Assembly (NCBI GenBank): GCA_041665465.1
Contig: JBAYIU010000001.1
Span: forward strand, 1,081,733 to 1,145,732
Reading direction: 5' to 3'
DNA: 64,000 nucleotides
From: Candidatus Woesearchaeota archaeon
GTDB lineage: Archaea > Nanobdellota > Nanobdellia > Woesearchaeales > GW2011-AR9
The translations under genes and the position numbers were made by a program. The notes beneath the pieces are model-generated. The model ran no database searches and was not told where the DNA came from. It saw only the letters and a program-made list of their open reading frames with translations. This document shows, one piece after another, positions 1 through 64,000 of the stretch; within the stretch, counting starts at the first letter, position 1; the number at the start of each line of letters is the position of its first letter.

Positions 1-942
1 AAATACGGGTCTTGTCTCGAGCTAGACTTACTTTGAGATCTTCAATCTCTTTATGTACTGCCAACTGTTCTTTCTCTCCCTGATTCTCAATCTCTTGATT
101 AATCTTATTGATCTTTTCTTTATTTTCGTTAACTCTTTCTTTAAGTTTAGCGGTTTCTTTCTCTGCGGCAGTAATCTTTTCTTGGAACTTGCTAATCTCT
201 GTATCGTATTGTTGGCGAGCTTGATCTTTCTCTTGTACTAATAGGTGTACCCTAGTAGCTTTATAAGAATCAATCTTATTCTTAACTTCTTTAAACTTAA
301 GAGCTTGATCACGATCTTTTTTCAGTTCTTTTAAATGGGTCTTTCTTTCTTGCAGAATAAGGGTGGCATTGTTTAACTTTTCATCTACTCGATTTAATTC
401 TAACATAGCTTTATGCTTCTTGTCTTCATAGATAGATACATCACTTATCTCTTCAATGATCTTTCTTCTTTCTAGGGGAGACATATCTACAAAACGCATA
501 ATATCCCCTTGTAGAATAATATTATATCCTTCAGGATTGATACGTGCGGCAGACATTAAGTCCAATACTTCAGTACGAGTTCTCTTCTTGCCATTAATAC
601 GATATACACTATTTCCATCATTACTGATGGTTCGGTTAAGAACAACTTCATCAGAATCTACCGGGAAAACTTTACTTTGGTTACAGAAAGCAATCTCTAC
701 ACTTGCTTCTCCGGCTGCTTTCTTATTCTTCCCCCCATTAAAAACTAAATTAGAGGCTTTCTCTACTCGCATAGATTTAGCAGAAAGTCTGCCCAGAACG
801 AAACAAATAGCATCTCCGATATTACTTTTACCGCTACCATTAGGGCCGAGAATACAATTAAAGCTCCCATCAAAAGGAATTTCCGTCTTATGGGCAAAAC
901 TCTTAAACCCATGAATGTTTATCCGGTTTATCTTAGTCATAA
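1..942 (-). CDS. smc: SMC chromosome segregation ATPase, N-terminal part (partial; continues beyond the window start)
   Basis: Reverse-strand translation from the ATG at 942 reads MTKINRINIHGFKSF...GPNGSGKSNIGDAICFVLG, an SMC-type Walker A. The reading frame runs open to position 1 and is coiled-coil-like. It is absent from the ORF track only because it lacks a stop in the window. Confidence 0.75.
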
Positions 943-1153
943 TCCCTATCTTCTCTTTTAGTGCATTTGATGTTTTACTGGTGGTTTATAAAAATTGCTA
1001 TTTTTCAGGATATCTTTTAAAGGCAAATGGAGAATATTTTTACTTACTCTTCAATATTTAAAGGACATAATTGCCTGAATTAAGCTCAAATTGAGCCTTT
1101 GCACTTAACTCTAACGAAATCTTTATAAATAAAGGTCCAAAATTAAGCTTAAA

Positions 1154-1714
1154 ATGTTCTACCGTATCAAAGTAAAGGATTACATCAGGGTGCCTCCAGC
1201 TATGTTTAATTTAAACAAGCGAGAGTCCGTATTACAAAACGTAAAAAGCACTTATGAAAATTATATCTCCAAAGAACTTGGTTTCGTGGTTAATGTTGTT
1301 GATGTTGGAGAAGTTAAAGAAGGAATAATCATTCCTGGCGACGGAGCAGCTTATTATGACACTGAGTTTGAATTATTAACTTTCAAACCAGAAATGAACG
1401 AATTGGTCTTTGGAAGAATTCGTGACATCACCGATTTCGGAGCATTCATGGAGTTAGGTGGAGCAGAAGGAATGGTACACATCTCCCAAAGTATGGACGA
1501 TTTTGTTTCCTTCAGTAAAGATAAAGTTTTACAAGGTAAGAAAACCGGTCAGACAGTTAAAGTGGGCGATAAATGTAAGGCTCGTATCATTGCTGTAAGT
1601 TATAAAGACTTAAACAATCCCAAGATCGGATTAACCATGCGTCAAGAAGGATTAGGAAAATTAGAGTGGTTAGATCAGTCAGGTAAAGAGCCTAAAAAAG
1701 AGGACAAGGAATAA
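1154..1714 (+). CDS. rpoE: DNA-directed RNA polymerase subunit E' (Rpo7, S1 domain)
   Basis: 186 aa with an N-terminal Rpb7-like fold and an S1 domain (GRIRDITDFGAFMELGGAEGMVHISQ). It is followed by Spt4, S24e and S27ae, as in archaea. Confidence 0.8.
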   Translation: MFYRIKVKDYIRVPPAMFNLNKRESVLQNVKSTYENYISKELGFVVNVVDVGEVKEGIIIPGDGAAYYDTEFELLTFKPEMNELVFGRIRDITDFGAFMELGGAEGMVHISQSMDDFVSFSKDKVLQGKKTGQTVKVGDKCKARIIAVSYKDLNNPKIGLTMRQEGLGKLEWLDQSGKEPKKEDKE

Positions 1715-1715
1715 A

Positions 1716-1904
1716 ATGACTAAAAAGAATGCTTGCAAACACTGTAAGATGTTGATTGAAGGAGAAAAATGTCCTAATTGCCATTCCGAAAGTGTTACTG
1801 GTAGTTGGCAAGGAAGAGTATTCATTAATGATGTTAATAAGTCTTTAATCGCTGAAAAGATCGGGATTAAAGTTAAAGGCGAATATGCCATTAAAGTAAG
1901 ATAA
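1716..1904 (+). CDS. spt4: Transcription elongation factor Spt4 (RpoE'')
   Basis: 62 aa with a C4 zinc ribbon, CKHCK...CPNC. It sits directly after rpoE'. Confidence 0.75.
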   Translation: MTKKNACKHCKMLIEGEKCPNCHSESVTGSWQGRVFINDVNKSLIAEKIGIKVKGEYAIKVR

Positions 1905-1905
1905 G

Positions 1906-2235
1906 GTGGAAAGAATGCAGATTAATATTCAAGAAAAAAAACATAATCTTTTTTTAAAAAGAGTTGAAGTTAAAGGGAAGGTTACTTTTGAAGCAGCTAC
2001 TCCCAGCAATGTTCAATTAGCTGAAGTATTAGCAAAAGAAATGCAGGTTAAAGATGCAACTTTAGTGGTTATCAAACATCTATATACCACTTTCAGTCAT
2101 CGTGATGCAGCTTTTGAAGCATTGGTTTATGACACTGTTGATGCCAAGAACCATACTGAAAAATTAACTTCACAACAACGTAAAAAACTTGCTGAAGCTA
2201 GCAAAGCAGCTGCCGCTTCAGCTGAGAGCAAGTAG
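1906..2235 (+). CDS. rps24e: 30S ribosomal protein S24e
   Basis: 109 aa with S24e-like sequence. It sits in the conserved Spt4-S24e-S27ae position. Confidence 0.8.
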   Translation: MERMQINIQEKKHNLFLKRVEVKGKVTFEAATPSNVQLAEVLAKEMQVKDATLVVIKHLYTTFSHRDAAFEALVYDTVDAKNHTEKLTSQQRKKLAEASKAAAASAESK

Positions 2236-2245
2236 GTGAATTAAG

Positions 2246-2491
2246 ATGGCAGATAAATCTTCTAAATCTCCAGCAAAAGGTGGAGCTAGTAAAGGCGGAG
2301 CAAGTAAGGGTGGAGCAACTAAAGAGGGCAAAAAGGAGAAGCCCTTAGGGACTCTTTATACTATTGCCGGCGATAAAATTACTCGAAATAATCGTATGTG
2401 TCCAAAATGTGGTCCAGGAACTTTCTTAGGAAAACATAAGGACAGATTAGTTTGTGGCAAGTGCCGATATGTTGAGTATACCAAGAATTAG
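2246..2491 (+). CDS. rps27ae: 30S ribosomal protein S27ae (C4 zinc finger) with a G/A/S/K-rich N-terminal repeat
   Basis: C-terminal CPKCGPGTFL...CGKCRY motif. The N-terminus carries GGASKGGASKGGATKEG, encoded by an approximately 15-nt tandem repeat at 2279-2330. Confidence 0.8.
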   Translation: MADKSSKSPAKGGASKGGASKGGATKEGKKEKPLGTLYTIAGDKITRNNRMCPKCGPGTFLGKHKDRLVCGKCRYVEYTKN

Positions 2492-2541
2492 TTTTCTTAT
2501 TTTTGATTAACTTTTTATATTGATTCATTTTCTATAGGTTT

Positions 2542-3138
2542 ATGTCTCTTGAACAACTCAAACAACAGTATCACGATTGCAAGAAATGTTCTGAATTGTG
2601 TAAATCTCGGTCGCAAGTAGTGTTCGGATCAGGAAATCATAATTCTAAGATTCTTTTCATCGGAGAAGCTCCCGGTGCTACTGAAGATAAGCAAGGTATT
2701 CCTTTTTGCGGGATGTCTGGAAAAATTCTTTCTGAATTGTTGGCACATATCGGAGTAACTCGAGATGAAGTCTTCATTACTAATACTATTCTTTGTCATC
2801 CTCAAGATAATCGGAATCCGGCCAAAGAGGAAGTACAAAACTGCCGAGAAAGGTTAGATAAAATGATTGAGATCATGCAGCCAAAAGTGATTGTAACTAT
2901 CGGCAATTTTGCTACGGAAAGAATTCTGAACAAAACGGGGATAACTACTTTGCGTGGAAAGGTTTATCCTACTATTATTAATAATAAGGAAGTTAAGGTA
3001 GTTCCAGTAATTCATCCGGCGGGTTATTTATATTCTGGCAGGAATCCAGAGATGTTGAAGCAGATGAAAGCTGACTTTGAAGCCATTGCTAAAGTGATTG
3101 ATGATAAGAAACAGCAGAAGAGTTTAGTAGAGTTTTAA
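2542..3138 (+). CDS. udg: Uracil-DNA glycosylase, family 4 (Fe-S type)
   Basis: Motifs CKKCSELC and GEAPGATED...PFCGMSG, plus HPQDNRNP. Length is typical at 198 aa. Confidence 0.75.
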   Translation: MSLEQLKQQYHDCKKCSELCKSRSQVVFGSGNHNSKILFIGEAPGATEDKQGIPFCGMSGKILSELLAHIGVTRDEVFITNTILCHPQDNRNPAKEEVQNCRERLDKMIEIMQPKVIVTIGNFATERILNKTGITTLRGKVYPTIINNKEVKVVPVIHPAGYLYSGRNPEMLKQMKADFEAIAKVIDDKKQQKSLVEF

Positions 3139-3150
3139 ATCTCAGTAACC

Positions 3151-3162
3151 TTTATAAATAAA
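3151..3162 (+). promoter_or_regulatory. Archaeal TATA box (TTTATAAATAAA) about 130 nt upstream of L7Ae, implying a long structured leader
   Basis: Matches the TTTATAAA consensus with an A-rich BRE-like upstream context. The leader at 3190-3265 contains several hairpins. Confidence 0.5.
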
Positions 3163-3293
3163 CTTCTCTTTTAATGTAAACATGCCAATGAGTTGTTGGT
3201 AGACAACGAGGTAATTCATTCTAATGAATGTTACCGACGCCTAGAGAGAACATTCTCAGGCACCGAAATTAAAAAACCAAAGAGGGTTACAAA

Positions 3294-3617
3294 ATGGTTA
3301 ATGAAGCTAAAGTATTAGAAGTTGTAGAAGTAGCTAGAACTAGTGGAAAGATCAGAAAAGGAGCTAACGAAACTACAAAAGCGATTGAAAAAGGCGAAGC
3401 CAAATTAGTTGTTTACGCTAGTGATGTGTCTCCAAAAGAGATCGTTATGCACTTACCTCTATTATGTAAGGATAAAAATATTCCTTGTGTTGCGGTTTCT
3501 AAAAAAGAAGACCTTGGTGCAGCTGCTGGTTTGAGCTTAGGCACTGCTGCTGTTGCTGTAGTCAAAGAAGGAGAAGCTAAAGCTGCTTTAGAAGAAGTAT
3601 TGAGAAACAAAGAATAA
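3294..3617 (+). CDS. rpl7ae: 50S ribosomal protein L7Ae
   Basis: 107 aa, KIRKGANETTKAIEKGEAKLVVYASDVSP motif. Starts the L7Ae-S28e-L24e-NDK cluster. Confidence 0.9.
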   Translation: MVNEAKVLEVVEVARTSGKIRKGANETTKAIEKGEAKLVVYASDVSPKEIVMHLPLLCKDKNIPCVAVSKKEDLGAAAGLSLGTAAVAVVKEGEAKAALEEVLRNKE

Positions 3618-3633
3618 AAATAGGTGAATTACC

Positions 3634-3951
3634 ATGGCTAAAAAAATGGTCGGTAAGGACGCCAAGCAAGAAGCGGCTACCGAGGTTAAAACTGAAAGTG
3701 AAATTAGATTCTCTATAGGGATCCCTTCCGAAATTAAAGAAATTGTGGGAAGAGGCGGAACTCGTGGAGAAATTACTCAAGTAATGTGTGAAGTTCATGA
3801 AGGTCGGGACCGAAACAAGGTTATCCGAAGAAACTGTAAGGGTCCAGTTAAAGTTGGCGACATCTTAATGTTACTAGAGACTGAAATCGAAGCTCAGAGA
3901 TTGGGCGGCGGAAGACGCGGTGGCAGCAGCGCTGGTGCTGCTCGCAAGTAG
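3634..3951 (+). CDS. rps28e: 30S ribosomal protein S28e
   Basis: [33 protein letters not shown]-type sequence. Conserved position after L7Ae. Confidence 0.85.
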   Translation: [105 protein letters not shown]

Positions 3952-3961
3952 GTGAAATAAA

Positions 3962-4231
3962 ATGCCAAAATGCACATTTTGTGGAACTTCCTTGGAAAGA
4001 GGAACAGGTAAAATGTTTGTTTATGTGAGTGGAAAGGTTGTTTATTTCTGCTCTAATAAATGTGAAAAGAACCTTTTCAAACTGGGCAGAAAACCGTTAA
4101 GGGTTAAGTGGACTGAAGCTTATCGTAAAGTTAAGAAGACGGGGATTAAAGCAGAAGCGGAAGATATCCCTACTCCAAACGTAAATGCTGCAGTAGTAGA
4201 AGAAAAGTCCATTAAATCTGCTAAGAAATAG
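3962..4231 (+). CDS. rpl24e: 50S ribosomal protein L24e
   Basis: MPKCTFCGTSLERGTGKMFV...FCSNKC zinc motif. Confidence 0.85.
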   Translation: MPKCTFCGTSLERGTGKMFVYVSGKVVYFCSNKCEKNLFKLGRKPLRVKWTEAYRKVKKTGIKAEAEDIPTPNVNAAVVEEKSIKSAKK

Positions 4232-4240
4232 AGGTTAAAG

Positions 4241-4729
4241 ATGATCGAACGAACATTAGTCTTAGTAAAACCCGATGGAGTACAAAGAGGATTAATCGGA
4301 AAAATCATCACTCGTTTCGAAGACGTTGGATTAAAGATTATTGCTATGAAAATGGTTTGGGCGGATGAGACCTTAGCAGCTAAACACTATTTTGATGTCA
4401 AAGAAAGGTATGATGAGAGGATTTTCAATAATCTTTCTCAGTATCTTCGTGAAGGGCCCGTTGTAGCAATGGTGTTAGAAGGGATTCATGCAGTTAAACA
4501 AGTGCGCAAGATGACCGGAAGCACTTATCCTGATGAATCTACTCCTGGAACAATCAGAGGAGACTTTGCTCATATCAGTAAGGCTTACGCCAACGAAAAC
4601 AATCGTCGTGTTGGTAACTTGCTCCATTCTTCAGCAAAACTGGAAGAAGCAAAATACGAGATTGGTATCTGGTTTAATGATAAAGAAATCCATGCCTACA
4701 AAACTGTGCATGAAGATAATGTCAGATAA
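4241..4729 (+). CDS. ndk: Nucleoside diphosphate kinase
   Basis: ERTLVLVKPDGVQRGLIGKIITRFE and GTIRGDF...N.LH.S motifs. Conserved position after L24e. Confidence 0.85.
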   Translation: MIERTLVLVKPDGVQRGLIGKIITRFEDVGLKIIAMKMVWADETLAAKHYFDVKERYDERIFNNLSQYLREGPVVAMVLEGIHAVKQVRKMTGSTYPDESTPGTIRGDFAHISKAYANENNRRVGNLLHSSAKLEEAKYEIGIWFNDKEIHAYKTVHEDNVR

Positions 4730-4743
4730 GAGGTAAAATTAAA

Positions 4744-6942
4744 ATGGCAAGTGAAAAGATGATCGATAAGGTCACCAGGATTACTCAAGATCCTAGATAT
4801 ATCCGAAATATTTGTACCAGTGCTCATATTCATCATGGTAAAACGGCTTTTACCGATAATTTGTTAGCGGCTGCTGGTCAGATGGCTTCTAAATATGCCG
4901 GAGATCTAGAACACGGTATGGAGACCTGGCAACATAAAGACGAACAAGAGAGATTAATGACTGTTGATTCCGCTAACGTTTCTATGGTTCATGAGTTTGG
5001 CGGTCATGAATATTTAATTAATTTGATTGATACTCCCGGTCACGTTGATTTTGGGGGAAACGTTACTAGAGCAATGAGAGCTGTTGATGGTACCGTTGTC
5101 TTGATTTGTGCAGTTGAGGGGGTAATGCCTCAAACTGAAACAGTAGTCAGACAAGCTTTGCGTGAAAGAGTTAAACCCGTATTATTCATTAATAAGATGG
5201 ATCGTTTAGTCAAAGAATTAAAACTTTCCCCTGATAAAATTGCAGAAAGAGTTCTGCTTTTAACTAAACAGTTCAATGATATGATTGAAAGAATTGCCGA
5301 ACCCCAATATAGAGAAAGCTGGAAAGTTAGTGTTCCTGATGGAAGTATGGCTTTTGGTTCTGCTCGTGAAAACTGGGCTCTGTCCTTTCCTTACATGAAT
5401 AAAAAAGGGATCAAGTTTGCAGACATCTTAAAAATTTATGAGATGGAAGAAGAAGAAAGAAAAGCGTGGGTGTGGGCTAATGCTCCTTTAAATGAAGTTA
5501 TTTTAGATATGATTATCAAGCATCATCCAGATCCACTTGATGCTCAGAAGTACAGAATTCCCAAGATCTGGCACGGAGACCCAGAGTCACAGTTTGGTAA
5601 GGATTTAATCAATTGTAACCCCAACGGTAAATTAGGTTTTGTTATTACTAGAATTGTGGTAGACCCAAAGTCAGGTAAGGATATTTCTGCAGGAAGATTG
5701 TTCAGTGGAACGGTTAGAAGCGGAATGGAAGTATATTTGAACAATACTAAGCAAAGACAAAGAGTTCAAAACGTCTATATTTATAACGGTATCAAGCCAG
5801 AGATTATGGAATTTTTGCCTGCTGGTAATGTTTTAGCTATTTCTGGAGTAGTTGGAAATGCTGGTGAAACCGTGACTATAGATGAAGAGCAGCCTTTTGA
5901 AGAATTGAAACATATCTTTGAACCGGTTATTACTAAAGCTATCGAACCTAAGAGACAAGGTGATTTGCCAAAGCTAGTTGAAGTTCTTAGAAAAGTTTCC
6001 CGAGAAGATCCTTCAGTTAAGATCGAGATTAATGAAGAAACCGGCCAGAACTTAATGCATGGTATGGGAGAACTGCACTTAGAGATTATTGAAAACAGAA
6101 TCGTTACCGAGAAAGGGGTCGAAATTAAAACTTCTCCACCTATTGTTGTTTATCGTGAAGCGATTACTAAAGCTTCTCCGGAAGTGGAAGGTAAATCTCC
6201 TAACAAGCACAACAAGCTCTATTTCAAAGTTGAACCTTTAGAACCAGAGATTATAGCAGCAGCTAAAGAAGGTAGGATTAACTCCGGCAGATACAGAAAG
6301 AAAGATGACCAGTTAATTGCTTTCTTGAGAGAAGAGTGTGGATGGGATGCTAAAACTGCAACTCAAGTCAAAGAGATTTACAATGGCAATATGATCATGG
6401 ATGTAACTAGGGGACAAGTTCACATTGGAGAGATTATGGAACTAGTACTTGACATGTTTGTAGATGTTATGAAACAAGGTCCTTTAGCTCGTGAACCCTG
6501 TATGGGTGTAAAAGTTATGTTAATGGACTGTACTTTGCATGAAGATGCTATCCATCGTGGTCCAGCGCAAATGTATCCCGCAATCAGAGAAGGTATCAGA
6601 GGAGCAATGATGCAGGCTGGTCCGATCATGTTTGAACCATTGCAAGTAACTAGAATCGAAGCTCCACATGATAATTTAGGAGAAGTATCTAAGTTAGTAA
6701 CTTCTAAACGTGGTCAATTGTTAGACGTGTTGCAAGAAGGAGATCAAACTGTAGTTATAGCTAAGTTGCCTGTTGCTGAAATGATAGGATGGAGCAGTGA
6801 TTTAAGGTCAGCTACTGGAGGTAGAGGAACTTCTTCTTTAGTTGATCAAAGCTTTGAAAAATTACCTTACGAATTAGCTGAGAAGGTTAGACAGCAGATC
6901 ATGCAGAGAAAAGGATTAACTGACGCTCAATTAGGGGCTTAA
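4744..6942 (+). CDS. fusA: Elongation factor 2 (aEF-2)
   Basis: 732 aa with G-domain motifs AHIHHGKT, LIDTPGHVDF and NKMDR. Diphthamide-region motif HEDAIHRGPAQ. Confidence 0.9.
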   Translation: MASEKMIDKVTRITQDPRYIRNICTSAHIHHGKTAFTDNLLAAAGQMASKYAGDLEHGMETWQHKDEQERLMTVDSANVSMVHEFGGHEYLINLIDTPGHVDFGGNVTRAMRAVDGTVVLICAVEGVMPQTETVVRQALRERVKPVLFINKMDRLVKELKLSPDKIAERVLLLTKQFNDMIERIAEPQYRESWKVSVPDGSMAFGSARENWALSFPYMNKKGIKFADILKIYEMEEEERKAWVWANAPLNEVILDMIIKHHPDPLDAQKYRIPKIWHGDPESQFGKDLINCNPNGKLGFVITRIVVDPKSGKDISAGRLFSGTVRSGMEVYLNNTKQRQRVQNVYIYNGIKPEIMEFLPAGNVLAISGVVGNAGETVTIDEEQPFEELKHIFEPVITKAIEPKRQGDLPKLVEVLRKVSREDPSVKIEINEETGQNLMHGMGELHLEIIENRIVTEKGVEIKTSPPIVVYREAITKASPEVEGKSPNKHNKLYFKVEPLEPEIIAAAKEGRINSGRYRKKDDQLIAFLREECGWDAKTATQVKEIYNGNMIMDVTRGQVHIGEIMELVLDMFVDVMKQGPLAREPCMGVKVMLMDCTLHEDAIHRGPAQMYPAIREGIRGAMMQAGPIMFEPLQVTRIEAPHDNLGEVSKLVTSKRGQLLDVLQEGDQTVVIAKLPVAEMIGWSSDLRSATGGRGTSSLVDQSFEKLPYELAEKVRQQIMQRKGLTDAQLGA

Positions 6943-6975
6943 GTTTATTTTTTTATTATATTTTTTCTTATTATT

Positions 6976-7950
6976 CTAATCAAACCATTCTGGAAAGAAA
7001 TCTAACTTCTTTTCTTCTACAATAATCACTGATTCGGTTTTCTTAATCAGTTCTGGGAAATCGTTTCTGATCTTATGGGTTAGTCCATAAAAGTCTTGTA
7101 ATGTTTCCGTCTCTATTTCCAATTCCATTTCCCACGGCCCGAGAGATTCGATAACATGAATCACATTAGGAAGTTCCATGCAGTAGTTAATAAATCGGTC
7201 AATCTCGTGTTCATAATTCTTCAAATAAAGACATAATTTGAAAAAATTGTATCCTATCTTTTGTGGATCAATAAACGTCACATAACCTTGAATAACTCCT
7301 TTCTTCTCTAGGTCTTTGATTCTACGTTGAGCAGTTTTAATATTCATTTTAAACTCTTTGACTAAGTCCATATAATTGAAGCGAGCGTAATTGGAGATAA
7401 ACCTCATGATAGACTTCTCTTCTTCAGATAAATCTACTTTGTCTTCATTCATAAACTTCTTAACTTTCTTTAGAACTGCTCCTTTTTTATTAATTAAATA
7501 TGTTCTGGGAGAAGTATGTCCTTCTGATAAAAACACTATATCATAATTGGTAATAAATCTTTCAAACTTGTTAAAGAAGTCTTTCTTCACAGAAGTAAAC
7601 TGATTCATGTTCTCTACATACGCACCAATCATCAAGTCCCAGCTTCCTTCACACTTGGCTACCCAAGAGATTCTTTGATCTTTCTGTAGGTAAGCATAAA
7701 ACTCTTTCTCTTCTTCTGGCGTGAATCCGGAAAGTTGGAAGTAAATCTTTCCTAAAAATAGTCCTAATCTGGCTAGTGAGGGTTGAACTACAAACTTCTT
7801 GATGACTCCTTCTTTAAGGAGTTGATTAACGTGATATTGGACATTATTCTTTCCAATACCTAACTTTTGTCCAATCTTAGAGAAACTCTCTCTAGCATTG
7901 GTGTCTAACTCTAATAAGATCTTGCGGTCAATCTTGTCTAATTTGGGCAT
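6976..7950 (-). CDS. Lrp/AsnC-family transcriptional regulator, tandem two-domain form
   Basis: Two repeats of an HTH_AsnC plus RAM-like unit (DRKILLELDTNARESFSKIGQKLGI; ...IMRFISNYARFNYMDLVKEF). 324 aa. Confidence 0.7.
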   Translation of the reverse strand: MPKLDKIDRKILLELDTNARESFSKIGQKLGIGKNNVQYHVNQLLKEGVIKKFVVQPSLARLGLFLGKIYFQLSGFTPEEEKEFYAYLQKDQRISWVAKCEGSWDLMIGAYVENMNQFTSVKKDFFNKFERFITNYDIVFLSEGHTSPRTYLINKKGAVLKKVKKFMNEDKVDLSEEEKSIMRFISNYARFNYMDLVKEFKMNIKTAQRRIKDLEKKGVIQGYVTFIDPQKIGYNFFKLCLYLKNYEHEIDRFINYCMELPNVIHVIESLGPWEMELEIETETLQDFYGLTHKIRNDFPELIKKTESVIIVEEKKLDFFPEWFD

Positions 7951-8062
7951 ATTTGGTCTAGTTACCTTTTTAATATATAAATTTTACCCATATGAATAAT
8001 ATTTTCATAAATAGTTTAATCTAGTTGTTATAACTTCCTAGTCCTATTCCCTGTGAAATCAA

Positions 8063-8629
8063 ATGGTTAAGAAAAATAGATTATTGTACTTCTTTTCGGA
8101 GAGATATAAGGATCTTTATGATCGAGAAGAAAGATTAGAACAACGAGTGCTAGAAATAGAGCGGGAAGAAAAGAATGGACTCTCTCATTTTGGTATCGAA
8201 TCTATTACTGATCCAGGATATAAAACGCCTCCAGATCTTTATGGCTCTTGCGGGGAATCAATGGTTATGATAACCCTCAAAGATGGAAGAGAAGTTTTCA
8301 TTGAACAATTAAGGTATAATCAATGGTGTACTTTCGTTCGTTACTATTTTGGTGATAAAAATTCTAGAGGATGTTTGGAAGTGTATGATTATGGGACTGA
8401 GGCCAAGGTTAAGATAAACCGGGAACAGGAATCAATAAAGCAACGCTTAGGAGAACTTCAGACAATAGTTCAGAATTGTCAAAACTTGATCTGTTCTTGG
8501 TACAGAAAAGATTATGGTTTGGCGGGGAAATATGCTGGGGTGATTTACTGTATGGAACCAGCAGCAAGGCTTATTGATAGGTACAATTATTACACCCCTA
8601 ATCACACCAATCAGTGTCTCGAGAAGTAA
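8063..8629 (+). CDS. Hypothetical protein
   Basis: 188-aa ORF with no recognisable motif. The divergent intergenic region carries a TATA-like element. Confidence 0.4.
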   Translation: MVKKNRLLYFFSERYKDLYDREERLEQRVLEIEREEKNGLSHFGIESITDPGYKTPPDLYGSCGESMVMITLKDGREVFIEQLRYNQWCTFVRYYFGDKNSRGCLEVYDYGTEAKVKINREQESIKQRLGELQTIVQNCQNLICSWYRKDYGLAGKYAGVIYCMEPAARLIDRYNYYTPNHTNQCLEK

Positions 8630-8987
8630 TGGTGATCTCTTTTCTTTCTTTTTTCTCAGTAATCTCAGAAAAATAACTCTTTTTAGGTTGTTCTTTTGTT
8701 TCTAAAGAAGGCTTATCAAAATCTATCTGAGAAACATCTTTCACTTGGTTCATTTCAAACACTTTTCTTTTGTTAACATTACCGCAACGTGCACATCGGA
8801 AGTATAATCCCCATTTCCCAATGCAAGTTTCTAGATACTCCCCACAAGCACATTTCATCTCATTCATAAGAGCAGCACGATGTTTTTCACAGACGGGAAT
8901 CTCTTGTTCATTTCTGGTTGTAGCCTGTTTGCCACAGAAAGGACAAGTATCTAGTTTAGATTCACCATAACGTTTAGGGAGATACAT
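8598..8987 (-). CDS. Zinc-ribbon protein (topoisomerase-type C4 zinc fingers)
   Basis: CPFCGK...C..H and C.CGEYLETCIGKWGLYFRCARCGN, resembling zf-C4_Topoisom repeats. Confidence 0.45.
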   Translation of the reverse strand: MYLPKRYGESKLDTCPFCGKQATTRNEQEIPVCEKHRAALMNEMKCACGEYLETCIGKWGLYFRCARCGNVNKRKVFEMNQVKDVSQIDFDKPSLETKEQPKKSYFSEITEKKERKEITITSRDTDWCD

Positions 8988-9029
8988 AAAAAGAAAGAAA
9001 ATTATGGGGTTTAAATGGTTTGCTGTTGT

Positions 9030-9443
9030 TCAATATAAGGTATGCTTCTCACTTTGATTCTCTTTCTCTTGCAAATTCTTTCTATCCATCCATTGAAGAT
9101 ATTTTCTTAATGATGATCTGAAATCCAACAGGACCATTCCGGCATTAAACTCGGAAATATGGCCTGGTTTTCCTCTGAGGATATCTTCAATGGTAAAATG
9201 ATGAAGAGTATACGATGTCATTGAACCAAAAAGTAAAGGGGCAGTTAAGTTAGGACAATCCTCTTCAGCTTGCTTCCTCTGGAAGTAAGTTCCGTGAACG
9301 CAAGAACTGTGATCAAAATAGTCGTGCTCTTTAACAACGTAAATCTCTATTTCTGGATAATTCTTTAAGGTTTCGCTTCCCACATATATTGATAAGATTT
9401 TTTCCGTTAGATCTTTAGTTAATTGCATTTTAGTTTCCTCCAA
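9030..9443 (-). CDS. Hypothetical protein, last gene of the HD-hydrolase operon
   Basis: 137-aa ORF overlapping the HD gene end by 14 nt. GC is higher than the backbone. Confidence 0.4.
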   Translation of the reverse strand: MEETKMQLTKDLTEKILSIYVGSETLKNYPEIEIYVVKEHDYFDHSSCVHGTYFQRKQAEEDCPNLTAPLLFGSMTSYTLHHFTIEDILRGKPGHISEFNAGMVLLDFRSSLRKYLQWMDRKNLQEKENQSEKHTLY

Positions 9444-9963
9444 ACATGTTTTTGTAATGTTCGTAGTATTGTCCTAATTCGAAAGCCATGGCTGGACATA
9501 CTTTTTCTGCAAGGGGCAGATAAAATTGCTCACATTCCTCTAAGTAACGTTTTGCTCCTTGAAGAGAAAGAGCTTCTAAGCTGGTCATGTTGTGCAATCT
9601 ATCCGCTAGCTTAACCCTCTGCACCCAAATCGGTGCTTCCAACAATCGGTTCTTGTACTGCTCTCGGTCAACGTTCCGGGTCAATAAATACACTCCTTGA
9701 GCTACGCTTTCCCCAAACACGGACTTTATTTGGTCTAAAGTAAGTGCAGTATCTTCAACCGTATCATGTAGCCAAGCTGTAGCTAGGGCAGTTTCTTCTT
9801 GAACACCATATCTGCGAAGCAATTCCGCGACTGCTGCCGGATGAGTCACATATGGAGAACCATCCTTTTTTCTAAACTGTCCTGCATGATACCTTTCAGC
9901 GTATAATCTAGCGATATCTTCGGATCCCATTTTTACTTTCCTCAATTTGATGGTATGTTTCAA
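9430..9963 (-). CDS. HD-domain (p)ppGpp hydrolase-like protein (RelA/SpoT-type small alarmone hydrolase)
   Basis: HAGQFRKKDGSPYVTHP...WLHDTVEDT...VKLADRLHNM is the RSH hydrolase signature. About 165-177 aa and single-domain. The true start may be the internal Met at MGSEDI. Confidence 0.75.
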   Translation of the reverse strand: MKHTIKLRKVKMGSEDIARLYAERYHAGQFRKKDGSPYVTHPAAVAELLRRYGVQEETALATAWLHDTVEDTALTLDQIKSVFGESVAQGVYLLTRNVDREQYKNRLLEAPIWVQRVKLADRLHNMTSLEALSLQGAKRYLEECEQFYLPLAEKVCPAMAFELGQYYEHYKNMFGGN

Positions 9964-10186
9964 GGTCTATCTTAATCCAAAATGGGTCTCCAGACGGACG
10001 AGAATATTCATCCGGAACTGAATCTGGCATTGTTCCCCAATAATCCTTTATGAATTGTTGACGATCTTCCACACTCAAGTGCAAGCTGTATCCGTCTGGT
10101 CTGATCCCCCATCCTCTCTCAGATTCATCCCATTCTTGTTTTACTACTAATTTTTCTTCCAATGATGTCATTTTAATTACCTCCAA
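9908..10186 (-). CDS. Hypothetical small protein upstream of the HD hydrolase
   Basis: 92-aa ORF overlapping the HD gene start. GC is elevated. Confidence 0.35.
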   Translation of the reverse strand: MEVIKMTSLEEKLVVKQEWDESERGWGIRPDGYSLHLSVEDRQQFIKDYWGTMPDSVPDEYSRPSGDPFWIKIDLETYHQIEESKNGIRRYR

Positions 10187-10302
10187 TCTAATACTTTATA
10201 CTCATTCAAGATATTTATAGTTTAAATTAAGACAAAATAACTAGACTATTACAAGTTAAAACAAACAAAAAGTTTAAATAAGAAACAAACAACTCTTCCC
10301 TC

Positions 10303-11163
10303 ATGGAAAAGAAACTCACCGCTCAAGGACCTAAAGATCGTAAGTCTTATACTGTAACTCTGCCCATAGAATGGGTCAAGTCTCAGCATCTTGACAAGAC
10401 GAAAATCATTATGATGAAAGTGGTGGGTAGTCGAGTGGTTTTATCTACCAGAAAAGAAACGCTTGAACATGAAGTGATTGATGGTGAAGCACATTCTAAT
10501 TCTCTGATTAAAGTGTTGCAGGGGTTATATCGACTCGGGGTAAATGAGATCAAGATCACTTACAAGAATCCCAAGGTCATCACTGCTGTTTCTCAGATTG
10601 TTAATGAAAAATTAATCGGCTACGAAGTCATGGAGCAAAAACCCAATTATTTAATCTTGCAAGATATTACTAGAGAATCTAGTGAAGATTTTGAGGTTAT
10701 CTTAAGAAGAATCTTTCTTCTGATGATGGAATTAATGAATTGCCAAGAAGAAACCCAAACCAACAGTTTGTTCAACAATATGAAAAAGTTGATTAACTAT
10801 TGTCAGAGAATTCTAGCCAAGTGGGGATCTTCCGATTTTCTTAAGACTCCTTTCTATTACGTTTTGCTTGATCATCTGGAAAAATTAGGTGATGAGTATT
10901 CTTGGATCAATTCTCTTAAGATCAAAGATAAAAATGACCTAGTTACTCTAAAAGAAATCAATCTCTGTGCTAGAAAAGCTTACGAATTATTTTACAAGTT
11001 TGATGCTTCAGAATATGATCATTATGAACATCAAACCTATTTAATCAAACATAGAATAACCTCTTCCGGACATTTAACTGTCTTCGATCTGCACTTGCAT
11101 AATCTAGCCAGAGTTTTGAATACCATTTATGGGGACATTTTTGTGTTAGGGTTTAAGAAGTAA
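10303..11163 (+). CDS. AbrB/SpoVT-N-terminal, PhoU-like C-terminal regulator (paralog 1 of 4)
   Basis: N-terminus KSYTVTLPIEWVKSQHLDKTKIIMMKV is a swapped-hairpin AbrB-like domain. The C-terminus is helical and PhoU-like. Same architecture as 20560-21489, 24940-25860 and 52515-53432. Confidence 0.65.
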   Translation: MEKKLTAQGPKDRKSYTVTLPIEWVKSQHLDKTKIIMMKVVGSRVVLSTRKETLEHEVIDGEAHSNSLIKVLQGLYRLGVNEIKITYKNPKVITAVSQIVNEKLIGYEVMEQKPNYLILQDITRESSEDFEVILRRIFLLMMELMNCQEETQTNSLFNNMKKLINYCQRILAKWGSSDFLKTPFYYVLLDHLEKLGDEYSWINSLKIKDKNDLVTLKEINLCARKAYELFYKFDASEYDHYEHQTYLIKHRITSSGHLTVFDLHLHNLARVLNTIYGDIFVLGFKK

Positions 11164-11170
11164 CTTATTC

Positions 11171-12181
11171 TTACTCCCAACAGATCTTTGGGAAATAAGT
11201 ATAATAATGTTCTTCATACCCCATCAGGATCTCATAATCTTTTAACTCTGGAGAAAAATGTTCTTTTAATTCAATCATGGTTTGATAGAACTCTTCGGTT
11301 CTTTTCACACAAAGATAGATGATCACATTAAACTTTCCAATGGTCTTGCTAGCCCAAATCACATTTTTATTAAACTTTAAGAAAGAACCTAGCTGTTGAT
11401 CTTTTTTTTCATCTAAGTTATGCAAATCTAGCAATAGGAAATATACTGTATATCCGATGTTAGAATAACTAATAATAGGAGAAAACTTTTGGATTATCCC
11501 TGCTTCTTGCATCCTCTTTATGCGATAACTAATGGTATCAGAAGATGTTCTGGTCATTTCTGCTAGTTTAAACAGGGGAATGGTGGCATTAAGAGATAAT
11601 TGTTTTAACACCAGTAAGTCTGTTTTATCTAAACTCCCTTCTTGTGTCTTCTTCTTTACATTGAGGTTCTCCTCCTTAAGATGAAGAAAGCTTCTTGGTA
11701 CTGCCTTATTAATATAATTCTTGGATATAATCAAGAGTTCATATTCTTTAAGATAGGAAGAAAGGTCTTTGATAATTTTGTTCACGACTAGATCTAATTC
11801 TGAAATATCCTTTGCAGCGATACTTACTTCAAAATTATACTTGCCAATGATTTCTATTACTGCTTTAATATAAGGGTTGGATTTAAGTAATCTAACTACG
11901 GTTGAGGTTACTTCTTTGTTTAACTGGTTCAATTGAAGAAATAAGTGATAGGTGTTATATCCTAATTTATTTAGATTCACCAAAACTAGATATCCTTGAA
12001 TTAGACCTTGTTTTTCCAGATTGTTAATTCGGTATCTTACTGAATCCTTAGACAAACCTACCTGCTTAGCAATAATAGTATTAGGAAGACGAGCATTTTC
12101 AGAGAGAAGAGCAAGAATCTTTTTGTCTTTTAAGTCAATCTTTATCTCTTTTTCCGAAATTATTCTTTGATTGAATCGCAT
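11171..12181 (-). CDS. Lrp/AsnC-family transcriptional regulator, tandem two-domain form
   Basis: Two HTH_AsnC units (DKKILALLSENARLPNTIIAKQVGLSKDSV...; DLLVLKQLSLNATIPLFKLAEMTRTSSDTISYRIKRM). 336 aa. Confidence 0.7.
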   Translation of the reverse strand: MRFNQRIISEKEIKIDLKDKKILALLSENARLPNTIIAKQVGLSKDSVRYRINNLEKQGLIQGYLVLVNLNKLGYNTYHLFLQLNQLNKEVTSTVVRLLKSNPYIKAVIEIIGKYNFEVSIAAKDISELDLVVNKIIKDLSSYLKEYELLIISKNYINKAVPRSFLHLKEENLNVKKKTQEGSLDKTDLLVLKQLSLNATIPLFKLAEMTRTSSDTISYRIKRMQEAGIIQKFSPIISYSNIGYTVYFLLLDLHNLDEKKDQQLGSFLKFNKNVIWASKTIGKFNVIIYLCVKRTEEFYQTMIELKEHFSPELKDYEILMGYEEHYYTYFPKICWE

Positions 12182-12190
12182 CTATTATTA

Positions 12191-12230
12191 TCTTAAAACT
12201 TATTTTCTATTTAAATATTGCGTTTTAAGA
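12191..12230. promoter_or_regulatory. 9-bp inverted repeat (TCTTAAAAC ... GTTTTAAGA) bracketing a TATA-like element, between the Lrp gene and the radical SAM operon
   Basis: Arms at 12191-12199 and 12222-12230 with a 22-nt AT-rich spacer (tattttctatttaaatattgc). Confidence 0.45.
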
Positions 12231-12278
12231 TTAAAAAACAGTTAGAAGTTTCTTCATTGCCTTTTAATTTATGTCTCT

Positions 12279-13361
12279 GTGATCTTGATGGAAGATAAAC
12301 TAAATACCTCTTTGGTGGCGGGATGGTCGTTTACTAAACGTTGTAATTTACGTTGTATTCACTGCTATGGTTCTTCTGGATGTAGAGCACCAGACGAATT
12401 AACTTTAGAAGAAGCCTTAAATGTGGCTGATAAACTTAAGACTTCTTGTGTAGAAGCAGTAAATTTTGGTGGAGGGGAATGTTGTCTTAGGGAAGATTTT
12501 ATTCCTTTATGTGAACGCTTACACTCTTTGGGTATAAAGATATCTTATACCACCAATGGAACTACCCTAAACAGAATCAGATCCCATCTATATTTATTTA
12601 ACGATGTGGGGGTTAGCTTAGATTTTCCGGATGCAGAAAGGCACGATTATTTTCGAGGAGGAAAAGGCATCTTTGCTAAAGCAGTGTCATCGTTACAAGA
12701 ATTAGTTGAAAGGGGGGTTGATACGGAGATAGTTACTTGTTTAACCAAGATGAATTGCTCTGAGAAAGATCTTTCTGATATGTATCAATTAGCCAAAGAG
12801 GTAGGAGTAGATTATTGGAGATTAAATCGTTTCAGAGCTAATGGTAGAGGGAAAGAGAATCAGAGTACACTTTCACTAACTCCAGAAGACCTCAGGAAAG
12901 CTTATACTTTTCTTTCTCAGTATGTGGATAATTCAGTTTCTGTTCCTGAACCAATCTATCGGGCTGCTTTTGGGGGTAAGTATACTTTTCCTGGAGATCC
13001 TTCAGGATATACTGCTTTTAGAATTCAACCTAATGGAGAAGTAAGTCCTTCAGTGTTCTTGACTGAAAGCGGAGGTAACATCAAGTATAATTCTCTCTCC
13101 GAGATTCTCGGTTCTCCTATCTTTAGATCAATCCGAGAAAGAAATCCGCAAGGAAAGTGTCAATCCTGTTCTGCTTACTCTCACTGTAAAGGAGGAGATG
13201 CAGGAGCTTCTTACTTAGAATATGGACATTTCAATGGTCCTGATCCTCTTTGTTGGCTTAGTGATAATGACATTAGGGGAATTGTTCAGCAGGAAATAAG
13301 TGAGACTTGGAACGTTCATGAGCGTTACCTTTGCACTCTTTATGTTCCTGTAAGAAAATAA
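12279..13361 (+). CDS. Radical SAM protein with a Cys-rich C-terminal auxiliary-cluster (SPASM/twitch-like) region
   Basis: CNLRCIHC (CxxxCxxC) motif, the GGGEC SAM-binding motif, and C-terminal GKCQSCSAYSHCKGGDAG...DPLCW. Confidence 0.75.
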   Translation: MILMEDKLNTSLVAGWSFTKRCNLRCIHCYGSSGCRAPDELTLEEALNVADKLKTSCVEAVNFGGGECCLREDFIPLCERLHSLGIKISYTTNGTTLNRIRSHLYLFNDVGVSLDFPDAERHDYFRGGKGIFAKAVSSLQELVERGVDTEIVTCLTKMNCSEKDLSDMYQLAKEVGVDYWRLNRFRANGRGKENQSTLSLTPEDLRKAYTFLSQYVDNSVSVPEPIYRAAFGGKYTFPGDPSGYTAFRIQPNGEVSPSVFLTESGGNIKYNSLSEILGSPIFRSIRERNPQGKCQSCSAYSHCKGGDAGASYLEYGHFNGPDPLCWLSDNDIRGIVQQEISETWNVHERYLCTLYVPVRK

Positions 13362-13374
13362 TGGAGGTATAACT

Positions 13375-14373
13375 ATGGTCGAACATCAAAAATTGCCGAA
13401 ACTAGACTTGAACATTACTAATCGATGTAATCTACGTTGTAAACATTGTGCTTTCGATTCTGGAGTAGAACAAATGTCAGAAATGAGTTTAGAAAAGATC
13501 TTGGAGGTCTTGCACCAAACCAGAGAATTAGGTGGATCTAAAGTGGATATTACTGGAGGAGAACCAACTCTACGAGATGATTACCTGAAGATTATTAAAG
13601 GTGCTAAAGAGATGGGGTATCAAGTAGAATTAGTCACTAACTCTCTGCGGTTAGATCATTCTACTTTAAAGACACTTCATTCATTAGATCTAGACAGTTT
13701 AGCGGTTAGCTTAGATGGATATACTTGGCAAACGCATGGTTTAATTCGTAATACCTCCTCAGAAGAGTTTGAGAAAGTAGTTAGAAATATTTCTGATGCA
13801 GTTAATTTGGGAATAAAAACCAAGATTAACACTTTAGCTTGTCAAGAAAATATGGAAGAGATTCCTCGGATTATTCAACTGGGAGAAGAGAAAGGAGTGA
13901 AAGAGGTAGGATTATATTATTTCACTCCCGTGGGAAGAGGAGCTCACCAGAATTTGCATTCTGTGGAACCTCTTACTTGGTTAAGATTTGTCCGAGAGAG
14001 ACTGGATCGAGAGTATACTCTTAAAGTTTCTTTAGAGATACCTTTGATTGAGAAAGAATTATACTCCCCTAAAATGGGGTGTATTTGGGATGTTGATCCT
14101 TTCCATCTTCAGATCTTACCCGAAGGAAAAACTTATCCTTGCGCCATCATGGCGTCTTATCATCTCCCTATTGGTAATTTGTATCATCAGAACATTAGTG
14201 AAATCTGGAAAGATGAATCTGTCTGGAGCAGGTATCATTCTCAGTTAGAAGGACACTTTAATAGGAACAAGGGGGGTTGTGTAGCTTTCCGAGACTTCGA
14301 TCTAAAAGATTATCCAGGATATTCTTTTGTTTGTCCATTAAGAAAATATTCTCCGCAAGAGGTGAGAAGATGA
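13375..14373 (+). CDS. Radical SAM protein, second of the tandem pair, with a C-terminal Cys-rich region
   Basis: CNLRCKHC, GGEPTLR, C-terminal YPCAIMASY...GGCVAF...FVCP. Good RBS-like GGAGG upstream. Confidence 0.75.
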   Translation: MVEHQKLPKLDLNITNRCNLRCKHCAFDSGVEQMSEMSLEKILEVLHQTRELGGSKVDITGGEPTLRDDYLKIIKGAKEMGYQVELVTNSLRLDHSTLKTLHSLDLDSLAVSLDGYTWQTHGLIRNTSSEEFEKVVRNISDAVNLGIKTKINTLACQENMEEIPRIIQLGEEKGVKEVGLYYFTPVGRGAHQNLHSVEPLTWLRFVRERLDREYTLKVSLEIPLIEKELYSPKMGCIWDVDPFHLQILPEGKTYPCAIMASYHLPIGNLYHQNISEIWKDESVWSRYHSQLEGHFNRNKGGCVAFRDFDLKDYPGYSFVCPLRKYSPQEVRR

Positions 14374-14945
14374 GCAACTTATTTGTGGTCGGTGAGGGAG
14401 TGGATAAGGGAGGAAAAACCAGCGTCTTAAAGTACGTGTGCAACCAGCTAACCAAAGAAGGGGCTGATGCTGTTTATCGCAAAGGGATTAAAGGGGACGG
14501 TTACTTGGCTAAACTTTCTTCCGTTTATCCTTCTACACCTACTTTCTTGTTGGAGCAGATGGAGCAGAATATTAACTTATATCTCCGAACAGGGATAGTT
14601 TTACAAGATCGGTGGTATTATTCGGTTGTTTCTTATCCTGAAAATGGAGTTGGTTCTGATATAATCAGTAAGGTGGTCACTCCTTTTCTAAGAGAGCCGG
14701 ACTTACTTCTTTATTTCACTTGTTCTTTGGAGGAGAGATTAAGAAGATTAGAACAAGAACCAACCCGAGAACATCTGGATCTAATTAATCATCCAGAGAA
14801 GATTGAAGAATGGGAAAACAAGTTGTTAGAACATTATGTTCAATTCTCTGGAACTAAATATTTAATTGATACGACCTACAGAAGGGTGGAAGAAAGCGGA
14901 GAAGAGGTGTTGGATTTGATTAAACTTGGATTAAGTCGCTCCTAA
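14370..14945 (+). CDS. Thymidylate-kinase-like P-loop nucleotide kinase, translationally coupled to the radical SAM gene
   Basis: The ATG overlaps the upstream TGA as ATGA. P-loop VVGEGVDKGGKTS; DRWYYSVVSY matches the Tmk DRY..S..AYQ region; lid-like PDLLLYF...RLRRL. Confidence 0.6.
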   Translation: MSNLFVVGEGVDKGGKTSVLKYVCNQLTKEGADAVYRKGIKGDGYLAKLSSVYPSTPTFLLEQMEQNINLYLRTGIVLQDRWYYSVVSYPENGVGSDIISKVVTPFLREPDLLLYFTCSLEERLRRLEQEPTREHLDLINHPEKIEEWENKLLEHYVQFSGTKYLIDTTYRRVEESGEEVLDLIKLGLSRS

Positions 14946-14952
14946 AGTAAAT

Positions 14953-16680
14953 CTATCTCATATGTTCCGCTTTAGGATGTTCATGCCCTAATGCTTTTCT
15001 TTTCTGGAGATATGCTTGATGTTTAACCTTTTCTTTTAAGAATTTATTAAAATCAAACTCATACTCCTCAAGCAAAGTGGCCATATAATTTCCACCGACA
15101 AAATGGGGCATTAATACATAACAAGCACCTTGTTCATAGAATTTTAAAGCATCATCAATTTGGTGAGCGATAGTGATAATAATAATATTCTTGTTCGTTT
15201 GCTTAGCTTGACTGATTAATAATAAATTTGTATCAGGGTCAGGAATGGTAGATATGATCATTTTTACTTTCTTAAAGTTCAACTGGTTAAGTAATTCTAT
15301 ATCTCCGGCATCTCCATACTTACAATCAATTTTATTCTTAGTAAGATCAATAATGGTGTTGGGATTAAAATCAATCACTAAACAGCGTTTCTTTTGTCTT
15401 TTTAACGATTCTAAGATATCATATCCTACTCGGTTCTGTCCGAACAGAATTACATCATACCCTTTTTCACTATGGAGTTTAAATTCATCAACTTTTCTTC
15501 CACGACGTTCTAAGAATCCCAAAAATGGAGCAAACTTATTGTAAATTTTTTCCGAATAAAGTATTAGATAAGAAGAACTGGCCAGAGAAATAAGTCCAAC
15601 TAAAGTAATGAAGGAAGTAATGTTCTGGTCAAGATGACCTAACTTTGTACCTAAAGCGATTAAGATGAAAGAAAATTCGCTTACTTGAGCTAAACTAATT
15701 CCAGTAATAAAACTGTTTCTTTTAGTATATCCTAATAATCCGATTATGCTCATAATAATTAAGGGTTTTATTACTAGAATAAAGAGAGTAATAACCACTA
15801 ACGGAATGATTAATTCTTGTAAACTGCCAAATTGCATTTGTGAACCGAGAATGATAAAGAACAAAATCAAGAAAAAGTCACGTAATGGTTTAACTTTAGA
15901 ACTGATCTCGTTATGATACGGAGTCATAGATAGAGTTATACCGGCAATGAGTGCTCCGATCTCAATCGAGAATCCTAAATAATGAAAAAATGCGGCTAAG
16001 GCTAAGCACCATCCGATAGAAAAAACTAATAAAAATTCTTGAGACTTAGCTACAAAATTACTCATCTTGGGAAGTAGATAATATCCAAAGAGAATTAGTA
16101 AAGCTACTGCCGCTAATCCTTTTATTAACAAAGCAATAGTGTACTGAGATAAACTCATTCCCTGCATCCCTCCCCACGCAGAGGAGATAAACATTAAGGC
16201 GATAATCGCTAGTAAGTCTTGAATTAGCAGAATTCCAAGAGCCATTCTTCCATACAGAGTTTCTAAAGTATTTTTGTCTGAAAGAAGTTTTACTACCACG
16301 ATGGTGCTGCTAAAAGTTAAAGCAAGGGTGAGGTAGATTGAGGGGGTGGTAGAAATAGAGAATCCAAAGTGAAGTATCATGAATCCTAAGAATCCGGTTA
16401 TCAACACTTGTCCAACCCCAGCGATGGTTGCAACTAATCCTACTTCTTTGATAAGTTTAGGATTTAATCCCAATCCTACTATAAATAGTAGTAAAGCTAT
16501 TCCTACTTCAGAAAAAGTAGTAAAAGCATCGTTTACAGAAACAATCTTCAGAAATAATGGTCCGGCTAAGATCCCGGCAAGAATATATCCCACAATCAAG
16601 GGCTGTTTAAGCAGGCGGATAAAGAAGGAAATAATAATCACTAAAATAATCATCAAACTAATTTCAGTAAATAAGTTCAT
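14953..16680 (-). CDS. CPA2-family cation/proton antiporter (Kef-type) with a C-terminal RCK/TrkA-N domain
   Basis: About 12 TM helices at the N-terminus, then YDVILFGQNRVGYDILESL Rossmann and RCK-C motifs. 575 aa. Confidence 0.8.
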   Translation of the reverse strand: MNLFTEISLMIILVIIISFFIRLLKQPLIVGYILAGILAGPLFLKIVSVNDAFTTFSEVGIALLLFIVGLGLNPKLIKEVGLVATIAGVGQVLITGFLGFMILHFGFSISTTPSIYLTLALTFSSTIVVVKLLSDKNTLETLYGRMALGILLIQDLLAIIALMFISSAWGGMQGMSLSQYTIALLIKGLAAVALLILFGYYLLPKMSNFVAKSQEFLLVFSIGWCLALAAFFHYLGFSIEIGALIAGITLSMTPYHNEISSKVKPLRDFFLILFFIILGSQMQFGSLQELIIPLVVITLFILVIKPLIIMSIIGLLGYTKRNSFITGISLAQVSEFSFILIALGTKLGHLDQNITSFITLVGLISLASSSYLILYSEKIYNKFAPFLGFLERRGRKVDEFKLHSEKGYDVILFGQNRVGYDILESLKRQKKRCLVIDFNPNTIIDLTKNKIDCKYGDAGDIELLNQLNFKKVKMIISTIPDPDTNLLLISQAKQTNKNIIIITIAHQIDDALKFYEQGACYVLMPHFVGGNYMATLLEEYEFDFNKFLKEKVKHQAYLQKRKALGHEHPKAEHMR

Positions 16681-16767
16681 CTTGCCTCTTTTTAATAAAT
16701 ATAGGTAAAGTATTTGCTTTTATTAATCTTTCCCCGAGCACAAATAAGCATAACTTAAGGCAGAAAG

Positions 16768-16780
16768 ATTTATAAATAAA
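16768..16780 (+). promoter_or_regulatory. TATA box for tuf, flanked by 8-bp inverted repeats
   Basis: ATTTATAAATAAA. The arms CTTAAGGC (16754-16761) and GCCTTAAG (16801-16808) bracket it. Confidence 0.5.
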
Positions 16781-16887
16781 CTCCCCTCAGAAAATTCATA
16801 GCCTTAAGCGGCTTTAATTGAAATATAAAATAAACCCAAATACGTTAAAATAACCTATTTAATAGGCGAAATGACGGAGGAAAAAAA

Positions 16888-18183
16888 ATGGCTAAGACCA
16901 AAGAACATATCAACTTGGTTTTCATCGGACACGTTGATCACGGTAAGTCTACTACTGTTGGACGTTTACTGTATGATGCAGGTAATATCGATGAGCAAAC
17001 TATGAGAAAATTGAAAGAGAAGGCTGAACAATTAGGTAAGAAAGGGTTCGAATTCGCTTTTGTAATGGATAACTTAAAAGAAGAACAAGAGAGAGGAGTT
17101 ACTATTGATTTATCTCATAAGAGATTTGATACCGATAAGTATTACTTCACTATCATCGATGCTCCTGGACACAGAGATTTCATTAAGAACATGATTACTG
17201 GTGCTGCTCAGGCTGATTGTGCAGTTATTGTTGTTGCTGCTAACGATGGAGTTAACTCTCAGACTATTGAACATTTAAAATTGTCTAAGATTTTCGGTGT
17301 AGGACAGTTAATGGTTGCTGTTAACAAGATGGATATGCCCGGAGTAGACTTTGCTGAGAAGAGATACAAAGAAGTTGTTGAAGACGTTAAGAATCACGCT
17401 AAACAAGCCGGTTGGAACATTGAAAAAGTACGTTTCATCCCCACTGCTTCTTTGATTGGTGAAAATATCACTAAAAAAACCACTAAGATGCCTTGGTGGA
17501 CTGGCGACTGTTTATTAGAAGCTATCAATAAATTTGAAGTACCTAATAAACCGGTCAATTTACCTTTAAGATTGCCTTTACAAGATGTTTATAACATCAC
17601 TGGTATCGGTGTTGTTCCTGTAGGTAGAATTGAAACTGGAATTATGAAAGTTAACGATAAGGTTATCTTCGTTCCCGGTAGAGAAGGTAAGGGAGTACAA
17701 GGAGAAGTCAAATCTATTGAAATGCATCACGAAGCTATCCAGCAAGCTGAACCTGGAGATAATGTCGGGTTCAACGTTAGAGGAGTAGCTAAGAAAGATG
17801 TTCAGAGAGGAGACGTAGTTGGTTTAGTATCTAGTCCTCCTAGTGTCGCTACTGAATTTACTGCCCAAGTAGTTATCTTGAACCATCCTACTGTGGTTAC
17901 TGTTGGTTATACTCCCGTATTCCATATAGGTACTTCACAAGTAGCTTGTCAGTTTGTAGAGATTGTGAAAAAACTCGATCCTGCAACTGGTCAAGAAGTT
18001 ACTGAAGGTAAAGACATCTTAAGAAATGGAGATGCAGCTATCGTTAAGATTCGACCGGTTCAACCTGTCGTTATCGAGAAGAACGCTGAAATTCCTCAGA
18101 TGTCTAGATTTGCTATACGTGATTCCGGTTTAACCGTCGCTGCTGGAATGTGTATAGATATGGTCAAGAAACCTATGTTGTAA
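16888..18183 (+). CDS. tuf: Elongation factor 1-alpha (aEF-1alpha)
   Basis: [14 protein letters not shown] and NKMD motifs. 431 aa. GGAGG Shine-Dalgarno upstream. Confidence 0.95.
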
Positions 18184-18232
18184 GTAGGTTTTAAATTTTT
18201 TATTTTATTATTTTTATAATCTCAAGGAAACC

Positions 18233-18245
18233 TTTATAAATAAGG
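18233..18245 (+). promoter_or_regulatory. TATA box for rps10
   Basis: CTTTATAAATAAG, about 55 nt upstream of the ATG. The leader contains a perfect palindrome at 18264-18287. Confidence 0.5.
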
Positions 18246-18301
18246 GTCATTCCTAAACGCACACATGATAAAATTGATTTTATCATGTTATACTAATAAA
18301 C

Positions 18302-18616
18302 ATGGCACAAAGAGCAAGAATAAAATTAGCAAGTACAGACATAGACAAGATCAATCAGATTTGTGTTGATATCAAAGATATCGCTCAGAAAACTGGTGTG
18401 GATTTACGTGGTCCTATTCCTTTACCAACTAAGAAGCTAAAGGTAACAACTCGAAAATCTCCTTGTGGCAACGGTAAAGCCAGTTGGGAAAGATACGAGA
18501 TGAGGATTCATAAGCGCTTGATTGACATGAGTGCTGATGAAAGAACCTTAAGGTTGGTCATGCGTGTACCTATCCCCGAAGGTCTCAATATTGAGATTGA
18601 AATGGTGGATAATTAA
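18302..18616 (+). CDS. rps10: 30S ribosomal protein S10
   Basis: RIKLASTD...LRGPIPLPTKK...RSPCGNGK...IHKRLIDM. Conserved tuf-rps10 pairing. Confidence 0.9.
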   Translation: MAQRARIKLASTDIDKINQICVDIKDIAQKTGVDLRGPIPLPTKKLKVTTRKSPCGNGKASWERYEMRIHKRLIDMSADERTLRLVMRVPIPEGLNIEIEMVDN

Positions 18617-18684
18617 TTCTAAATTTTCTTATAATTTTAAATTTATTCTTTAAGCAAGGCTATGTTGCATTTCTCGGATTTGGT

Positions 18685-18715
18685 GTCACTTAAAAGTGAC
18701 AAAAGGTTTATAAAG
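18685..18715 (+). promoter_or_regulatory. Hairpin (GTCACTTAAAAGTGAC) followed by a TATA box (GTTTATAAAG) about 22 nt before the 18737 start
   Basis: Perfect 6-bp stem at 18685-18700 and TATA at 18706-18715. This is a leaderless-type spacing. Confidence 0.45.
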
Positions 18716-18736
18716 TTGAGTCTATTTTAAACTAGT

Positions 18737-20575
18737 ATGGGATTAGCTGATAGATTCATAGAAGCAAGAGAAGCTTTTGAACTGGCTTATGATAGAGTTG
18801 CTAATGACCATTCTCGCTCATTACTGGATCCTCTGGTTCTTCCAGAGGTAGAACAATACTTGCCTGTACTTGCCGAAGCGGTTCGTGAAGCAAGTCTTCT
18901 TTCTCCACTTGAGATAGGAGAACTCATTTTTCATCCTAAAAAGGCTCAACGAGGTATGGGTACTGCAGAATGTCTTCTATTTGATTATCAGCTTGCTGCT
19001 GAAGGGTTTGGTTTGGCCAATGTAGAAAGAACATTGGGAGAATTTGCAGAATTAAGTGACTTCATGAGTTTAGTTATTGCGAAATTATCTACTTCTCCTG
19101 ATCTTCCTGCTGTTGAGAGAATATCTCTTATTGGTGGTTCAAAAAGAATAAAGTTGGTTCAAGGGACATCTGAAGTCAAAGGTGACAGTGCTGCTCAGAC
19201 CTATCTTGCTCGGGAAAGAGAAGCTCACTGTTTAGTCTTTCAAGGAGATGCCCCTCAACAAGTTCACAATGAAGTTACTGATTTACTTCTAGCTAGATTT
19301 GGTCCTCATAGTCCTTACTTTAAGAAAACAGGTAGATACATCCGGCCATATCATGTTGATGCTAAATCTGGTTTGGCAACCATTGCTCAACTTGATTCTG
19401 TTCCTGAGGTTCATAATATTGGTAATTTATCTGTAGCCCCTGCCTACTTTAGGGTAGGGGGAATGTTTATTGATTATCAAGATCTAGATGTGGTGATTGG
19501 TGAGCTTAAATCCTTTGGGTATAGTGTTAGTCCAGGTAGTTCTAATTCCTCTCTTACTGATCGTTTATTATCCGCAGGAGTACCTGAACCATTGGTTGAA
19601 CCATTAATCCAAAGTGTTAATGCCCAGATCGATCGACTAGATCATATCGTTACGGATACTATGACTGGGATTATGGGTCATGGTTGCGTAGGAAGATACG
19701 TTTCTTCAGAAGGAACGTATTGGTTTAAGATAGATACTAATTATTCTGCAGCGTATAAGTCTTCTCAGATTCCTGCGTTAATTCATGCTCGAGCAGAAGC
19801 AGGTAGTGAATTAGCCCAAGCCCTAGCTAGAAGAATTCCTTGCACTTTATCTGGTCTTCCGATTCAAGTAGGAGATTATCATGTTACTTTTTCTCGAGAT
19901 GCGAACGAAATGATGGTTCAGCCAGATTTAGTAGAAAGATCTATCCTGTCTGTAGAATTAGGGAGAGGAATAGGTCCCGAGATGCTTCAAAGGATTTATA
20001 CTACTGCATTATATCATGAAGTTTCTACTGATCTTAGTAAGGATAATCCTGATCCTTTGTTAAGCTCGGAAATTTTCCCCACCAATTTAGATCGGGAACA
20101 ATTGATAGCTCGTTTTAATGGAAGATTTACAGATTTTTCTTCTTTATTCAACAGAACTATTGATGGGGGCTATGAAGAAGGACGTGCTAGGTTATTAGAA
20201 CATCAACTTTCTGGGTCAATTCAAGGTATCTATGACAACAAACCTGAGAACTATGTGGGGGCTTGTTGTGTTGATCTTGGAATATCCAAACAAGGGGACG
20301 AAGTAGATGATTTAGCTAGATTGATGTTAGGAAAGGAAGAATTTGTGAAAAATCCCATTCTCTTAAATAATTATGTTGGTGCTTATATCAGAATTCGTCA
20401 AGGAATTCAGAAGAAATATCGTGGAGAAGCAACGTATCATCCTAGTGAAGAATTGTCTGAATTAGTTAGTCTACAATTACAATATGGTACTTGGAGAATG
20501 ATGGGATGGAGTGTAGTAAGGGGAGATGAAGAAGGATTAACTAAATATTTGCGATGTGCTCAAGAGTTTGTCTGA
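18737..20575 (+). CDS. Large hypothetical protein (612 aa)
   Basis: Long ORF with consistent coding potential and elevated GC (about 42%). No motif recognised. Confidence 0.5.
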   Translation: MGLADRFIEAREAFELAYDRVANDHSRSLLDPLVLPEVEQYLPVLAEAVREASLLSPLEIGELIFHPKKAQRGMGTAECLLFDYQLAAEGFGLANVERTLGEFAELSDFMSLVIAKLSTSPDLPAVERISLIGGSKRIKLVQGTSEVKGDSAAQTYLAREREAHCLVFQGDAPQQVHNEVTDLLLARFGPHSPYFKKTGRYIRPYHVDAKSGLATIAQLDSVPEVHNIGNLSVAPAYFRVGGMFIDYQDLDVVIGELKSFGYSVSPGSSNSSLTDRLLSAGVPEPLVEPLIQSVNAQIDRLDHIVTDTMTGIMGHGCVGRYVSSEGTYWFKIDTNYSAAYKSSQIPALIHARAEAGSELAQALARRIPCTLSGLPIQVGDYHVTFSRDANEMMVQPDLVERSILSVELGRGIGPEMLQRIYTTALYHEVSTDLSKDNPDPLLSSEIFPTNLDREQLIARFNGRFTDFSSLFNRTIDGGYEEGRARLLEHQLSGSIQGIYDNKPENYVGACCVDLGISKQGDEVDDLARLMLGKEEFVKNPILLNNYVGAYIRIRQGIQKKYRGEATYHPSEELSELVSLQLQYGTWRMMGWSVVRGDEEGLTKYLRCAQEFV

Positions 20576-21489
20576 GAAAAGTTTATTGCAAATAATGGCA
20601 CAGTAGTAAGATAAATCGTTCGAGCTAACTCTCCACAATAATATAAAATTAGGTTTTCTTCCCCTTTTGATTTTTTAAGAAGAAGAAATATTTCCCCATA
20701 AAGGAGATGTTTATTATTGTCATTTACTTGTTCTATTATCTTAAGATCTTTCTTTGAAAAACCTTCATATAGTAGTTCAAAACTGGCTTTAATCTCGGTA
20801 AATAATTTCAAGGTGCTGTTAGAAAAAACTGGCTTATTCTTTCCTTGCATTACTTCGTAAAGATGCAATAAACTATGTTGTGTTAGCAACAATCGTGTGT
20901 ATAATTCCCAGTAGGAGTTTATTCTCTCTTCTACAAATCTTCTTTTGGAGATATTTCTATTGCAAAAGTTAGAGTAACGATCAACATTTTTACTATTTTG
21001 TATTAAATGAGACAAATGAGAAAAATCCTTGTTCTTAAAATCGTTTTCTAATTGCTCAAAAGAGTTCTTAATAATTAGAAAGATTCGGCGCAGAAGTACT
21101 TCTTGCTTCTCCTCACTTGGTTCAGTTACGTTTTCCAAGATTAAGTAATTGGGGCTTTCTTCCACAATTTCAAACCCTAACAATCTTGCTTCTACTGTGT
21201 TCTTAATCAAATTTTTCTGTTTAGGGATGTTAAAAAATACTTTTATTCGGTCAAAGCCAGTACGATAAAGGACATTCAGATTACTGCGAATAATCTGTTC
21301 ACTTTCAGTAGATATCTTTAGGACAGAACTCTTCTTCTCACCTTTTGATTCGGTGCTGATGATAACTTTATTTTCTATTTCTTCTATATCTACTTCTTTT
21401 CCTGCCTTCAATCCGTTGAGTTTGGTCCATTTAGCGGGAAGAGTTAAAGTTAAAGCGTTATCCCCCTGCTTGATCAGTTTTCTACGCAT
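20560..21489 (-). CDS. AbrB-N/PhoU-like regulator (paralog 2 of 4)
   Basis: MRRKLIKQGDNALTLTLPAKWTKLNGLKAGKEVDIE at the N-terminus. Aligns with the other three paralogs. Confidence 0.65.
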   Translation of the reverse strand: MRRKLIKQGDNALTLTLPAKWTKLNGLKAGKEVDIEEIENKVIISTESKGEKKSSVLKISTESEQIIRSNLNVLYRTGFDRIKVFFNIPKQKNLIKNTVEARLLGFEIVEESPNYLILENVTEPSEEKQEVLLRRIFLIIKNSFEQLENDFKNKDFSHLSHLIQNSKNVDRYSNFCNRNISKRRFVEERINSYWELYTRLLLTQHSLLHLYEVMQGKNKPVFSNSTLKLFTEIKASFELLYEGFSKKDLKIIEQVNDNNKHLLYGEIFLLLKKSKGEENLILYYCGELARTIYLTTVPLFAINFSQTNS

Positions 21490-21528
21490 ATGTATTGAAT
21501 GTGGGGGTTTATTTTTAAACTTTTCTTA

Positions 21529-21575
21529 AACTTATATTACTTATATTTAAAATATAAGTTAAATATAAGTAGTTA
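21529..21575. promoter_or_regulatory. Composite palindromic operator-like element in a divergent promoter region
   Basis: aACTTATATTACTTATATTTaaAATATAAGTtAAATATAAGTag. Two direct copies of ACTTATATT face two copies of the reverse complement AATATAAGT. Confidence 0.45.
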
Positions 21576-21625
21576 CCGGTGTTGTCACTTATTAATAACA
21601 ATGAAGAAGATGAGGTAAAACAAAA

Positions 21626-21892
21626 ATGGTCACGGAAAGTTTAGATTTTGAACGAAATATTGGGTCTTTAGAGAGAGCCCTAAAATTACTCACAAAAGCG
21701 TACCTCTTAAGTGGAGCGATTGTAAGAGAAGAACAAGATCAAAGTAGAATTATTGCCTATACCAATGCGGCTTTATATTCTCTTGGTGTTGAACCCCGGG
21801 TTGATTTTTCAGAATGTCCTGATAGGTATACACCAAAAAATATTGCCGAACTAAGAAAGAAGACTCGGGAAGCATACCCTCACTTCTGCTAA
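21626..21892 (+). CDS. Hypothetical protein, first gene of a five-gene operon
   Basis: 88-aa ORF. Genes 21626-24918 are tightly spaced or overlapping (stop/start overlaps at 22653/22656, 23147/23150, 24103/24106). Confidence 0.35.
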   Translation: MVTESLDFERNIGSLERALKLLTKAYLLSGAIVREEQDQSRIIAYTNAALYSLGVEPRVDFSECPDRYTPKNIAELRKKTREAYPHFC

Positions 21893-21894
21893 AT

Positions 21895-22656
21895 ATGTTG
21901 AAAAATGGGGTTAATCTTGTCTGGAGAATAAAAATGAATCATCAATCAAATTTAGGATTAACTGCTTTGGTTGCTGGAGCTCTGGCTTTAATGAGTGCTT
22001 GTAATTCTGGAGTATCTAAAGAGGAAGAAAATAGATTATTACAACTAGAGAGACAAAAGCAAGTAGAAATACAAGAAGAGATGGCTAAACCTCTCTGTCC
22101 GGAAATACCTCTTTACTTAGCAAGAGAAAGCTCTCGATATGGGGCATTAGCAAAAGAATTTATCTTGACGTGTAATGATGTTGGTGGCCAGGGGGATTAT
22201 GGTCTTTTTGTTGAAGTAAAGAAAAATCTTTACAAAAATATGGAACAACAGAGGAAAGCTACCATTAAAGATTTGGTCTCTAAAGGAGTTATGTCTGAGA
22301 ATGGTACACTAAAATGTAGGTTTCCACAACCCGATTTGAATCAGTTAAGATCTGCCTATGATTCACTTTTTGAGAAAGAAGTAACTCCTATTTGGAGATG
22401 TCATACCAATAAAGGAAATATTCCAATGTGTGATTACATTGGATGTGCTGTTTTTACTGACAAGTATGGGGAAGAAAACTTTCAAAGAGGGAAATTTTGT
22501 AGTCCCACTGAAGCTGTAAGGGTGGAAAAAGATCAAATTGAAAGATATCTAATGCAAGAGAAAGGGGCTTGTCAACATGTGGATTATAATTATTTTGATC
22601 CGATCAGTGGGCAATGGTTCAATACTAAAACTGGAGTGATGAGGGACAAAAAATGA
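21895..22656 (+). CDS. Putative lipoprotein, Cys-rich
   Basis: Signal peptide ending in the lipobox-like LMSAC (likely start at the Met of MNHQSNLG at 21934). Several conserved Cys. Confidence 0.45.
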   Translation: MLKNGVNLVWRIKMNHQSNLGLTALVAGALALMSACNSGVSKEEENRLLQLERQKQVEIQEEMAKPLCPEIPLYLARESSRYGALAKEFILTCNDVGGQGDYGLFVEVKKNLYKNMEQQRKATIKDLVSKGVMSENGTLKCRFPQPDLNQLRSAYDSLFEKEVTPIWRCHTNKGNIPMCDYIGCAVFTDKYGEENFQRGKFCSPTEAVRVEKDQIERYLMQEKGACQHVDYNYFDPISGQWFNTKTGVMRDKK

Positions 22657-23150
22657 AACTATCTTATCTTATCTTAGCTTTGGGTTTAGCTACAGCTGGT
22701 GCTTGTACCTCTGAACAAGACAGAGCTAATCAAACTCGTTATAAAGCAGAAATTATTGCTTTATATGATCAACTAGAAGAGAAAGTTGCTAAAGCTCAGA
22801 ATCAATTAGCAATTGGCTCTATCGATCCTCTAAACAATGAGTATAAAGTGATTGAATGTTACAGAGTTTGGAGAGATTATCACTTTTCTACTAAGGAGGC
22901 CGGAGAACACAATTGGAAATATTGTTTATCTATCACTGAAGATGGAAAATATGATTGGGGGGCTTGTATTGATGACGCGGTGAATGAAATCTCTGAATCT
23001 AATCTTGATCCAAATCTATTGAAGGTTGGGGTGAAAAGTTCCTTTGAGAAACATTGTCGAGAACAAATAACCCTAGCTGATGAATTCATCTATTGTGCTG
23101 ATCATCTTAAACCTGAACCAGGTGTTGAAATTGAGGTAAATGAAATATGA
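22653..23150 (+). CDS. Putative lipoprotein
   Basis: MKLSYLILALGLATAGAC, a signal peptide with lipobox. Confidence 0.5.
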   Translation: MKLSYLILALGLATAGACTSEQDRANQTRYKAEIIALYDQLEEKVAKAQNQLAIGSIDPLNNEYKVIECYRVWRDYHFSTKEAGEHNWKYCLSITEDGKYDWGACIDDAVNEISESNLDPNLLKVGVKSSFEKHCREQITLADEFIYCADHLKPEPGVEIEVNEI

Positions 23151-24103
23151 TAAATGATAATTTAGAGATAATTGTAGAAAGAAGAGAAATTCGTCCAGAA
23201 AGAGATATTGTTGTCAAACAACTTGGGGTAGATTTCATAGATCAAGGAATCAATCGCGGATTTTTCGGATGGATAAGAGCTCGGATTGATCACTATTTAG
23301 ATTCAGAGAGTCGAACCTTAGCAGTTAGGAAGGAAGAATTCTTCCGAGATTATGCTACTACCTACACTACTTTATTTGGAAATGGGAATGATTGGGATTC
23401 TCTTCGAAGTATGGATCAAACTAAGATTGATGATACTCCTCAAGCAAGTTCCTTTTCTGGTTTAAGTCAGAAACATCGTGATGCGATTATTATTGATAAG
23501 ATAGTTAACGTCCTGGAAACCACCGAAGATCAGTTTGTGGCTGGATTATTCCGTGGATATTTGAGTCATGACTTAATGTGTTCAGATGCAGTTCATCAAT
23601 TGATTATGGGGTACGAACCGGGACAAGAATTCTCTTGGAGATCTAAACCTCGTCGTGAGATTACTCTTCATCAAGAAGGGGAATATTCCGAAAAGGTCAT
23701 CTGCAGATCAGAAGAAACGAAACGATTAACTCGAGATTATCCTATTGAAGATACTTTCGGAGAAGCTAGAGAGTATTTTGCTACTTGTAACAGAGCCATG
23801 GAACTCGCTCGACATTATCTCCGTTCTCCTGCTCAATGTACTGAAGCGGAAATGGGCGTTCTTGCTCCTTTCGCGGCTATCGCTGCTCGTGATGGAGAAT
23901 GGCGCGGTATTGAGTTAGAATGGAATGGCACAATTCTCGATTTCCAACAACATTTAGATGGAAATATGTTGGGAAGATTAGGTGAGGGAATCAAGAGATT
24001 ACAAGAAGCAAATATCGTTGACCTTCAGTATCATCAGGACAAAGTATATCTCTTGCCCACTGAAGGATTCATCCAATTGACTAGAGAGAGGTTGGGAAGA
24101 TAA
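23147..24103 (+). CDS. Hypothetical protein (318 aa)
   Basis: GC-rich (about 48-50%) ORF with no recognised motif. Translationally coupled on both sides. Confidence 0.5.
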   Translation: MINDNLEIIVERREIRPERDIVVKQLGVDFIDQGINRGFFGWIRARIDHYLDSESRTLAVRKEEFFRDYATTYTTLFGNGNDWDSLRSMDQTKIDDTPQASSFSGLSQKHRDAIIIDKIVNVLETTEDQFVAGLFRGYLSHDLMCSDAVHQLIMGYEPGQEFSWRSKPRREITLHQEGEYSEKVICRSEETKRLTRDYPIEDTFGEAREYFATCNRAMELARHYLRSPAQCTEAEMGVLAPFAAIAARDGEWRGIELEWNGTILDFQQHLDGNMLGRLGEGIKRLQEANIVDLQYHQDKVYLLPTEGFIQLTRERLGR

Positions 24104-24105
24104 GA

Positions 24106-24918
24106 ATGAAAAATCCAATAAATCTACTAAGGGGTTTAACTCAATCAGAAGAATTAAAATGGCAGGAAGCTTATGGTTTAATCTTAGCACGGGCGGAGGA
24201 GAAGACCAACCTTAAAGCATTAAGAACTGGAATTTATCGAGATCTTCAAGCACAAAAAATTCCTCCCAATGTCACAATGTCAACAAGAAGACATCCGGTA
24301 GACTATCTCTTACAGGCGCGTCTAGTCTTAGGCTCATGGCCGGATGCATTTTTATCCTATCTTTCTCCTAGTACTTGGACCTCTAGTGGTGGATCTTTTA
24401 AACTGGCAGAAGAGAGACTGGGTTACGATTTAGTAAACATTCTGCTGGAAAAAGAGAAAAAGCAAGGTCAATCCTCTATATTAGAAGTGGGTGCGGGATA
24501 TGCCGGATTTAAATCACAACCTGCTCAAGGGATGTGTAAATTATCTCACGTAGCGAATGACAAAATGGGCAATACCATTAATGCTTATTTCACTAACCTT
24601 TCTAGATGGCATGAACAACTCCCGAATGGAGTAGAAGAATTTCCCGGTGTTACTGCTAGTACCTTAGATTGTCTAAGCGGAAGAATATCTCCCTTAGATA
24701 TTATTTATTCTCAATGGGGAGCTTTTTATGATCCTCTAATTGATCGATTCATTCCTAGTGCGAGTGGTTTATTGAAATCAGATGGTTTGTTAATTTTTAA
24801 TCATTCTACTTTCTATGAGGGAGAGATCTTAAATGAAGCCAAAAAAAATCTTCTTTCCTTAGAAAAGAAAGTAGAGCTTCATCCTGGGAATAATATCTAT
24901 GCTTTTCGTAAAGCCTAA
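24106..24918 (+). CDS. Putative class I SAM-dependent methyltransferase
   Basis: ILEVGAGYAGF resembles motif I (E/D-x-G-x-G-x-G) in a Rossmann-like context. Weak evidence. Confidence 0.4.
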   Translation: MKNPINLLRGLTQSEELKWQEAYGLILARAEEKTNLKALRTGIYRDLQAQKIPPNVTMSTRRHPVDYLLQARLVLGSWPDAFLSYLSPSTWTSSGGSFKLAEERLGYDLVNILLEKEKKQGQSSILEVGAGYAGFKSQPAQGMCKLSHVANDKMGNTINAYFTNLSRWHEQLPNGVEEFPGVTASTLDCLSGRISPLDIIYSQWGAFYDPLIDRFIPSASGLLKSDGLLIFNHSTFYEGEILNEAKKNLLSLEKKVELHPGNNIYAFRKA

Positions 24919-24939
24919 ATAAACTTAATTTGTTACTTT

Positions 24940-25860
24940 TTATTTTTCTTCTTCTAGCATCTTTAATTGTAATAAAGAATGATTAAACATGGCAATAGTT
25001 CTAGCCACTTCAAATAGATAACACATCGCTAGTGGATTTAGCCCTTGTAATTTGTTTATTCGTTGATTAGTTATCTTTTCCATCTCATTTGCAAGGATGC
25101 CCGTTCTTTCTAATTCTGCAGGATTGTTTGCTTTAAAATAAGCTAGATACATCTGATCAAACATTTTGGTAAATTCTTCCATAAACGGAAGAATCTTCTG
25201 TTTTTGGTTTTTGGGGAGGTTAATGGTTGCTTGAACTAAACTAAACAGTTCTCTTTGGATTACGTAACAATCGCGATACTCCTGCCATTTAAATGGACTA
25301 TTCTTTAAGGGGTAATTAGAATAATTACTTCTAAGAATTGAATCACACTGAACCATACTCTTATTCAGGTTTGCAATACTTTTGAGGTTTTTAGAATCTT
25401 TTTTAAGCAGTTCTATCACTTCCAAAAATGTTTCTTTAACCAGATGAAAAGATCTTTTTTCTACAGTATTTATCTCGCTAGGGAAAGGGATTAAATTAGC
25501 TAGAATACAACAATTATTCTTTGTTTCTCTGATCTCATACCCATAAACATAATTATCTACCACTTCTCGAATATTTTTGAGGAATTGATCCTTTTCTTTC
25601 TCTTTAAAGAACAAGGTAAAACGGTCGCAACCCAAACGAATCAGAGAAAACATAATTCCTCGGATATTTCCAATATCTGAGTATTCTAGAGTTACACTGC
25701 GTTCTTTAGCTGGTCTTTTGTAATCTTCTGCTTGAATAATCAGCTGATTTTGTTCTTCTTCAATCTTAACTTCTTTACTCCCCAGCTTATTGCGGTCTAC
25801 CCAGTATTTAGGTACTGTCAGCAAATAAGAACCTTTATTGAAGACTAATTTTCTATGCAT
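24940..25860 (-). CDS. AbrB-N/PhoU-like regulator (paralog 3 of 4)
   Basis: MHRKLVFNKGSYLLTVPKYWVDRNKLGSKEVKIEEE at the N-terminus. Same architecture as the other paralogs. Confidence 0.65.
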   Translation of the reverse strand: MHRKLVFNKGSYLLTVPKYWVDRNKLGSKEVKIEEEQNQLIIQAEDYKRPAKERSVTLEYSDIGNIRGIMFSLIRLGCDRFTLFFKEKEKDQFLKNIREVVDNYVYGYEIRETKNNCCILANLIPFPSEINTVEKRSFHLVKETFLEVIELLKKDSKNLKSIANLNKSMVQCDSILRSNYSNYPLKNSPFKWQEYRDCYVIQRELFSLVQATINLPKNQKQKILPFMEEFTKMFDQMYLAYFKANNPAELERTGILANEMEKITNQRINKLQGLNPLAMCYLFEVARTIAMFNHSLLQLKMLEEEK

Positions 25861-25883
25861 TCTTTCTTTAATCTTAAGTTTCT

Positions 25884-25917
25884 ATATAAACCTTCCCTAG
25901 GGAAGATAGGGGAGAAG
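25884..25917 (+). promoter_or_regulatory. TATA-like element (TATATAAA) followed by the motif CCCTAGGGAAGATAGGGGAGAAG, which recurs at 27755-27777
   Basis: A near-identical motif, CCCTAGGGAAACTAGGGGGGAG, lies upstream of the 27850 gene. Both sit 50-100 nt before a + strand start. Confidence 0.45.
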
Positions 25918-25947
25918 TCTATAACAATTTTATTGTTTTAATCTCTC

Positions 25948-26754
25948 TTGGTGGTAGTGGGGGTTTTAAAAATGGCGTGGTTTATGAGACATAAGATACC
26001 TTATTTGGGTAAAGGAGATATACAACAGCAATATGATCATGAGAACAACCAAGTCTCTAATACTTTGTGTTATGGGGGAGTTTTTCTTAATCTTACTGGG
26101 GAAGAAAAGAATCGGGAAGAAGCAAGATGTTTTATCGGATTAGATGGTTTTTGGTTTTATGGGCACAAAGCTATAACTGCCTATCCTACTATTGATGCTG
26201 GGATAATGGTGGTTAAATATCGTGCTCTTGAAGAGGTTTCTCCTGACCAAGTAAATCATTTCTTAAAAAGAGAGTTCACTAATTGTGATGGTCCGGAGCG
26301 TGATGTTGGTTTAGAGATGGATATCTTTAAAGATCAAAGACTAGTCGTTAAACCAAAGGAAATGGCTCGTTATCATGATGAACTTAGAGAATGGCTCGAG
26401 GTATTGAATACTCATTATGCTCGACCTCATGCAGTTATGGTGGTTATGGCTATGAAACAGGAACTTCGTTCCTTGCCGGTGTTGGCTTTGGGTAATCGGT
26501 TGAATTATTCTGGACAAGAACGTGAAAAGAGAGGTGAACATGGAGCAAACCTATTCCCTCGGCCCACAGACATTCCTCTTCGAGATCGAGAGTTTGCTAA
26601 AGAATATCTTAAAGAATGCACTCCCGAAAACTATGAAGTGATTCAAGCAGCAAAAGCACATGGAATTAAAGAAGTGCGGCCGGTTCTAGACGAACTTGCT
26701 CGAGCTAAAGAGAAATTTGTGGAATCTTGGAGTTTGGACGGAAGGTTGTGGTAA
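25948..26754 (+). CDS. Hypothetical protein (268 aa)
   Basis: ORF with elevated GC. The true start may be the internal MAWFMRHK. No motif recognised. Confidence 0.45.
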   Translation: MVVVGVLKMAWFMRHKIPYLGKGDIQQQYDHENNQVSNTLCYGGVFLNLTGEEKNREEARCFIGLDGFWFYGHKAITAYPTIDAGIMVVKYRALEEVSPDQVNHFLKREFTNCDGPERDVGLEMDIFKDQRLVVKPKEMARYHDELREWLEVLNTHYARPHAVMVVMAMKQELRSLPVLALGNRLNYSGQEREKRGEHGANLFPRPTDIPLRDREFAKEYLKECTPENYEVIQAAKAHGIKEVRPVLDELARAKEKFVESWSLDGRLW

Positions 26755-26761
26755 AATGGCA

Positions 26762-27211
26762 TTAAGTTATCACAAATTCTGTTTTTATTTGTTTTAAAGA
26801 AGTGATGTCCTTAATGTGGGCCACTCCTTTACGGGCAACGACTCGTTTTAAGAATTCATAATATTGATCGACGTCTTTAGTTCTTACTTTAACGATAAGT
26901 TCACAATCTCCCATACAAACATCTACACTTTCCACTTCGGGGTGTTTAGCTATCTCTCTGCCAATCCTCTCTGGATTATCATATTCTTGTTCTGAGAGGT
27001 GAATCAGGACAAAACAGCAAAAACCTTCCTCTATTTTCTTGTAGTCAAAAATGGCTTTATATGTTCTTATAATCCCCTCTCGTTCCAATTTGTGAATATT
27101 ATAATGAATGGTGGTGGTGGGTTCTTTGATTTTTTTAGCAATCCTAGCCAACTGTGGAGTACAATAGTCCTCTTTAAGGAGAGGAATTAGCTTTGCTTGG
27201 ATATCTTTCAT
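26762..27211 (-). CDS. Lrp/AsnC-family transcriptional regulator (single-unit, 149 aa)
   Basis: HTH_AsnC (TPQLARIAKKIKEPTTTIHYNIHKLEREGII) plus a RAM domain. Confidence 0.7.
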   Translation of the reverse strand: MKDIQAKLIPLLKEDYCTPQLARIAKKIKEPTTTIHYNIHKLEREGIIRTYKAIFDYKKIEEGFCCFVLIHLSEQEYDNPERIGREIAKHPEVESVDVCMGDCELIVKVRTKDVDQYYEFLKRVVARKGVAHIKDITSLKQIKTEFVIT

Positions 27212-27213
27212 GA

Positions 27214-27273
27214 GATTATTGAATAATATTCAATTTTTTATAAAACTTTCGCATGATTATTGAATATTATTCC
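27214..27273. promoter_or_regulatory. Two direct copies of a near-palindromic box (GATTATTGAATA(A)TATT) upstream of the Lrp gene; candidate Lrp autoregulatory operator
   Basis: 27214-27234 and 27255-27273, each containing ATTGAATA/TATTCAAT symmetry. The TATA-like element TTTTTTATAAAAC lies between them. Confidence 0.4.
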
Positions 27274-27334
27274 GATATACTTATAATGATGTTACCCCTC
27301 CTAAAGGGTATCAAAAACAAAAGGGGGGAATAAA

Positions 27335-27685
27335 ATGACTGATTTAAGAGGAAAAGTAAGGGAAGTAGTAATAGGAAAAAGTGGAGGCGAATTAGTCGCA
27401 AGATTAAATGATGGCCAAGAAGTGGTCCTACTTAGAGCACCACATGGACATTATTTTGGTAGTGTACTTAGTGAGCCACAATTATGTGGGGATATCGTGA
27501 GATACACTAGAACTGATCACATTAGTGCTAGGGGAGATTATGGGAGTATTAGTAGAGATGAGGTAATGTCCTGTACTGTTGACCTGCGCGGAACAGCCCT
27601 TATTGAAAATGAAGGCGATAATCATAAATATGATTCTGTCAACCGTTCATGTCCTCGTACTCCTACACGATCATTTAGTTGGTAA
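27335..27685 (+). CDS. Hypothetical protein (116 aa)
   Basis: Strong RBS-like AAAAGGGGGGAATAAAATG. GC about 45%. Confidence 0.4.
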   Translation: MTDLRGKVREVVIGKSGGELVARLNDGQEVVLLRAPHGHYFGSVLSEPQLCGDIVRYTRTDHISARGDYGSISRDEVMSCTVDLRGTALIENEGDNHKYDSVNRSCPRTPTRSFSW

Positions 27686-27849
27686 TTAAAGAATCGTTGG
27701 GGGTATAAGGTAATTTCCTTTATCTTACTTTATTTTCTCTCTGGAGGGAGTTATCCCTAGGGAAACTAGGGGGGAGTTTAAAATAAACTTCTCTCTATTT
27801 TAGCTTAAATAGTTGGTTTTGGTGTTTTATAAATGTGGAGTGATCAATA

Positions 27850-28443
27850 ATGTCAATTAGAAAATATTTTGTGTCGATTGCCGCTGCGACGGTATTATTG
27901 GGGGGGTTAGCTTGCACTAAAATTGGATCTACTGCGGATACTTTGCTAGGGATGGCTTTGGATAATCCTAACTATCTTAGAATGGAACAGAGAGATACGG
28001 GAGTTGCTAACACTGCTTTCAAGGATAAAACTACCGGAAATTTAGTTTACACTTTGTTAAGAGATGGGTTTGAGGGAACAGTAACAGAATATTTTGATCT
28101 TAATCATAATGGGCAAGTTGATGGTGAAGATTATTTTGCTCGAGTTAAGGTACTTAGGGGCATAGATTGCGAAGGAAGTGATTCTGGTTGTCTAGACGAA
28201 GAATGTACTTTATGCTCTATGGTTGACTGTTTTACTCATTATCCTCAAACCGTCTCAACTAAGCCGCTTAAGGCTGTAACTACTGCTGCTGATCCTCTCA
28301 CTTTGTATCCTGCAAGCCAAGTTGACTTAATCTCTAGATATAAGGTTCAATCTCCTCGAGAAATTGCTCTGTGTGTGATTAATGGTGCAAGAGAATTAAA
28401 CCAAACTTATTCTGTAGTGGTTGATCCAAATCTTTTACCTTAG
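27850..28443 (+). CDS. Putative lipoprotein with an EF-hand-like Ca-binding loop
   Basis: Signal peptide with the lipobox LGGLAC. DLNHNGQVDGED matches the DxNxNGxxDxxE Ca-binding loop. Multiple Cys. Confidence 0.5.
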   Translation: MSIRKYFVSIAAATVLLGGLACTKIGSTADTLLGMALDNPNYLRMEQRDTGVANTAFKDKTTGNLVYTLLRDGFEGTVTEYFDLNHNGQVDGEDYFARVKVLRGIDCEGSDSGCLDEECTLCSMVDCFTHYPQTVSTKPLKAVTTAADPLTLYPASQVDLISRYKVQSPREIALCVINGARELNQTYSVVVDPNLLP

Positions 28444-28451
28444 GAGGAAAA

Positions 28452-29531
28452 ATGAAACGAATCACTTTAGCTAGTTTATTGTTGGGAGCTGCTCTTAGTT
28501 TGGGCGGATGTCATGAAGATACTCCGCAAGAGCAGATTGCAGATAAATTATCTCGTTCTCCAAAAAGTTTTCTGTGTGCGGTAGAGGATCACGTTAATTC
28601 TACTGCTCCTGCATTGTCCGTGGCTTCAGTATTGCAAACCGTTCCGGTGCTTAGTCCCGTAGTTAAGAATGATCTTCCCAAGACTATTCCTTTTACTGCT
28701 AATAGTGCTCCTAGAAAACATCGCGCTAACCAAGTTAATGGTAACATATTAACTGTTTACTTTACTACTGATCATTCTAGCTTTAACTCAAACGATACTG
28801 CTGATTTGGAAACCTATCTTCAAAGTTTACCTAATGGAACCCATTTGTTGGTAGAAGGTTATGCTGATCGAAGAGGTACTGATGAACATAACGCCTTGCT
28901 TAGTCAGCAAAGAGCTCAAGCTGTATCTGATTACGCTAAGAGATTTAATCCTACTTTGGAAACTGAACTTTATTCTTTTGGTGAGGGTCATCCGGCAGTG
29001 GAAGGTAAAGGGTTCAAGACTTATCAAGCTAATCGTCGAGTTAGAATTATCCCTCAAAAAAGTGAAGGAGTGATCACTACTGGACTAAGTACTTTAAAAC
29101 CATCTGATTATTATCTATTAGACCGAACCGGCTCAATGAAGGATATTCAATGGAATAGAGTTTCTAAGTGGAATGAAGTTCAATCTTATCAATTTCCAAA
29201 AGGGGCTAGTCTTTACACTTTTACTACTAATAATGTAACTAAAGGATGCACTGGTGAAGATTTAAATCAACTTACTCCTGATGGAGAGACTCCTTTGTTT
29301 GTGTCTTTATACTCTTTGTTAGATGAGATGAAAGAAGGTAGATCTGTAACTGTGCTAACTGATGGGATTAACAATGTAGGAGATGTTAGTGATAAGGACA
29401 TTATAGAAAGAGCTAGAGCAAAAAAGATTACTCTTTCCTTTCTAGCTCTAGTCCCTTGTGATAAGGACAGATTAACTTATCTGGCGAAAGAAACCGGCGG
29501 AGATACTTACTTGCCGATTGAGAAAGAATAA
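28452..29531 (+). CDS. Lipoprotein with an OmpA-like (peptidoglycan-associated) domain and a von Willebrand factor A domain
   Basis: Lipobox LSLGGC. VEGYADRRGTDEHNALLSQQRAQAV is the OmpA-C signature. YYLLDRTGSM (MIDAS DxSGS) and VLTDGINN mark a vWA domain. Confidence 0.65.
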   Translation: MKRITLASLLLGAALSLGGCHEDTPQEQIADKLSRSPKSFLCAVEDHVNSTAPALSVASVLQTVPVLSPVVKNDLPKTIPFTANSAPRKHRANQVNGNILTVYFTTDHSSFNSNDTADLETYLQSLPNGTHLLVEGYADRRGTDEHNALLSQQRAQAVSDYAKRFNPTLETELYSFGEGHPAVEGKGFKTYQANRRVRIIPQKSEGVITTGLSTLKPSDYYLLDRTGSMKDIQWNRVSKWNEVQSYQFPKGASLYTFTTNNVTKGCTGEDLNQLTPDGETPLFVSLYSLLDEMKEGRSVTVLTDGINNVGDVSDKDIIERARAKKITLSFLALVPCDKDRLTYLAKETGGDTYLPIEKE

Positions 29532-29544
29532 TGGAGAATGAAAA

Positions 29545-29925
29545 ATGATTGGATACATTAAACAAACTGTTTTGGCTTTAACGGCCTTTGGATTTATGAT
29601 TGGATCTGCTTATGCTGAGCAAAGAGATTTTTCTCCTCAGAAACAGTTAGCTAGAGTAGAAGCTCAGATTAAAACCGGAAAAGGAAACTTAGAAGAATTA
29701 AGAGAATTAAGATCTTATTTTAGAGATAGTGCTTCTTGTGATGCTCTGCAACAGAAATACTGGAAGAACTGTCAAGAACCAGAGCAGAGAGCTGCTTCTG
29801 AGAAACTTTGCGCTAGCTTAGATGCAGAAATTGATTCATTATGGGAATCTTGGTTAGAAACTCCTGATTTTAATCAACGATTAGATAATTATGGGTTTTG
29901 CGGACAGGATTATGTTGGTGACTAG
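29545..29925 (+). CDS. Secreted hypothetical protein
   Basis: N-terminal signal peptide, with a likely AYA-EQ cleavage site. 126 aa. Confidence 0.45.
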   Translation: MIGYIKQTVLALTAFGFMIGSAYAEQRDFSPQKQLARVEAQIKTGKGNLEELRELRSYFRDSASCDALQQKYWKNCQEPEQRAASEKLCASLDAEIDSLWESWLETPDFNQRLDNYGFCGQDYVGD

Positions 29926-29942
29926 TTTTTAAAAATTAAATC

Positions 29943-31376
29943 ATGACTATTAAAGAAAAGTTTGAAGCGATAAGGGATTATCGCAGCAGTAAAAAAGTCC
30001 AGATTGATCGTTTCTTAGATCCAGCTTTGTTTCTCACTTTTACTAATGCTGCTAGTTTGTATGGGTTAGATACGGCTTTAAACTGGGTGGCAGAACATTC
30101 AGATAAGCATGAAGGATTGGCTATGCTGGGAACTTATGCTGTTCTTGGTACAGGAATATATGAATTAAATAAGCATGTTCTTATCCCGGTAGCGAAGAGA
30201 ATAAAGCAATATCATGAGATCCGTGCTTTAAGAGGAAAAGATGCTACTGTTCTTAGCTTTGGTAAATCTGGAGCTTCACTAGCAGCATTAGCTACTTTGT
30301 ACGTTGTAGCTGGATTTAATCTTACCCTTAATGATTTCTACTGGGATGGAGATAGAGTAATTGATGCTTTTGCTCGTCATAAAAAAGCAGAACAAACCAT
30401 TGAAGAGGCTCAAGCTATTGATGTTACTCCTTTATCCTTAGAAGAAAGAGTTACTCTTGTGAATGAAACCAATATTTTAGAGAATAAAACATCTCTTGCT
30501 TCCTCTTCTGAGATTAAAGTAGAAAGTCCAACCGAGATTGGTAATTCTAACAAATATTCTACTAAAGGACGTTATTTAAGAACTCATCGCTGGGATAAAA
30601 TAAACCGAGCGGTAGAACAAAAATATGGGATTGAAGAAGGTCTTCTCTCCGGATTACAGATGAGAGAGAGTTATGGTAATCCGTTAGAACTTAATTCTGG
30701 AGATGATGGTGGAGCAGGATTGATGATGTTCCAACCCGGAACGGCCAAAGTATATGGTCTTAAAGTTTATGATGATGCTGGAGCTACGGGAAGAGATCGT
30801 AATCATGGAAGAAAACTTATCAAGTTAGTTAAAGATAATAATTATGATTATGAAGCTCTTGCTTCTATTGATGAAAGATTTGATGTACTTAAGAGTGCAG
30901 ATGCAGCAGGCAGATATCTTAGAGAGTTGTATGATAAATATGGTTCATGGGACAGCGCTTTATCTGCTTATAATCGAGGAACTCCGGCAACTAATCCTAA
31001 ATCTACTCGCCATGTTAAAACTACTCGAGAATATCAGCGATATTATCTTGAACATAATTCTGCAGGGGGAGAAAAGGTTGATGAAACCGTTTTGACTCGT
31101 CTTCGGCAAGATAGATTACCGGAATATCGATTCGTTAGAACAAATGAATTGGGACAAGCGGTTTATATGTACCGTGTTGAAGCTGGAGATAATGCCACAG
31201 TTATCGCTGAAACCTTTAATCGTTGGGATGGGAAACATGGAAGCAGATATCAAGACGTTGATTATACTCATATCGTTAATAGAGATAGAAAATATGTGGG
31301 ACACAGATTACATCCTGAGCAGTATGTTTACGTTTTAGCTGAACCTCTAGCTAAATCTAAACTTAAGAAGAAATAG
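29943..31376 (+). CDS. Membrane-anchored lytic transglycosylase (SLT domain) with a C-terminal LysM-like module
   Basis: Two N-terminal TM segments. QMRESYGNP...GGAGLMMFQPGTA...AYNRG is the SLT family signature with the catalytic Glu. The C-terminus YRVEAGDNATVIAETFN is LysM-like. Confidence 0.65.
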   Translation: MTIKEKFEAIRDYRSSKKVQIDRFLDPALFLTFTNAASLYGLDTALNWVAEHSDKHEGLAMLGTYAVLGTGIYELNKHVLIPVAKRIKQYHEIRALRGKDATVLSFGKSGASLAALATLYVVAGFNLTLNDFYWDGDRVIDAFARHKKAEQTIEEAQAIDVTPLSLEERVTLVNETNILENKTSLASSSEIKVESPTEIGNSNKYSTKGRYLRTHRWDKINRAVEQKYGIEEGLLSGLQMRESYGNPLELNSGDDGGAGLMMFQPGTAKVYGLKVYDDAGATGRDRNHGRKLIKLVKDNNYDYEALASIDERFDVLKSADAAGRYLRELYDKYGSWDSALSAYNRGTPATNPKSTRHVKTTREYQRYYLEHNSAGGEKVDETVLTRLRQDRLPEYRFVRTNELGQAVYMYRVEAGDNATVIAETFNRWDGKHGSRYQDVDYTHIVNRDRKYVGHRLHPEQYVYVLAEPLAKSKLKKK

Positions 31377-32610
31377 TTATTTTCTTTACTTTTTCTTTCA
31401 GATATTTATCCTTAAGATGGTGAGTTAGGTTATCTTTTAGTTTAGGACGTTCTACGTTGATCTTTGCATAAATTTTCCCCTTCTCTTCAAATACTTGTTT
31501 GTGTTCTTTCTTGAAATGAGTCACGTGTTCTTTTAATGCCAAAGGTGGTCCAACTCTTATTTCGAAACTGGGAAGCTCATTTCTCTCTAAAATGAAATAA
31601 AAAAAGGAGTTATTTTTTTTATTCCATTCCCATCCAGATTTTTTAACCTTAAACTTAATTAACTTCTGTTCTATGAATTCAAATGCTTTCAGTAACTGTG
31701 CTCCAACAATATCTATTTTCCCGTTTAAGGGTTGAACTTCTAAATAAACTAAGTGTGTTTTTGATCGTTTAGTTTCTTTTTTCAACTCTTCTATATTTAA
31801 GTTTTCTTTCTGGAAGAATTTAGAAGAAGGATGAGCAAGATATTCTTTAGCTAACCTCTTAAATTTACTTATCGTTTTATATCCTAAAGCAGCAGCAGCA
31901 TTACGGTTCTTATCTGTCGGATCTATCAAGATGATTGGTGATTGTTGTTTTGAAGAGTTTAAATGAAATAATACGTCCTTCTTGGGGTAGTGATTCTCTG
32001 GGTCGATTATCTCCTTGTCTTTCCATTTTAAACTTGCTTTTAATAATTTATTGAATCCTTTATAGTAGGCAATGAGTATCTCTAACCCGTACCCACTGAA
32101 TCCCCCAATGTACGATTCTGCTCCATAAATGCTGTTAGTCTTACAGAATTGTTTAGCTAAACGAACATCATCTTTTAAGGTTTTAGTATGCGCATTAACC
32201 CATCCTGAATGTAAATGAGATAAGTCTGTGATGTTTTTAGCTTGTTCTGGCTTGCTTACGTTTAAGCTGGGAACAACTTCAAACTCTATTCCCTTAAAAT
32301 TTAACCTAAAATAATCTCTGCTGCCGTGCAAGCGTTCAATTTTATCCTTAGGGAAAGCTTTCTTAAGATAAGTTTGTAACAGTTCTGAAAGTTGGTCCGA
32401 CTTTTCTGCAAAAGGAGAATAATCAAATTGAACAAATATATCTACATCATAATTTCCTGATAACCAAGTGTCTTTAGCTCCGCTTCCTCCCACTACTGCA
32501 CGAGCTTTTTTTAAGTGGGGATTAAGTAGTTTAAGAAATAGGGCAGTTACTTCTAAGAATCTCTTTCTTTCTTCTTTACTGGGTCGAATTTTATCAATAA
32601 TTTCTTGCAT
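31363..32610 (-). CDS. cca: tRNA nucleotidyltransferase (archaeal class I CCA-adding enzyme)
   Basis: GGSGAKDTWLSGNYDVDIFV nucleotidyltransferase motif. 415 aa. Confidence 0.8.
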   Translation of the reverse strand: MQEIIDKIRPSKEERKRFLEVTALFLKLLNPHLKKARAVVGGSGAKDTWLSGNYDVDIFVQFDYSPFAEKSDQLSELLQTYLKKAFPKDKIERLHGSRDYFRLNFKGIEFEVVPSLNVSKPEQAKNITDLSHLHSGWVNAHTKTLKDDVRLAKQFCKTNSIYGAESYIGGFSGYGLEILIAYYKGFNKLLKASLKWKDKEIIDPENHYPKKDVLFHLNSSKQQSPIILIDPTDKNRNAAAALGYKTISKFKRLAKEYLAHPSSKFFQKENLNIEELKKETKRSKTHLVYLEVQPLNGKIDIVGAQLLKAFEFIEQKLIKFKVKKSGWEWNKKNNSFFYFILERNELPSFEIRVGPPLALKEHVTHFKKEHKQVFEEKGKIYAKINVERPKLKDNLTHHLKDKYLKEKVKKITISS

Positions 32611-32634
32611 GGATGATTTATCTCGATTAAGAAG

Positions 32635-33387
32635 TTAAATCTTTTTAAATTCTTTCTCGATCTCTTTCTCTATTATCTTTCCGTCTTTCTCTAATCTGTG
32701 GAGATCCTTAATTAATAATCTCTTAATTTGTTTCTTGAACACTACTACTAAAGAAGATGTTCCTAAGAAGGCGACTAGAATAATTATGGGGACAATACTT
32801 ATCCCTTCCGTTAAAGAAGATCCAAAATAAGAAAGGATGACTACTTCTAATACAAATCCTAAGGTAGAAACAATGTTAAACCACATGAATTTTATGTTGG
32901 TTAATCCGGCTGCAAAACTCACTAAATCGTTTGGAAACAATGGAACTAATCGAGCGATGAAAATGGTCCATGCTTTATTCTTCTTAAACATCAAATTGAA
33001 ATGGACCACTTCTTTCTTATCAAATACTTTTTCAGCTAATTTTTTACCATACTTACGAGCGATTTGAAATACTACTGCGGATCCGATAAATGCTCCAATT
33101 AAAGTATAAACAATTCCCATAACTGGGCCGAAGATAAAACCTGCTGCTACTGCCGTTATTTCGTGAGGTAGGAAAGGAACGATATTTTGAATAGCTTGTA
33201 GCAAGGTTATCATTAAGGGAGCAAGGTACCCAAAACTTAAAACGAAGTCTTTGATTTGATTCGGATCCTCTAAATAAGTTTTAATCCAGGAAGAAGTAGT
33301 TAAGAAATAATAAACTATAGCGATAAATAATATTACTAATAAGATCTTAACCACTTTGATTACTTTGTGTCCACGAATCTTATCCAT
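32635..33387 (-). CDS. TVP38/TMEM64 (DedA-superfamily) membrane protein
   Basis: Polytopic membrane protein with a VPFLPHEITAVAAGFIFG motif. Confidence 0.65.
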   Translation of the reverse strand: MDKIRGHKVIKVVKILLVILFIAIVYYFLTTSSWIKTYLEDPNQIKDFVLSFGYLAPLMITLLQAIQNIVPFLPHEITAVAAGFIFGPVMGIVYTLIGAFIGSAVVFQIARKYGKKLAEKVFDKKEVVHFNLMFKKNKAWTIFIARLVPLFPNDLVSFAAGLTNIKFMWFNIVSTLGFVLEVVILSYFGSSLTEGISIVPIIILVAFLGTSSLVVVFKKQIKRLLIKDLHRLEKDGKIIEKEIEKEFKKI

Positions 33388-33498
33388 CCCTTGGAATAAG
33401 TAGGTTGGAGTATATAAATCTTTTTTAAGGCAAAACTAGTTCCAATATACTACTCCAGCAGCGAAGATTTTTTAAAGCGTTCTTTATTCCAGCTTATT

Positions 33499-33759
33499 AT
33501 GCTTACATTAAAAACTAGGGTGAATTGTTTTAAGTGCGGTAAATCTGTGGATAAGAATGAGACTTACCTAGCTCAGTCTACTGATAAAGAATCTAGATAT
33601 GAATGTTACGACTGCTTTAAGAAGGCTCGTTCAGCTAAAAGAGAACTCTTCTGTGGAAGATGCAAATATAAATTCCAAGCTAGAGTTCCAGTTTGTCCTT
33701 ATTGCAGTAAAAGTGATGAAGTAATTGAAGCTGGATTTACCATCCATGACCTTTTATAA
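33499..33759 (+). CDS. Zinc-ribbon hypothetical protein
   Basis: Four CxxC pairs: CFKCG, CYDCF, CGRC, CPYC. Confidence 0.4.
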   Translation: MLTLKTRVNCFKCGKSVDKNETYLAQSTDKESRYECYDCFKKARSAKRELFCGRCKYKFQARVPVCPYCSKSDEVIEAGFTIHDLL

Positions 33760-33795
33760 GAAAGGTTTTTAAGTTCTTTCTATTTCTTTCTGTTT

Positions 33796-34230
33796 ATGTT
33801 TAAAACGTTATCTCTGAAAATGAAGCCTTATTCTTGGAAGTTTTATTTTGGAATAGTGTTAATTATCCTGAGTATGGTCATCGGAGGAGTGACAAAAATA
33901 ATGGTCTTCTTTTATCTCGAAGATCCATTTTGGTTTTGGTTTAATATTATTGTTTATGCTCTTTCTTGGCCAATGTTAGGTATCGGGATATGGTGGGTAG
34001 GTAAAGAATATGCTGATAGACTTAGGAAATATGCTAGTCTCAAATTTTATGAACAATCTTTAATGAAAGGAACAAAAAAAGCTTATCAGTTAACTAAAGA
34101 AGGAACGCAACATTTTAAGGAGAAAGGTAAACAATTTAAGTCTCATGCTCAGGAAAGAACTCGAAATCTGAGTAATAACCTTAAAGGGAAGATCCATAAT
34201 ATTAAAAGGCCGTTTAGGAAGAAGATTTAG
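33796..34230 (+). CDS. Hypothetical membrane protein
   Basis: Two TM helices plus a basic C-terminal tail. Confidence 0.4.
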   Translation: MFKTLSLKMKPYSWKFYFGIVLIILSMVIGGVTKIMVFFYLEDPFWFWFNIIVYALSWPMLGIGIWWVGKEYADRLRKYASLKFYEQSLMKGTKKAYQLTKEGTQHFKEKGKQFKSHAQERTRNLSNNLKGKIHNIKRPFRKKI

Positions 34231-34846
34231 TCCTGTGGTTCTTAACATGTCGATAGATGAAATAACCTCCGATGAGTATGATTATTACGGCTACGGGTAT
34301 AGAGATGTATTCTGAATAATTTCTCACTTCATTCCAATGTTCTCCCAGTTTAAATCCAAGGTAAGTTAAGAAAGTGTTCCAAAGAGTCCCTCCAATCAAG
34401 GTGTAGATGAAAAATTTCTTGAGATCCATCTTACCAATTCCGGCAGGAATAGAGATCAGATGTCTAACTACTGGAATAAAACGGCTGATAAAGATGGTCT
34501 TATCTCCTTTCTTAGCGAACCATTGTTCAGTCTTCTGAAGATCCTGCTGGTCTAGGAACAGATACTTTCCGTATCTGATTAGGAAGGCTTTACCTCCATA
34601 TTTACCTATGAAGTAAGATAATAATGAACCAATCATGGTTCCCAAGGAACTGAACAGAATTACTGCCCACCAGCTAAAAGTTCCTTTAGCAATCAAGAAT
34701 CCAGCGAAAGGCATCACTAGTTCTGAAGGTACAGGAAAGATCATACTTTCCATGGCCATGAATAATAGAACTCCACCATAGCCAAGAGTAGAGATAGCTT
34801 GAACTGCTAATTGGCCGATCCAGGAAAGTATTTCGGTGATAATCAT
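34214..34846 (-). CDS. DedA-family membrane protein
   Basis: ESMIFPVPSE and RFIPVVRHLISIPAG motifs. Confidence 0.75.
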   Translation of the reverse strand: MIITEILSWIGQLAVQAISTLGYGGVLLFMAMESMIFPVPSELVMPFAGFLIAKGTFSWWAVILFSSLGTMIGSLLSYFIGKYGGKAFLIRYGKYLFLDQQDLQKTEQWFAKKGDKTIFISRFIPVVRHLISIPAGIGKMDLKKFFIYTLIGGTLWNTFLTYLGFKLGEHWNEVRNYSEYISIPVAVIIILIGGYFIYRHVKNHRTKSSS

Positions 34847-34947
34847 TAGGAGAATTAGATAGTGGGGTTATATAATACTTTTGTGATGGAAAGGTTAGTT
34901 CGTATTTAGAAACGTTTTTATTCTGTTTTACTTTTATCCCTTAAGAT

Positions 34948-36816
34948 ATGGGAATTAAGTCGGCTAAAAGCTTGGATCGGGTGTTGCATCGAGAGATCAC
35001 TTGGGTAATGAGAGAAACCAAGGAAGTTTCCTCCCTAGAAGAAGATATTTCTCATCTTTTAACCATTTTTAAGATTCTTCAAGACCAGAAATTAAGAGTA
35101 GTTAAACGAAGCGTCTATAACGCTCTGATGAATCGGTCTAAAAAGAAAGTGAAACATGAAGAAAACAGGGTATCTTTAGTGGAAAGGCGGATTCACCGTT
35201 TTCGAGAAAGGTTAGATCAGCAAATTAATAAGATAGAAGTGATATTTCGAGAAGAGAACAAGACTGATGAAATTGCCCAATTAGAGAAGATAAAAACACA
35301 GATTGATGTGGATGAAGGTTTATTTTTATCTTTAGTGGGGTGGCCGAATGGGAAATTGCTTAAAGAAGTTGAAAAATCTCCTCCTGATTGGGGAAACGTT
35401 TCATCTATTCTTAAACAAGGAGAACGATGCTTAAACGGTCTTCTTGCCAGTTTAGAAAAGTTAAAACCTTTAAAATTCTCTATGGCTGGATTGATGGCGC
35501 AACGTTATGGGGTTCATTTATCAGCTAAAGAAAGAATGAGATTAGAATATAATCCTGGAGATAATTCTTATTCAGTTAAAGTGTTTAATCAAGCAGAAGA
35601 TTATTATGTTCATTTGGAAAAACAGATCCGTTCTGCTCAGTATCAAGTCCTGATTGAAGTGTATATCTTCTGGCCAGATGAAGTGGGAAAATACATTGCT
35701 AAGGCTCTCATAGATAAAGCTAAAGAATTCTCCGAATATAATCGTAGAATAAATGCAAACGTATCTAATTCTAAGAAAGTGGTTTTAATGTTTGATGGGT
35801 TTGGAAGTATGAAACTGTTCTATAAAGGAAGTAAAATCCTGGAAGAGATGAGAAAAGCCGGAGTAGAGATTCGCATTTTTAATCCTCCCAGAAACACTTT
35901 CTTCAAATATAATGCTTTCTCAGTGTTACGTCATCCTCTAATTTCGATGTTTGGGAGAAATCATCGTAAGGTATGCATTATCGATGAAAAAATGGCTTAT
36001 CTGGGAGGGATAAATTTTGGAGATGAAGATCGTTTACAAAGAGATACTCATCTTTGTGTAGTAGGATCACCTGTTCCGGAGTTGGTTCAATCTTATCTTA
36101 ACATATTATCTTTATGTCAAGACTATGAAGAAAACTATTTATCTAAAATCAGTCAAGAACGTAAAGAAAAGACAAAAGAATGGATATCGGGGTCTAGACT
36201 TGCAGTTCACAAACCATCCCAAAGAAGAGGGTTTAAAATATTAGCTAATGCTCCTTCTTTTAGAGAGCACGCCATCAGAGACGAATATCTCAAGTTTATC
36301 CGTGGTGCAGAAAGAAGTATTTATCTTACTTGTCCTTATTTTTCTCCAGGGAGAAGATTTATCCGAGAGTTGGGGAAAGCAGTAGAAAGAGGTGTTGAGG
36401 TTAAGATAATCTTTCCCCTACGCACCGATCATAGCTCTGCTGATGCTATTTCTAGAAGTTATTTCAAGAAACTTTTGGAAAAAGGAGTTCAGATATTTTT
36501 ATACAATAAACCCGGAATCATGTTTATACATGCTAAAACTCTGGTTGTCGATGGGAAATATGGGACGGTTGGTTCTTCTAATTTGGATTATGTTAGTTTG
36601 TCCATGAATTGTGAGATTAACTTCTTCTTTGCTAATATTTCTTTAGCCCAGGAACTTGAGAATCAATTTAAAGATGATTTGCGTTACTGTAAAGAAGTTT
36701 CTTTAACTAAACATTTAGAAGAAATAGAGAAGGAAGGAATATTACAAAGGGGAACAACCAGAGCGATTGCGTCCATGAATAGTTTAATTGCTCCTCGACA
36801 GGCAGAGTATCAATAA
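34948..36816 (+). CDS. Phospholipase D-family protein / cardiolipin-synthase-like, with a long coiled-coil N-terminal extension
   Basis: Two HKD motifs (HRKVCIIDEKMAYLGGINF and HAKTLVVDGKYGTVGSSNLD). 622 aa. Confidence 0.75.
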   Translation: MGIKSAKSLDRVLHREITWVMRETKEVSSLEEDISHLLTIFKILQDQKLRVVKRSVYNALMNRSKKKVKHEENRVSLVERRIHRFRERLDQQINKIEVIFREENKTDEIAQLEKIKTQIDVDEGLFLSLVGWPNGKLLKEVEKSPPDWGNVSSILKQGERCLNGLLASLEKLKPLKFSMAGLMAQRYGVHLSAKERMRLEYNPGDNSYSVKVFNQAEDYYVHLEKQIRSAQYQVLIEVYIFWPDEVGKYIAKALIDKAKEFSEYNRRINANVSNSKKVVLMFDGFGSMKLFYKGSKILEEMRKAGVEIRIFNPPRNTFFKYNAFSVLRHPLISMFGRNHRKVCIIDEKMAYLGGINFGDEDRLQRDTHLCVVGSPVPELVQSYLNILSLCQDYEENYLSKISQERKEKTKEWISGSRLAVHKPSQRRGFKILANAPSFREHAIRDEYLKFIRGAERSIYLTCPYFSPGRRFIRELGKAVERGVEVKIIFPLRTDHSSADAISRSYFKKLLEKGVQIFLYNKPGIMFIHAKTLVVDGKYGTVGSSNLDYVSLSMNCEINFFFANISLAQELENQFKDDLRYCKEVSLTKHLEEIEKEGILQRGTTRAIASMNSLIAPRQAEYQ

Positions 36817-36818
36817 CC

Positions 36819-37268
36819 CTAGCTATTTCCCATAGTTCGATCTAATTCTGCTAACAAAGCTCGGTATTTTTCAGGAGCTTCGGTAATTAACAGGATATTG
36901 GTGTCTGGTTTGACTTTGAACAAAGGAGCGATAGTAGTGCCCTTTTTATGAATATGGTAACGGTAAACAGGTGATTCTCCATCTGTAAAAGGAATAGCAG
37001 TACAGACTTTCCCATCTCTTTCATAACCTTCTGAGAAGAGTCCTTTTAGGGCGGGAAGATACTCTGCAGCGGTAAGCTCTGTTCCTTGATCTTTTTGAAG
37101 ATCACTCCTTACCGCTAGGTATAAAGTCTTTCCTCCCACTCCTGGAGATGCAACATATCTTGCAGTAACATCGGTTAAGAAAGGAACTTCTATTCCTTCA
37201 GATTCTCCGTTGTGCCCTTGGAGTTCTAAGATCTTATCCCAAATGCGTTCTTCTAATGTAGTAACCAT
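36819..37268 (-). CDS. Hypothetical protein
   Basis: 149-aa ORF. No motif recognised. Confidence 0.4.
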   Translation of the reverse strand: MVTTLEERIWDKILELQGHNGESEGIEVPFLTDVTARYVASPGVGGKTLYLAVRSDLQKDQGTELTAAEYLPALKGLFSEGYERDGKVCTAIPFTDGESPVYRYHIHKKGTTIAPLFKVKPDTNILLITEAPEKYRALLAELDRTMGNS

Positions 37269-37317
37269 ATCTTGTAAGGAGTAAGAAGAAGTTTTTAAGC
37301 TTTTAGTTGATGAAGAA

Positions 37318-37656
37318 TTATAATTTCTTTATCTTAATCGCTAGCAACCCATGCTTCTTTATCTCTTCATCTGAATAATGCCACGATCCCTGAAGCAATT
37401 GCTCCTTAGACTTAAATCGGGGCCCCCAATACTCTAAAGGGGTAGAATTAACTAGGTCTTTGATCGAAGTATATTGATGTATTTCTAAGACCCTCACTTC
37501 TATCTTATCTTTATCTTCCGGACGTTTGGAAAACTCAATAATATCTCCTACCTTAACCTTCTGTCTTTTTTCATCATTCACTCGAGATTCTATTATCTTG
37601 AGACCGCTTGACATCTCATCGAAGGGTAATGGATCCAGATGCATTTCATGTTTCAT
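37318..37656 (-). CDS. ASCH-domain-like protein
   Basis: LKIIESRVNDEKRQKVKVGDIIEF resembles an ASCH beta-barrel. 112 aa. Confidence 0.45.
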   Translation of the reverse strand: MKHEMHLDPLPFDEMSSGLKIIESRVNDEKRQKVKVGDIIEFSKRPEDKDKIEVRVLEIHQYTSIKDLVNSTPLEYWGPRFKSKEQLLQGSWHYSDEEIKKHGLLAIKIKKL

Positions 37657-37712
37657 GAGATTTAGATGTTATTATCCCTTTTTAAAATTGTTGGAAATAT
37701 TAGAAGAAAAAG

Positions 37713-37816
37713 CGCCGACACCCGGAATTTCACAGCAATTACTTGCTATTTGAACCGGGAATCCCAGAGGGATCAGTTTTCAAGACTGACGCAATACCGG
37801 GTTATGCGATGTCGGC
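37713..37816 (-). tRNA. tRNA-Ser (anticodon UGA) with a probable approximately 22-nt non-canonical intron in the T-arm
   Basis: Reverse strand reads GCCGACA-TC-GCA-TAACCCGGTAT-TGC-G-TCAGT-CTTGAAA-ACTGA-TCCCTCTGGGATT-CCCGG-TTCAAAT-[AGCAAGTAATTGCTGTGAAATT]-CCGGG-TGTCGGC-G. It has a 7-bp acceptor, a 3-bp D-stem (class II), anticodon loop CTTGAAA, a long variable arm, a canonical TTCAAAT T-loop and discriminator G. It is the only GC-rich segment in an AT-rich intergenic region. Confidence 0.55.
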
Positions 37817-37913
37817 TTCAAACTTTGGGTATTTTGATATTTTATAAAGCTTTAGGTGACTTATCCAGTGCAGCACCAAAAACTATTTAAAACACCGAAA
37901 CCACGAGCTTATT

Positions 37914-38390
37914 ATGGGATTTTTAAGCAGATTATTTGGAAAAGCAGAACCGGTTGAAGAATCGGTAATCCAGGCAGAACTTAAAGAAAATAAGGATATG
38001 CTTTGGGAGAGAGTTAGCGATGTTCTTTCTTACGTAGATAATGACCTGAGACCAGAACTAGTGCGAGCACAACAAAAGAAGTGGGCACGTGCGACCATCT
38101 CAGATTTCCGTAACTTTTATACTAAGATTCGGGACGGAAGAATGCGCTTAGAAAAAGATATGACTAGAATTGAAGCTGTACCTTTACAGAACCCCTCTTT
38201 CCAAGAATATTCTCATAGCATTTCTGCTTCGGTAAAGAAGATGTCTGAAGAACTGAAGATAGTAGAGAACCAATTAAGCGGAGAAAAGAATATCACCGAA
38301 GTAACTGATCATATTACTGAAGGGATCAATGCTTTCGACGAACTTAAGAATTACTGGGCTACTCGAGTAAGAAAACAGTTTTTAGATTAA
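37914..38390 (+). CDS. Hypothetical protein
   Basis: 158-aa helical ORF. Confidence 0.4.
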   Translation: MGFLSRLFGKAEPVEESVIQAELKENKDMLWERVSDVLSYVDNDLRPELVRAQQKKWARATISDFRNFYTKIRDGRMRLEKDMTRIEAVPLQNPSFQEYSHSISASVKKMSEELKIVENQLSGEKNITEVTDHITEGINAFDELKNYWATRVRKQFLD

Positions 38391-38459
38391 ATTTATTTTT
38401 TATTATCTTTCTTATTTCTTTAGATGATAAAGTATATAAATGTATAAATTAACCCCTTC

Positions 38460-39446
38460 TTGAAAGAGGAAATGGAAAAGAAAACAATTAACCCCGAAAT
38501 AGGTGCTTATATTCGTGACAATCTTCGTTTGGGAAGAAGATATTCTCACATTACCCAGAAATTGATGGAAGCAGGCTGGTTAAAGGAAGAGATTAATCAA
38601 GCTTATCACGAAGTTCTTGGGGGTAATAGTGTTCAACAACCAAAAGTTAGGAATACTTATTCTTCAAACCGACAACCCCCTAATATTCAAAGAAATAAGG
38701 TTTTAGTTATTGTTGGAGTAAGTATTCTTCTGGTTATAGGAGTATTACTTTTACTTAATGGAACTATTGGTAACGCTATCTATTTTGATAAATTAATTGG
38801 GGGAAGTAAGAATGCTACTTCTGGTGAAGTTACCTATACTGTACAATGTACTCCTCCCCATATCTTGAATCCGGAACAAAATGGGTGTTGTCTTGATGAA
38901 AACCAAAATGGGAAATGCGATCAAGAAGATAAAGAGGCAGTGGTTAATCAAACTGATCTTACTCGTCCTTGTTTAGATCATCGTCAGTGTGGACAACTTA
39001 AATGTATTAACGGAAAATGTTCTGATTTAACTGGTTTGTATCAACGACCACTATCTTCTTGTACTAAAGTGTGCAATTTTTATAATGTTGATGTGCTTAC
39101 AAGTGATAATGAACTTTATTCCGTTAAACCGGGTGAAGGAAGTTATACCGGAGCAGGAGCCCTAGATTGGACTATTCTTTCTGCTCCTGATCATTGTGTG
39201 GAAGAGCCAGCCATAATTCCGATAGAGATTTCACGCAGAAAAACAGGTATGACTTTGAACACAGAAATAATTACTTTGGGTTTAGTTCAAACCAGCAAAG
39301 CTATGACTCATCCTTATGTGCCTCAACTATCTTTTACTCTAACTGTGAGGGATATATATGAATTATGTGCACCAAGTCAAGGAGAGTTACAATTCTTATT
39401 ACAGAAGCAGAAAGCATTAGAAACAGCATTGAAAGCTAAGAAATAA
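38460..39446 (+). CDS. Single-pass membrane protein with a Cys-rich extracytoplasmic domain
   Basis: TM helix (VLVIVGVSILLVIGVLLLL) followed by repeated C-x-C patterns (CCLDENQNGKCDQ, CINGKCSD). Confidence 0.45.
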   Translation: MKEEMEKKTINPEIGAYIRDNLRLGRRYSHITQKLMEAGWLKEEINQAYHEVLGGNSVQQPKVRNTYSSNRQPPNIQRNKVLVIVGVSILLVIGVLLLLNGTIGNAIYFDKLIGGSKNATSGEVTYTVQCTPPHILNPEQNGCCLDENQNGKCDQEDKEAVVNQTDLTRPCLDHRQCGQLKCINGKCSDLTGLYQRPLSSCTKVCNFYNVDVLTSDNELYSVKPGEGSYTGAGALDWTILSAPDHCVEEPAIIPIEISRRKTGMTLNTEIITLGLVQTSKAMTHPYVPQLSFTLTVRDIYELCAPSQGELQFLLQKQKALETALKAKK

Positions 39447-39465
39447 AATAAAAAAGTAACAACTT

Positions 39466-41355
39466 CTACCTAATCCTAACTACCTCTAAGTTTCTGGGAG
39501 CAGTAGTCTCAATCTTATACTGCTTATGGATAGAACTTGCTAAATCTAAACATCGGCTAGATTCTCCGTGCAAGACCATAATCTTTCTAGGTTGAGGATT
39601 ACAGCGTTTAACGAAGTTCATCAACTGCTTACGATCAGAATGGTTAGTTATTTCTACTCTATGCACTTGCAGATTAATCTTTAACATTTGGCTCTTACCT
39701 TCATCACGCATCATTAATTCGCTTTCCCCGCTACGGATACGGTAACCTAAACTGCCCGGAGGTTGGTAACAAGAGAACATCAAAGAATGTTTACTTCCTT
39801 CCGCTAAGCCTTTAAGATATTCTACACTGGGACCACCAGCAAGCATACCGGAAGTAGCTAAGATTAAACATGGTCCTTCTTCTAACATAATCTGCTTTCT
39901 TTCTTTTTGTGACCCTACACTTTTAAAAATAGGTGACAAGAAAGGATTATTCTCAGTATGGAATATCTCTTGACGGATGTTACGGTTTAAGAATTCCGGA
40001 TAAGCAGTATGAATTGCGGTAACATCTTTAAGTAACCCATCGAGATATACCGGAGCAGCAGGAATTTTTCCTTCCCGCATTAATCTTTCCACGATAATCA
40101 TTACTTCTTGTGCTCTTCCTGACCCCAATACCGGCATTAAAACTTTTCCACCACGAATGAAAGTTTCTTGGATAACTTTAACCATATACTCATCAGCTTC
40201 TTGTTCGGACATGATATTATCTTTTCCGCCGTAAGTAGATTCCATGATCAAAGTTTCTGCTCGAGGAAACTGAGTATTGGCTGGTTCTAAGACGTTAGTT
40301 CTAGCGTACTTTAAATCACCGGTGTAAATTAGGTTGTGTAATCCATTTCCAATATTCAGATGAGAAATAGCACTACCTAACACGTGTCCGGCATTGTAAA
40401 GTGTTAACCTAATGTCTGGAGTGATATCAGTAACTTCATCGTATTCTAAACAGATAGTATGCAAGACCATTTCGCGAATTTCTTCGGTGTCGTACAATGA
40501 ATCTCGACCTTCACCTTTTTGGATCTTAACCATATCTAACTGTAACAAAGCCATGACATCACGAGTGGGTTCAGTACAATATACTGGTCCTTTATACCCA
40601 TACTTGAATAAATACGGGATTAATCCACAATGATCTAGGTGTGAATGAGAAACTATTACTGCATCTAGTTCGCTAATGTTTAGTTCTGGGGCATCTAGAT
40701 AAGGATAAGCTTCTGGTCCTTCTTCACTAGGATCTATTCCACAATCTAATAACACTCTGGATTCAGGTGTTTGTAACAATAAACAACTTCTTCCTACTTG
40801 TCTTCCAGCTCCTAAGAAAGAAACTCTGACCCATTCGTGTTTCTTTTCTCTTAACCATCCGTCATAAATACGATGTCCAGTCTTGTTTAAGAACTTTTTA
40901 CGATAATCAGCATGTTCGTATAAAACTGCACGTATACTTTCAATAAGTTTTGAACGTAAGGGAGGGATTCTTTTGATTAAAGGAACCCACATGGTTTTGC
41001 TGCGAATCTCTTTAAGATAATCTTTATCTTTGCTGATAATAATCCCTGGCTTATCAGCATGAATGATTACTTGTGATCGAGGGGGATCGAAAATCAATTC
41101 TTGTACTCCTGCTTCTTCAGGTAACATTTTCTTGATCTCTTTTTCTGCTTTTTCTAGTTCTAAGCATAATGAGGGATCTGGACGCAACTCAATTCTTTTC
41201 TTGAACTGTTGGACTGCTGCTTTAATGGTTCCTTCATTATCTAAGAAGTATTTCTTGTCTTTAGTATAAACAACAATGTTTGCTCCTTCGAATGCGCCGT
41301 CAGAAATCTTTCCTTCCGGTAGTGTTTTGATTATTTCTTTTAAAATGTCTGGCAT
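39466..41355 (-). CDS. aCPSF1: KH-domain beta-CASP metallo-beta-lactamase ribonuclease (archaeal termination factor FttA-like)
   Basis: N-terminal KH-like region plus HSHLDHCG (MBL motif 2) and a beta-CASP region. 629 aa. Adjacent to proteasome beta, as conserved in archaea. Confidence 0.85.
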   Translation of the reverse strand: MPDILKEIIKTLPEGKISDGAFEGANIVVYTKDKKYFLDNEGTIKAAVQQFKKRIELRPDPSLCLELEKAEKEIKKMLPEEAGVQELIFDPPRSQVIIHADKPGIIISKDKDYLKEIRSKTMWVPLIKRIPPLRSKLIESIRAVLYEHADYRKKFLNKTGHRIYDGWLREKKHEWVRVSFLGAGRQVGRSCLLLQTPESRVLLDCGIDPSEEGPEAYPYLDAPELNISELDAVIVSHSHLDHCGLIPYLFKYGYKGPVYCTEPTRDVMALLQLDMVKIQKGEGRDSLYDTEEIREMVLHTICLEYDEVTDITPDIRLTLYNAGHVLGSAISHLNIGNGLHNLIYTGDLKYARTNVLEPANTQFPRAETLIMESTYGGKDNIMSEQEADEYMVKVIQETFIRGGKVLMPVLGSGRAQEVMIIVERLMREGKIPAAPVYLDGLLKDVTAIHTAYPEFLNRNIRQEIFHTENNPFLSPIFKSVGSQKERKQIMLEEGPCLILATSGMLAGGPSVEYLKGLAEGSKHSLMFSCYQPPGSLGYRIRSGESELMMRDEGKSQMLKINLQVHRVEITNHSDRKQLMNFVKRCNPQPRKIMVLHGESSRCLDLASSIHKQYKIETTAPRNLEVVRIR

Positions 41356-41448
41356 ATTTTTATAAACCTCTCTATCTAAAACATAAACTTATCTTTATCT
41401 AATCACAGAGATCTTTTTTTCTAAAACGAGTGAAGTGTTAAAAAGAAC

Positions 41449-42081
41449 TTAAAGTAAAGAATATTCTAATTCTTTTTGTAAGACCTTCTTAACTTCTTTC
41501 TCTGTAACTACAACCACATCTACTCCATTCCCAGAAGCGCTGTCTCGCTGAAGAGCAGTATTAACACATCTTACCGCTAACTTGACTCCTTCTGCTGCAG
41601 TCATATCTAACTTATACTGGGTTTCTAGTACACCTAAAGCGAAAACTGATCCTGATCCAGAAGAGACATAATCTCTAATTTTAGTTACGCTTCCGTCAGG
41701 GAATAAATCATAAAGGTATAATCCGCTATTATCTTTTCCACCTAATAAGAAATGAGCTATTCCTGGTAACATACTCATTTGACGAATGTTGGTGTAAAGT
41801 AATCCACCTAATAAGTTAGCCGCCTCTTTTACAGTAGGTTTCTTACTAGTACGAACTTCTTTTAGCTTTAATTCCGCTTTGATTAACTTGATTACGAGTT
41901 GGGCATCAGAAACATTTCCAGCGATGGTTACAGCCATTTCGTCAGAAATAATGTGCACTTTATCGGCTCTCTTGTCAACAATCATATTGCCGGCAGTGGC
42001 TCTTTTATCTGCTGCGAGGACAATTCCATCTTTGCAGACTAAACCTACAGTAGTAGTACCCGTTTTTAATTGTTCTTCCAT
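41449..42081 (-). CDS. psmB: Proteasome subunit beta
   Basis: TTTVGLVCKDGIVLAADKR, the Ntn-hydrolase mature N-terminus. Confidence 0.9.
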   Translation of the reverse strand: MEEQLKTGTTTVGLVCKDGIVLAADKRATAGNMIVDKRADKVHIISDEMAVTIAGNVSDAQLVIKLIKAELKLKEVRTSKKPTVKEAANLLGGLLYTNIRQMSMLPGIAHFLLGGKDNSGLYLYDLFPDGSVTKIRDYVSSGSGSVFALGVLETQYKLDMTAAEGVKLAVRCVNTALQRDSASGNGVDVVVVTEKEVKKVLQKELEYSLL

Positions 42082-42238
42082 ATTTTAAGCCCCACTAGAA
42101 TGATTTCACATCCATCCTTCTTTATTTTACCTCTAAAATGGTACAGATTTTTAAATGTTTCGCCAAATGAGGATACACAAGCTTTATATTCAAGTTATTG
42201 CTAAGGATTTTTATTAACATTAAAAGAGATGATTAACC

Positions 42239-42502
42239 ATGCTTGAAAAGCTGTTTGGTAAAGACAAATTTGAGAAGGATTCAGAGGTTATTAGTCTGGT
42301 TCAAGGTGTCCCGGATGGTTTTTTCCGTTGTAATTCTTGTAAAAAGGTTTATCCCACTACTAAATTTGGAAGTACAGTGTGGGCCGGTAAAGGAGTCGGA
42401 TATATGTGCAAGAATTGTTTTATGGGAGAGAAAAAACCAGACATTCCAGAAAGATTAAGAGCCAAACCGGGAGAAACACCTAGAAGTGTGAGGAGGTATT
42501 AA
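42239..42502 (+). CDS. Zinc-finger hypothetical protein
   Basis: CNSCKK...CKNC. 87 aa. Confidence 0.4.
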   Translation: MLEKLFGKDKFEKDSEVISLVQGVPDGFFRCNSCKKVYPTTKFGSTVWAGKGVGYMCKNCFMGEKKPDIPERLRAKPGETPRSVRRY

Positions 42503-42503
42503 A

Positions 42504-42734
42504 ATGGGAATATTTTCTGCTTTATTTGGACAGAGTGAGATGACTCCACTACGTAGATTAAATGAACGTGTTGAAAATTATGAGATGAAGATTGCGCATC
42601 TTAGAAGATTGATTAAAACTCATCCCACAAAGAAGGAGTTGTATGAAAGTCAGATTAAAGAATTGCAAGCAGAGATGGCTTATGTTAGGAGAGATAGAAG
42701 CAGAGTTATAGTCAAGAGTGAGAAGAAGAGATAA
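42504..42734 (+). CDS. Hypothetical small helical protein
   Basis: 76 aa, translationally adjacent to the previous ORF. Confidence 0.35.
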   Translation: MGIFSALFGQSEMTPLRRLNERVENYEMKIAHLRRLIKTHPTKKELYESQIKELQAEMAYVRRDRSRVIVKSEKKR

Positions 42735-42797
42735 GTTCACTATTTCTTAGTAATTATTTACACAACTATTATAAATAATTCTCTTTTTTGAATATTT

Positions 42798-43397
42798 ATG
42801 ACTAATCTCTCTTGGAAAGAATTTGAAAATTATCTCTCTCAAAGAGGTTTTGAACTAGCACATGTTCATGATCTTTGGGAGTATGATTTTCCACAAGATA
42901 TTTCTCCTAAAAAGACGGATGAATTTCAATTGTGGTGTAAGAAGGATGAAGGGTTAGTTATTTGTGCAGAAAGTTATGAGGGTCGCATTAATGATGCTCG
43001 CTTACACTTTGAATTAAGATTACCTGTTCCTTATGATCAATTAAATTCGACGCAGTATAAGGTTTATTCTGCTCTTGTTCATGGTAGGAATGGTGGTGGG
43101 CCGATTGGAGAATCGCGTACTCATCTGCTTGTAGCGCCACAATATGATCTTCTTAAGAGTTGGAGTCTGGATCTGGTTTGTGGTAATGTTCGAATGGCGA
43201 AAGGATTCTCTTTCAATGTTCCTTGGGAAGGAAGATTAAAAGATCATACTCTTAATTTGTGCGAAAGATTGTTAAACGATTCTGAAGGACAGTTTGGTGA
43301 TTTCTATCGGGCACATCAGTTCCTTAAATTAGTAGAATTGAGATTAGTTTCTACTCTTCCAGATGATGTTAAGAAGATGATTGGGTACGGAAGATAA
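42798..43397 (+). CDS. Hypothetical protein
   Basis: 199-aa ORF. Confidence 0.4.
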   Translation: MTNLSWKEFENYLSQRGFELAHVHDLWEYDFPQDISPKKTDEFQLWCKKDEGLVICAESYEGRINDARLHFELRLPVPYDQLNSTQYKVYSALVHGRNGGGPIGESRTHLLVAPQYDLLKSWSLDLVCGNVRMAKGFSFNVPWEGRLKDHTLNLCERLLNDSEGQFGDFYRAHQFLKLVELRLVSTLPDDVKKMIGYGR

Positions 43398-43443
43398 TTG
43401 AGAAGAGAAATACTTATAAATCTCTTCTCTTATCAGAATAATA

Positions 43444-43848
43444 ATGGATGACAACCAAAGATTAAAGCGTAATCTTCTAGGACTTAAGATTGTTACTGGC
43501 GCAATGGTTCTATTAGCGCTTGGAGCTGGTGCTGGAGCATTTTATCAAGCAATTCGTGTTGATGAGCAGGATAAACATTTAGATAAGATTTTAGCTTTAG
43601 AAAAGCAGTTTGAACCTTGTGCTAAGGAACATCAAGCGCTGGATGATAAACTTAATACACACGTTTCTGCTTTAACTGAAGCATTTGAAAAAGGATATAC
43701 TTCTGGTTCTGTTTTTAGTTATCATATTGGAAAGGTGGAAGAAGTTGCTCAGGGTTATTCTAAGTGGAGTTCTCAATGTAGAGGACTTCAACAACAAGCC
43801 CTTACCGCATTAGCAGAATATCGAAGAGAATTCCCTGAACAAAAATAA
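43444..43848 (+). CDS. Hypothetical membrane-anchored protein
   Basis: N-terminal TM (IVTGAMVLLALGAGAGAF) plus a coiled coil. Confidence 0.4.
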   Translation: MDDNQRLKRNLLGLKIVTGAMVLLALGAGAGAFYQAIRVDEQDKHLDKILALEKQFEPCAKEHQALDDKLNTHVSALTEAFEKGYTSGSVFSYHIGKVEEVAQGYSKWSSQCRGLQQQALTALAEYRREFPEQK

Positions 43849-43902
43849 TCTATATCTTCTAATAAATAAATCTATATAAACTGGTTTCTAACAACTGAAG
43901 TT

Positions 43903-44178
43903 ATGCCTGAAGACAAATTATATCTAGCCAAAGGAAGTAGATACGTTGAAAGTGATCCGGTCAGAGGGGAATCTGGAGGATGGAACTATAGTGATCGTTA
44001 TTTGGTTGTTGCTTTAAATCCTAATCAAGCGGGAAACGTATTCCTTTCTTACCTTAATAGTCGTGGAAGATCAAGAAGTTGGGAACTAGATCAAATAAAG
44101 GAATTAACTGCTGAGAAAGATGTTCCTCTTGAGAAAAGAATTGCTATTTTGGGCGAAGCTCTTCATGTGGTGAGATAA
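43903..44178 (+). CDS. Hypothetical protein
   Basis: 91-aa ORF. Confidence 0.35.
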   Translation: MPEDKLYLAKGSRYVESDPVRGESGGWNYSDRYLVVALNPNQAGNVFLSYLNSRGRSRSWELDQIKELTAEKDVPLEKRIAILGEALHVVR

Positions 44179-44201
44179 GTTATTAATTAAAGATAAAAAA
44201 C

Positions 44202-44287
44202 AGCCCCTGACGAGAATTGCACTCGCGACCTTCTGATGCCTTTTTAATAATACAAGTCAGACGCAATAGCTACTATGCTACAGGGGC
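44202..44287 (-). ncRNA. tRNA-like structured RNA (candidate intron-containing tRNA with non-canonical D and T loops)
   Basis: GC-rich island in an AT-rich spacer. A 7-bp terminal helix GCCCCTG/CAGGGGC encloses about 85 nt. The reverse strand folds as acceptor–GCA/TGC D-stem–TCTGA...TCAGA anticodon-like stem with an approximately 13-nt insertion–5-nt variable loop–GCGAG/CTCGT T-like stem. The T-loop (TGCAATT) and D-loop are non-canonical. Confidence 0.3.
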
Positions 44288-44322
44288 ATAGATTAAGAAA
44301 ATAAGACCTTAATTTATTAATC

Positions 44323-44937
44323 TTACTCTTTAAGATGCGAAGGCCAAGCATAAGATGTAAAGAAACCTTTAGTTTCTTCATACGGTAGATATCTCTTCAA
44401 CTTAAACCATTGCTTTATGAAATTCTGTAAAATATACACTTCTTGATACAACTCTTTCTTACGTTCTTCATACTCTTGACGATATACTCGGCGATTAAAT
44501 AGGTCTAAGATCTCTTTAAGGAAAGCGTTCTTTTCAAAATCTTTAACATAAGATTTTTCAATTTTGGCATCAACAAACAGTTCTAATTCTCCCTTGTTGA
44601 CTTTCATCTTTATTCCATCTTTGACTACCTCGGTAGTACTTAAACCTAAAGCATGAAAATTAAAATCTAAATAATAGTTAAATGGGCCACTTTCTGCTTT
44701 TTTGAACGGTCTCCATTGGATCCAAATCTCTTTGTTACCGTTACGGTCAATTCTTTCATAATAAAGATTTTCCCAGTGGTCTTCGGCTCCTTCATCTGGA
44801 TCGATCCAACTGTAATGTAATAGCCACTCATGCAACGCTCCATAGAACTCTTTAAAGTCAAACACATCTTTATACTTAACTCTGAACGGTTTGCCTAATA
44901 CTGACTCTGCATCTATCTTTTTTGAGGGCATACTCAA
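44323..44937 (-). CDS. Hypothetical protein
   Basis: 204-aa ORF rich in aromatic residues. Confidence 0.45.
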   Translation of the reverse strand: MSMPSKKIDAESVLGKPFRVKYKDVFDFKEFYGALHEWLLHYSWIDPDEGAEDHWENLYYERIDRNGNKEIWIQWRPFKKAESGPFNYYLDFNFHALGLSTTEVVKDGIKMKVNKGELELFVDAKIEKSYVKDFEKNAFLKEILDLFNRRVYRQEYEERKKELYQEVYILQNFIKQWFKLKRYLPYEETKGFFTSYAWPSHLKE

Positions 44938-45006
44938 ATGTATTGGTTTTAGGTATATAAAGCTTTTTGGAGTTAAGCTTTTATAATTCCTAGTTATTGT
45001 CTAAGT

Positions 45007-45831
45007 ATGGACAGATTACGTTTTGGGACAGCCGGTATTCCTTTATCTACACCTAACAGAAATACTCTTAACGGTTTAGCGCATCTACGTAAGATTAGAT
45101 TAGAAGCAATGGAGTTAGAATTTGTAAGACAAGTAAACATTTCTGAAGAAGCTGCTCCTCTAGTCAAGAAAGCTGCTATAACAAACGATATTGCTTTAAC
45201 TTGTCACGGCCAATATTTCATCAATCTTAATTCTGATCCGGAAACTATTCTGGCTAGCAAGAAAAGAATCTGCAATGCAGCTAAGATTGCTTCTTTGTGC
45301 GGAGCTTATAGCATGACTTTTCATGCTGCTTATTATATGAAAGCGGACCCAGAGCTAGTGTATCAGAAAGTTAAATCTTCCATGAAAGAGATCATCGATG
45401 CTTTACAAAATGAAGGGCATACCTTATGGATTCGTCCTGAAACTACCGGTAAAGGTACGCAATGGGGAGACTTAAAAGAAATTCTTCGTTTATCTCAAGA
45501 GGTGGAACAAGTTATGCCGGCAGTAGACTTTTCACATCTGCATGCCAGAACCGGGGGAAAGAACAATACTCTTCCCGAATTTCGAGCAATGTTAACCGAG
45601 ATCGAGAAAGCGTTAGGTAAAGAAGGACTAGATAATATGCACATCCATGTTTCTGGAATAAATTATTCTGAAAAAGGGGAAAGAAACCATTTGAACTTGG
45701 TGGAATCTGATTTTAATTATATTGACTTGATTAAAGTTTGGAAAGAATTCAAGATTAAAGGCACAGTAATTTCTGAATCTCCCAATATTGAAGGAGATGC
45801 TTTATTGATGAAGAATGAGTGGGAGAAGTGA
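45007..45831 (+). CDS. AP endonuclease family 2 (endonuclease IV-like) TIM-barrel protein
   Basis: Spacing of HGQYFINLNS, MTFHAAYY, IRPETTGKGTQWG, VDFSHLHA and HIHVSG matches the Nfo signature pattern (HxSYLINL, FHPG, ENTAGQG, DTCH, HLNDS). Confidence 0.55.
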   Translation: MDRLRFGTAGIPLSTPNRNTLNGLAHLRKIRLEAMELEFVRQVNISEEAAPLVKKAAITNDIALTCHGQYFINLNSDPETILASKKRICNAAKIASLCGAYSMTFHAAYYMKADPELVYQKVKSSMKEIIDALQNEGHTLWIRPETTGKGTQWGDLKEILRLSQEVEQVMPAVDFSHLHARTGGKNNTLPEFRAMLTEIEKALGKEGLDNMHIHVSGINYSEKGERNHLNLVESDFNYIDLIKVWKEFKIKGTVISESPNIEGDALLMKNEWEK

Positions 45832-45908
45832 CTACTTCTGGAAGCATCACTACTATTTAATACTAACGAGGGGAATCTTTAAATATTAGCCTCTATTTTA
45901 ACCTGTCG

Positions 45909-46295
45909 ATGAAACAAGCTACTATTACTATCGATGATTTTGTGAGAAGGATCTTTCCTGACCCTGGAGAGTCTGCTAGGGATTATCAAACTGCAATTGC
46001 AGAAATTCCTGCTAACTTGAGAGAAAAATGGGGTGGTTCTAAGTATAATACTCTTATTTTTACTTATGAATTGGGAAGGGAGGCGTTAGAAGTTCATATG
46101 GCTGATTATAAAGAAAGAGGGACTTTTGATGAGATTGCTGTATCCACTGCTTATAATGGGATGGGATCTATTGCTATCAGCAGTTTTTATGGCCATAGAG
46201 ATCTGAGTATGTTGATTGTAGCCAAAGATGAAACTGCCGCTTGCCATTGGGAAAAATCACTAACTAAATGTGGATACACTACACAGAGGATTTAG
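45909..46295 (+). CDS. Hypothetical protein, tandem paralog A (128 aa)
   Basis: MKQATITIDDF...LIVAKDETAA..W...L...GYTTQRI. The same length and end motifs as the next gene. Confidence 0.45.
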   Translation: MKQATITIDDFVRRIFPDPGESARDYQTAIAEIPANLREKWGGSKYNTLIFTYELGREALEVHMADYKERGTFDEIAVSTAYNGMGSIAISSFYGHRDLSMLIVAKDETAACHWEKSLTKCGYTTQRI

Positions 46296-46298
46296 AAT

Positions 46299-46685
46299 AT
46301 GAAACGGGCTACAATTACTATTGATAATATTGCCGCAGAGTTATTCCCTAAAGTTGGAGATAAAAAATCCAGAACTTATTCCGCTATTCTTACCGATGTT
46401 TTAGGCATCTTGCAGAGTAAAGGAGACGATCCCGGTTATAGTGTTGTTGTCTTTACCAGTGGTTTTGAAGGAAAGTTTGTGGAAGTTCGTGAGAGTGGTG
46501 TTAGACAAACAGGCGTTTTTACTAGAATTACTGGGACTAGGTTTGAACTTCATGAAGCGGTTCTTAGAAATTTATATGGGAGTAGAGATTTTGCAGATCT
46601 TCTAATCGTAGCTAAAGAATCAACTGGGGCTGATTTTTGGAATGGCTTATTAAATGGATTTGGATATAATACTCGAAGAATTTAA
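46299..46685 (+). CDS. Hypothetical protein, tandem paralog B (128 aa)
   Basis: MKRATITIDNI...LIVAKESTGADFW..LLNGFGYNTRRI. Collinear with paralog A. Confidence 0.45.
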   Translation: MKRATITIDNIAAELFPKVGDKKSRTYSAILTDVLGILQSKGDDPGYSVVVFTSGFEGKFVEVRESGVRQTGVFTRITGTRFELHEAVLRNLYGSRDFADLLIVAKESTGADFWNGLLNGFGYNTRRI

Positions 46686-46687
46686 TC

Positions 46688-47467
46688 TTATTTTTTAACT
46701 TCTCCTTCTCCTGCGGGTAAGAAAGTAACAATATCGTCTAAATCTCCCCCTTTTAACTTAAACTTGATTCTTTTCGCTAAGTCTGATTTTTTAAGATCTC
46801 CAGGAATAATAACTGCAAAATTATCTGTCTGCGATTTAACTGCATTAACCGGTCCACCTATAGTCTTTCCTTCTACTAGACCCATAGCCATTTCTACTAC
46901 TGGATGCATAACATTTCTTTTGCCGTAAATCATAAATGCGCCTTTAGCAATAAACTCTCCTGATTTAGCCTCTTTAGTTACCTGTTCTGGTAAAACATAA
47001 AATACATCCCCTTGGGTATGTTTAGCTTTCCAAGACTTACTGTAAACTGCTGTAGCTTGAGCAGTTTCTTCTTTAGTTGCTTCTCCGCATTTCTGTCCTC
47101 CTTTGATCAAAAAGAAAGGTGATCCCGGTAGTTCAGTATGAAAAACTAAATCGTCTGGTTCGAGATGTTTCTTAATGATAATCTCATTAGAAGTAGCATC
47201 CTTCCCCCCGATACACAATAATCCTTCTGAAGAGATGAACCAATGGAATTTTTCATACCACTCTCGTTTAATCTCTTTTTTAGCTTGACGCTTCTTTTCT
47301 TCTTCCAAGAAAGAGTTCTCTTTACCTTGCAAATCTGCCAGCTTTTTCTTACTGTCTTCTATGGCTTTCTTAGCTCCCTCTATTTTACGTTTAGCTTTTT
47401 TAGCTAAGTCAAAATAAGTTCCAGCATTCTCGTCCACGGAAGTGTTTAAATCAATTTCAATCTGCAT
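46688..47467 (-). CDS. NFACT-R/DUF814-like domain protein with an N-terminal coiled coil
   Basis: HWFISSEGLLCIGGKDATSNEIIIKKHLEPDDLVFHTELPGSPFFLIKGG resembles the NFACT-R (DUF814) core. Weak. Confidence 0.45.
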   Translation of the reverse strand: MQIEIDLNTSVDENAGTYFDLAKKAKRKIEGAKKAIEDSKKKLADLQGKENSFLEEEKKRQAKKEIKREWYEKFHWFISSEGLLCIGGKDATSNEIIIKKHLEPDDLVFHTELPGSPFFLIKGGQKCGEATKEETAQATAVYSKSWKAKHTQGDVFYVLPEQVTKEAKSGEFIAKGAFMIYGKRNVMHPVVEMAMGLVEGKTIGGPVNAVKSQTDNFAVIIPGDLKKSDLAKRIKFKLKGGDLDDIVTFLPAGEGEVKK

Positions 47468-47531
47468 ACTAGTAATAATTGTCTTAGAAGTTAAAAAGGT
47501 TTGGGTTTAAAGATAAATTAATAAAGTAGAA

Positions 47532-48164
47532 TTGACTTACTTTACTCTTATGAAACAAAAAACCCAGATCCTTTTCATTCGTGGCGGAATGACTTTTAAG
47601 AATAGGAAAGACTATTTACACTATCTAAAAAATCGAGATGTATCCATTGAAGGTAAAATTAGATGGCATGGTGAATACCTGAAAAGAAAGTTAGGTAAAC
47701 AGTTTCAGTTAATCAAGCCAAACATGCCTTTGGCAGAAAACGCTAAATACAATGAATGGAAAATCCACTTTGAACGTTATTTCCCTTATTTAAGAAATAA
47801 TCTTATCTTGGTGGGAGCATCTTTAGGAGGAATATTTCTAGCCAGATATTTGTCCGAGAACAAATTCCCTAAAAAAATACTGTCCTTATACTTAGTTGCT
47901 CCTCCTTTCGACAATACTTTCTCTGATGAAGATCTAGTTGGTGGATTTAAGCTTAAGTCTAACCTATCCTTAATCGAGAAGAATTGTAAAAATATTCGAT
48001 TATTATTTTCCCAAGACGATCCGGTAGTTCACATATCACATGCTAAGAAATATGCTAATAAATTAAGAACTGCTACGTTGATTATTTATCCCAGTAAAAA
48101 TGGGCATTTTAAGATTTCAGAATTCCCAGAACTTGTTAAGATGATCAAAGAAGATATTCGTTAA
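47532..48164 (+). CDS. Alpha/beta serine hydrolase (RBBP9/YdeN-like)
   Basis: Nucleophile elbow GASLGG (GxSxG). Size and layout match the small RBBP9/YdeN esterases. Confidence 0.55.
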   Translation: MTYFTLMKQKTQILFIRGGMTFKNRKDYLHYLKNRDVSIEGKIRWHGEYLKRKLGKQFQLIKPNMPLAENAKYNEWKIHFERYFPYLRNNLILVGASLGGIFLARYLSENKFPKKILSLYLVAPPFDNTFSDEDLVGGFKLKSNLSLIEKNCKNIRLLFSQDDPVVHISHAKKYANKLRTATLIIYPSKNGHFKISEFPELVKMIKEDIR

Positions 48165-48195
48165 TTATTTAAACCTCTTTGGTTTACTAACACTC

Positions 48196-49224
48196 ATGGA
48201 ACGGGTTATTCTTAAAACATTAAATAAGAATCTTGGCTATAAACCAGGAGAAAGAGTTCTGATTATTCAGCAAAACTGGAGCAAAGGATTAAGTAAAGAA
48301 ACCAAATCCCGATTTGAACTTTCTAAGAAAGTGTGCCAGAAAATGTTTCAAGTGTATAAGAAAGTCAAAGTAGATGTTTCTTTGTTAACTTACTTTCCTA
48401 AAGAAGCTCGTTCAGGAGTAGATGTACCGAAAGGAACTTACACTTCTGTCCTGAAAGATGTTCCTGAAATTATCTTTATGCCCACTGCTTATTCTCTGTC
48501 TCATGTTCCTTCCACTAAACTATTACTTAAGAAAGGAGCACGTATTGCTAGCATGCCTAGTTTCACTTTAGATATGTTTGCAGAGAATGGGCCGATGAGT
48601 GCTAATCCTTTAGATGTTGGAAGAAGAGGAGAAAAAATTTATCAAAAGTATAAGAAGAGTAACTTTATTCATATCACTGGCAAGAAAACAGATATCGTTG
48701 TTGAAGTGGATCCTTCTATCGTGCATCACGCAGAAACGGGAATTATTAAGAAAGGAGACTTAGCTAATTTGCCAGCAGGAGAAGTATGCGGGGTTCCTAA
48801 ACATTTAGGAAAATCTCATGGGTATATCACTGTGCCAAAAGGATGGGGTGGACCTTTTCCTTTGAAGTATGAAATTACTCTAATCGCTAAGAATGGTCGA
48901 TTTGTAAATATTCTGAATGATGATCCAAAAGCTAAAGAGTATATTAATTCTAAACTTAAACCGTTAATTTTCGGCAAGAAGGGATTTGATGTCTTAGCAG
49001 AGTTAGGTATAGGTACAAATCACAAAATCACTCCTCAATATATCCAAAAGCATGGGTGGAGTGCTCTTACCGCAGAAAAGATTATCGGATCAGCCCATTT
49101 CGCTAACGGTTGCAGTGCTGGATTAGGTGGAAAGAATGATGTGCCTGTGCATTTAGATTGGGTCGTTCCTAAGGTTAAGATTGACTTTGATTATAAAATA
49201 AAAAATAAAAAAGCAAAAGATTAA
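48196..49224 (+). CDS. Putative aminopeptidase (M29/AmpS-like)
   Basis: LAELGIGTNHKI resembles the M29 G-E-x-x-I-G-T-N motif. Weak. Confidence 0.4.
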   Translation: MERVILKTLNKNLGYKPGERVLIIQQNWSKGLSKETKSRFELSKKVCQKMFQVYKKVKVDVSLLTYFPKEARSGVDVPKGTYTSVLKDVPEIIFMPTAYSLSHVPSTKLLLKKGARIASMPSFTLDMFAENGPMSANPLDVGRRGEKIYQKYKKSNFIHITGKKTDIVVEVDPSIVHHAETGIIKKGDLANLPAGEVCGVPKHLGKSHGYITVPKGWGGPFPLKYEITLIAKNGRFVNILNDDPKAKEYINSKLKPLIFGKKGFDVLAELGIGTNHKITPQYIQKHGWSALTAEKIIGSAHFANGCSAGLGGKNDVPVHLDWVVPKVKIDFDYKIKNKKAKD

Positions 49225-50324
49225 ATTAACCTTTTGCTGGCCGTTCCGGGAGGAAGTTTTCTTAAAGATACTGCGTTTTGTCCTCCTAGTTGTTGCATCA
49301 CTTCTGGGCTGGGCAGTTCAATCAATCCTTTATCCTGTTTAACTTTTTGGAGGAAGATGTTGCTTAGGAACCTTAAGGAAGTGTAAGCACTCTCTATCGC
49401 TCCAAAACTCATATCTCCAATCCCAGTGATGCTCTTGGCATCATCTGCAGCAATACCTAAAAACTTAGTAGCAAAGTCTAACCCGCTTTTGTTAGCTTGG
49501 GCATCGTACTTTGACTTTACAGTTTGGAGATAGAAATGGCTAGTAACATGTATTACTCTTCCTTCTCCTACCGGGAATTTTACGGCGATGGGGGATTCTC
49601 CATACTTGTTTCCCATCTCTGCACTGCCTAGCAATATTTCTAGTCCTTCTTTTCTTAATGGTCTGATAGGATAACTGCTGCTTTCTAACCACCAGATGGG
49701 TTTTAATGCTCCATTACCCAATCCTTTGGTGTATGGGCTTCCGGAAGCTATTAGGTCTACTTCTACTAAATCGTCACTGGTATTATGTTTCCCTCTTTCC
49801 ACATGTCCGGGGAAAGCATTCATGATGACACTTTCTAAGGCCCAGTCGGTAGTTACTAAATATCCTCCTGCATTTACAAATGCTTGCAATGCTTCCGTTC
49901 CGGACTTTCCCCGATAGCGATAATCTAACGTTCTTCCTGGACAGTTAACTAACAAGATCTGTTTTGGATCTAGATTAGTATATCCGTTAGCGATCTTGTA
50001 TGGTATCCCTGCCGGACTTAGTACTTTTTCTACTGAATCATATTGTCCGGGGATGACCACAATTCGATCGTTGTCCAATTCTTTTAGTAAAGACTTTTCA
50101 TCTCCGGGCATGGCTGCATCTACCACTCTGGCTGACATCATGTAGGCAGATTTCATGTCTACTGATTTTTTTGGAGTTTCTGATTTCTTGCTTCCTCCAG
50201 ATTTAGATACATAGGCTTTGTCTGCATCATAGTTAGTGTATCCATTCTTAGCAGATCCGTAATCAAATCCACCATTACTTCCACTCCAACTAGCGCTTGT
50301 GTCGCTTCCCCAGCTGTAACTCAT
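49221..50324 (-). CDS. Hypothetical protein with an S/G-rich N-terminal tail, last gene of the kinase operon
   Basis: MSYSWGSDTSASWSGSNGGFDYGS... low-complexity N-terminus, then a globular domain (LLVNCPG...AFVNAGGYLVTTDWA) possibly with a class I glutamine-amidotransferase-like fold. Confidence 0.45.
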   Translation of the reverse strand: MSYSWGSDTSASWSGSNGGFDYGSAKNGYTNYDADKAYVSKSGGSKKSETPKKSVDMKSAYMMSARVVDAAMPGDEKSLLKELDNDRIVVIPGQYDSVEKVLSPAGIPYKIANGYTNLDPKQILLVNCPGRTLDYRYRGKSGTEALQAFVNAGGYLVTTDWALESVIMNAFPGHVERGKHNTSDDLVEVDLIASGSPYTKGLGNGALKPIWWLESSSYPIRPLRKEGLEILLGSAEMGNKYGESPIAVKFPVGEGRVIHVTSHFYLQTVKSKYDAQANKSGLDFATKFLGIAADDAKSITGIGDMSFGAIESAYTSLRFLSNIFLQKVKQDKGLIELPSPEVMQQLGGQNAVSLRKLPPGTASKRLI

Positions 50325-50326
50325 GT

Positions 50327-51391
50327 TTATCCTCCCCCATCATATTTTTTTGTTCGTTTAAACATCGATTCCCAAATTTTTCTCTTGGGCTGATAGTCAT
50401 TATCTATGGCTTGAAGAAGGTTCAAAGCAGAAAACAAAGCTTCTTCTTTAAAACAAAGGTCGTCGCCCACCATTATTCTCTTATATCCTATCTCGCGAAG
50501 ATATCCTATATCTGTAATATCTGAGCAATCTGGGACGTATCCCTGTTTCAATGAACCAAGAATACGAGATGCGGCGATAGCTCGTGGATCCGCGTCTACA
50601 ATTTGTCTGGTGGCTTGCAAGATCTGGTGCGGTTTTCCTACTTCTACATACAAGTCTCCTCTAGCAGCCATCAGTCTAACTCTGCTTCTCCAGTCTTGGT
50701 AATCATTAGTTACAAATTCTAATCCTGGTTGAGATTCAATTTTCGCTACCGGTCTAGCTAAAGGATCTCTTTCTAGCAAATCACTTAAATCAGAACTTTT
50801 TTCCACGTAAGAAAGCATATAATCATGCATTCCTACTTTCTTTGCTGCTTCGATATATTCTAAATCTCTTGGTGTAAAGTATCCTTTGATTTTTAAACTG
50901 GGATGAAGAATGTTGATCGATTCTCCTCCTCCCACCACTCTTTGTGGTCCATCTAACATGATTAACTTGTTTCCATCAACTTTCACAATGTAAGCAGATT
51001 GATGTCCATCGTTGAAATAACATTTTACTGGTTTAGAAGTGTCCAACTCAATCTCATGGTCGATCTCTATTACTGACCAGGGTGGTGTTCTTAATTGTCC
51101 ATAAGATTTTGGATTTGAGGGGTCTAAAACTATTTTCTTCCCATCAACTTCAATGATGGTTGGTTCTTTCGGTGAGTCATAAAATTCTCCTCGGTTTATC
51201 CTGATTTGTCGACACTTTAAATCGATCCATACCGGTTTATCTCCGGCACAGTCTTTTATTCTAAGAAGTGCATCTTCTAAACTTTCTTTTAGGGGCATAA
51301 CTGTGTTTAATCTAAATCCCTCGACAATAGGGTGTTCAGCGATACTTTTTAGATAAGGTGCATATGGTGGTATGGTTACAATTGCTTTCAT
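50327..51391 (-). CDS. Pyruvate-kinase-like TIM-barrel protein lacking the C-terminal PK domain
   Basis: KIESQPGLEFVTNDYQDW...RLMAARGDLYVEVG matches the PK signature KIEN.EG...MVARGDLG.E. At 354 aa it is about 100 aa shorter than a canonical PK. Confidence 0.55.
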   Translation of the reverse strand: MKAIVTIPPYAPYLKSIAEHPIVEGFRLNTVMPLKESLEDALLRIKDCAGDKPVWIDLKCRQIRINRGEFYDSPKEPTIIEVDGKKIVLDPSNPKSYGQLRTPPWSVIEIDHEIELDTSKPVKCYFNDGHQSAYIVKVDGNKLIMLDGPQRVVGGGESINILHPSLKIKGYFTPRDLEYIEAAKKVGMHDYMLSYVEKSSDLSDLLERDPLARPVAKIESQPGLEFVTNDYQDWRSRVRLMAARGDLYVEVGKPHQILQATRQIVDADPRAIAASRILGSLKQGYVPDCSDITDIGYLREIGYKRIMVGDDLCFKEEALFSALNLLQAIDNDYQPKRKIWESMFKRTKKYDGGG

Positions 51392-51407
51392 GGTTTACCT
51401 CCGTTAT

Positions 51408-52397
51408 TTATACTTCTAATTTTTTGTTCGATTCTCTTCTACCAAAAACTTTCATTCTCACGTCTGAGAATTCTTTTACTAAGTCATGACCTTCCCAACT
51501 ATTACGTAAAAGGGGATTGGGATTAAGGAAAGTTTCAAAATATTCTCTAATTGGTTGAGGTACATTCTTTGGGAATTTTTTAGCTAAAGGGTTTCCTCCA
51601 AAAGCGTACATCATAGTTAAGGCTAAAGAATAAAGATCAGTTGATGGAAGTGGTGGCCTTAACTCTACTAGTTCTGGGGCTGCAAATGCTTCGGTGTATC
51701 CTTCTGCTCTACTTTTATGTTTAGGTCTTAAACTGGCGAAACCATAATCTACTAATACGGCATTATGTTCCTCAGGTTTGATGATAATATTGTTTGGTTT
51801 GACATCGCAATGAATTACTCCATTAAAGTGCAAATAATGTAGAGCGTTTAGTAAACGTTGAGTTATCCATGATGCATGTTCTGGGTCAATCGGGCCATGT
51901 TCTCGCACAATCTTTTCTAATGTTGGTCCGGGAACATAGCTCATCGCAAAGATATAACTCCCATCATCGGCATGAAAAAAGTCTCTTAAAGTGGGTAAAG
52001 AATAATGATTGATGTTCCAAAGTAATTTTGCTTCATGAGCCATGATCAAAGAGTCATCAGGAGACACGTGCAAGTTTTGTTTCAAACAAGCAAGTTCTTC
52101 TAACAAAACATGTTTAGCTTTGTAAGTTACTCCAAACCCTCCTTCAGCAATCTTTTCTAAAACTTGATAATTTCCGATAACTCTCTCTTGAGGGAATATC
52201 TTTTGGTCATACTTTTTTCTTTTTTCTTCATCACACAATACTTCCCTAGCTTCATTCAATAACTTGGCAACGTTTTCATTGCCTAGTCCTTTGTCGGGAT
52301 GATATTTGGTCATTAAGACCCGATAGGCCGCTTCTATTACTCCTGTTCTTGCCCCCGGGCTAACTTCTAAAACATGATAATAGTTTGGGTTTGCCAT
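51408..52397 (-). CDS. J-domain (DnaJ N-terminal) fused to a Hanks-type Ser/Thr protein kinase
   Basis: YYHVLEVSPGARTGVIEAAYRVLMTKYHPDKG (HPD motif), then GGFGVTYKAKH (Gly loop), HCDVKPNNIII (catalytic loop), DYGFAS (DFG-like) and APE. Confidence 0.7.
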   Translation of the reverse strand: MANPNYYHVLEVSPGARTGVIEAAYRVLMTKYHPDKGLGNENVAKLLNEAREVLCDEEKRKKYDQKIFPQERVIGNYQVLEKIAEGGFGVTYKAKHVLLEELACLKQNLHVSPDDSLIMAHEAKLLWNINHYSLPTLRDFFHADDGSYIFAMSYVPGPTLEKIVREHGPIDPEHASWITQRLLNALHYLHFNGVIHCDVKPNNIIIKPEEHNAVLVDYGFASLRPKHKSRAEGYTEAFAAPELVELRPPLPSTDLYSLALTMMYAFGGNPLAKKFPKNVPQPIREYFETFLNPNPLLRNSWEGHDLVKEFSDVRMKVFGRRESNKKLEV

Positions 52398-52514
52398 GAG
52401 AAATCGTTAGCGAAAGATTTATATATATTTTAGGACACCAGAATGTATACTTGTGTCGTTGTGGTTATAATAACCACAAATCACTTAATAATATGTATAT
52501 AACCTAAGAGGTGA

Positions 52515-53432
52515 ATGGAATTGCGTAGAAAAATCGTTAAGCATGGTCCTTCTTCTTTAACCGTATCTTTGCCCATGCACTGGGTTAAAAATAATAATCT
52601 TAAAAATGGGGATGAGGTTGAAGTATTAGAACGTCCGCGTGAATTGGTAATCTCTGGTGAAGGAAAGAGAGAGGCAAAAGAGATCACTATTACCTTGAGT
52701 AGTAAAAATCCCTTCGTTAAAAGATTATTTAACACTCCTTATCTCCATGGATATGATATAATCAATGTAAAGTTTGATTCTTATATTGTGATGGAAAAGA
52801 TATTACAATGTGTTAATGCTTGGAGAAGTTTTGAAGTGATTGAACAAAGAGAAAATTTTTGTAAATTAAAGAGCATTGCTGAAGCTAAACCTGAAGAGCT
52901 GGATGCTATGATTGTAAGAATGTTTAATATCTGCGATACGGTGTTAGAAGAATTATTATTATTTATTAAAAAAGATGATCTGGAAGCACTTAAAAGGATC
53001 TTGCTTTTGGATTCTACCATGACGGGAATAGATTTATTTTGTCGAAGAGTAATTAACACCGGAAAGGGAATTGAGATCGAGAAAGCTGGTAGTGTTTATT
53101 CTATCGTAAGAATCCTAGAGGAAATTTCCGACTTAGCTCGAGATATTGCTAATCGTTGTCCCAAGATTAGAATGATTCATAAGCAAGAATTTACTAAAAT
53201 TGTTGAACTATCAATGCAAAGTCTGGTTCTATTACGCAAGATTAGGTATAAGGGAGAAGTAGAATTGATGTATGAATATAAAGAACTAAAGAACCAACTT
53301 CGTGCTCGTTTTGATAAAGATCATAATTTTAATTCCGAAGAGATGTTTTTCTTTATGACTTTAAGACACCTAATCTATGAATTACATGATTTGTCTGGAG
53401 AAGTTTTATTATGGGTGAAATGGGGACAATAA
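52515..53432 (+). CDS. AbrB-N/PhoU-like regulator (paralog 4 of 4)
   Basis: MELRRKIVKHGPSSLTVSLPMHWVKNNNLKNGDEVEV at the N-terminus. Divergent from the kinase operon and upstream of the CYTH-like gene. Confidence 0.65.
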   Translation: MELRRKIVKHGPSSLTVSLPMHWVKNNNLKNGDEVEVLERPRELVISGEGKREAKEITITLSSKNPFVKRLFNTPYLHGYDIINVKFDSYIVMEKILQCVNAWRSFEVIEQRENFCKLKSIAEAKPEELDAMIVRMFNICDTVLEELLLFIKKDDLEALKRILLLDSTMTGIDLFCRRVINTGKGIEIEKAGSVYSIVRILEEISDLARDIANRCPKIRMIHKQEFTKIVELSMQSLVLLRKIRYKGEVELMYEYKELKNQLRARFDKDHNFNSEEMFFFMTLRHLIYELHDLSGEVLLWVKWGQ

Positions 53433-53493
53433 TTACTATCGGGTAGTCAAGAGTTAGAAAGTTTTATAAAAGGGCATTTGTCTTGATAATCTT

Positions 53494-54627
53494 ATGTCCG
53501 ATCTCAGTAATTTAGAACGAGAATTGCTTAAGAGGCCGTTAGTTATTCCTAAAAACGATTGGGAAGAAGCAACTATCTCTTTGGGTGGAGACGAATTACT
53601 GGCTTTTTTTCTTAATGCTGGATTTACGGGTGTTTCAAGTGTGTTGGGGTTAGGGAACTTAGCTACTGCCCTTTCTGGACCAGTGGGAGAAAAATTTATT
53701 TTCTTGGGAAGGCAATCTTATCGAGCACTACAGTTAAGGAAGGAAACTCCAAAAGGTTTACGTCAACCTACTCTAGCTTATCTAAAAGAAGGGGTAAAGG
53801 AAGGAGTAGAGAACCTGGTTTTAGATATTACTTTACATGATCCTACTTATACCGGATTGATGTATTATTTTTTAGAAAATCATTCTGATGTTTCTACTCT
53901 TCTGGCCTTACCTTTAAGTTTCGTTGCTGGGTTGGTGGTAGCTACAGTAGGAAAAGTTGGGTATAACAAAGGTAAGAAGTTATGGAACCAACATTCTCTT
54001 ACTCGAGCAGGTATGGAAAAAGAAGTGCTGTATGAAGTGAGATTTATCTTTCCTCAAGAAGTTACTCGAAGTCAATTAGAAGAAAATCTTTTCCCTGCAT
54101 TTGGTCTAGAACCCCAAGGAGAATTAGAATATCAAGATATCTATTTCCCTTGTAAGAGAGAAAGGACTAAGATCAGATTACGTGATCGTGATACTCCTCA
54201 AGGAGAAAGGATGAGATCAGCGCAAGTGGTATTAACTACTCCTGGAAGGGTGGGCGAAAAAGATCAACCTTGGAACTGTTATCCTTCTCGCAAGATTAAA
54301 TATTATCTCCCTTTATCGGACAAGATTTCAGATTTAGATGAAGTTCCTGACGAAAATGTGCGCAAAAAATTGCTTTCTTGGAAAGGAAGTGGCGAGAAAA
54401 AAGAAGTACGTTTTCGAAGAAGTTTTGCGCGAAACTCTGAGGGGCTCTTAATCGCTATGGATCAGGTATTTAATTCTCATCAACGTCCATTTTACGTGTT
54501 AGAAGCTAAGGTTTTCCCTAAAGACTTGGGTAAGTTGGTGGGAGTGACTCAGCATATAATGTATCATTATGCTCGTGCTTTAATGACAACCTATGGAAAA
54601 CATGATTTATCTGTCTTGAATAGTTAA
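53494..54627 (+). CDS. Membrane-anchored protein with a C-terminal CYTH-like (triphosphate tunnel metalloenzyme) domain
   Basis: N-terminal TM helices. The C-terminus has YEVRFIFP (ExExK-like start), ELEYQDIYFP (qxDxYFD motif), KIRLRDRD and a distal VLEAKV (EiE-like) strand pattern. TATA box at 53463-53472. Confidence 0.5.
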   Translation: MSDLSNLERELLKRPLVIPKNDWEEATISLGGDELLAFFLNAGFTGVSSVLGLGNLATALSGPVGEKFIFLGRQSYRALQLRKETPKGLRQPTLAYLKEGVKEGVENLVLDITLHDPTYTGLMYYFLENHSDVSTLLALPLSFVAGLVVATVGKVGYNKGKKLWNQHSLTRAGMEKEVLYEVRFIFPQEVTRSQLEENLFPAFGLEPQGELEYQDIYFPCKRERTKIRLRDRDTPQGERMRSAQVVLTTPGRVGEKDQPWNCYPSRKIKYYLPLSDKISDLDEVPDENVRKKLLSWKGSGEKKEVRFRRSFARNSEGLLIAMDQVFNSHQRPFYVLEAKVFPKDLGKLVGVTQHIMYHYARALMTTYGKHDLSVLNS

Positions 54628-54630
54628 GAA

Positions 54631-55104
54631 TTAACAGCTTCTAATATTTTCTAAAATCGTTGCTTGTTCAGTACAAATTTGTTCTGCATCGTACAACACA
54701 ATCTTGGGAGTAATCTTAATTTGTTTAATCTTTCCACTAACTGATGAATCATAATTTAAGTGTCCTAAATAATTGCCTGCTTTAATCATCTTGGCATCAT
54801 TTAGTTCGTAAGATTCTGCTTTAACCTCACCAATAACACTAAACACTAATCCTTCTACTTTAATATTTACTCCATTTTCTAAAGTGAAAGCCACATCTTT
54901 CTTAGCTGAATCGTAACATAATTGTTCCTGTCCTCCAATTACTGCTAATTTTAATCCAATCTGTACCGGGCATTGGGCACTAGACTCTACTTCTGCTGCA
55001 CCAAAGTTCATCACTACTACCCCCACAGCTACCGCAAAAGAAATAAGTAATAAAGTGACCATTAAGGGAGTAACACCTTTCTTTTTATGTAAGTGATTAA
55101 CCAT
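54631..55104 (-). CDS. Putative archaeal type IV pilin-like protein (class III signal peptide)
   Basis: N-terminus KKKGVTPLMVTLLLISFAVAVGVVV is a basic stretch plus a hydrophobic helix, reminiscent of prepilin/archaellin signals. The rest is beta-rich. Confidence 0.4.
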   Translation of the reverse strand: MVNHLHKKKGVTPLMVTLLLISFAVAVGVVVMNFGAAEVESSAQCPVQIGLKLAVIGGQEQLCYDSAKKDVAFTLENGVNIKVEGLVFSVIGEVKAESYELNDAKMIKAGNYLGHLNYDSSVSGKIKQIKITPKIVLYDAEQICTEQATILENIRSC

Positions 55105-55558
55105 GTTTCCAGTAAGATTTTCCTTTACGTAAGATTTCTTTTACTCTGTGTATTGGTACAAAAATCTCTTTTCCTTCTTTCATCACGAATATCAAAAAAC
55201 CTTTTTCAATCTGTTTCAAATGTTTTACTTCATACAACAAATCTTTTTTTTGTAATCGGTCATGGAACTTAATATGGAATTCCTGTTTCTGTGGATGTTT
55301 ATGTATTGCGTGAAGAGCAGCACTTGTTTTTTGCTCTTCTAATTTTAATGGGTCAAATTCTTTTAAGATTAATCCCGAGGAGGCTAAGATAATTACCCCT
55401 GCAGCTAAACTAACTAAAGGGTTTTGAAGAAACCAGAGATTTCCTACTCCATCCCACAATCCTGCCCAGAATAAAACTATTCCTATCACTCCAATCATAG
55501 CCCAAAAGTAATGTCTTAAATTTTCTGTAGTTAATTGGATCATCTTCATAGCCTCCAA
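55097..55558 (-). CDS. Hypothetical 2-TM membrane protein, tandem paralog 1
   Basis: Shares with 55546-55986 a 2-TM N-terminus, the KEFDPL motif, H..HP.K..F.I.(Y/F)HD and a C-terminal E(I/V)F(V/I)P(I/L)HR(I/V).E(I/V)...GK(S/T)YW. Confidence 0.45.
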   Translation of the reverse strand: MEAMKMIQLTTENLRHYFWAMIGVIGIVLFWAGLWDGVGNLWFLQNPLVSLAAGVIILASSGLILKEFDPLKLEEQKTSAALHAIHKHPQKQEFHIKFHDRLQKKDLLYEVKHLKQIEKGFLIFVMKEGKEIFVPIHRVKEILRKGKSYWKHG

Positions 55559-55986
55559 TAGGTCTTTCCTTTATACATTACTTCGTTGATACGGTGTAAA
55601 GGGATGAACACTTCTTGTCCATTATTCTCATGTTCTACTACCAAACTTCCTCGTTCAACATGTTTTATCCGTTCTGCTCTAACTATAACATCTTTCTTTA
55701 GAATTTTGTCATGATAATGAATCTCAAATAGGTTCTTATGAGGGTGACCAGTGATAAAATGAGCTACACGATTGGTTGATTTATCTAAACTGCCTAGAGG
55801 ATCAAATTCTTTAAAGATTATCCCGGAAAAGGTAAGTATAGCAAATCCTACAAATAAAGCAACCCATTCATTTCCGATAGCAGGGATTTCGTACCATCCT
55901 TCCCATAACCCTTTCCATACCAGGATAACTCCTAGAGCTGCAGTCAAAGACCATAAAAAATGTTTATCTTGTTCTCTCAGTATCAT
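55546..55986 (-). CDS. Hypothetical 2-TM membrane protein, tandem paralog 2
   Basis: See the previous entry. Overlapping start and stop imply an operon with the pilin-like gene. Confidence 0.45.
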   Translation of the reverse strand: MILREQDKHFLWSLTAALGVILVWKGLWEGWYEIPAIGNEWVALFVGFAILTFSGIIFKEFDPLGSLDKSTNRVAHFITGHPHKNLFEIHYHDKILKKDVIVRAERIKHVERGSLVVEHENNGQEVFIPLHRINEVMYKGKTYWRL

Positions 55987-56076
55987 CTTTATTCCTCTTT
56001 TAGAAGATGATAGGTTATCTGTATATAAATGCTTTTCTTGGGGGGGTATCTACTTGTTAGTGATAAAATGCGCAAA

Positions 56077-56087
56077 GTTTATAAATG
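56077..56087 (+). promoter_or_regulatory. TATA box (GTTTATAAATG) for the 56121 lipoprotein gene
   Basis: Consensus TATA about 30 nt upstream of the ATG. Confidence 0.45.
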
Positions 56088-56120
56088 AAAAGACGTTTTA
56101 GTGTGTATAAAACGAGGTAA

Positions 56121-56525
56121 TTGAAAATGACTATGAGAAATACATTATGTGCGTTAGTTGCTGTTGCTACTTTAGCTGTTGGATGTGCTAACTCTGATAT
56201 TCAGGTTCCACAACCACCTAAATCTGAACCAAATCCTATTGAAACTATTCGTTGGAATGGTGCAGAATACCGAGCTAATTTTAGTAAGGATGGAACTTTA
56301 GAATCCTTGGTTCCCTCTGATGTTTCGACCCATCAACCCAGTAATACTGATTGTTATTTCCCTCAAGGTCAAGAAGATTCTTGTCGAGGATATCTAGATA
56401 GAATTCCTTTATCTGCTCAATCCGCAGCAGCAATCAGATCATATGTTCAAGTAATTAGAGAGGTAGACTATCGTTTAAAATTAGATGTTTATCTTGCTGA
56501 ACAAGCTGCTAAGAAGGCAAAGTAA
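56121..56525 (+). CDS. Putative lipoprotein
   Basis: Signal peptide with the lipobox LAVGCAN. Confidence 0.45.
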   Translation: MKMTMRNTLCALVAVATLAVGCANSDIQVPQPPKSEPNPIETIRWNGAEYRANFSKDGTLESLVPSDVSTHQPSNTDCYFPQGQEDSCRGYLDRIPLSAQSAAAIRSYVQVIREVDYRLKLDVYLAEQAAKKAK

Positions 56526-56572
56526 TTTTATTATTTATCTTTAAGTAAAAGTGGTGATAGACAGATTATTGA

Positions 56573-57358
56573 TTGGGAGATTTAACTATGGCAGAAAAAA
56601 AAGAACTGGGAGAAGTATTAGGAATTGTTAGTCCCGAATTACCTTATTCTTACTTTATATCTCAAAATCAAGTTATCACTGCGGAAGTGGATATCTTGGG
56701 TTTTGTTTTAACGGATATTCTTGCAGGATTGCTTCCTTCATATCAATCCAGAGCTGCTGAATTAAGAGCTCCTTTTTATACTCGTTTGGCTCAGATTCAA
56801 AGTGATGGTCCAAGAATGGAAGATGTGCCTATTTTTTTAGATTTAGTCAAATCTTCAGTATCTAATAAAATTAAGGAATGGAGCGAAGACCACCCTCAAG
56901 AGATGAAAGAGATAAAAGTAAGGCATCCCTATATTCTTGGCATTTCTAATGCCCGAGCCGATTATTTGTTTTTTGATTTCTTGAATCAGTATGTTTTGTC
57001 CGATCTATCTCTCGAAAGACAAACGGAATTATTTAATTGGGCATCCTCACAAGTAAGTTCTTCTGACTGCTTTGGTATGTGGAAAAACTTGAAAGGAATG
57101 TTAACTGAACTCGAATCAGAATTAGCTCATCGAAAATATCATCGATGGGTGGATCGAGAAGATGTAAAAAGAGAAAAAGGTCGTACTTTTGAATATTCTG
57201 GTGGAGGAAACCGAGTCGAATACTTCGCTCACTTTGCAGCAGTTAGTGGTTTAGATTATCATGGATTTGATTTTGGGGCAAGACCAAAAGGCCATAGTGA
57301 TTTAGGCCACCACCAATTTAATGTGATTATGCATAAGATTCCGTTATTTGAGAGATGA
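56573..57358 (+). CDS. Hypothetical protein (261 aa)
   Basis: ORF translationally coupled (ATGA) to the next gene. Confidence 0.4.
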   Translation: MGDLTMAEKKELGEVLGIVSPELPYSYFISQNQVITAEVDILGFVLTDILAGLLPSYQSRAAELRAPFYTRLAQIQSDGPRMEDVPIFLDLVKSSVSNKIKEWSEDHPQEMKEIKVRHPYILGISNARADYLFFDFLNQYVLSDLSLERQTELFNWASSQVSSSDCFGMWKNLKGMLTELESELAHRKYHRWVDREDVKREKGRTFEYSGGGNRVEYFAHFAAVSGLDYHGFDFGARPKGHSDLGHHQFNVIMHKIPLFER

Positions 57359-57897
57359 ACATGAATGTTACAGAACTGCCCATAATCGGAGGAATTAAAG
57401 AATTATCCCCCTTAGAAGCAGAGCTGTTAGATCAACCTCAACCAGAAACTTCTCTTCTTGGAAAAGTAGCAAATGCTTATTATTCTCCTAAATGTTTTGA
57501 ACAACATGGTAGGCTCTATGAAAGATTAGGAATAAGGTATTTTAAAGAAAAGTTGATGCAACTTCGAAGGAAAGTCCCTTACTCATCTGTAGGAGTACAA
57601 TACGGGAATAATTATTTTATTGGTCAAGAAGATCGTAATGTTGTTTCATTACAAAAATTTGAATCTGAAACAAGATATAATGAATTTGTTCACGCTCTAG
57701 TACAAGGGGGACTAGTAGCACATATGGGACTTTCCTTAATTGCAGATAGTCCTGATACTCTAGTAGTGAGTTTACCTCTTTTCATTGTAAATGGATATAT
57801 CTTGATGACACAAAGATGGAACCGAAACAGAGTTTACAATACTCTCGATGTGTTAAGAGAACAATATCATCAAACAATTACTAAAGGGGTAGCATAA
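57355..57897 (+). CDS. Hypothetical protein (180 aa)
   Basis: ORF directly followed by the endonuclease V gene. Confidence 0.4.
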   Translation: MNMNVTELPIIGGIKELSPLEAELLDQPQPETSLLGKVANAYYSPKCFEQHGRLYERLGIRYFKEKLMQLRRKVPYSSVGVQYGNNYFIGQEDRNVVSLQKFESETRYNEFVHALVQGGLVAHMGLSLIADSPDTLVVSLPLFIVNGYILMTQRWNRNRVYNTLDVLREQYHQTITKGVA

Positions 57898-57898
57898 G

Positions 57899-58543
57899 AT
57901 GGACACTTTAGAACTACGTCGAGAACAACAGAGATTAGCTTCTAAGATAGTTCTACGTGACGGATTCGAAGAAATAAAAACTATTGCTGGAATTGATACT
58001 CAGATTGTAGGAAATAAACTTCTAGCTTGTGTAGTGGTGTGTGAATATCCTTCTTTAAAGGTGATTGAATCTCAGACTTATACTTTAAACAGTCCTCTGC
58101 CTTACAAGCCGGGATTTCAAGCATACAGAGAAATGCCGGCTATGATCGAAGCTTACAATAAACTAAGCCAAGAAGCAGATGTAATCCTAGTGAAGGGAGA
58201 AGGAATATTACATCCTCGAAGGATGGGGGTGGCTTCACATCTGGGATTAAGTTTGAATCAAGCCACTATTGGTATAAGTGCTAGTTTAACTTTAGGGAAG
58301 GTTAACGAAGGAAAGATAATTTATGATAATGAAGTATGTGGTTTTGAGATAGTTACTCGGGAACATGCTAATCCAGTGTACATCTCACCTGGCCATTTAA
58401 TCACTTTAGGGTCAGCGTTAGAACTAGTTACTAAGACTTTACGTTATCCGCACAAGATGCCAGAACCTTTACATTTAGTTCATAAGATTCTTAGAAGAAA
58501 TATCAAAGAAGAAGGTTTTCCTAACGTTGAAGAAAAGAAATAA
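57899..58543 (+). CDS. nfi: Endonuclease V (deoxyinosine 3' endonuclease)
   Basis: GIDTQIVGNKLLACVVV...PYKPGFQAYREMP...GEGILHPRRMGVASHLG...TIGISAS matches the Nfi signature. Confidence 0.8.
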   Translation: MDTLELRREQQRLASKIVLRDGFEEIKTIAGIDTQIVGNKLLACVVVCEYPSLKVIESQTYTLNSPLPYKPGFQAYREMPAMIEAYNKLSQEADVILVKGEGILHPRRMGVASHLGLSLNQATIGISASLTLGKVNEGKIIYDNEVCGFEIVTREHANPVYISPGHLITLGSALELVTKTLRYPHKMPEPLHLVHKILRRNIKEEGFPNVEEKK

Positions 58544-58601
58544 CCGTTCTCTTAAAAGATTTAGTAAAGTATATTAACTACTTATTTTTCTTTTGAGAAC
58601 C

Positions 58602-58742
58602 ATGGTTAAAACAACATTAATTGTAGATAAGAATAAATCTATGAAATTAGGTGGGGAAACCTACTACTATTGCACCAAAGGAGAGAAGATGGCTGGACAA
58701 TATTTACCTGCTAGCTGGCTCAAACAGCAGGGTTTAATCTGA
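58602..58742 (+). CDS. Possible small protein (46 aa) not in the ORF track, followed by a T8 terminator
   Basis: ATG at 58602, in frame to the TGA at 58740-58742 (MVKTTLIVDKNKSMKLGGETYYYCTKGEKMAGQYLPASWLKQQGLI). CTGTTTTTTTTG at 58747-58758. Confidence 0.25.
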   Translation: MVKTTLIVDKNKSMKLGGETYYYCTKGEKMAGQYLPASWLKQQGLI

Positions 58743-58795
58743 ACCGCTGTTTTTTTTGATAATCTTTATAAAATACCTCTCCCCTCTTCTTTATT

Positions 58796-60394
58796 ATGGT
58801 TAAGAAACTAGAATTAGATCAAAGCAAATTGGCTAAATACCACGATTTGTGGTCGATGGGAGTTAATCCCTATCCTTACACTTTTCACCTTACGCACCAT
58901 GCTAAGGAAATAAACGAAAAGTTTGCCAAGTTGAATATTGGAGAACATGCTGAAGATAAGGTTTCTGTAGCCGGTAGGTTGATGTTACAGCGAGTGATGG
59001 GTAAAGCTAGTTTTGCTCATATTCAAGATCAAACCGGGAAATTGCAGTTATATCTTTCACAAGAGAATCTTGGTGAAGAGAATTATAAAACATTTACTAA
59101 GAAAATCGATGCTGGAGATATTATTGGGGTAGAAGGAACAGTATTCAAAACGAAAACAGGAGAAGTGACGATTGAAGTTAAACAATTACAACTTCTTTCT
59201 AAATCTTTACTTTCTATGCCTGAAAAGTTCCACGGTCTGAAAGATAAAGAATTAAGATACAGGCAAAGGTATGTTGACTTGTTCATGAATCCAGAGACGA
59301 GAGACGTATTTGTCAAAAGAAGTTTGATGTTAGAATCGATTAGACAATTTTTCAAGGAGAAAGCATTTATGGAAGTGGAAACCCCCGCTTTACAAGTTAT
59401 TTACGGTGGAGCTAATGCCCGACCATTTTTAACTCATATCAATGCTTGGAACATGAGAATGTTCTTGTCTATCTCTCCCGAACCTTATTTGAAAAGATTA
59501 CTTGTTGGAGGATTTGAACGGGTGTTTACTATCTGTAAGAATTTCCGTAACGAAGATGTGGACCATACTCATAATCCTGAGTTTACCATGTTGGAATGTT
59601 ATCAAGCGTATGTTGATTATAACACCATGATGGAATATATGGAACAGATCTATGAAAGAGCTGCTTTAGCTTTGAACGGTACGACTAAAGTAAAACATCT
59701 TTACAAAGGTGAAGAAGTAGTGATTGATTTCAAAGCACCTTGGGAACGCCTATCCATGTTAGATGCTTTAAAGAAATATGGTGGGATTGATGCTTATAAG
59801 TTAAGTAAGGAAGATGTTCTAGACTTGGTTTCTCAACATGGAATTGAGTTTGATGGAGATTTCACTTGGGGATTAGGAGTTCAATTACTGTTTGAAGAAT
59901 TAGCTGAAGAAAAATTAGTTCAACCAGTACATATTACCGATCATCCTAAAGAATCAACCCCTTTGTGTAAACCACATCGGCAAGATGCCCGGTTGATTGA
60001 ACGCTTTGAATCTTTCTGTATGGGAGCAGAATTATGTAACGCTTACTCTGAGTTAAACGATCCAGTTCTGCAACGTAAGTTGTTAGAAGATCAGGCAGCT
60101 CAACTTCGCGGCGGAAATGAAGAAGCTCATCCCATGGATGAAGATTTCGTTAACGCGATCGAGTATGGAATGGTACCTGCTGGTGGTTTAGGATTTGGAA
60201 TAGACAGAATGGCAATAATGCTAACTGGAGTAGAATCTATCCGAGATGTTATCTTCTTCCCTACTATGAAACCTCTTCCTGAAGAAGAAGTAAAGAAGGA
60301 AGGCCATAAGGAAGAGAGTAAGAAAGAAGAGAAGGATAATTCTGAACAGAAGCACGAACATAAGAAAGGTCATTCTGAAGTAGAGGAAGAATAA
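58796..60394 (+). CDS. lysS: Lysyl-tRNA synthetase, class II, with a K/E-rich C-terminal tail
   Basis: Class II motifs: FMNPETR..., a motif 2 region, and a motif 3 region GGLGFGIDRMAIMLTG. Tail KKEGHKEESKKEEKDNSEQKHEHKK. Confidence 0.9.
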   Translation: MVKKLELDQSKLAKYHDLWSMGVNPYPYTFHLTHHAKEINEKFAKLNIGEHAEDKVSVAGRLMLQRVMGKASFAHIQDQTGKLQLYLSQENLGEENYKTFTKKIDAGDIIGVEGTVFKTKTGEVTIEVKQLQLLSKSLLSMPEKFHGLKDKELRYRQRYVDLFMNPETRDVFVKRSLMLESIRQFFKEKAFMEVETPALQVIYGGANARPFLTHINAWNMRMFLSISPEPYLKRLLVGGFERVFTICKNFRNEDVDHTHNPEFTMLECYQAYVDYNTMMEYMEQIYERAALALNGTTKVKHLYKGEEVVIDFKAPWERLSMLDALKKYGGIDAYKLSKEDVLDLVSQHGIEFDGDFTWGLGVQLLFEELAEEKLVQPVHITDHPKESTPLCKPHRQDARLIERFESFCMGAELCNAYSELNDPVLQRKLLEDQAAQLRGGNEEAHPMDEDFVNAIEYGMVPAGGLGFGIDRMAIMLTGVESIRDVIFFPTMKPLPEEEVKKEGHKEESKKEEKDNSEQKHEHKKGHSEVEEE

Positions 60395-60461
60395 ACTTTC
60401 TTTTTTTGTTTATTCTCTCTACCATCAAAATTCTTTTAAACCCCCCTCTATCCTTATCTCT

Positions 60462-62234
60462 ATGGCTAAAATTCAAGTCTTATCTGAAGATTTAATTAAC
60501 AAGATCGCCGCTGGTGAAGTTATTGAAAGGCCTGCCAGCGTAGTTAAGGAGTTGTTAGAGAATTCTTTAGATGCCGGAGCGACTAAAGTCCAGATTGAAA
60601 TCAAGAATTATGGGCAGGATTTAATCAAAGTTACGGATAACGGAGAAGGGATGGATCAAGCCGATGCTCTTAACTCGGTGGTAAGGCATGCTACCAGCAA
60701 GATCAGAAACCAAGATGATCTGTTCTCTATCAACACCTTAGGATTTAGAGGAGAAGCCCTGGCTAGTATCGCTGCCGTGTCAAAATTAACTCTTTCTACT
60801 AAAACTGGAACTAATCTAGCTGGATTTAATATTGTACTTGAAGGAGGAATAATTAAGTATACCTCTGAGATTGGAATGGAAAAGGGAACCATTATTATGG
60901 TAGAAAATCTTTTCTTTAACACTCCCGCTAGAAAGAAGTTTCTTAAGACTGATGCAGTAGAATTAAGGCATATTGTTGAAGTAGTAATGCAGTATGCTTT
61001 AATCAATTCTAATGTTTCTTTTATATTAATTCATGAAGGAAGAGAGATATTACATTCTCCCAGCGTTTCTGGATGGAGAGATAATATCGCTTCTTTGTAC
61101 GGCTTTTCTTTAGCTAAAGAGTTGTTAGAGATAGAGAAAGAAGAGGTTGAATCCGGAGTCCATGTTAAGGGATTTGTATCTAAACCTTATGATGCGCGTA
61201 ATGATAAAACTCAGCAAGCTTTGTTTGTTAATGGAAGATGGATTCGTAACGAAGAATTGACTAAAACCATTTATGATGCTTATCACTCTTTATTATTTGT
61301 GGGTAAGCACCCTATCTTTATTATTAATATTCAGTTAGATCCAACTAAGATTGATGTGAATGTTCATCCCACTAAGTCTGATATTAAGATCGAACAGAAA
61401 ACAGAAGTTATGGAAACCTTGTTTAAAGCAGTACGCGAAGCGTTACAGCGTCATGATTTAATTCCAGTAATGGACTTTGGGTATGAACAGCAATTAGCGT
61501 TTGGCAAAACCCTGGTTAGAGAAGAACAGAAAGTTGCTGCCAAGTATGCGTTTGAACCTTCTGAGCAGATGGTGTTAAGTTTTCCTTCTGATGAATTAGT
61601 TCCGGGAGAAAGTTATTCTACTGCTTCCGATGTTACTAATGAAATTCCTGCTTCAGACAAACTGCCCCCGTTACGTTTACTGGGACAGATTCATAAAACT
61701 TTCTTTGTAGCAGAAACCCCTGGTGGAGTACTATTTATCGATCAACATGTGGTCCAAGAGAGAGTATTATATGAAAAGTTTATGGAGCAGTTCATGAATA
61801 AAAGGGTAGCAGTACAGAATTTATTACAACCGGAAATCTTAGAGTTAACTCCTACTCAGAACCTATTGTTGCAGGAGAATAAGGATCATCTACTTAGCTG
61901 GGGATTTGGATTAGAAGAGTTTGGGGATAATTCTTTTTTGTTACGTACTGTTCCTACTATTTTTGGCAGATTACAACCAAAAGAGATGTTGTTTGAGATT
62001 ATTCAGCAACTTTCTGAAGGGAAGTCAAGGCTGGAAGAAGTGCAAGAAGATATTATCACCAGAATGGCTTGTCGAGCTTCAGTAAAGGCTGGAGATACTT
62101 TGACTAATGGAGAGATGCAAATCTTATTAGGGGCGTTGAATCATACTGTTTTCCCTTACACTTGTCCTCATGGAAGGGCAGTGTTGATTAAGATGGATGT
62201 GGATGAATTAGAACGGAAGTTTCATCGTAAATGA
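60462..62234 (+). CDS. mutL: DNA mismatch repair protein MutL (with the C-terminal endonuclease motif)
   Basis: N-terminal GHKL ATPase (AAGEVIERPASVVKELLENSLDAGAT) and C-terminal DQHVVQERVLYE (DQHAxxERxxxE). Confidence 0.85.
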   Translation: MAKIQVLSEDLINKIAAGEVIERPASVVKELLENSLDAGATKVQIEIKNYGQDLIKVTDNGEGMDQADALNSVVRHATSKIRNQDDLFSINTLGFRGEALASIAAVSKLTLSTKTGTNLAGFNIVLEGGIIKYTSEIGMEKGTIIMVENLFFNTPARKKFLKTDAVELRHIVEVVMQYALINSNVSFILIHEGREILHSPSVSGWRDNIASLYGFSLAKELLEIEKEEVESGVHVKGFVSKPYDARNDKTQQALFVNGRWIRNEELTKTIYDAYHSLLFVGKHPIFIINIQLDPTKIDVNVHPTKSDIKIEQKTEVMETLFKAVREALQRHDLIPVMDFGYEQQLAFGKTLVREEQKVAAKYAFEPSEQMVLSFPSDELVPGESYSTASDVTNEIPASDKLPPLRLLGQIHKTFFVAETPGGVLFIDQHVVQERVLYEKFMEQFMNKRVAVQNLLQPEILELTPTQNLLLQENKDHLLSWGFGLEEFGDNSFLLRTVPTIFGRLQPKEMLFEIIQQLSEGKSRLEEVQEDIITRMACRASVKAGDTLTNGEMQILLGALNHTVFPYTCPHGRAVLIKMDVDELERKFHRK

Positions 62235-62735
62235 TTACTCTTTTTGATATTGAAATAAACTGATTAAAGTAATATTAGCAGAACAGATATATTGAGCTAA
62301 GCAAACCTCAATTCCCGGGAACCTTGGGTGTCTCTCGGAATTTTCTCTAACTATGGTATTCCCTATTTCGGGACCGTGTGCGTATCCTGGATAGATAAAA
62401 TGATACTTAAAGATTAAAGGTTTCATATCTCTTGGAGGAAAATAAGGGTATTTTACTGCATGTAATCCCCAATAACCTTTATCCTTATAATATGGCTTCA
62501 TAAAAGGACTTATCTCCAATACTTCTGAAGATAAACGATGATCTTCTGAAAGGATGTCATCTAAGTTCTTTACTATTTCTATAGTTGGGCATTTCCACGT
62601 AGAACATATCTCTAATCCCAAGGTGAAGAACTTCGTAAGTTTGCCATCTCTATTCCCTTTTGGAACTAATTCAATTTCGTCCTTTAAGTTTTGCATAAAT
62701 AGTCTTAACATCTCTTTTTTAGAAACAGAGACCAT
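62235..62735 (-). CDS. Hypothetical protein
   Basis: 166-aa ORF, convergent with mutL. Confidence 0.4.
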   Translation of the reverse strand: MVSVSKKEMLRLFMQNLKDEIELVPKGNRDGKLTKFFTLGLEICSTWKCPTIEIVKNLDDILSEDHRLSSEVLEISPFMKPYYKDKGYWGLHAVKYPYFPPRDMKPLIFKYHFIYPGYAHGPEIGNTIVRENSERHPRFPGIEVCLAQYICSANITLISLFQYQKE

Positions 62736-62806
62736 TAATAACCTAAGTCGTCAATTTTCGACAACTTATAAGAAATATTTATATATATCAAATCATTTAA
62801 GCAATT

Positions 62807-63520
62807 ATGGAACAAGATTTGATAAACTATGGTTTATCTGAAAAAGAAGCTAAACTATATCTGCTCTGTCTTAAAGCGGGAGAAACTACCGCTAATAGAC
62901 TGATTAAACTATCTGGGATGCCTCGCGGAACTACTTATGATATTTTGAATAAACTCAAAGAAATGGGATTAATTAGTTCAATTCTCAAAGACCATGGAGC
63001 AGTTTATCTAGCTAACGATCCAGAAATTTTGGTTAAAGAGTTAGATGAGAAGAAAGAAGATATTCAAAAGATAATCCCGGATTTAAGAAAAATAAGTAAA
63101 ACTCTTTCTCCCTCGCCGGAGATAGAAGTCTTTGGAGGTTTATCTGGAATTAAAAAGATCTTAGATGAGATACTGGAAAATTGCAAAGAAGTTATCATTA
63201 TGGGAAACGAGAAGTATGCTCGAGAAGTAATCAGACATCATCCAGAAAACTTTCGTATGAAGAGACTAGAAAGAAAGATTAGAATTAAAAACTTGCTGGA
63301 AGAATCAAAGATTTCCAGATTACTACAAGATGATGCTTACTCTCAAGTTAGACATCATCCTTCATTAAAGGAATCTAAAGAGGTATTAATCATTTATAAT
63401 GATAATACGGTTCATATTATCATGGAAGAACCAATAAAAATAATAAAGATCAATTCAAAGGAATATACTCGAACCCAAAAGATTTTGTTTGAGAGTCTTT
63501 GGGAAAGTGCGAAGAAATAA
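62807..63520 (+). CDS. TrmB-family transcriptional regulator
   Basis: YGLSEKEAKLYLLCLKAGETTANRLIKLSGMPRGTTYDILNKLKEMGLI is a TrmB N-terminal winged HTH. Confidence 0.65.
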   Translation: MEQDLINYGLSEKEAKLYLLCLKAGETTANRLIKLSGMPRGTTYDILNKLKEMGLISSILKDHGAVYLANDPEILVKELDEKKEDIQKIIPDLRKISKTLSPSPEIEVFGGLSGIKKILDEILENCKEVIIMGNEKYAREVIRHHPENFRMKRLERKIRIKNLLEESKISRLLQDDAYSQVRHHPSLKESKEVLIIYNDNTVHIIMEEPIKIIKINSKEYTRTQKILFESLWESAKK

Positions 63521-63545
63521 TATGGTCTTGTTGTACTATACCCCT

Positions 63546-64000
63546 TTAATCCTTAAACACTTTCTCAACTAATCTGAATCTTTTATTCTTACAATCTATC
63601 TCTGCTTTAATCCCCAGAGGTAAAATCCATTGGGGGTCAGTATGGCCAAAGTCCATATTCATAATTATCGGAAGAGAAGTGTTCTTTAATTCAACTTTAA
63701 CCACTTTCAACACTTTCTCTTCTAACTCCTTTCTCTCTTTAGCATTATATTTCATCGGCCTCCCAATAATCAAGGCAGATATTTTATCCAGGATTCCTTG
63801 CGTTCCGTAATTACGAATCATCCACTTAACTTGTTCTGGAGTAGGTTTATCATTTGATAGTTCTAAGAACAGAATTCTTCCTTGCCAGAAAGTTTCTTTG
63901 GGCCAGAATTTAGTTCCTTTCATGAATTCTAACACTTCAATACATCCCCCAAAAAGTTCTCCTTTAACTATGGATTTACCTTGCAGCCAGTTCCAACCAG
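63546..64000 (-). CDS. LD-carboxypeptidase (peptidase S66-like), C-terminal part; the gene continues beyond the window end
   Basis: DFGHTDPQWILPLGIKAEID matches the S66 C-terminal His region. The frame remains open upstream of the Met at 63935 (…GGCIEVLEFMKGTKFW…) through position 64000. Confidence 0.5.
   Translation of the reverse strand, partial: GWNWLQGKSIVKGELFGGCIEVLEFMKGTKFWPKETFWQGRILFLELSNDKPTPEQVKWMIRNYGTQGILDKISALIIGRPMKYNAKERKELEEKVLKVVKVELKNTSLPIIMNMDFGHTDPQWILPLGIKAEIDCKNKRFRLVEKVFKD

Follow-up and report, generated by a model that had tools for sequence, protein, structure and literature searches.

The tRNA-Ser(UGA) gene and its surroundings

The stretch of DNA analysed here (64,000 nucleotides, referred to as the window) contains a class II tRNA-Ser(UGA) gene at positions 37713..37816 of the minus strand, to which all coordinates of the gene and its elements refer. 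The pre-tRNA body of 104 nt carries an insertion of 22 nt in its T loop, would be reduced to 82 nt by splicing and does not encode the 3′ CCA. Read from 37816 to 37713, the sequence runs GCCGACA TC GCA TAACCCGGTAT TGC G TCAGT CTTGAAA ACTGA TCCCTCTGGGATT CCCGG TTCAAAT (22 nt) CCGGG TGTCGGC G. Exon 1 (tRNA positions 1–59, 37749..37816), delimited from the sequence and from a scan for bulge-helix-bulge motifs, holds the acceptor 5′ strand, the D arm, the anticodon arm, a 13 nt variable arm, the T-stem 5′ strand CCCGG and the T-loop residues TTCAAA. The intron TAGCAAGTAATTGCTGTGAAAT (22 nt, 37727..37748) is placed at position 59/60 by the bulge-helix-bulge finder. Exon 2 (tRNA positions 60–73, 37713..37726), delimited from the sequence and from the ARAGORN call on the spliced form, consists of T60, the T-stem 3′ strand CCGGG, the acceptor 3′ strand TGTCGGC and the discriminator G73.

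The stems comprise a 7 bp acceptor, a 3 bp D stem extended by a U·U pair, an anticodon stem closed by the loop CUUGAAA with the anticodon UGA at 37780-37782, and a CCC/GGG stem within the variable arm; the T loop reads TTCAAAT. The sequence-only reading had described a class II tRNA-Ser(UGA) on the reverse strand with this acceptor, D stem, anticodon loop, variable arm, T loop and terminal G, and every one of these elements is present in the sequence. It had also noted some 22 nt in the T arm with an AGCAA/TTGCT hairpin; these are likewise present, and when they are deleted ARAGORN calls a tRNA-Ser(tga). The archaeal serine identity set consists of a serine anticodon, a long variable arm and the discriminator G73, and the gene combines the UGA anticodon, the 13 nt variable arm and G73 with this serine call. 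Its spliced T arm, CCCGG-TTCAAAT-CCGGG, matches exactly the T arm that is most frequent among related genes without a T-loop intron (21 genes).

Upstream of the gene, between −32 and −24 from the tRNA 5′ end, lies an archaeal TATA-like box, TTTATAAAA (37840..37848), which we consider a putative promoter. A profile that is first T-rich and then A-rich is seen at −33 to −25 in 102 related tRNA-Ser genes. Immediately 3′ of the discriminator, the T-rich tract CTTTTTCTTC (37703..37712) resembles archaeal terminators and may act as one. Two plus-strand open reading frames (37526-37753 and 37666-37890) cover the tRNA and its promoter; the earlier dismissal of both as spurious is reasonable, and they are not called on identical public contigs. 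All 104 nt recur with 100% identity in one ENA contig and in one JGI contig, so that three independent assemblies agree on the sequence.

The neighbouring genes include those for FttA/aCPSF1 (39466-41355, minus strand) and the proteasome β subunit (41449-42081, minus strand). Elsewhere in the window are genes for aEF-1α, Rpo7 and the ribosomal proteins S24e, L7Ae, S28e and S10, together with that of a class I CCA-adding enzyme (31363-32610, minus strand). Among GTDB contigs sampled at one genome per species, the closest relatives of FttA belong to Candidatus Woesearchaeota metagenome-assembled genomes (60–83% identity), and proteins identical to those of the window occur on a 1.12 Mb ENA metagenome contig. 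NCBI places Woesearchaeota as a phylum within the DPANN kingdom Nanobdellati. Judged from these protein sequences, the host is a Woesearchaeota-like (DPANN) archaeon. The GC content of the window is 36.4%. No Pfam domains of EndA or RtcB were found among its approximately 67 open reading frames, the window being about 6% of a genome of roughly 1.1 Mb. A second tRNA gene, tRNA-Thr(UGU) at 44202-44287, has a canonical 37/38 intron.

Standard tools overlook the tRNA-Ser(UGA) gene. ARAGORN with default settings returns no tRNA from the whole 64 kb window, and with its intron and pseudogene options it returns none from the unspliced sequence, because it models introns in the anticodon loop only. 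An Rfam search of the whole window at gathering thresholds gives no match either, as its speed filters lose the hit. With lax filters and a search space of 351 nt, the Rfam tRNA family RF00005 matches exactly 37713-37816 on the minus strand with a score of 43.9 bits, the cut-off being 29 (E = 2.6e-8); the alignment spans the full model (1–71) and places an insertion of 23 nt in the T loop. A permissive run on the whole window recovers the same match with E = 4.7e-6. Finally, a search of the whole window on both strands gave 6,694 bulge-helix-bulge-like candidates, of which a single one yields an ARAGORN tRNA that spans the junction when the candidate is removed, and this is the tRNA-Ser(UGA) intron. 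The sequence-only reading had named a missing ARAGORN call among the grounds for abandoning its proposal. The call is indeed missing, on account of the intron, but as a refutation it is overturned by the call on the spliced form, the RF00005 match and the junction-spanning scan.

Both tRNA genes found in the window are missed by default ARAGORN and by a standard Rfam scan. Genomes of Woesearchaeota and other DPANN archaea will seem to be devoid of tRNA-Ser, and probably of other tRNAs too, unless software capable of dealing with non-canonical introns is applied. Incomplete tRNA sets have been taken to point to undetected disrupted genes (Kaneta et al. 2018, PMC5829648).

A bulge-helix-bulge in the T arm and its recurrence in relatives

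The fold at the insertion was located with a purpose-written bulge-helix-bulge finder, which requires an outer helix, a central helix of 4 bp, two bulges of 3 nt and an inner helix. Its output at the locus is TTCA.AA|TAGCAAGTAATTGCTG.TGAA.AT|T. The outer helix is the 5 bp T stem. In the central helix the exon strand T54 T55 C56 A57 (TTCA, 37751..37754) pairs with TGAA at intron positions −6 to −3 (37729..37732), as also obtained in the constrained fold. This helix is flanked by a 5′ bulge of A58, A59 and the first intron nucleotide U (37748..37750) and by a 3′ bulge of A, U and U60 (37726..37728). The inner helix (37733..37747) pairs AGCAA (37743-37747) with TTGCT (37734-37738) over 5 bp and is closed by a GUAA tetraloop (37739-37742). 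A single unpaired G (37733) separates it from the central helix, which makes the motif near-canonical and not strict.

In archaeal EndA substrates, each bulge is cut between its second and third nucleotides. The 3-4-3 arrangement found here (bulge AA|U, helix TTCA/TGAA, bulge AU|U) predicts cuts after A59, between 37749 and 37748, and between 37727 and 37726, and excision at these bulges would restore a standard tRNA, the 82-mer spliced in silico being a tRNA-Ser according to ARAGORN. The predicted mature junction, with 37727-37748 removed, reads ...GGUUCAAA|UCCGGG.... It had been suggested from the sequence that a bulge-helix-bulge be sought at the junctions, and the fold is found there, at 59/60. 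The 22 nt T-loop insertion itself thus stands, while the position 60/61 originally given for it does not: the geometry moves the intron 1 nt in the 5′ direction. Owing to a repeated T, both cuts would give the same mature tRNA.

At its minimum free energy the unspliced 104-mer forms a cloverleaf from whose T loop an additional hairpin projects (−40.2 kcal/mol, z = −3.84). The T arm constrained to the bulge-helix-bulge lies 2.1 kcal/mol above its own minimum. Left unconstrained, the isolated T arm extends the inner hairpin and gives up central-helix pairing, which counts against the motif. Shuffled 22-mers reproduce the 4 bp central helix in 2.6% of cases and also form an inner helix of 4 bp or more in 0.16%.

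Homologous tRNA-Ser genes are present near FttA in many of 18 related GTDB loci, in which default ARAGORN found none of them (0 in the 18 loci); three homologues with multiple introns were also missed by a permissive Rfam scan. An automated search for multiple introns solved only the genes with a single T-loop intron. The introns of the GTDB loci, including relaxed ones at 37/38 and in the D loop, were parsed by eye and spliced in silico. A Ser(GGA) gene (L010) has an intron at 59/60 only, two Ser(UGA) genes (L008 and L016) have introns at 37/38 and 59/60, a third Ser(UGA) gene (L012) has them in the D loop, at 37/38 and at 59/60, and a Ser(CGA) gene (L014) combines a 59/60 intron with an insertion at 37/38. 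Four Ser(UGA) genes (L013, L006, L009 and L011) are without a T-loop intron, as is a fifth gene (L007) to which no isoacceptor was assigned. For the loci with long T-loop introns (74–87 nt), an Rfam scan returned no family match, the tRNA family included.

A larger sample was obtained by scanning metagenomes with the conserved serine D arm TCGCATAACCCGGTATTGCG, which gave 113 loci. The genes were parsed on the basis of acceptor pairing, T-stem pairing and the motif TTCRA, and a bulge-helix-bulge was not required. Of 121 genes, 36 have a T-loop insertion, 77 have none and eight were left unparsed, so that T-loop introns occur in about 30% of the sampled related tRNA-Ser genes. A metagenome scan with a 27-mer from the promoter flank gave no match; the JGI sample that contains contigs L002 and L004 evidently lies outside the collection scanned.

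Twenty-four distinct cases with anticodons other than GCU were aligned with the register fixed at 59/60 (alignment A1). Their introns range from 21 to 150 nt and are unrelated in sequence. Over the outer and central helices 97.2% of the alignment cells are paired, compared with 89.8 ± 1.0% in shuffles, none of 500 of which reaches the observed value; slid registers give at most 67%. In the central helix by itself 93.8% of the cells are paired. Columns T54, T55 and C56 are invariant, leaving position 57 as the sole variable exon column, in which the pairs are AU in 16 cases, GC in three and GU in two, with three unpaired, an A–U/G–C covariation. Because the exon strand is the near-invariant T loop, true covariation rests on this column and on the inner helix. 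Of the 24 homologous introns, 19 have an inner helix of 3 bp or more directly adjoining the central helix, compared with 37.5% when partners are permuted. The proposal that the insertion is a non-canonical archaeal intron of the T arm is thus supported by the archaeal host, by the fold and by its recurrence in homologues.

Our preferred reading, to which we assign a probability of about 0.9, is that the locus is a functional tRNA-Ser(UGA) gene of a Woesearchaeota-like archaeon with one non-canonical, protein-spliced intron of 22 nt at position 59/60. By analogy with known archaeal introns, we infer that the precursor is transcribed, cleaved and ligated. In this model T54–A57 would pair with the intron residues TGAA and build the central helix between the T stem on the outside and the AGCAA/UUGCU hairpin on the inside. 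EndA would make one cut in each bulge, after A59 in AA|U and before U60 in AU|U, and an RtcB-type ligase would join the exons and so restore the T arm CCCGG-UUCAAAU-CCGGG. The 3′ CCA could then be added by the CCA-adding enzyme that is encoded in the window at 31363-32610.

Alternatively, the locus might be a disabled tRNA-Ser pseudogene whose 22 nt represent a random insertion, or a scar left by mobile-element activity, that is never removed, with another gene supplying tRNA-Ser(UGA). The missing ARAGORN call and the location at an integration hot spot with strain-level variants (see below) would agree with this, and a second tRNA-Ser(UGA) copy may exist, since only 64 kb of the genome are in view. 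In such a scar, however, one would have to accept that all stems have stayed intact, that a promoter-like box and a terminator tract are still in place and that the bulge-helix-bulge happens to sit in exactly the register that restores a T loop of 7 nt. Twenty-four distinct homologues show this architecture at the same site with insertions of other sequence, and the three assemblies are identical in sequence. We consider a pseudogene very unlikely.

It is harder still to see the insertion as a permanent part of the mature RNA, which would then be a tRNA, or a tRNA-like RNA, whose T loop is enlarged and bears a hairpin. The minimum free energy fold does keep the cloverleaf, from which the extra hairpin merely protrudes at the T loop. 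Residues T54–A58 form the conserved T-loop/D-loop core of tRNA, and these would be buried. Moreover, apart from TGAA, the pairing partner of the T loop, no sequence is conserved among the homologous insertions of 21–150 nt, a pattern expected of a splicing signal and not of a functional appendage, and many close relatives lack an insertion entirely. The likelihood of a retained insertion is, in our judgement, slight. Group I introns are reported from some archaeal and Patescibacteria genes, but a self-splicing (group I or II) intron or a piece of a split or permuted tRNA can practically be dismissed here, as 22 nt are far too short for a ribozyme with a core of hundreds of nucleotides, no Rfam intron family matches at a permissive E ≤ 10, and the exons, which share one strand, are contiguous and collinear in contigs L002 and L003 as well as in the window.

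Strain-specific DNA at the 3′ end of the gene

The last 13 nt of the intron-containing tRNA-Ser(UGA) gene, CCGGGTGTCGGCG (tRNA positions 61–73, 37713..37725), form an att-core-like direct repeat that flanks a strain-specific insertion in another assembly. In ENA assembly ERZ27249449, contig L003 contains the upstream gene for a 158-residue protein and the complete intron-containing tRNA, and diverges from the window right after the discriminator. The ENA contig L001 begins with 394 nt of unrelated DNA, followed by the 13-mer and then by sequence with 100% identity to window positions 37725..34318. The 13 bp repeat, which begins one base past the intron, is therefore found at both insert junctions, and the two junctions together indicate that a DNA segment has been inserted with one copy of the repeat on each side. 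The window and the JGI contig L002 represent the empty site. The tRNA 3′ fragments of L001, with their similar 'leaders', were also considered as 3′ halves of split tRNAs; this was rejected since L003 has a complete tRNA at the other insert junction, in an attL/attR pattern.

Only the two ends of the insert are assembled (230 and 394 nt), and no integrase is seen in them. An open reading frame in L003 that was considered as the N-terminus of an integrase was dropped as unsupported. Pfam scans of two insert open reading frame fragments of 37 residues gave sub-threshold zinc-ribbon and EGF matches only, a homologue search with an extended 58-residue insert open reading frame found none, and two scans of viral contigs for the att junctions gave no match.

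Two further observations concern variation at this site. The foreign arm of L001 holds a second sequence that resembles a tRNA 3′ fragment, CCCGGGTGCTGGCG. A third form of the site occurs in the JGI contig L004, where the common promoter precedes a tRNA-like 5′ end of another sequence, GCCAGCATCGTATACTTGA. In another locus (L033), a repeat of 14 nt located 4.5 kb downstream was examined as the boundary of a mobile element and rejected, as it spans housekeeping genes (AspRS/AsnRS-like and HIT).

Integrative elements that target tRNA genes use the 3′ part of the gene as their att core, and Williams is said to have distinguished, in 2002, sublocation classes among them. The window's locus resembles such systems in that the 13 bp repeat at positions 61–73 flanks strain-specific DNA. 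It differs in that the repeat is short and no integrase is seen in the assembled insert ends, and it is at most a candidate member of this group.

Duplicated 3′ ends are also found among the relatives. In 12 genes with an intron-less T arm, a second copy of the gene's own 3′ end is located 82–262 nt downstream, and these copies start at positions 55–63. Among distinct genes with enough downstream sequence, 52 have an intron-less T arm, and 12 of these show such a short-range duplication; none of the 29 genes that have a T-loop intron does (Fisher p = 0.0033, without correction for phylogeny). In addition, a hairpin segment of about 35 nt is common to the T-loop intron of a tRNA-Leu(CAG) gene (L109) and to the downstream inserts of two other loci (L113 and L114).

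It is possible, if rather doubtful, that the T-loop introns of Woesearchaeota (58/59 to 59/60) and site-specific insertion at the tRNA 3′ end are evolutionarily coupled, through either protection or origin. In the first case, the intron would break up the recombination site in the T arm and thereby protect the gene, in line with the idea of Randau and Soll, who are cited in PMC4033280 as linking tRNA gene disruption to the integration of mobile elements. In the second, small inserted elements that duplicate positions ∼56–73 could provide the raw material for T-loop introns, as in the model of Sugahara 2012. The duplication, hairpin and repeat data fit these published ideas on mobile elements and tRNA disruption without establishing the link. 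With positions 61–73 serving as an insertion target in a co-occurring strain, the locus offers a natural system in which such ideas could be tested.

Comparison with known tRNA introns

The non-canonical intron positions listed for archaea include 59/60 (PMC4090602). The closest counterpart is found in ARMAN-2 (Ca. Micrarchaeum), where pre-tRNA-Cys(GCA) has a 59/60 intron of 13 nt that is cleaved in vitro by the organism's own ε2 EndA (Fujishima et al. 2011, PMC3239211) and pre-tRNA-Pro(GGG) has introns at 53/54 and 59/60 (PMC3239211). Both hosts are DPANN archaea, and in both the intron occupies T-loop position 59/60 with a junction of the bulge-helix-bulge type. The differences lie in the tRNA (Cys in ARMAN-2, class II Ser here), in the phylum, in the intron length (13 versus 22 nt) and in the motif, which is a relaxed hBH in the ARMAN-2 tRNA-Cys and close to a strict hBHBh′ in the tRNA-Ser of the window. 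Other DPANN archaea are reported to have an α4 EndA carrying an L3 loop (PMC5829648). The survey of Kaneta et al. 2018 (PMC5829648) included a Woesearchaeote among the DPANN archaea and associated α4 EndAs that carry an L3 loop with a higher degree of tRNA gene disruption.

Non-canonical and multiple tRNA introns are described for Thermoproteales and Crenarchaeota (Marck & Grosjean 2003; Sugahara et al. 2008; reviewed in PMC4090602 and PMC4033280). The likeness is in protein-spliced bulge-helix-bulge introns outside 37/38, with 59/60 among their positions, and relatives of the window's gene likewise have two or three introns per tRNA-Ser. Those archaea belong to a different superphylum, however, and their EndA is of the (αβ)2 type with the crenarchaeal loop, and the gene in the window has a T-loop intron only and none at 37/38. 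Canonical 37/38 introns, exemplified in the window by tRNA-Thr(UGU), follow the same 3-4-3 bulge-helix-bulge logic and are presumably processed by the same enzymes. Their central helix is formed from the anticodon loop, whereas that of tRNA-Ser(UGA) is formed from the T loop; standard finders that allow introns in the anticodon loop alone miss the gene.

At the tRNA-Thr(GGU) locus of Caldiarchaeum subterraneum, several natural forms occur, one insert of 1.8 kb contains a recombinase gene, and intron gain through integration of a mobile element has been proposed (Sugahara et al. 2012, PMC3293823). There, as at the window's locus, a single tRNA locus exists in several population forms with inserted DNA between a tRNA fragment and a tRNA gene. 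The Caldiarchaeum alleles differ in their number of introns, whereas both alleles of the window's locus carry the same intron, and the insert has been sequenced in Caldiarchaeum but is seen only at contig ends here.

T-loop introns at 59/60 are thus already known in archaea: the identity of the tRNA, the lineage and the frequency of about 30% are new details, and the principle is not new. The documented position is extended to tRNA-Ser, and to tRNA-Leu, of Woesearchaeota, where T-loop introns are common. Among the introns of DPANN archaea that of tRNA-Ser(UGA) is ordinary in kind, and its use is mainly in exemplifying a blind spot of annotation and in giving access to a variable tRNA locus that may be associated with mobile elements.

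Insertion and allelic variation at the tRNA-Ser 3′ end

Two contigs of ENA assembly ERZ27249449, L003 (1–244) and L001 (1–394), carry a strain-specific DNA insertion relative to window 37713–37725, where the window represents the empty site. The insertion adjoins the 3′ end of the tRNA-Ser gene and is flanked by a 13 bp direct repeat, CCGGGTGTCGGCG, that corresponds to tRNA positions 61–73. Both contigs stop within the insert, and the ORF fragments that they contain (37 amino acids each) belong to no family recognisable by Pfam scan or homologue search. The foreign arm of L001 contains a second fragment resembling a tRNA 3′ end at 281–318, CCCGGGTGCTGGCG, and the leader on its 5′ side, GCGGACATGCAATTCAGTTG, is similar to the sequence GCGGCGCATCAATTCAATTG that precedes the real tRNA 3′ end. 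Because this second fragment comes with a similar leader, the sequence suggests that L001 retains tandem remnants of attachment (att) sites.

A third allele of the locus is found in the JGI contig L004 (3300037810; positions 1–28), which matches the window at about 37825. The promoter region ending in ...atcaaaataccca is common to both and is followed in L004 by ccaaatcgtGCCAGCATCGTATACTTGA instead, a different tRNA-like 5′ end at which the contig stops. The acceptor of this 5′ end matches the TGCTGGC fragment of L001.

Copies of tRNA 3′ ends in related loci

In 12 related loci (L026, L028, L047, L076, L082, L085, L096, L097, L112, L113, L114 and L116), a complete tRNA-Ser gene whose T arm lacks an intron has its own 3′ end copied once more in direct orientation, 82–262 nt downstream, with the copy beginning at tRNA positions 55–63. 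Among distinct genes with enough downstream sequence, such copies accompany 12 of the 52 with an intron-less T arm versus none of the 29 with a T-loop intron (Fisher p = 0.003, uncorrected and ignoring the relatedness of the genes).

The hairpin segment TGAA(C)ATGCTCAAAAATCNNAGATTTTTGGCAC occurs at L109 8868–8892 (−), inside the 85 nt intron that interrupts the T loop in a tRNA-Leu(CAG) gene, and at L113 4521–4545 (−) and L114 1956–1980 (+), inside short inserts downstream of tRNA-Ser. Inverted copies of the T loop together with the T stem (CCGGATTTGAAC) are present in these two inserts as well.

Further introns in tRNA genes of relatives

The tRNA-Ser(GCU) genes of eight loci (L031, L041, L056, L061, L078, L099, L103 and L131) carry a separate class of T-loop introns, 39–130 nt long, which end in ...GAACA[AC]AT followed by the 3′ strand of the T stem. 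By eye, these sequences fit putative 58/59 introns with a GTTC/GAAC central helix and an enlarged 3′ bulge.

In other relatives, single tRNA-Ser(UGA) genes contain two or three introns (D loop, 37/38 and 59/60). ARAGORN calls none of those in L012 4100–4260 (−), L008 7801–7968 and L033 4632–4797 (−), and a permissive Rfam scan of the multi-intron loci L115, L125 and L135 gives no match to any family, tRNA included. The long T-loop introns, of 87–89 nt in L040, L101, L115 and L132 and of 74–150 nt in L094 (7030–7273), L125 and L135, can be grouped into families by conserved internal stretches such as TGCCTGCTACACTAGGCGAACGTACTCAAG... and ...GTCACGCCA..TTG.GAGGCGGAG....

Other genes of the window

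A tRNA-Thr(UGU) gene at 44202–44287 (−) (Rfam tRNA model, 54.4 bits) has a 13 nt intron at the canonical position 37/38; ARAGORN -i recovers it, and it is absent from the output of the default ARAGORN and Rfam gathering run on the window. Neither this gene nor that of tRNA-Ser encodes CCA, with which the class I (archaeal) CCA-adding enzyme at 31363–32610 (−) is consistent.

EndA, the archaeal tRNA-splicing endonuclease, leaves RNA ends with 2′,3′-cyclic phosphates. Two adjacent small ORFs at 55097–55558 and 55546–55986 (both −) each match the MJ1316 domain (Pfam PF04457, 'RNA cyclic group end recognition') weakly, with 27.8 and 28.7 bits (cut-off 26.3), and may be relevant to such ends.

The window also encodes an OmpA-family domain protein (28452–29531, +) and an SLT lytic transglycosylase-domain protein (29943–31376, +). 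Since the target of these domains is the bacterial-type cell wall, their presence in a DPANN archaeon may point to an episymbiotic way of life.

Follow-up and report, generated by a model that had tools for sequence, protein, structure and literature searches.

The locus described here is very probably, judging from its sequence and homologues, a functional chromosomal elongator tRNA-Thr(UGU) gene of a Woesearchaeota (DPANN) archaeon. The tRNA encoded by this gene departs from the canonical elbow in a coordinated way: the G18-Psi55 contact would be replaced by A18-G55, and G19-C56, U54-A58 and G53-C61 would be kept. G18 and U55 (the latter as pseudouridine) are treated as universal in cytosolic tRNAs, and the elbow is read by many enzymes and RNAs.

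The gene lies in a spacer of 144 nt between ORF 43903-44178 (+ strand) and ORF 44323-44937 (- strand, named o204) of the window, i.e. the whole stretch of 64,000 nucleotides that was analysed. A GC-rich segment closed by a 7-bp helix (GCCCCTG/CAGGGGC) in an AT-rich spacer had been pointed out in the first-pass annotation, and the sequence was found as described: the GC content at the locus is about 48-52%, against 36% for the 64-kb window. With introns allowed, ARAGORN reported a tRNA-Thr(tgt) on the minus strand (c[44202,44287]) with a 13-nt intron at position 37/38. Using laxer filters, the tRNA model of Rfam (RF00005) was matched over its whole length (positions 1-71 of 71) with 54.4 bits (gathering score 29), with an E-value of 3e-11 in a local search and 6e-9 over the whole window; the covariance-model check proposed in the annotation gave here a strong match. 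Over the whole window, ARAGORN in its default mode (no introns) predicted 0 genes and Rfam with default filters gave 0 matches at the gathering threshold. These misses are explained by filter or intron artefacts and are not evidence of absence. The cloverleaf drawn earlier on the minus strand agrees with the sequence, with the D-stem GCA(U)/(U)UGC, the anticodon stem UCUGA/UCAGA, 13 extra nucleotides in the anticodon loop, a 5-nt variable loop and the T-stem GCGAG/CUCGU. The mature tRNA has 73 nt, and its CCA end is absent from the gene. The position of the different features is given in Table 1.

Table 1. Features of the tRNA-Thr(UGU) locus and of its surroundings (positions in the window)
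Feature	Position	Strand	Remark
TATA-like box TTAATAAA, putative archaeal promoter	44313..44320	-	-33 to -26 from the mature 5' end
tRNA-Thr(UGU) gene	44202..44287	-	86 nt including the intron; ARAGORN -i, Rfam RF00005, homologues
5' exon	44251..44287	-	tRNA positions 1-37
Acceptor stem, 5' strand	44281..44287	-	within 5' exon
D-arm	44263..44278	-	within 5' exon
D-loop A18 and G19	44270..44271	-	A18 at 44271, G19 at 44270; assigned by alignment to G18 relatives whose D-loop is as long
Anticodon stem, 5' strand	44257..44261	-	within 5' exon
Anticodon UGU	44252..44254	-	within 5' exon
Intron UUAUUAAAAAGGC	44238..44250	-	13 nt, between positions 37 and 38
3' exon	44202..44237	-	tRNA positions 38-73
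Anticodon stem, 3' strand	44232..44236	-	within 3' exon
Variable loop AGGUC	44227..44231	-	within 3' exon
T-arm	44210..44226	-	within 3' exon
T-loop UGCAAUU	44215..44221	-	U54 at 44221, G55 at 44220, C56 at 44219, then A57, A58, U59, U60
Acceptor stem, 3' strand	44203..44209	-	within 3' exon
Discriminator U73	44202	-	within 3' exon
Oligo-T run UUUUUU, putative archaeal terminator	44195..44200	-	1 nt (G) after discriminator U73
1.44-kb segment	42728..44181	+	outside the tRNA; missing from closest relative (L033)
Small orphan ORFs of the segment (three)	42798-43397, 43444-43848, 43903-44178	+ (for 43903-44178)

A second tRNA gene, tRNA-Ser(UGA), was found in the window (37713-37816, - strand) by Rfam with lax filters, and displays a canonical elbow (GG in the D-loop, T-loop UUCAAAU). 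Both tRNA genes of the window were overlooked by default ARAGORN and default-filter Rfam.

The window encodes aEF-2, aEF-1alpha, FttA/aCPSF1 (the archaeal termination factor), a proteasome subunit, a class-I (archaeal) CCA-adding enzyme, a class-II aminoacyl-tRNA synthetase of the D/K/N type and MutL. The presence of the two elongation factors, FttA, the proteasome subunit and the class-I CCA-adding enzyme identifies the window as part of an archaeal chromosome. FttA matched 18 loci in species-representative genomes, most of which are named Candidatus Woesearchaeota, with 74-83% identity to Woesearchaeota MAGs in the 12 closest of these 18 loci. In the closest relative, the metagenome contig L033, FttA is 93% identical and synteny around the tRNA is complete. 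Conservation in related genomes, another check raised by the annotation, was clearly observed: the segment is 89.7% identical in L033, and further homologues were detected in L003 and others. A tRNA-Thr(UGU) gene with a 37/38 intron of 13-54 nt was located near FttA in L003, L005, L006, L009 and L012, and those of L005, L006, L009 and L012, which represent other Woesearchaeota, have the canonical G18/U55 elbow. The gene o204 adjoins tRNA-Thr(UGU) in four genome loci (L003, L005, L006 and L009), and its homologues were met in about two dozen metagenome loci carrying tRNA-Thr. The product of o204 had no match in Pfam, PHROG, NCBIfam or PDB sequences.

Single-sequence folding gave a z-score of about -2.4 and a minimum free energy (MFE) of -27.1 kcal/mol, against -23.8 kcal/mol for the cloverleaf. 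The folding check suggested in the annotation is uninformative on its own, the MFE structure not being the cloverleaf. Since the thermodynamic signal is weak and does not correspond to a cloverleaf, comparative evidence was preferred over folding. Metagenome contigs were scanned with the D-arm pattern GTAGCATAGTNGCTANTGCG, which allowed any base at position 18 and set no condition on the T-arm. At least 120 stretches were obtained, from which 112 distinct full-length genes were parsed among the matches listed. As the homologues were collected by a D-arm pattern, the set samples one lineage of tRNA-Thr. For the alignment, at least 77 distinct tRNA-Thr sequences of 73 nt, spliced or without intron, were used in a gap-free register; the counts given below for 77 sequences hold among the matches listed.

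All pairs of the acceptor, anticodon and T-stems are standard in 77/77 sequences. Compensatory changes are abundant, pair 50-64 for instance occurring as CG, UA, GC, AU and GU. In the D-stem, pairs 10-25, 11-24 and 12-23 had been imposed by the pattern used for the search. Pair 13-22 is U-U in 70/77 sequences, and the known 13-22-46 triple covaries. Invariant positions are U8, A14, G15, G19, A21, G26, U33, G35 and U36, as well as A37, A38, C48, C56, U60 and U73. The anticodon is UGU in 43 sequences, GGU in 18 and CGU in 16. Paired stems, compensation and an invariant core indicate a functional tRNA-Thr family and not relics. The annotation had offered an intron-bearing tRNA-Thr with the anticodon UGU after splicing at 37/38 as one of its readings, and this is the one retained here, given the ARAGORN prediction, the Rfam model and about 100 homologous genes among the matches listed.

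At the sequence level the elements for threonine identity are present, namely the anticodon UGU, G1-C72, C2-G71 and U73. The known identity sets for threonine are located in the acceptor stem and the anticodon and not in the elbow, and U73 is part of threonine identity in Haloferax volcanii (PMC9976931). In the predicted tRNA, G1-C72, C2-G71, G35, U36 and U73 fit these known identity elements. A test on conserved nucleotides (U8, A14, G18, G19, A21, U33, G53, U54, U55, C56, A58 and C61) found all of them in the window tRNA except G18 and U55, a departure that is a variant within the tRNA family and not an exclusion from it.

The D-loop of the window tRNA reads AGUAGCUA, and relatives with the same loop length of 8 nt read AGUGGCUA (L006, L012 and L091). 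The homologous register of the D-loop is A14 G15 U16 N18 G19 C20 U20a A21, and the alignment with equal-length D-loops shows that position 18 is changed (A18) and that G19 is intact. A change at position 19 ('no GG, C19'), which follows from the Rfam alignment, is ruled out by these relatives: the GG, whose absence had been noted in the annotation, is indeed missing, but the numbering was wrong. The T-loop TGCAATT, noted earlier as deviating from TTCRANY, is real, with G55 replacing U55 and C56 present. Of the tertiary pairs of the window tRNA only 18/55 is altered, G19 and C56 being both present.

The A18/G55 combination was found in 70 of the 77 distinct sequences, next to C18/U55 in four, G18/U55 in two and C18/G55 in one; A18/U55 was not found (0). 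All sequences with A18 have G55 (70/70) and all those with U55 have G18 or C18 (6/6) among the matches listed. The association between both positions gave p = 3e-8 in a Fisher test, a statistic which ignores relatedness. The genes that were not parsed automatically (multi-intron or truncated) also have G55 where the T-arm is visible. The C18/U55 sequence L077 differs from L031 and L113, both A18/G55, at only two other positions, and the median distance from one A18/G55 sequence to another is 14 (sequences among the matches listed). Sequences without A18/G55 are nested among those with it, which indicates several switches, each of them coordinated, and a pattern that is not explained by relatedness. 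All three isoacceptors (UGU, CGU and GGU) display A18/G55, and two diverged A18/G55 isoacceptors (L063 and L089) are located on one contig of 859 kb. At the 97 loci with an A18/G55 tRNA-Thr (among the matches listed), GG and UUCRA are present in 27/27 of the remaining tRNA genes that were detected.

Among the matches listed, G55 loops start with UGC in 68/71 cases, and position 59 is a pyrimidine in 62/71 G55 loops and A in 6/6 U55 loops. A minor T-loop, CGCACAU, was considered as a CGNRA type and rejected, as it has C54 and C58. The combination of G55 with an 'AG' D-loop was also detected in two unrelated tRNAs, a tRNA-Cys (L049) and a tRNA-Met (L118), which suggests that this alternative is generally available. 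The contigs of L049 and L118 carry many other tRNA genes. In the literature searched, the coverage of which is incomplete, no description of A18/G55, of G55 T-loops, of elbow variants in archaeal tRNA-Thr or of a loss of U55 was found, and reviews on T-loops and the elbow do not mention A18/G55 (PMC7912444; PMC4810234). The variant has apparently not been described before.

The intron of the window gene was examined together with those of at least 52 relatives whose only intron is at 37/38 (length 11-77 nt, most often 12 nt). In the window, intron positions -3, -4 and -5 (G, A and A) pair with C32, U33 and U34, and the A at -6 faces G35, giving an H helix of three Watson-Crick pairs and a G-A mismatch. 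The 3' splice site is inside a 3-nt bulge, G-C|A38, made of intron positions -2 and -1 and of A38. The 5' splice site, U36-A37|U, borders the terminal loop, and an h' helix is lacking. The bulge-helix-bulge (BHB) motif is defined by two 3-nt bulges separated by a helix of 4 bp, with splicing after the second base of each bulge. The predicted fold of the window intron fits a relaxed form of this motif (bulge-helix-loop). Among the matches listed, positions 32-34 pair with intron positions -3 to -5 in 45/52 relatives, all four positions 32-35 are paired in 25/52, and alternative registers reach at most 8/52 each. When introns were permuted among genes (1000 trials), 24.9 genes on average and at most 35 had this pairing, compared to the 45 observed. 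Base 34 covaries with intron position -5 (U:A, G:C and C:G), and the non-pair 35/-6 is common to the window and 20 relatives (among the matches listed). The bulge-helix-loop fold has -2.7 kcal/mol in the window, within 0.7 kcal/mol of the MFE of the arm, and is the MFE structure in relatives with four pairs. The predicted pairing of 32-35 with the intron is the central helix of the archaeal BHB motif.

In relatives, additional introns occur at non-canonical sites. Non-canonical introns are cut only by EndA of the (alpha-beta)2 and epsilon2 types (PMC5829648), and epsilon2 EndA was found in the DPANN lineage ARMAN (PMC3239211). As the motif is relaxed and its H helix imperfect, cleavage should require an endonuclease that tolerates relaxed motifs. 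A gene for EndA or for the ligase was not found when 43 ORFs of the window (all 33 of at least 250 aa and ten near the tRNA) were compared with Pfam. Following the motif, EndA would cut the 13-nt intron and an RNA ligase would seal the exons, giving a 73-nt tRNA with the anticodon loop CUUGUAA. CCA would then be added post-transcriptionally, the class-I CCA-adding enzyme being encoded in the same window.

The flanking sequences were analysed for expression signals, and the scan for bacterial promoters and terminators found nothing, as expected for an archaeon. In the window, A(-2) and U(-1) directly precede G1. The upstream profile of 95 homologues (among the matches listed) displays an A/T box at a fixed distance, -36 to -27, and in the same regions position -2 is A in 77% and position -1 is always a pyrimidine. 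The fixed spacing of the box and the pyrimidine/purine step at -1/+1 fit a TATA box with an initiator and suggest that the transcript has little or no 5' leader. Such a transcript would resemble the leaderless tRNAs of Nanoarchaeum equitans. Downstream, T is enriched at +1 to +9 after the discriminator in 97 homologues (among the matches listed). Transcription would be driven by a TATA-box promoter about 30 nt upstream, start at or very near G1 and stop at the oligo-T run just beyond U73.

A 1.44-kb segment lying between gene o76 and the 3' end of the tRNA stops about 20 nt from the latter. It is bounded by the direct 10-nt repeat GAGATAAGTT (42728-42737 and 44172-44181), of which only two copies exist in the window. 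No Pfam, PHROG or NCBIfam match was obtained for the ORFs of the insert. Among relatives, tRNA-Thr and the proteasome gene are separated by as little as 0.18 kb and as much as 4.8 kb. Following the advice of the annotation, the 3' end of the tRNA was checked for an island boundary, and a strain-specific insert indeed begins at this short distance from it. This could be an insertion with target duplication, or the result of a microhomology deletion in L033.

The absence of the insert from L033, its proximity to the tRNA, its flanking repeat and the variable interval towards the proteasome gene speak for an attachment site (att) of an integrated mobile element at the tRNA gene or at one of its copies, which would then mark the boundary of an island. 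Against such a role, no second copy of either tRNA half was found in the window with up to 3 mismatches, no tRNA-derived repeats were found in 41900-44400, and no integrase, recombinase or other mobile-element protein was identified in the flanking ORFs with Pfam, PHROG and NCBIfam. The 10-nt repeat lies outside the tRNA, a microhomology-mediated deletion in L033 explains the same pattern, and the tRNA is intact and orthologous to those of the relatives. The att proposal of the annotation was thus dropped as very unlikely. A degenerate tRNA, pseudogene or relic no longer used in translation could be argued from the joint loss of the near-universal G18 and U55, the silence of default ARAGORN and default-filter Rfam, and the imperfect H helix of the intron. 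Yet the score against the tRNA model is high, both deviations recur jointly in 70 distinct sequences (among the matches listed) with compensated stems and an invariant core, the putative promoter box and terminator are conserved, the synteny with o204 extends across Woesearchaeota, and no other tRNA-Thr(UGU) was detected in the 64-kb window. Degeneration, which the annotation had also considered, is therefore given an extremely low probability. Weaker still is the case for another structured RNA (RAGATH-like or sRNA) that would merely resemble a tRNA. Overlapping Rfam matches to RAGATH-21 (14.9 bits) and Bacteroides-1 (14.1 bits) point in this direction, but they are far from the thresholds of 70.3 and 43 bits, respectively, have E-values of 5-9 and are opposed by the 54.4 bits of the tRNA model over its whole length; this earlier suggestion has a negligible probability.

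In tRNAs with the canonical elbow, G18 is intercalated between positions 57 and 58 and bound to Psi55 by a single H-bond, and G19-C56 forms the exposed outer pair (PMC4810234; PMC7912444). The T-loops of FMN and cobalamin riboswitches follow the consensus (YGNRA)NY, with (UGHAA)UU being functionally the best; their intercalator is almost exclusively an adenosine, which makes two H-bonds to the sugar edge of the G at position 2, and the UUCRA loop of tRNA type forms a separate T-loop class (bioRxiv 10.1101/2022.12.26.521914). The T-loop of the window tRNA, UGCAAUU, is an exact match to (UGHAA)UU, and A18, at the D-loop position that corresponds to the intercalating G18, covaries with G55. By analogy, A18 would most likely be stacked between A57 and A58 in contact with G55, and the L-shape would be preserved. 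We infer from this analogy that the tRNA-Thr of this lineage swapped the tRNA-specific T-loop solution for the generic one and left the rest of the elbow untouched. As U55 is absent, this tRNA-Thr must lack Psi55. As TrmY does not tolerate mutation of U55 (PMC7912444), m1Psi54 is probably absent from A18/G55 tRNA-Thr as well.

The A18/G55 combination may be a neutral isosteric swap or a selected, isotype-specific functional signal. It could act as an identity element or antideterminant for ThrRS or an editing factor, exclude the tRNA from Psi55 and m1Psi54 modification, or allow escape from a factor targeting tRNA-Thr, e.g. a nuclease. A signal is favoured by the isotype specificity: A18/G55 is restricted to tRNA-Thr, as the 27 co-resident tRNAs (among the matches listed) and the tRNA-Ser of the window are canonical, and it extends to all three isoacceptors, including the two diverged ones of the 859-kb contig. 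The intolerance of TrmY also implies that the modification pattern of the T-loop must differ. On the other side, the location of known threonine identity sets in the acceptor stem and anticodon (PMC9976931) and the frequent flips between C18/U55 and A18/G55 in near-identical tRNA-Thr bodies favour neutrality. Other Woesearchaeota keep G18/U55, and taken together this resembles a drift between solutions that are equivalent. A partner protein for such a signal was not identified, and the signal is considered unlikely. If it were true, the interior of the elbow would be an isotype-specific signal, a situation that we know of for no cytosolic tRNA.

Short-intron tRNA genes are common in archaea, especially in DPANN, and are overlooked by standard annotation settings. 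An intron-bearing archaeal tRNA is routine, and the gene itself is ordinary. Its significance resides in a natural and repeatedly exchanged A18/G55 combination in about 100 tRNA-Thr genes (among the matches listed), with canonical neighbouring tRNAs. This provides a clean natural experiment to tell which contacts of the elbow a tRNA really needs, and links the tRNA T-loop to the generic UGNRA solution. It also predicts that the tRNA-Thr of these organisms is without Psi55 and probably without m1Psi54, and flags a systematic blind spot of tRNA annotation and isotype models in DPANN genomes.

Compared to known systems, the gene shares a short 37/38 intron and an archaeal host with the tRNA-Thr of Aeropyrum pernix (PMC3241643) and with ARMAN/DPANN pre-tRNAs, the latter being cut by epsilon2 EndA (PMC3239211; PMC5829648). 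Similarly to archaeal BHB introns, the 3' splice site is in a 3-nt bulge, a helix is predicted between anticodon loop and intron, and CCA is not encoded; unlike them, the helix consists of 3 bp and a G-A mismatch, the h' helix is missing and the 5' site is at the loop. The tRNA-Pyl and many mitochondrial tRNAs work in translation despite non-canonical elbows and also depart from the GG and T-Psi-C consensus. Whereas they lose several elbow contacts or have shrunken loops, the window tRNA has one pair exchanged and loops of standard size. With the canonical elbow it has in common G19-C56, U54-A58, G53-C61, R57, Y60 and the D-loop of 8 nt, so that the outer face of the elbow is unchanged. It differs in the intercalator, A18 instead of G18, and in its partner, G55 instead of Psi55, the latter being the 'most universally conserved' tRNA modification (PMC4810234; PMC7912444). 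The closest parallel to this interior may be the T-loops of the FMN and cobalamin riboswitches, which have the same (UGHAA)UU loop and an adenosine for the gap between loop positions 4 and 5, and whose bias against A at loop position 6 is echoed by the pattern at position 59. In contrast to them, the window loop is embedded in a tRNA with the additional pair G19-C56, and its A-to-G contact is proposed by analogy.

The flanks of the tRNA-Thr genes were profiled both upstream and downstream in 95-97 genes among the matches listed, including the window (44288-44320 and 44195-44201). A TATA-like box was found at a constant position in this set, from -36 to -27 relative to the mature 5' end, and an A at -2 followed by a pyrimidine at -1 was conserved upstream. 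On the other side, a T-run begins directly 3' of the discriminator. This arrangement is consistent with leaderless or near-leaderless tRNA-Thr transcripts.

The neighbouring gene o204 encodes a protein that gave no match in Pfam, PHROG, NCBIfam or PDB sequences. As in the window, it lies beside tRNA-Thr(UGU) in five related loci (L003, L005, L006, L009 and L033); homologues were found in these, in L092 and in about 22 further metagenome loci. Among the matches listed, homologues with 26-87% identity lie on about two dozen metagenome loci bearing tRNA-Thr. The linkage is kept where the tRNA is inverted, and it involves canonical tRNA-Thr as well as the A18/G55 variant.

The 3' end of tRNA-Thr lies about 20 nt from the end of a 1.44-kb segment which is missing in the closest relative (L033, FttA 93% identical). 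The segment is flanked at both ends by GAGATAAGTT, of which the window holds no further copies. Among relatives, the distance from tRNA-Thr to the proteasome gene ranges from 0.18 to 4.8 kb.

Several unusual members of the tRNA-Thr family were observed among the matches listed. Three A18/G55 genes (L050, L095, L107) display the anticodon AGU in the loop CUAGUAA, and their 37/38 intron contains a well-formed hairpin. A34 is unusual in archaea, where A34-to-inosine editing is generally missing. The T-loop CGCACAU (C54, G55, C56, A57, C58) is a minor variant present in L036, L048, L066, L078 and L104, still accompanied by A18; the reverse-Hoogsteen U-A pair 54-58 would here be replaced by C-C. 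In many genes of the family, non-canonical sites are occupied by two or three introns, which lie in or beside the 5' strand of the anticodon stem, in the variable region and in the T-loop. In the T-loop intron helix of L125, UGCA (54-57, G55 included) is paired with a downstream UGCA.

A second tRNA gene of the window, tRNA-Ser(UGA), was reported neither by ARAGORN, with or without introns, nor by the default Rfam run. It has a long variable arm and canonical elbow loops, with GG in the D-loop and UUCAAAU as T-loop, the latter holding a 22-nt intron for which folding by hand predicts an hBHBh' motif at position 59/60. Also encoded in the window are a protein with an SLT lytic-transglycosylase domain, one with an OmpA domain and a fusion of DnaJ with a protein kinase. 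The SLT and OmpA domains are of bacterial cell-envelope type, here on archaeal DNA, and would fit an episymbiotic DPANN lifestyle.

Features of the window and of related loci
Feature	Location	Position	Strand	Remark
OmpA-domain protein	window	28452-29531	+	
SLT-domain protein	window	29943-31376	+	
tRNA-Ser(UGA)	window	37713-37816	-	Rfam tRNA model, 43.9 bits
1.44-kb segment	window	42728-44181		three orphan ORFs (199, 134, 91 aa)
o204	window	44323-44937	-	204 aa
DnaJ-kinase fusion	window	51408-52397	-	
tRNA-Cys with G55	L049	c2606-2683		T-loop UGCAAGU
tRNA-Met with G55	L118	5981-6059		T-loop UGCGAAU
Multi-intron tRNA-Thr	L022, L028, L046, L051, L055, L060, L074, L094, L101, L125 and others			

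G55 was also detected outside tRNA-Thr, in two unrelated tRNAs, a tRNA-Cys and a tRNA-Met. Both encode CCA, and their contigs carry many other tRNA genes. As G55 occurs in both together with D-loops having AG and no GG, the A18/G55 solution may recur beyond archaeal tRNA-Thr.

Follow-up and report, generated by a model that had tools for sequence, protein, structure and literature searches.

The operon and its flanking elements

The window—the whole 64-kb stretch of DNA analysed, from a Candidatus Woesearchaeota (DPANN) genome—carries three minus-strand ORFs of 329, 354, and 367 amino acids that form one operon (genes 1, 2, and 3). The intergenic gaps measure 16 nt and 2 nt, and an SD-like GGAGGT precedes gene 2 as GGGGGAGG precedes gene 3. 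A preliminary description of this DNA had reported three tightly packed genes, and the ORF calls bear out its exact coordinates and the operon structure. The features of the locus are the following:

52515..53432, plus strand: AbrB/MazE-type and PhoU-like regulator, divergent from the operon
52398..52514, minus strand: shared promoter/operator region, conserved in the related loci L011, L012, and L013
52459-52479: palindrome TTGTGGTTATTATAACCACAA, within the promoter/operator region
52436-52450: conserved box GTATACATTCTGGTG, within the promoter/operator region
52417-52430: TATA-like AAATATATATAAAT, about 20–33 nt 5′ of the gene 1 ATG
51408..52397, minus strand: gene 1, J-domain/Hanks-type Ser/Thr kinase fusion, 329 aa (ORF and Pfam)
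52206..52385, minus strand: J-domain, residues 5–64 (Pfam DnaJ, E 1e-15, 58 bits, cutoff 27.8)
52293-52301, minus strand: HPD motif, residues 33–35, within the J-domain
51579..52169, minus strand: kinase domain, residues 77–273 (Pfam Pkinase, E 1e-33)
51429..51446, minus strand: kinase C-terminal motif F-G-R-R-x-S, residues 318–323, a basic Ser site
50327..51391, minus strand: gene 2, pyruvate kinase (PK)-like A+B-domain enzyme without C-domain, 354 aa, "long-lid" subtype
50912..50932, minus strand: G-G-G-E157-S-I-N, Glu at the position of the PK ATP-site Lys (KKGVNLPG)
50654..50746, minus strand: PK catalytic core A-K217-I-E219-S and M-A-A-R-G-D246, aligned with yeast and E. coli PK
49221..50324, minus strand: gene 3, tail-bearing glutamine-amidotransferase-like protein, 367 aa (ORF and homologs)
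50238..50324, minus strand: tail motif MSYSWGSDTSASWSGSNGGFDYGSAKNGY, residues 1–29, predicted disordered
49320..50156, minus strand: globular class-I glutamine-amidotransferase/ThuA/GIFT-like domain, residues 57–335
49224..49286, minus strand: disordered basic C-terminal tail ...T-A-S-K-R-L-I (pLDDT below 50, residues 347–367)
49212..49238, minus strand: hairpin then T-run at the gene 3 stop

The divergent gene had been described as a PhoU-like regulator. Pfam retains the PhoU domain, if weakly (E 2.6e-4), and adds an overlooked AbrB/MazE-type domain (MazE_antitoxin, E 7e-7). This protein recurs next to the module at 10 loci (cluster c6), is divergent-adjacent in L011, L012, and L013 too, and is a candidate for the operon's transcription factor. 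At the other end, the hairpin and T-run likely act as the operon terminator, common to the convergent gene at 48196-49224.

The operon had also been called GC-elevated and acquired. Its GC content of 0.394 vs 0.364 is a small elevation for which gene 3 accounts in the main—genes 1 and 2 do not differ from the window mean in GC3—and this weak composition signal, together with the retention of the locus including its regulator in relatives, does not favour acquisition. On the other hand, the PK-like gene of the window's clade groups with versions from CPR bacteria, which suggests an old inter-domain transfer of this gene.

The kinase, the PK-like enzyme, and the tail protein

The gene 1 protein, named "DnaJ domain-containing protein" at NCBI (from a Candidatus Woesearchaeota archaeon), combines a J-domain with intact HPD and a Hanks kinase, as proposed before. 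Alignment to CaMKI and StkP places the ACLK β3 Lys (K106), the αC Glu (E122), HCDVKPNN (D198, N203), DYG (D217), and APE; every catalytic residue is present—hence, it is not a pseudokinase—and these motifs are invariant or nearly so in an alignment of 30 J-kinase homologs (A6). Across the same number of J-kinases, the HPD aligns with H33 invariant and P34/D35 conserved in at least 90%, and F318, G319, R320, and S323 of the C-terminal motif are invariant; F-G-R-R-x-S recurs in the kinases of about 50 loci. Such fusions are not rare, contrary to the earlier view, as J-domains are present in about half of the 120 best-matching kinase homologs, and J-kinase variants head other subtypes of the module too. 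The J-domain may reasonably be inferred to recruit Hsp70. Many DPANN archaea possess DnaK–DnaJ–GrpE (PMC8204110), but no DnaK is encoded within the 64-kb window.

Gene 2 had been recognized as a PK barrel without the C-terminal domain, and it does show the PK A+B fold with the PEP/Mg2+ residues kept. K217 corresponds to the catalytic Lys, and E219 and D246 to the Mg2+-binding Glu and Asp, matching KIE and MVARGD of the yeast and E. coli enzymes; this core is invariant in alignment A1. Equally invariant in A1 is E157, whose position follows from profile alignment to 1a3w, 8eq3, and 8iw2. The lid between DLKCRQIR and GGGES spans 89 aa in gene 2; CPR lids measure 91–97 aa, and those of most DPANN 55 aa. 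Since the PEP/Mg2+ residues are kept and the ADP-site Lys is lost, the enzyme would probably transfer phosphate from PEP to a non-ADP acceptor, or else bind a PEP/pyruvate-type ligand.

Gene 2 might instead encode a minimal glycolytic PK that lost its C-domain and is controlled in trans, through the tail protein and Ser/Thr phosphorylation; the operon would then be a metabolic gene plus its regulators. The fold and the complete PEP/Mg2+ catalytic set agree with this, many members are labelled pyruvate kinase by JGI and NCBI, and the C-domain-less Entamoeba histolytica enzyme 8iw2 was deposited under the name "pyruvate kinase". Among complete Nanobdellota genomes, only a minority have a canonical PK call, a gap that a noncanonical PK could fill (10.64898/2026.05.13.725050). 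We nevertheless regard this as unlikely, as the ATP/ADP-site Lys that 8iw2 and canonical PKs retain is an invariant Glu here, the lid has just 55 residues in most members, the scores lie under the curated PK cutoffs (44 vs 432 bits for NF004491, far below; 29.7 vs 30 for PF00224), and the genes reside in NAD-salvage arrays, not beside glycolytic genes. Moreover, relatives occur in MAGs of Chloroflexota, Acidobacteriota, and Myxococcota, which usually have canonical glycolysis.

Gene 3 has no family match in any library searched; its AF2 model reaches a pLDDT of 79.7 and a pTM of 0.82. The nucleophile elbow reads TTDW (D160) without the catalytic Cys, and VNCPG and HVTSH are invariant. Residues 1–51 are predicted to be disordered. 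The Ser/Gly-rich tail noted earlier does exist in front of the globular domain, but it is a conserved motif rather than a low-complexity or merely S/G-rich stretch, with the consensus M-x-Y-S-W-G-x-D…G-G-F-D-Y-x-S-A-K-x-x-Y. It resembles that of a bacterial vWA-like protein (BLASTP, E 3e-7), and an HMM of the tail only, built from 64 archaeal and bacterial vWA-like proteins that carry it at their extreme N-terminus, matches gene 3 residues 2–31 (E 8.6e-5) and no unrelated ORF among 4,065 ORFs. Among gene 3 homologs, only those of the window's clade bear the tail; tail-less homologs accompany tailed vWA-like proteins and also occur in an Asgard locus that has no PK-like gene. The tail has moved between scaffolds—probably vWA-like in most genomes, amidotransferase-like in the window's clade. 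At the C-terminus, T-A-S-K-R-L-I is a variant of a K-K-S-x-K-L ending common to tail proteins and to gene 3 homologs without the tail (35/76 vWA-like proteins, 21/26 gene 3 homologs, and 0/82 PK-like proteins).

The tail had been proposed as a plausible phosphoacceptor. It could mainly be a substrate of the Hanks kinase, with the PK-like enzyme an unrelated co-regulated partner: it is predicted disordered, holds conserved Ser/Thr/Tyr residues (Y3, S4, T9, Y22, S24, Y29), and a kinase is present in 49 of the 63 loci with enough upstream sequence. However, the tail is equally conserved in 14 vWA–PK-like loci, e.g., of Chloroflexota, with no kinase within 6 kb; at the loci examined it always came together with a PK-like gene, and gene 3 homologs that are not near a PK-like gene can lack it. 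These points make the substrate reading very unlikely. As the tail persists without a nearby kinase and travels with the PK-like gene, this enzyme is more likely its primary partner. Conversely, three Myxococcota/Pseudomonadota loci hold a PK-like gene without a tail protein upstream.

The module across genomes

In all, 348 species genomes from DPANN, CPR, Chloroflexota, and other groups, Acidobacteriota and Myxococcota MAGs included, encode a relative of the PK-like gene. Neighbours were counted on the same strand within 6 kb at the best 80 loci, yielding vWA-like genes in 69, kinases in 52, gene 3 homologs in 25, RlmN-like radical SAM genes in 14, and Metallophos in seven. The usual tail-bearing partner is probably vWA-like, an assignment that is weak in that it comes from a MIDAS-like DxTGS seen by eye and VWA_CoxE matches at E 0.013 in 2/37 members. 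The order J-kinase, PK-like gene, tailed gene 3 homolog recurs in L011, L012, and L015, and L013 is an intermediate with the trio plus vWA-like genes. The trio is thus syntenic in related genomes (L001/L015, L004/L011, L012, L013), and catalytic residues and HPD hold as well, so that none of the counter-findings named in the preliminary description was seen. No published description of a kinase/PK-like/tail-protein module was found, and the three genes represent one of the archaeal versions of a widely conserved and apparently undescribed module. The tail/PK-like link itself is one of co-occurrence, and co-inheritance of a single operon would give much of the same pattern.

In the long-lid subtype, including the window's closest relatives (L011, L012, L013, L015) and CPR, the module is followed by a gene for an RlmN/Cfr-like radical SAM methylase that lacks the RNA-binding N-terminal domain. 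Together with the many invariant Trp and Tyr residues of the tail, this might hint at a tail that serves as precursor or acceptor peptide and is chemically modified by the radical-SAM and PK-like enzymes in a RiPP- or cofactor-like manner. Such a role is highly improbable: only 14/80 loci have the radical-SAM gene, which is absent from the 64-kb window, and the tail stays on large globular domains with no linked protease or exporter.

In 55/80 loci, co-directional NAD salvage or ADP-ribose genes lie beside the module (NadE, NMNAT-like, NUDIX, NrtR, nicotinamidase-like, NAPRT/NAMPT-like, ADP-ribosylglycohydrolase, or NadA); ADP-ribosylglycohydrolase and NrtR are frequent neighbours, and in both Myxococcota and Chloroflexota NadE comes immediately after the PK-like gene. 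In most DPANN relatives, the module is embedded in NAD salvage/ADP-ribose arrays. No NAD genes lie near the module in the window or in any long-lid locus (window clade and CPR). For the window's operon, the NAD link is carried over from 47–50% identical relatives; this link to a widespread NAD-metabolism module lay beyond what the window offered the preliminary description.

We tentatively favour, at somewhat less than even confidence, a lineage-specific form of a conserved three-part module that acts in NAD/ADP-ribose physiology: a Hanks Ser/Thr kinase (here with a J-domain), a C-domain-less PK-like enzyme, and a tail protein with the conserved aromatic/acidic motif in its disordered N-terminus. 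The window's clade has lost the vWA-like gene and carries the tail on the glutamine-amidotransferase-like protein. The PK-like enzyme would work on or through the tail, which might be its docking peptide or substrate. The kinase would act as a switch by phosphorylation, possibly of the basic C-termini that contain Ser, which a calcineurin-like phosphatase would reverse in CPR relatives, and the J-domain would bring in DnaK/Hsp70 for remodelling or release of the complex. NAD+/ADP-ribose homeostasis would most likely be the physiological output.

The same parts might form an anti-virus or viral counter-defence conflict system along the lines of TerY-P or the ARG-centric systems, in which a vWA/chaperone-type sensor and a phosphorylation switch control an NAD+/ADP-ribose effector during infection. 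The gene 1 kinase matches the PADLOC defence kinases mad6 (E 2e-34) and PD-T4-6 (E 1e-33), ADP-ribosylglycohydrolase and NrtR often adjoin the module, and a divergent J-kinase/vWA-like/PK-like trio is found on three large, putatively viral IMG/VR contigs with dense co-directional ORFs mostly without Pfam matches. The architecture recalls the TerY-P triad of vWA, kinase, and phosphatase (PMC11090510) and ARG-centric systems with NrtR-type regulator, calcineurin-like phosphatase, and vWA "chaperones" (PMC9503650). Yet, generic Hanks kinases also match the PADLOC kinase models, no PADLOC model is matched by the PK-like, gene 3, or vWA-like proteins, and no nuclease or other toxic effector was seen. 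The module proteins evolve slowly (with archaea and bacteria aligned together, column identity averages 56%), and in very small genomes their genes keep to stable housekeeping surroundings, with NAD biosynthesis genes, NFACT, endonuclease V, and FtsZ as neighbours. A conflict role is hence distinctly improbable.

Comparison with known systems

The TerY-P triad consists of a TerY-like vWA protein, a PP2C phosphatase, and a Ser/Thr kinase (PMC11090510). Most relatives of our module likewise couple a Hanks kinase to a vWA-type protein, a phosphatase also occurs in CPR relatives, and both systems are read as phosphorylation-dependent switches. Ter systems were reportedly tied by Anantharaman et al. 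in 2012 to TIM-barrel enzymes and phosphoribosyltransferases that produce nucleoside-like metabolites. Unlike TerY-P, the window holds neither vWA nor phosphatase gene, the phosphatase of the relatives is calcineurin-like instead of PP2C, the kinase lacks a C-terminal zinc ribbon or OB fold and often bears an N-terminal J-domain, and neither the PK-like enzyme nor the mobile N-terminal tail has a TerY-P counterpart.

With the ARG-centric systems of Iyer et al. 2022 (PMC9503650), the relatives share ADP-ribosylglycohydrolase and NUDIX/NrtR neighbours and sometimes a calcineurin-like phosphatase; vWA is described there as a peptide-binding chaperone, a theme that the J-domain fits. These are rapidly evolving conflict systems described without protein kinase, PK-like enzyme, or J-domain, whereas our module evolves slowly beside NAD biosynthesis genes; the 64-kb window has no ARG or NrtR genes.

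Compared with PK (PF00224/TIGR01064), the PK-like proteins keep the catalytic Lys, the Mg2+ Glu and Asp, RLN, and DxK..R, and resemble E. histolytica 8iw2 in lacking the C-terminal allosteric domain. They differ in the ATP-site Lys-to-Glu exchange (KKGVNLPG to GGGESIN), a Ser for the proton-donor Thr, an identity of only 15–21% with scores under family cutoffs, the tie to a tail-bearing partner (save the three loci above) and usually a protein kinase, and the lack of glycolytic neighbours.

GAK is a eukaryotic Ser/Thr kinase with a J-domain. Like GAK/auxilin-2 and the oncogenic DNAJB1-PRKACA—whose chimera 4wb7 is among the PDB matches—gene 1 joins a kinase and a presumably Hsp70-recruiting J-domain in one polypeptide; the sequence relationship is limited to these two domains, and the GAK J-domain is C-terminal, beyond PTEN-like and clathrin-binding regions, whereas that of gene 1 is N-terminal. 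Gene 3, finally, can be likened to triad-less class I glutamine amidotransferase-like proteins (ThuA-like, DUF4350, GIFT/IFT52, OST48), from which it is set apart by Asp160 instead of Cys at the nucleophile elbow, its N-terminal tail and basic C-terminal motif, and the family-specific VNCPG and HVTSH.

Operon layout and gene products

The three genes lie tightly packed on the minus strand, and the ORF calls match the coordinates of the preliminary description exactly. Genes 1 and 2 are spaced by 16 nt and genes 2 and 3 by 2 nt, with an SD-like GGAGGT before gene 2 and an SD-like GGGGGAGG before gene 3.

Features of the operon and its borders
52459-52479: perfect 21-nt palindrome TTGTGGTTATTATAACCACAA, between the AbrB-PhoU regulator gene and the J-kinase gene
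52436-52450: conserved box GTATACATTCTGGTG, after the palindrome and before TATATATA
52417-52430: TATA-like AAATATATATAAAT with invariant TATATATA, ~20-33 nt upstream of the gene 1 ATG
51408-52397, minus: gene 1, 329-aa ORF (J-domain/Hanks kinase fusion, J-kinase)
50327-51391, minus: gene 2, 354-aa ORF (PK-like)
49221-50324, minus: gene 3, 367-aa ORF (tail-bearing, glutamine-amidotransferase-like)
49212-49238: 12-bp hairpin, then a T-run, at the gene 3 stop
48196-49224, plus: 342-aa ORF, no family match, convergent with gene 3, stops overlapping by 4 nt

The arrangement of palindrome, box and TATATATA is kept in locus L011 of the window's clade and partly in L012 and L013—and because of this conservation, the region between the AbrB-PhoU regulator and the J-kinase is likely to hold an operator plus promoter. 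At the other end, the single hairpin with its T-run may terminate both gene 3 and the convergent ORF. The flanking genes for the AbrB-PhoU regulator, endonuclease V and NFACT are common to the window and its relatives L004 and L011.

Several further features of these surroundings were recorded. The place of ORF 48196-49224 is taken by a radical-SAM gene in the relatives L004 and L001, and in the latter (archaeon HN681) an FtsZ gene (9052-10152) directly follows the trio and the radical-SAM gene. Tandem 128-aa paralogs (MK.ATITID...) lie at 45909-46295 and 46299-46685 on the plus strand, separated by 3 nt. Overlapping tandem paralogs of 153 and 146 aa (55097-55558 and 55546-55986, minus) bear two predicted hydrophobic helices each and similar C-terminal domains; the adjoining protein (54631-55104, minus) has a hydrophobic N-terminus like that of archaeal pilins.

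Gene 1 carries both domains of the proposed fusion above the Pfam cutoffs: DnaJ (PF00226) with 58 bits against a cutoff of 27.8 (E 1e-15, residues 5-64, profile positions 1-63 of 63) and Pkinase (PF00069) with 117 bits against 31.7 (E 1e-33, residues 77-273). The HPD motif is intact at residues 33-35; in an alignment of 30 J-kinase homologs, H33 is invariant and P34 and D35 are at least 90% conserved. The kinase set of K106 (β3, ACLK), E122 (αC), D198, N203, D217 and E242 is complete and invariant in the same alignment, HCDVKPNN, DYG and APE are present, and kinase and J motifs alike are invariant or nearly so across these homologs. Since all catalytic residues, the Lys and Asp included, are present and conserved, gene 1 is predicted not to encode a pseudokinase. 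Its C-terminus, FGRRES...KKLEV, includes a conserved F-G-R-R-x-S motif, and Pfam detects no further domain beyond this tail—neither a zinc ribbon nor an OB fold. The kinase is 55-60% identical to those of other module loci. Such fusions had been described as rare, which does not hold within this family: of the 120 best kinase homologs, about half contain PF00226. A confinement of the J-domain to the window's clade is ruled out, as J-kinases also occur in other module subtypes. No DnaK and no second J-protein were found in the 64-kb window, where the DnaK query was an approximate sequence; many DPANN carry DnaK-DnaJ-GrpE (PMC8204110).

Gene 2 stays below all PK cutoffs (PF00224, 29.7 of 30 bits; TIGR01064, 37.6 of 306; NF004491, 44.3 of 432), and a 26-sequence profile of the PK-like family matches solved PKs at E 2e-15. 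Its fold is an A-domain TIM barrel with an inserted B-domain. The motifs A-K-I-E-S and M-A-A-R-G-D (catalytic Lys, Mg2+ ligands), RLN and DLK.RQ.R are invariant in the family, as are the PEP/Mg2+ catalytic residues K217, E219 and D246, equivalent to K270, E272 and D296 of rabbit PK, and R27, N29 and D57, which would correspond to rabbit R73, N75 and D113. The PK barrel signature without a PK C-terminal domain, as first described, is borne out: the PEP/Mg2+ motifs align, and the protein ends ~20 residues past the last barrel helix, so that the allosteric/tetramerisation domain is absent. In addition, the ATP-contact Lys of the B-domain (KKGVNLPG), which is retained in yeast PK, E. coli PK and 8iw2, is replaced by an invariant Glu157 (GGGESIN), and the proton-donor Thr by Ser. 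Because these three PK features are missing or changed, we do not file gene 2 as a pyruvate kinase; as judged from its sequence, it has a PK fold with the PEP/Mg2+ site intact and the nucleotide site altered. A minimal glycolytic PK with regulators in trans would agree with the intact PEP/Mg2+ site and the missing allosteric domain; given the substitution in the nucleotide site, we regard this reading as unlikely. No second PK homolog is present in the 64-kb window.

The distinction bears on annotation, as these genes are routinely labelled "pyruvate kinase", which can distort metabolic reconstructions of DPANN and CPR—for example through scattered PK calls where upstream glycolysis is missing. 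PK (K00873) has been called in 39 of 123 complete genomes of Woesearchaeales and 9 of 54 of Pacearchaeales, with upstream glycolysis missing in some (10.64898/2026.05.13.725050), and some of these calls may be members of the PK-like family.

Gene 3 has no family match in PADLOC, Pfam, NCBIfam and PDB sequence searches. Its AF2 model (pLDDT 79.7, pTM 0.82) displays a globular domain of the flavodoxin-like GATase1 fold, flanked by disordered residues 1-51 and 347-367. The strand-turn-helix at residues 155-162, assigned by secondary-structure register, reads LVTTDWAL with an invariant D160 and no Cys; with TTDW instead of GxCxG at the nucleophile elbow, gene 3 is therefore not a canonical amidotransferase. 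Altogether, the operon comprises an active-looking J-kinase, a predicted PK-fold enzyme and an amidotransferase-like protein with a disordered portable tail, which upholds the preliminary description in its observations (ORFs, domains and operon) and in part of its interpretation.

The portable tail and the conserved module

The N-terminus of gene 3 had been described as a Ser/Gly-rich tail. A tail does exist, but rather than being merely S/G-rich it is a conserved motif that matches the extreme N-terminus of bacterial and archaeal partner proteins—the ~320-aa vWA-like proteins that bear it in most relatives. The gene 3 tail MSYSWGSDTSASWSGSNGGFDYGSAKNGY aligns with the N-terminus MPYSWGDDTGFAAESESEGGYDYASARAAY of a Vulcanimicrobiota partner (BLASTP E 3e-7). 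The consensus of 68 tails reads M-Y-S-W-G-x-D-T-x-x-W-K-x-P-G-x-Y-x-Y-x-S-A-R-x-P-Y, where Y and W are invariant in part because of how these tails were picked, with a regular expression demanding [YF]-[STGA]-W. An HMM of the tail only, built from 64 partner tails, was run on the full set of 4,065 ORFs from the loci and the window. It matches 75 partner proteins and, within the window's clade, 11 gene 3 homologs (window gene 3, residues 2-31, E 8.6e-5); nothing else among these ORFs matches even at E 10. Gene 3 homologs in ordinary Woesearchaeota loci lack the tail because the partner bears it there. Partner proteins and gene 3 homologs also have a basic C-terminal ending in common, K-K-S-x-K-L (...ASKRLI in the window). 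What speaks most strongly for the tail as an independent functional element is its move to a new scaffold in exactly the clade from which the partner has been lost. Bacterial "unknown" proteins had come up as candidate homologs of the gene 3 globular domain; they are ruled out, their match being limited to the tails.

Individual loci show variations. A 436-aa gene 3 homolog (L014, 1780-3090) contains two tail copies, at residues 2-33 and 87-119. The vWA-like partners of Chloroflexota (L077-L090) end in a zinc-ribbon-like GMFKCxxCGTTLKL, not in the basic K-K-S-x-K-L, and their tails diverge in the second half (Y-A-Y-A-P-A-A-A-P). In an Asgard locus (Promethearchaeota; L009, 3090-5921), which has neither PK-like gene nor kinase, a tail-less homolog of the gene 3 globular domain adjoins an Arf/Ras-family small GTPase and two 151-aa proteins. 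The Y-D-Y of the tail recalls what we take to be the topaquinone motif N-Y-D-Y, and W..W-K presumably resembles darobactin-type cores; both likenesses were set aside.

A scan of one genome per species yielded 348 loci with PK-like relatives in DPANN, CPR/Patescibacteria, Vulcanimicrobiota, Chloroflexota, Acidobacteriota, Myxococcota, Planctomycetia and a few others, and the PK-like profile has 160 matches at E <= 1e-30 among 1.84 billion cluster representatives. For the best 80 of the 348 loci, ORFs were called and searched with seeds from the window and the first contexts, a neighbour being on the same strand and at most 6 kb from the PK-like gene.

Neighbours of the PK-like gene in the best 80 of 348 loci
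~320-aa vWA-like partner: 69 of 80 (58 of the 63 with enough upstream sequence)
Orthologous Hanks kinase: 52 of 80 (49 of the 63 with enough upstream sequence)
Gene 3 globular-domain homolog: 25 of 80
RlmN/Cfr-like radical-SAM protein: 14 of 80
Calcineurin-like phosphatase: 7 of 80

Gene orders
Kinase, partner, PK-like: 22 loci
Kinase, partner, gene 3 homolog, PK-like: 15 loci
Partner, PK-like: 14 loci
Phosphatase, kinase, partner, PK-like, radical SAM: 6 loci (CPR)
J-kinase, PK-like, tailed gene 3 homolog, radical SAM: 3 loci (L011, L012 and L015, closest relatives of the window)

The trio is thus syntenic in related genomes, as the window has the order J-kinase, PK-like, tailed gene 3 of L011, L012 and L015. 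Its PK-like gene holds all motifs of the module (RLNTVMP, DLKxRQxR, GxGE, KIES, MAARGD, ASRI), and a tailed protein and an orthologous Hanks kinase adjoin it on the same strand. Hence, the operon belongs, with high confidence, to a conserved module of kinase, tail protein and PK-like enzyme. An intermediate order is seen in L013 (5985-11942)—J-kinase, vWA-like, PK-like, vWA-like, tailed gene 3 homolog, radical SAM—with three tail-bearing proteins within a single locus.

At least one tail-bearing protein adjoins the PK-like gene in every adequately sequenced locus, bar three of Myxococcota/Pseudomonadota: the PK-like enzyme is the constant companion of the tail. This weighs on two other readings of the tail. 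That it serves solely as a kinase substrate would suit the many loci with an orthologous kinase nearby, and is very unlikely beside the 14 loci without a kinase within 6 kb, all of which retain the tail. That it is matured by the radical-SAM enzyme would suit those loci where such a gene is a neighbour; the 64-kb window contains no radical-SAM homolog and no vWA-like homolog, the radical-SAM gene having been lost or relocated, and we give this reading hardly any credence.

The partner is named vWA-like from a MIDAS-type DxTGS motif and the typical β-α pattern, and its support as a vWA protein is weak (VWA_CoxE, E 0.013 in 2 of 37 members); it has no PDB sequence match and almost nothing from PADLOC, Pfam and NCBIfam. 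In L036 (7225-7995), L066 and L074, and also in L050 and L060, two ~120-aa ORFs without Pfam match lie between the vWA-like and PK-like genes, the place of the gene 3 homolog in other loci.

Subtypes and NAD-metabolism context

The PK-like proteins of most DPANN and of bacteria outside CPR have a lid—the stretch between DLK.RQ.R and G.GE—of 55 residues, and those of CPR, Vulcanimicrobiota and the window's clade one of 89-97 residues. A neighbour-joining tree of the PK-like proteins places the clade of the window as sister to CPR, separate from other DPANN, which suggests that the long-lid subtype passed between archaea and bacteria long ago. Of the proposal that the operon is a GC-elevated, acquired module, the first half stands: nowhere in the window is GC higher than in this region (0.394 vs 0.364). 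The rise is small and chiefly due to gene 3, and with GC3 of genes 1 and 2 at the window mean, a recent horizontal acquisition is unsupported.

A third subtype is headed by distant J-kinases (46-50% identity), with a divergent PK-like gene and a variant tail, MSESGDYxPGPWxGHDFxSA[KR]xxYD. It is also found on three contigs classed as viral in IMG/VR (L094, L095 and L096; 485, 124 and 139 kb) and hence of putative viral origin, where a divergent trio of (J-)kinase, vWA-like and PK-like lies amid dense co-directional ORFs mostly without Pfam match. L094 also holds a Thg1-like gene and an ADP-ribosylglycohydrolase.

For the surroundings of the module, 698 neighbouring ORFs were clustered and their representatives annotated. 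Short-lid DPANN modules sit within long co-directional NAD-metabolism arrays, often with an NrtR-type regulator nearby, and 55 of the 80 loci have at least one NAD-array gene.

Typical NAD-metabolism array
First half: NAPRT/NAMPT-like, isochorismatase/nicotinamidase-like, NadE, NUDIX, NMNAT-like cytidylyltransferase
Middle: kinase, partner, (gene 3 homolog), PK-like
End: ADP-ribosylglycohydrolase, NadA or IU-nucleoside hydrolase; then a ~300-aa protein

In Myxococcota and Chloroflexota, NadE immediately follows the PK-like gene; Acidobacteriota and Chloroflexota neighbourhoods (RtcB, PurA, a two-component system) give no further clue except NadE. Homologs of 14 NAD-cluster proteins are found neither in the window nor in any long-lid locus, and a NAD link of the window's operon is therefore inferred from its 47-60% identical orthologs. 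The ~300-aa protein, encoded ~2 kb downstream from the PK-like gene in 30 loci of DPANN (L034, 13320-14249, and 29 others), is an uncharacterised member of the array without Pfam match.

Proposed mechanism and comparison with known systems

These elements can be combined into a composite mechanism, which we put forward tentatively, at slightly below an even chance. The PK-like enzyme would bind or modify the tail; speculatively, the Glu that replaces the ATP-site Lys would be suited to activating a hydroxyl acceptor. The kinase would act as a reversible switch, with the Metallophos phosphatase as its possible counterpart in CPR, and the J-domain would bring DnaK to the kinase-bound client. This last step is modelled by analogy on specialised J-proteins and on the MoxR ATPases of vWA proteins—MoxR ATPases are usually found alongside vWA proteins. 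The output of the module would concern NAD+/ADP-ribose homeostasis. A more far-reaching joint reading, which we consider rather improbable, takes the PK-like enzyme as the founding member of a class of PEP-dependent protein- or peptide-modifying enzymes acting on the tail, gated by an Hsp70-recruiting kinase, within a regulator or sensor of NAD+/ADP-ribose in ultra-small archaea, bacteria and possibly large viruses.

Tiny DPANN and CPR genomes keep the module, at 50-60% identity across two domains, and hence it likely matters for their physiology. The work ties a PK-fold enzyme, a portable tail, Ser/Thr phosphorylation, Hsp70 recruitment and NAD/ADP-ribose metabolism into a testable link. Should the PK-like enzyme prove to act on the tail, its chemistry would be new to the PK fold; should NAD homeostasis prove to be under the control of the module, this would bear on how symbionts, and perhaps viruses, handle a cofactor central to immunity and metabolism.

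In its working, the module is somewhat like two known systems: the TerY-P triad of vWA, kinase and phosphatase (PMC11090510), and the ARG-centric systems of ADP-ribose processing, which comprise NrtR, a calcineurin-like phosphatase and vWA "peptide-binding chaperones" (PMC9503650). A conflict system of either type is a quite unlikely reading of the operon. TerY-P has a vWA component, whereas the window has no vWA-like homolog and the partner in its relatives is weakly vWA-like; its PP2C phosphatase is not among the window's neighbours by Pfam, with Metallophos instead in CPR relatives; and its kinase bears a C-terminal zinc ribbon or OB fold, neither of which gene 1 has. The window also lacks the ARG gene of ARG-centric systems. 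Without vWA, PP2C or ARG gene, and with a different kinase architecture, the operon hence falls outside both classes. On the level of single proteins, gene 3 shares the GATase1 fold of class I glutamine amidotransferases but not their Cys-His-Glu triad, and the eukaryotic parallels of kinase plus J-domain, GAK/auxilin-2 and the DNAJB1-PRKACA chimera, differ from gene 1 in arrangement. Full-text literature searches found no published description of the kinase/tail-protein/PK-like module. Among kinase-coupled vWA-type switch modules, the PK-like enzyme and the portable tail would thus appear to be elements of this module for which no counterpart has been described.
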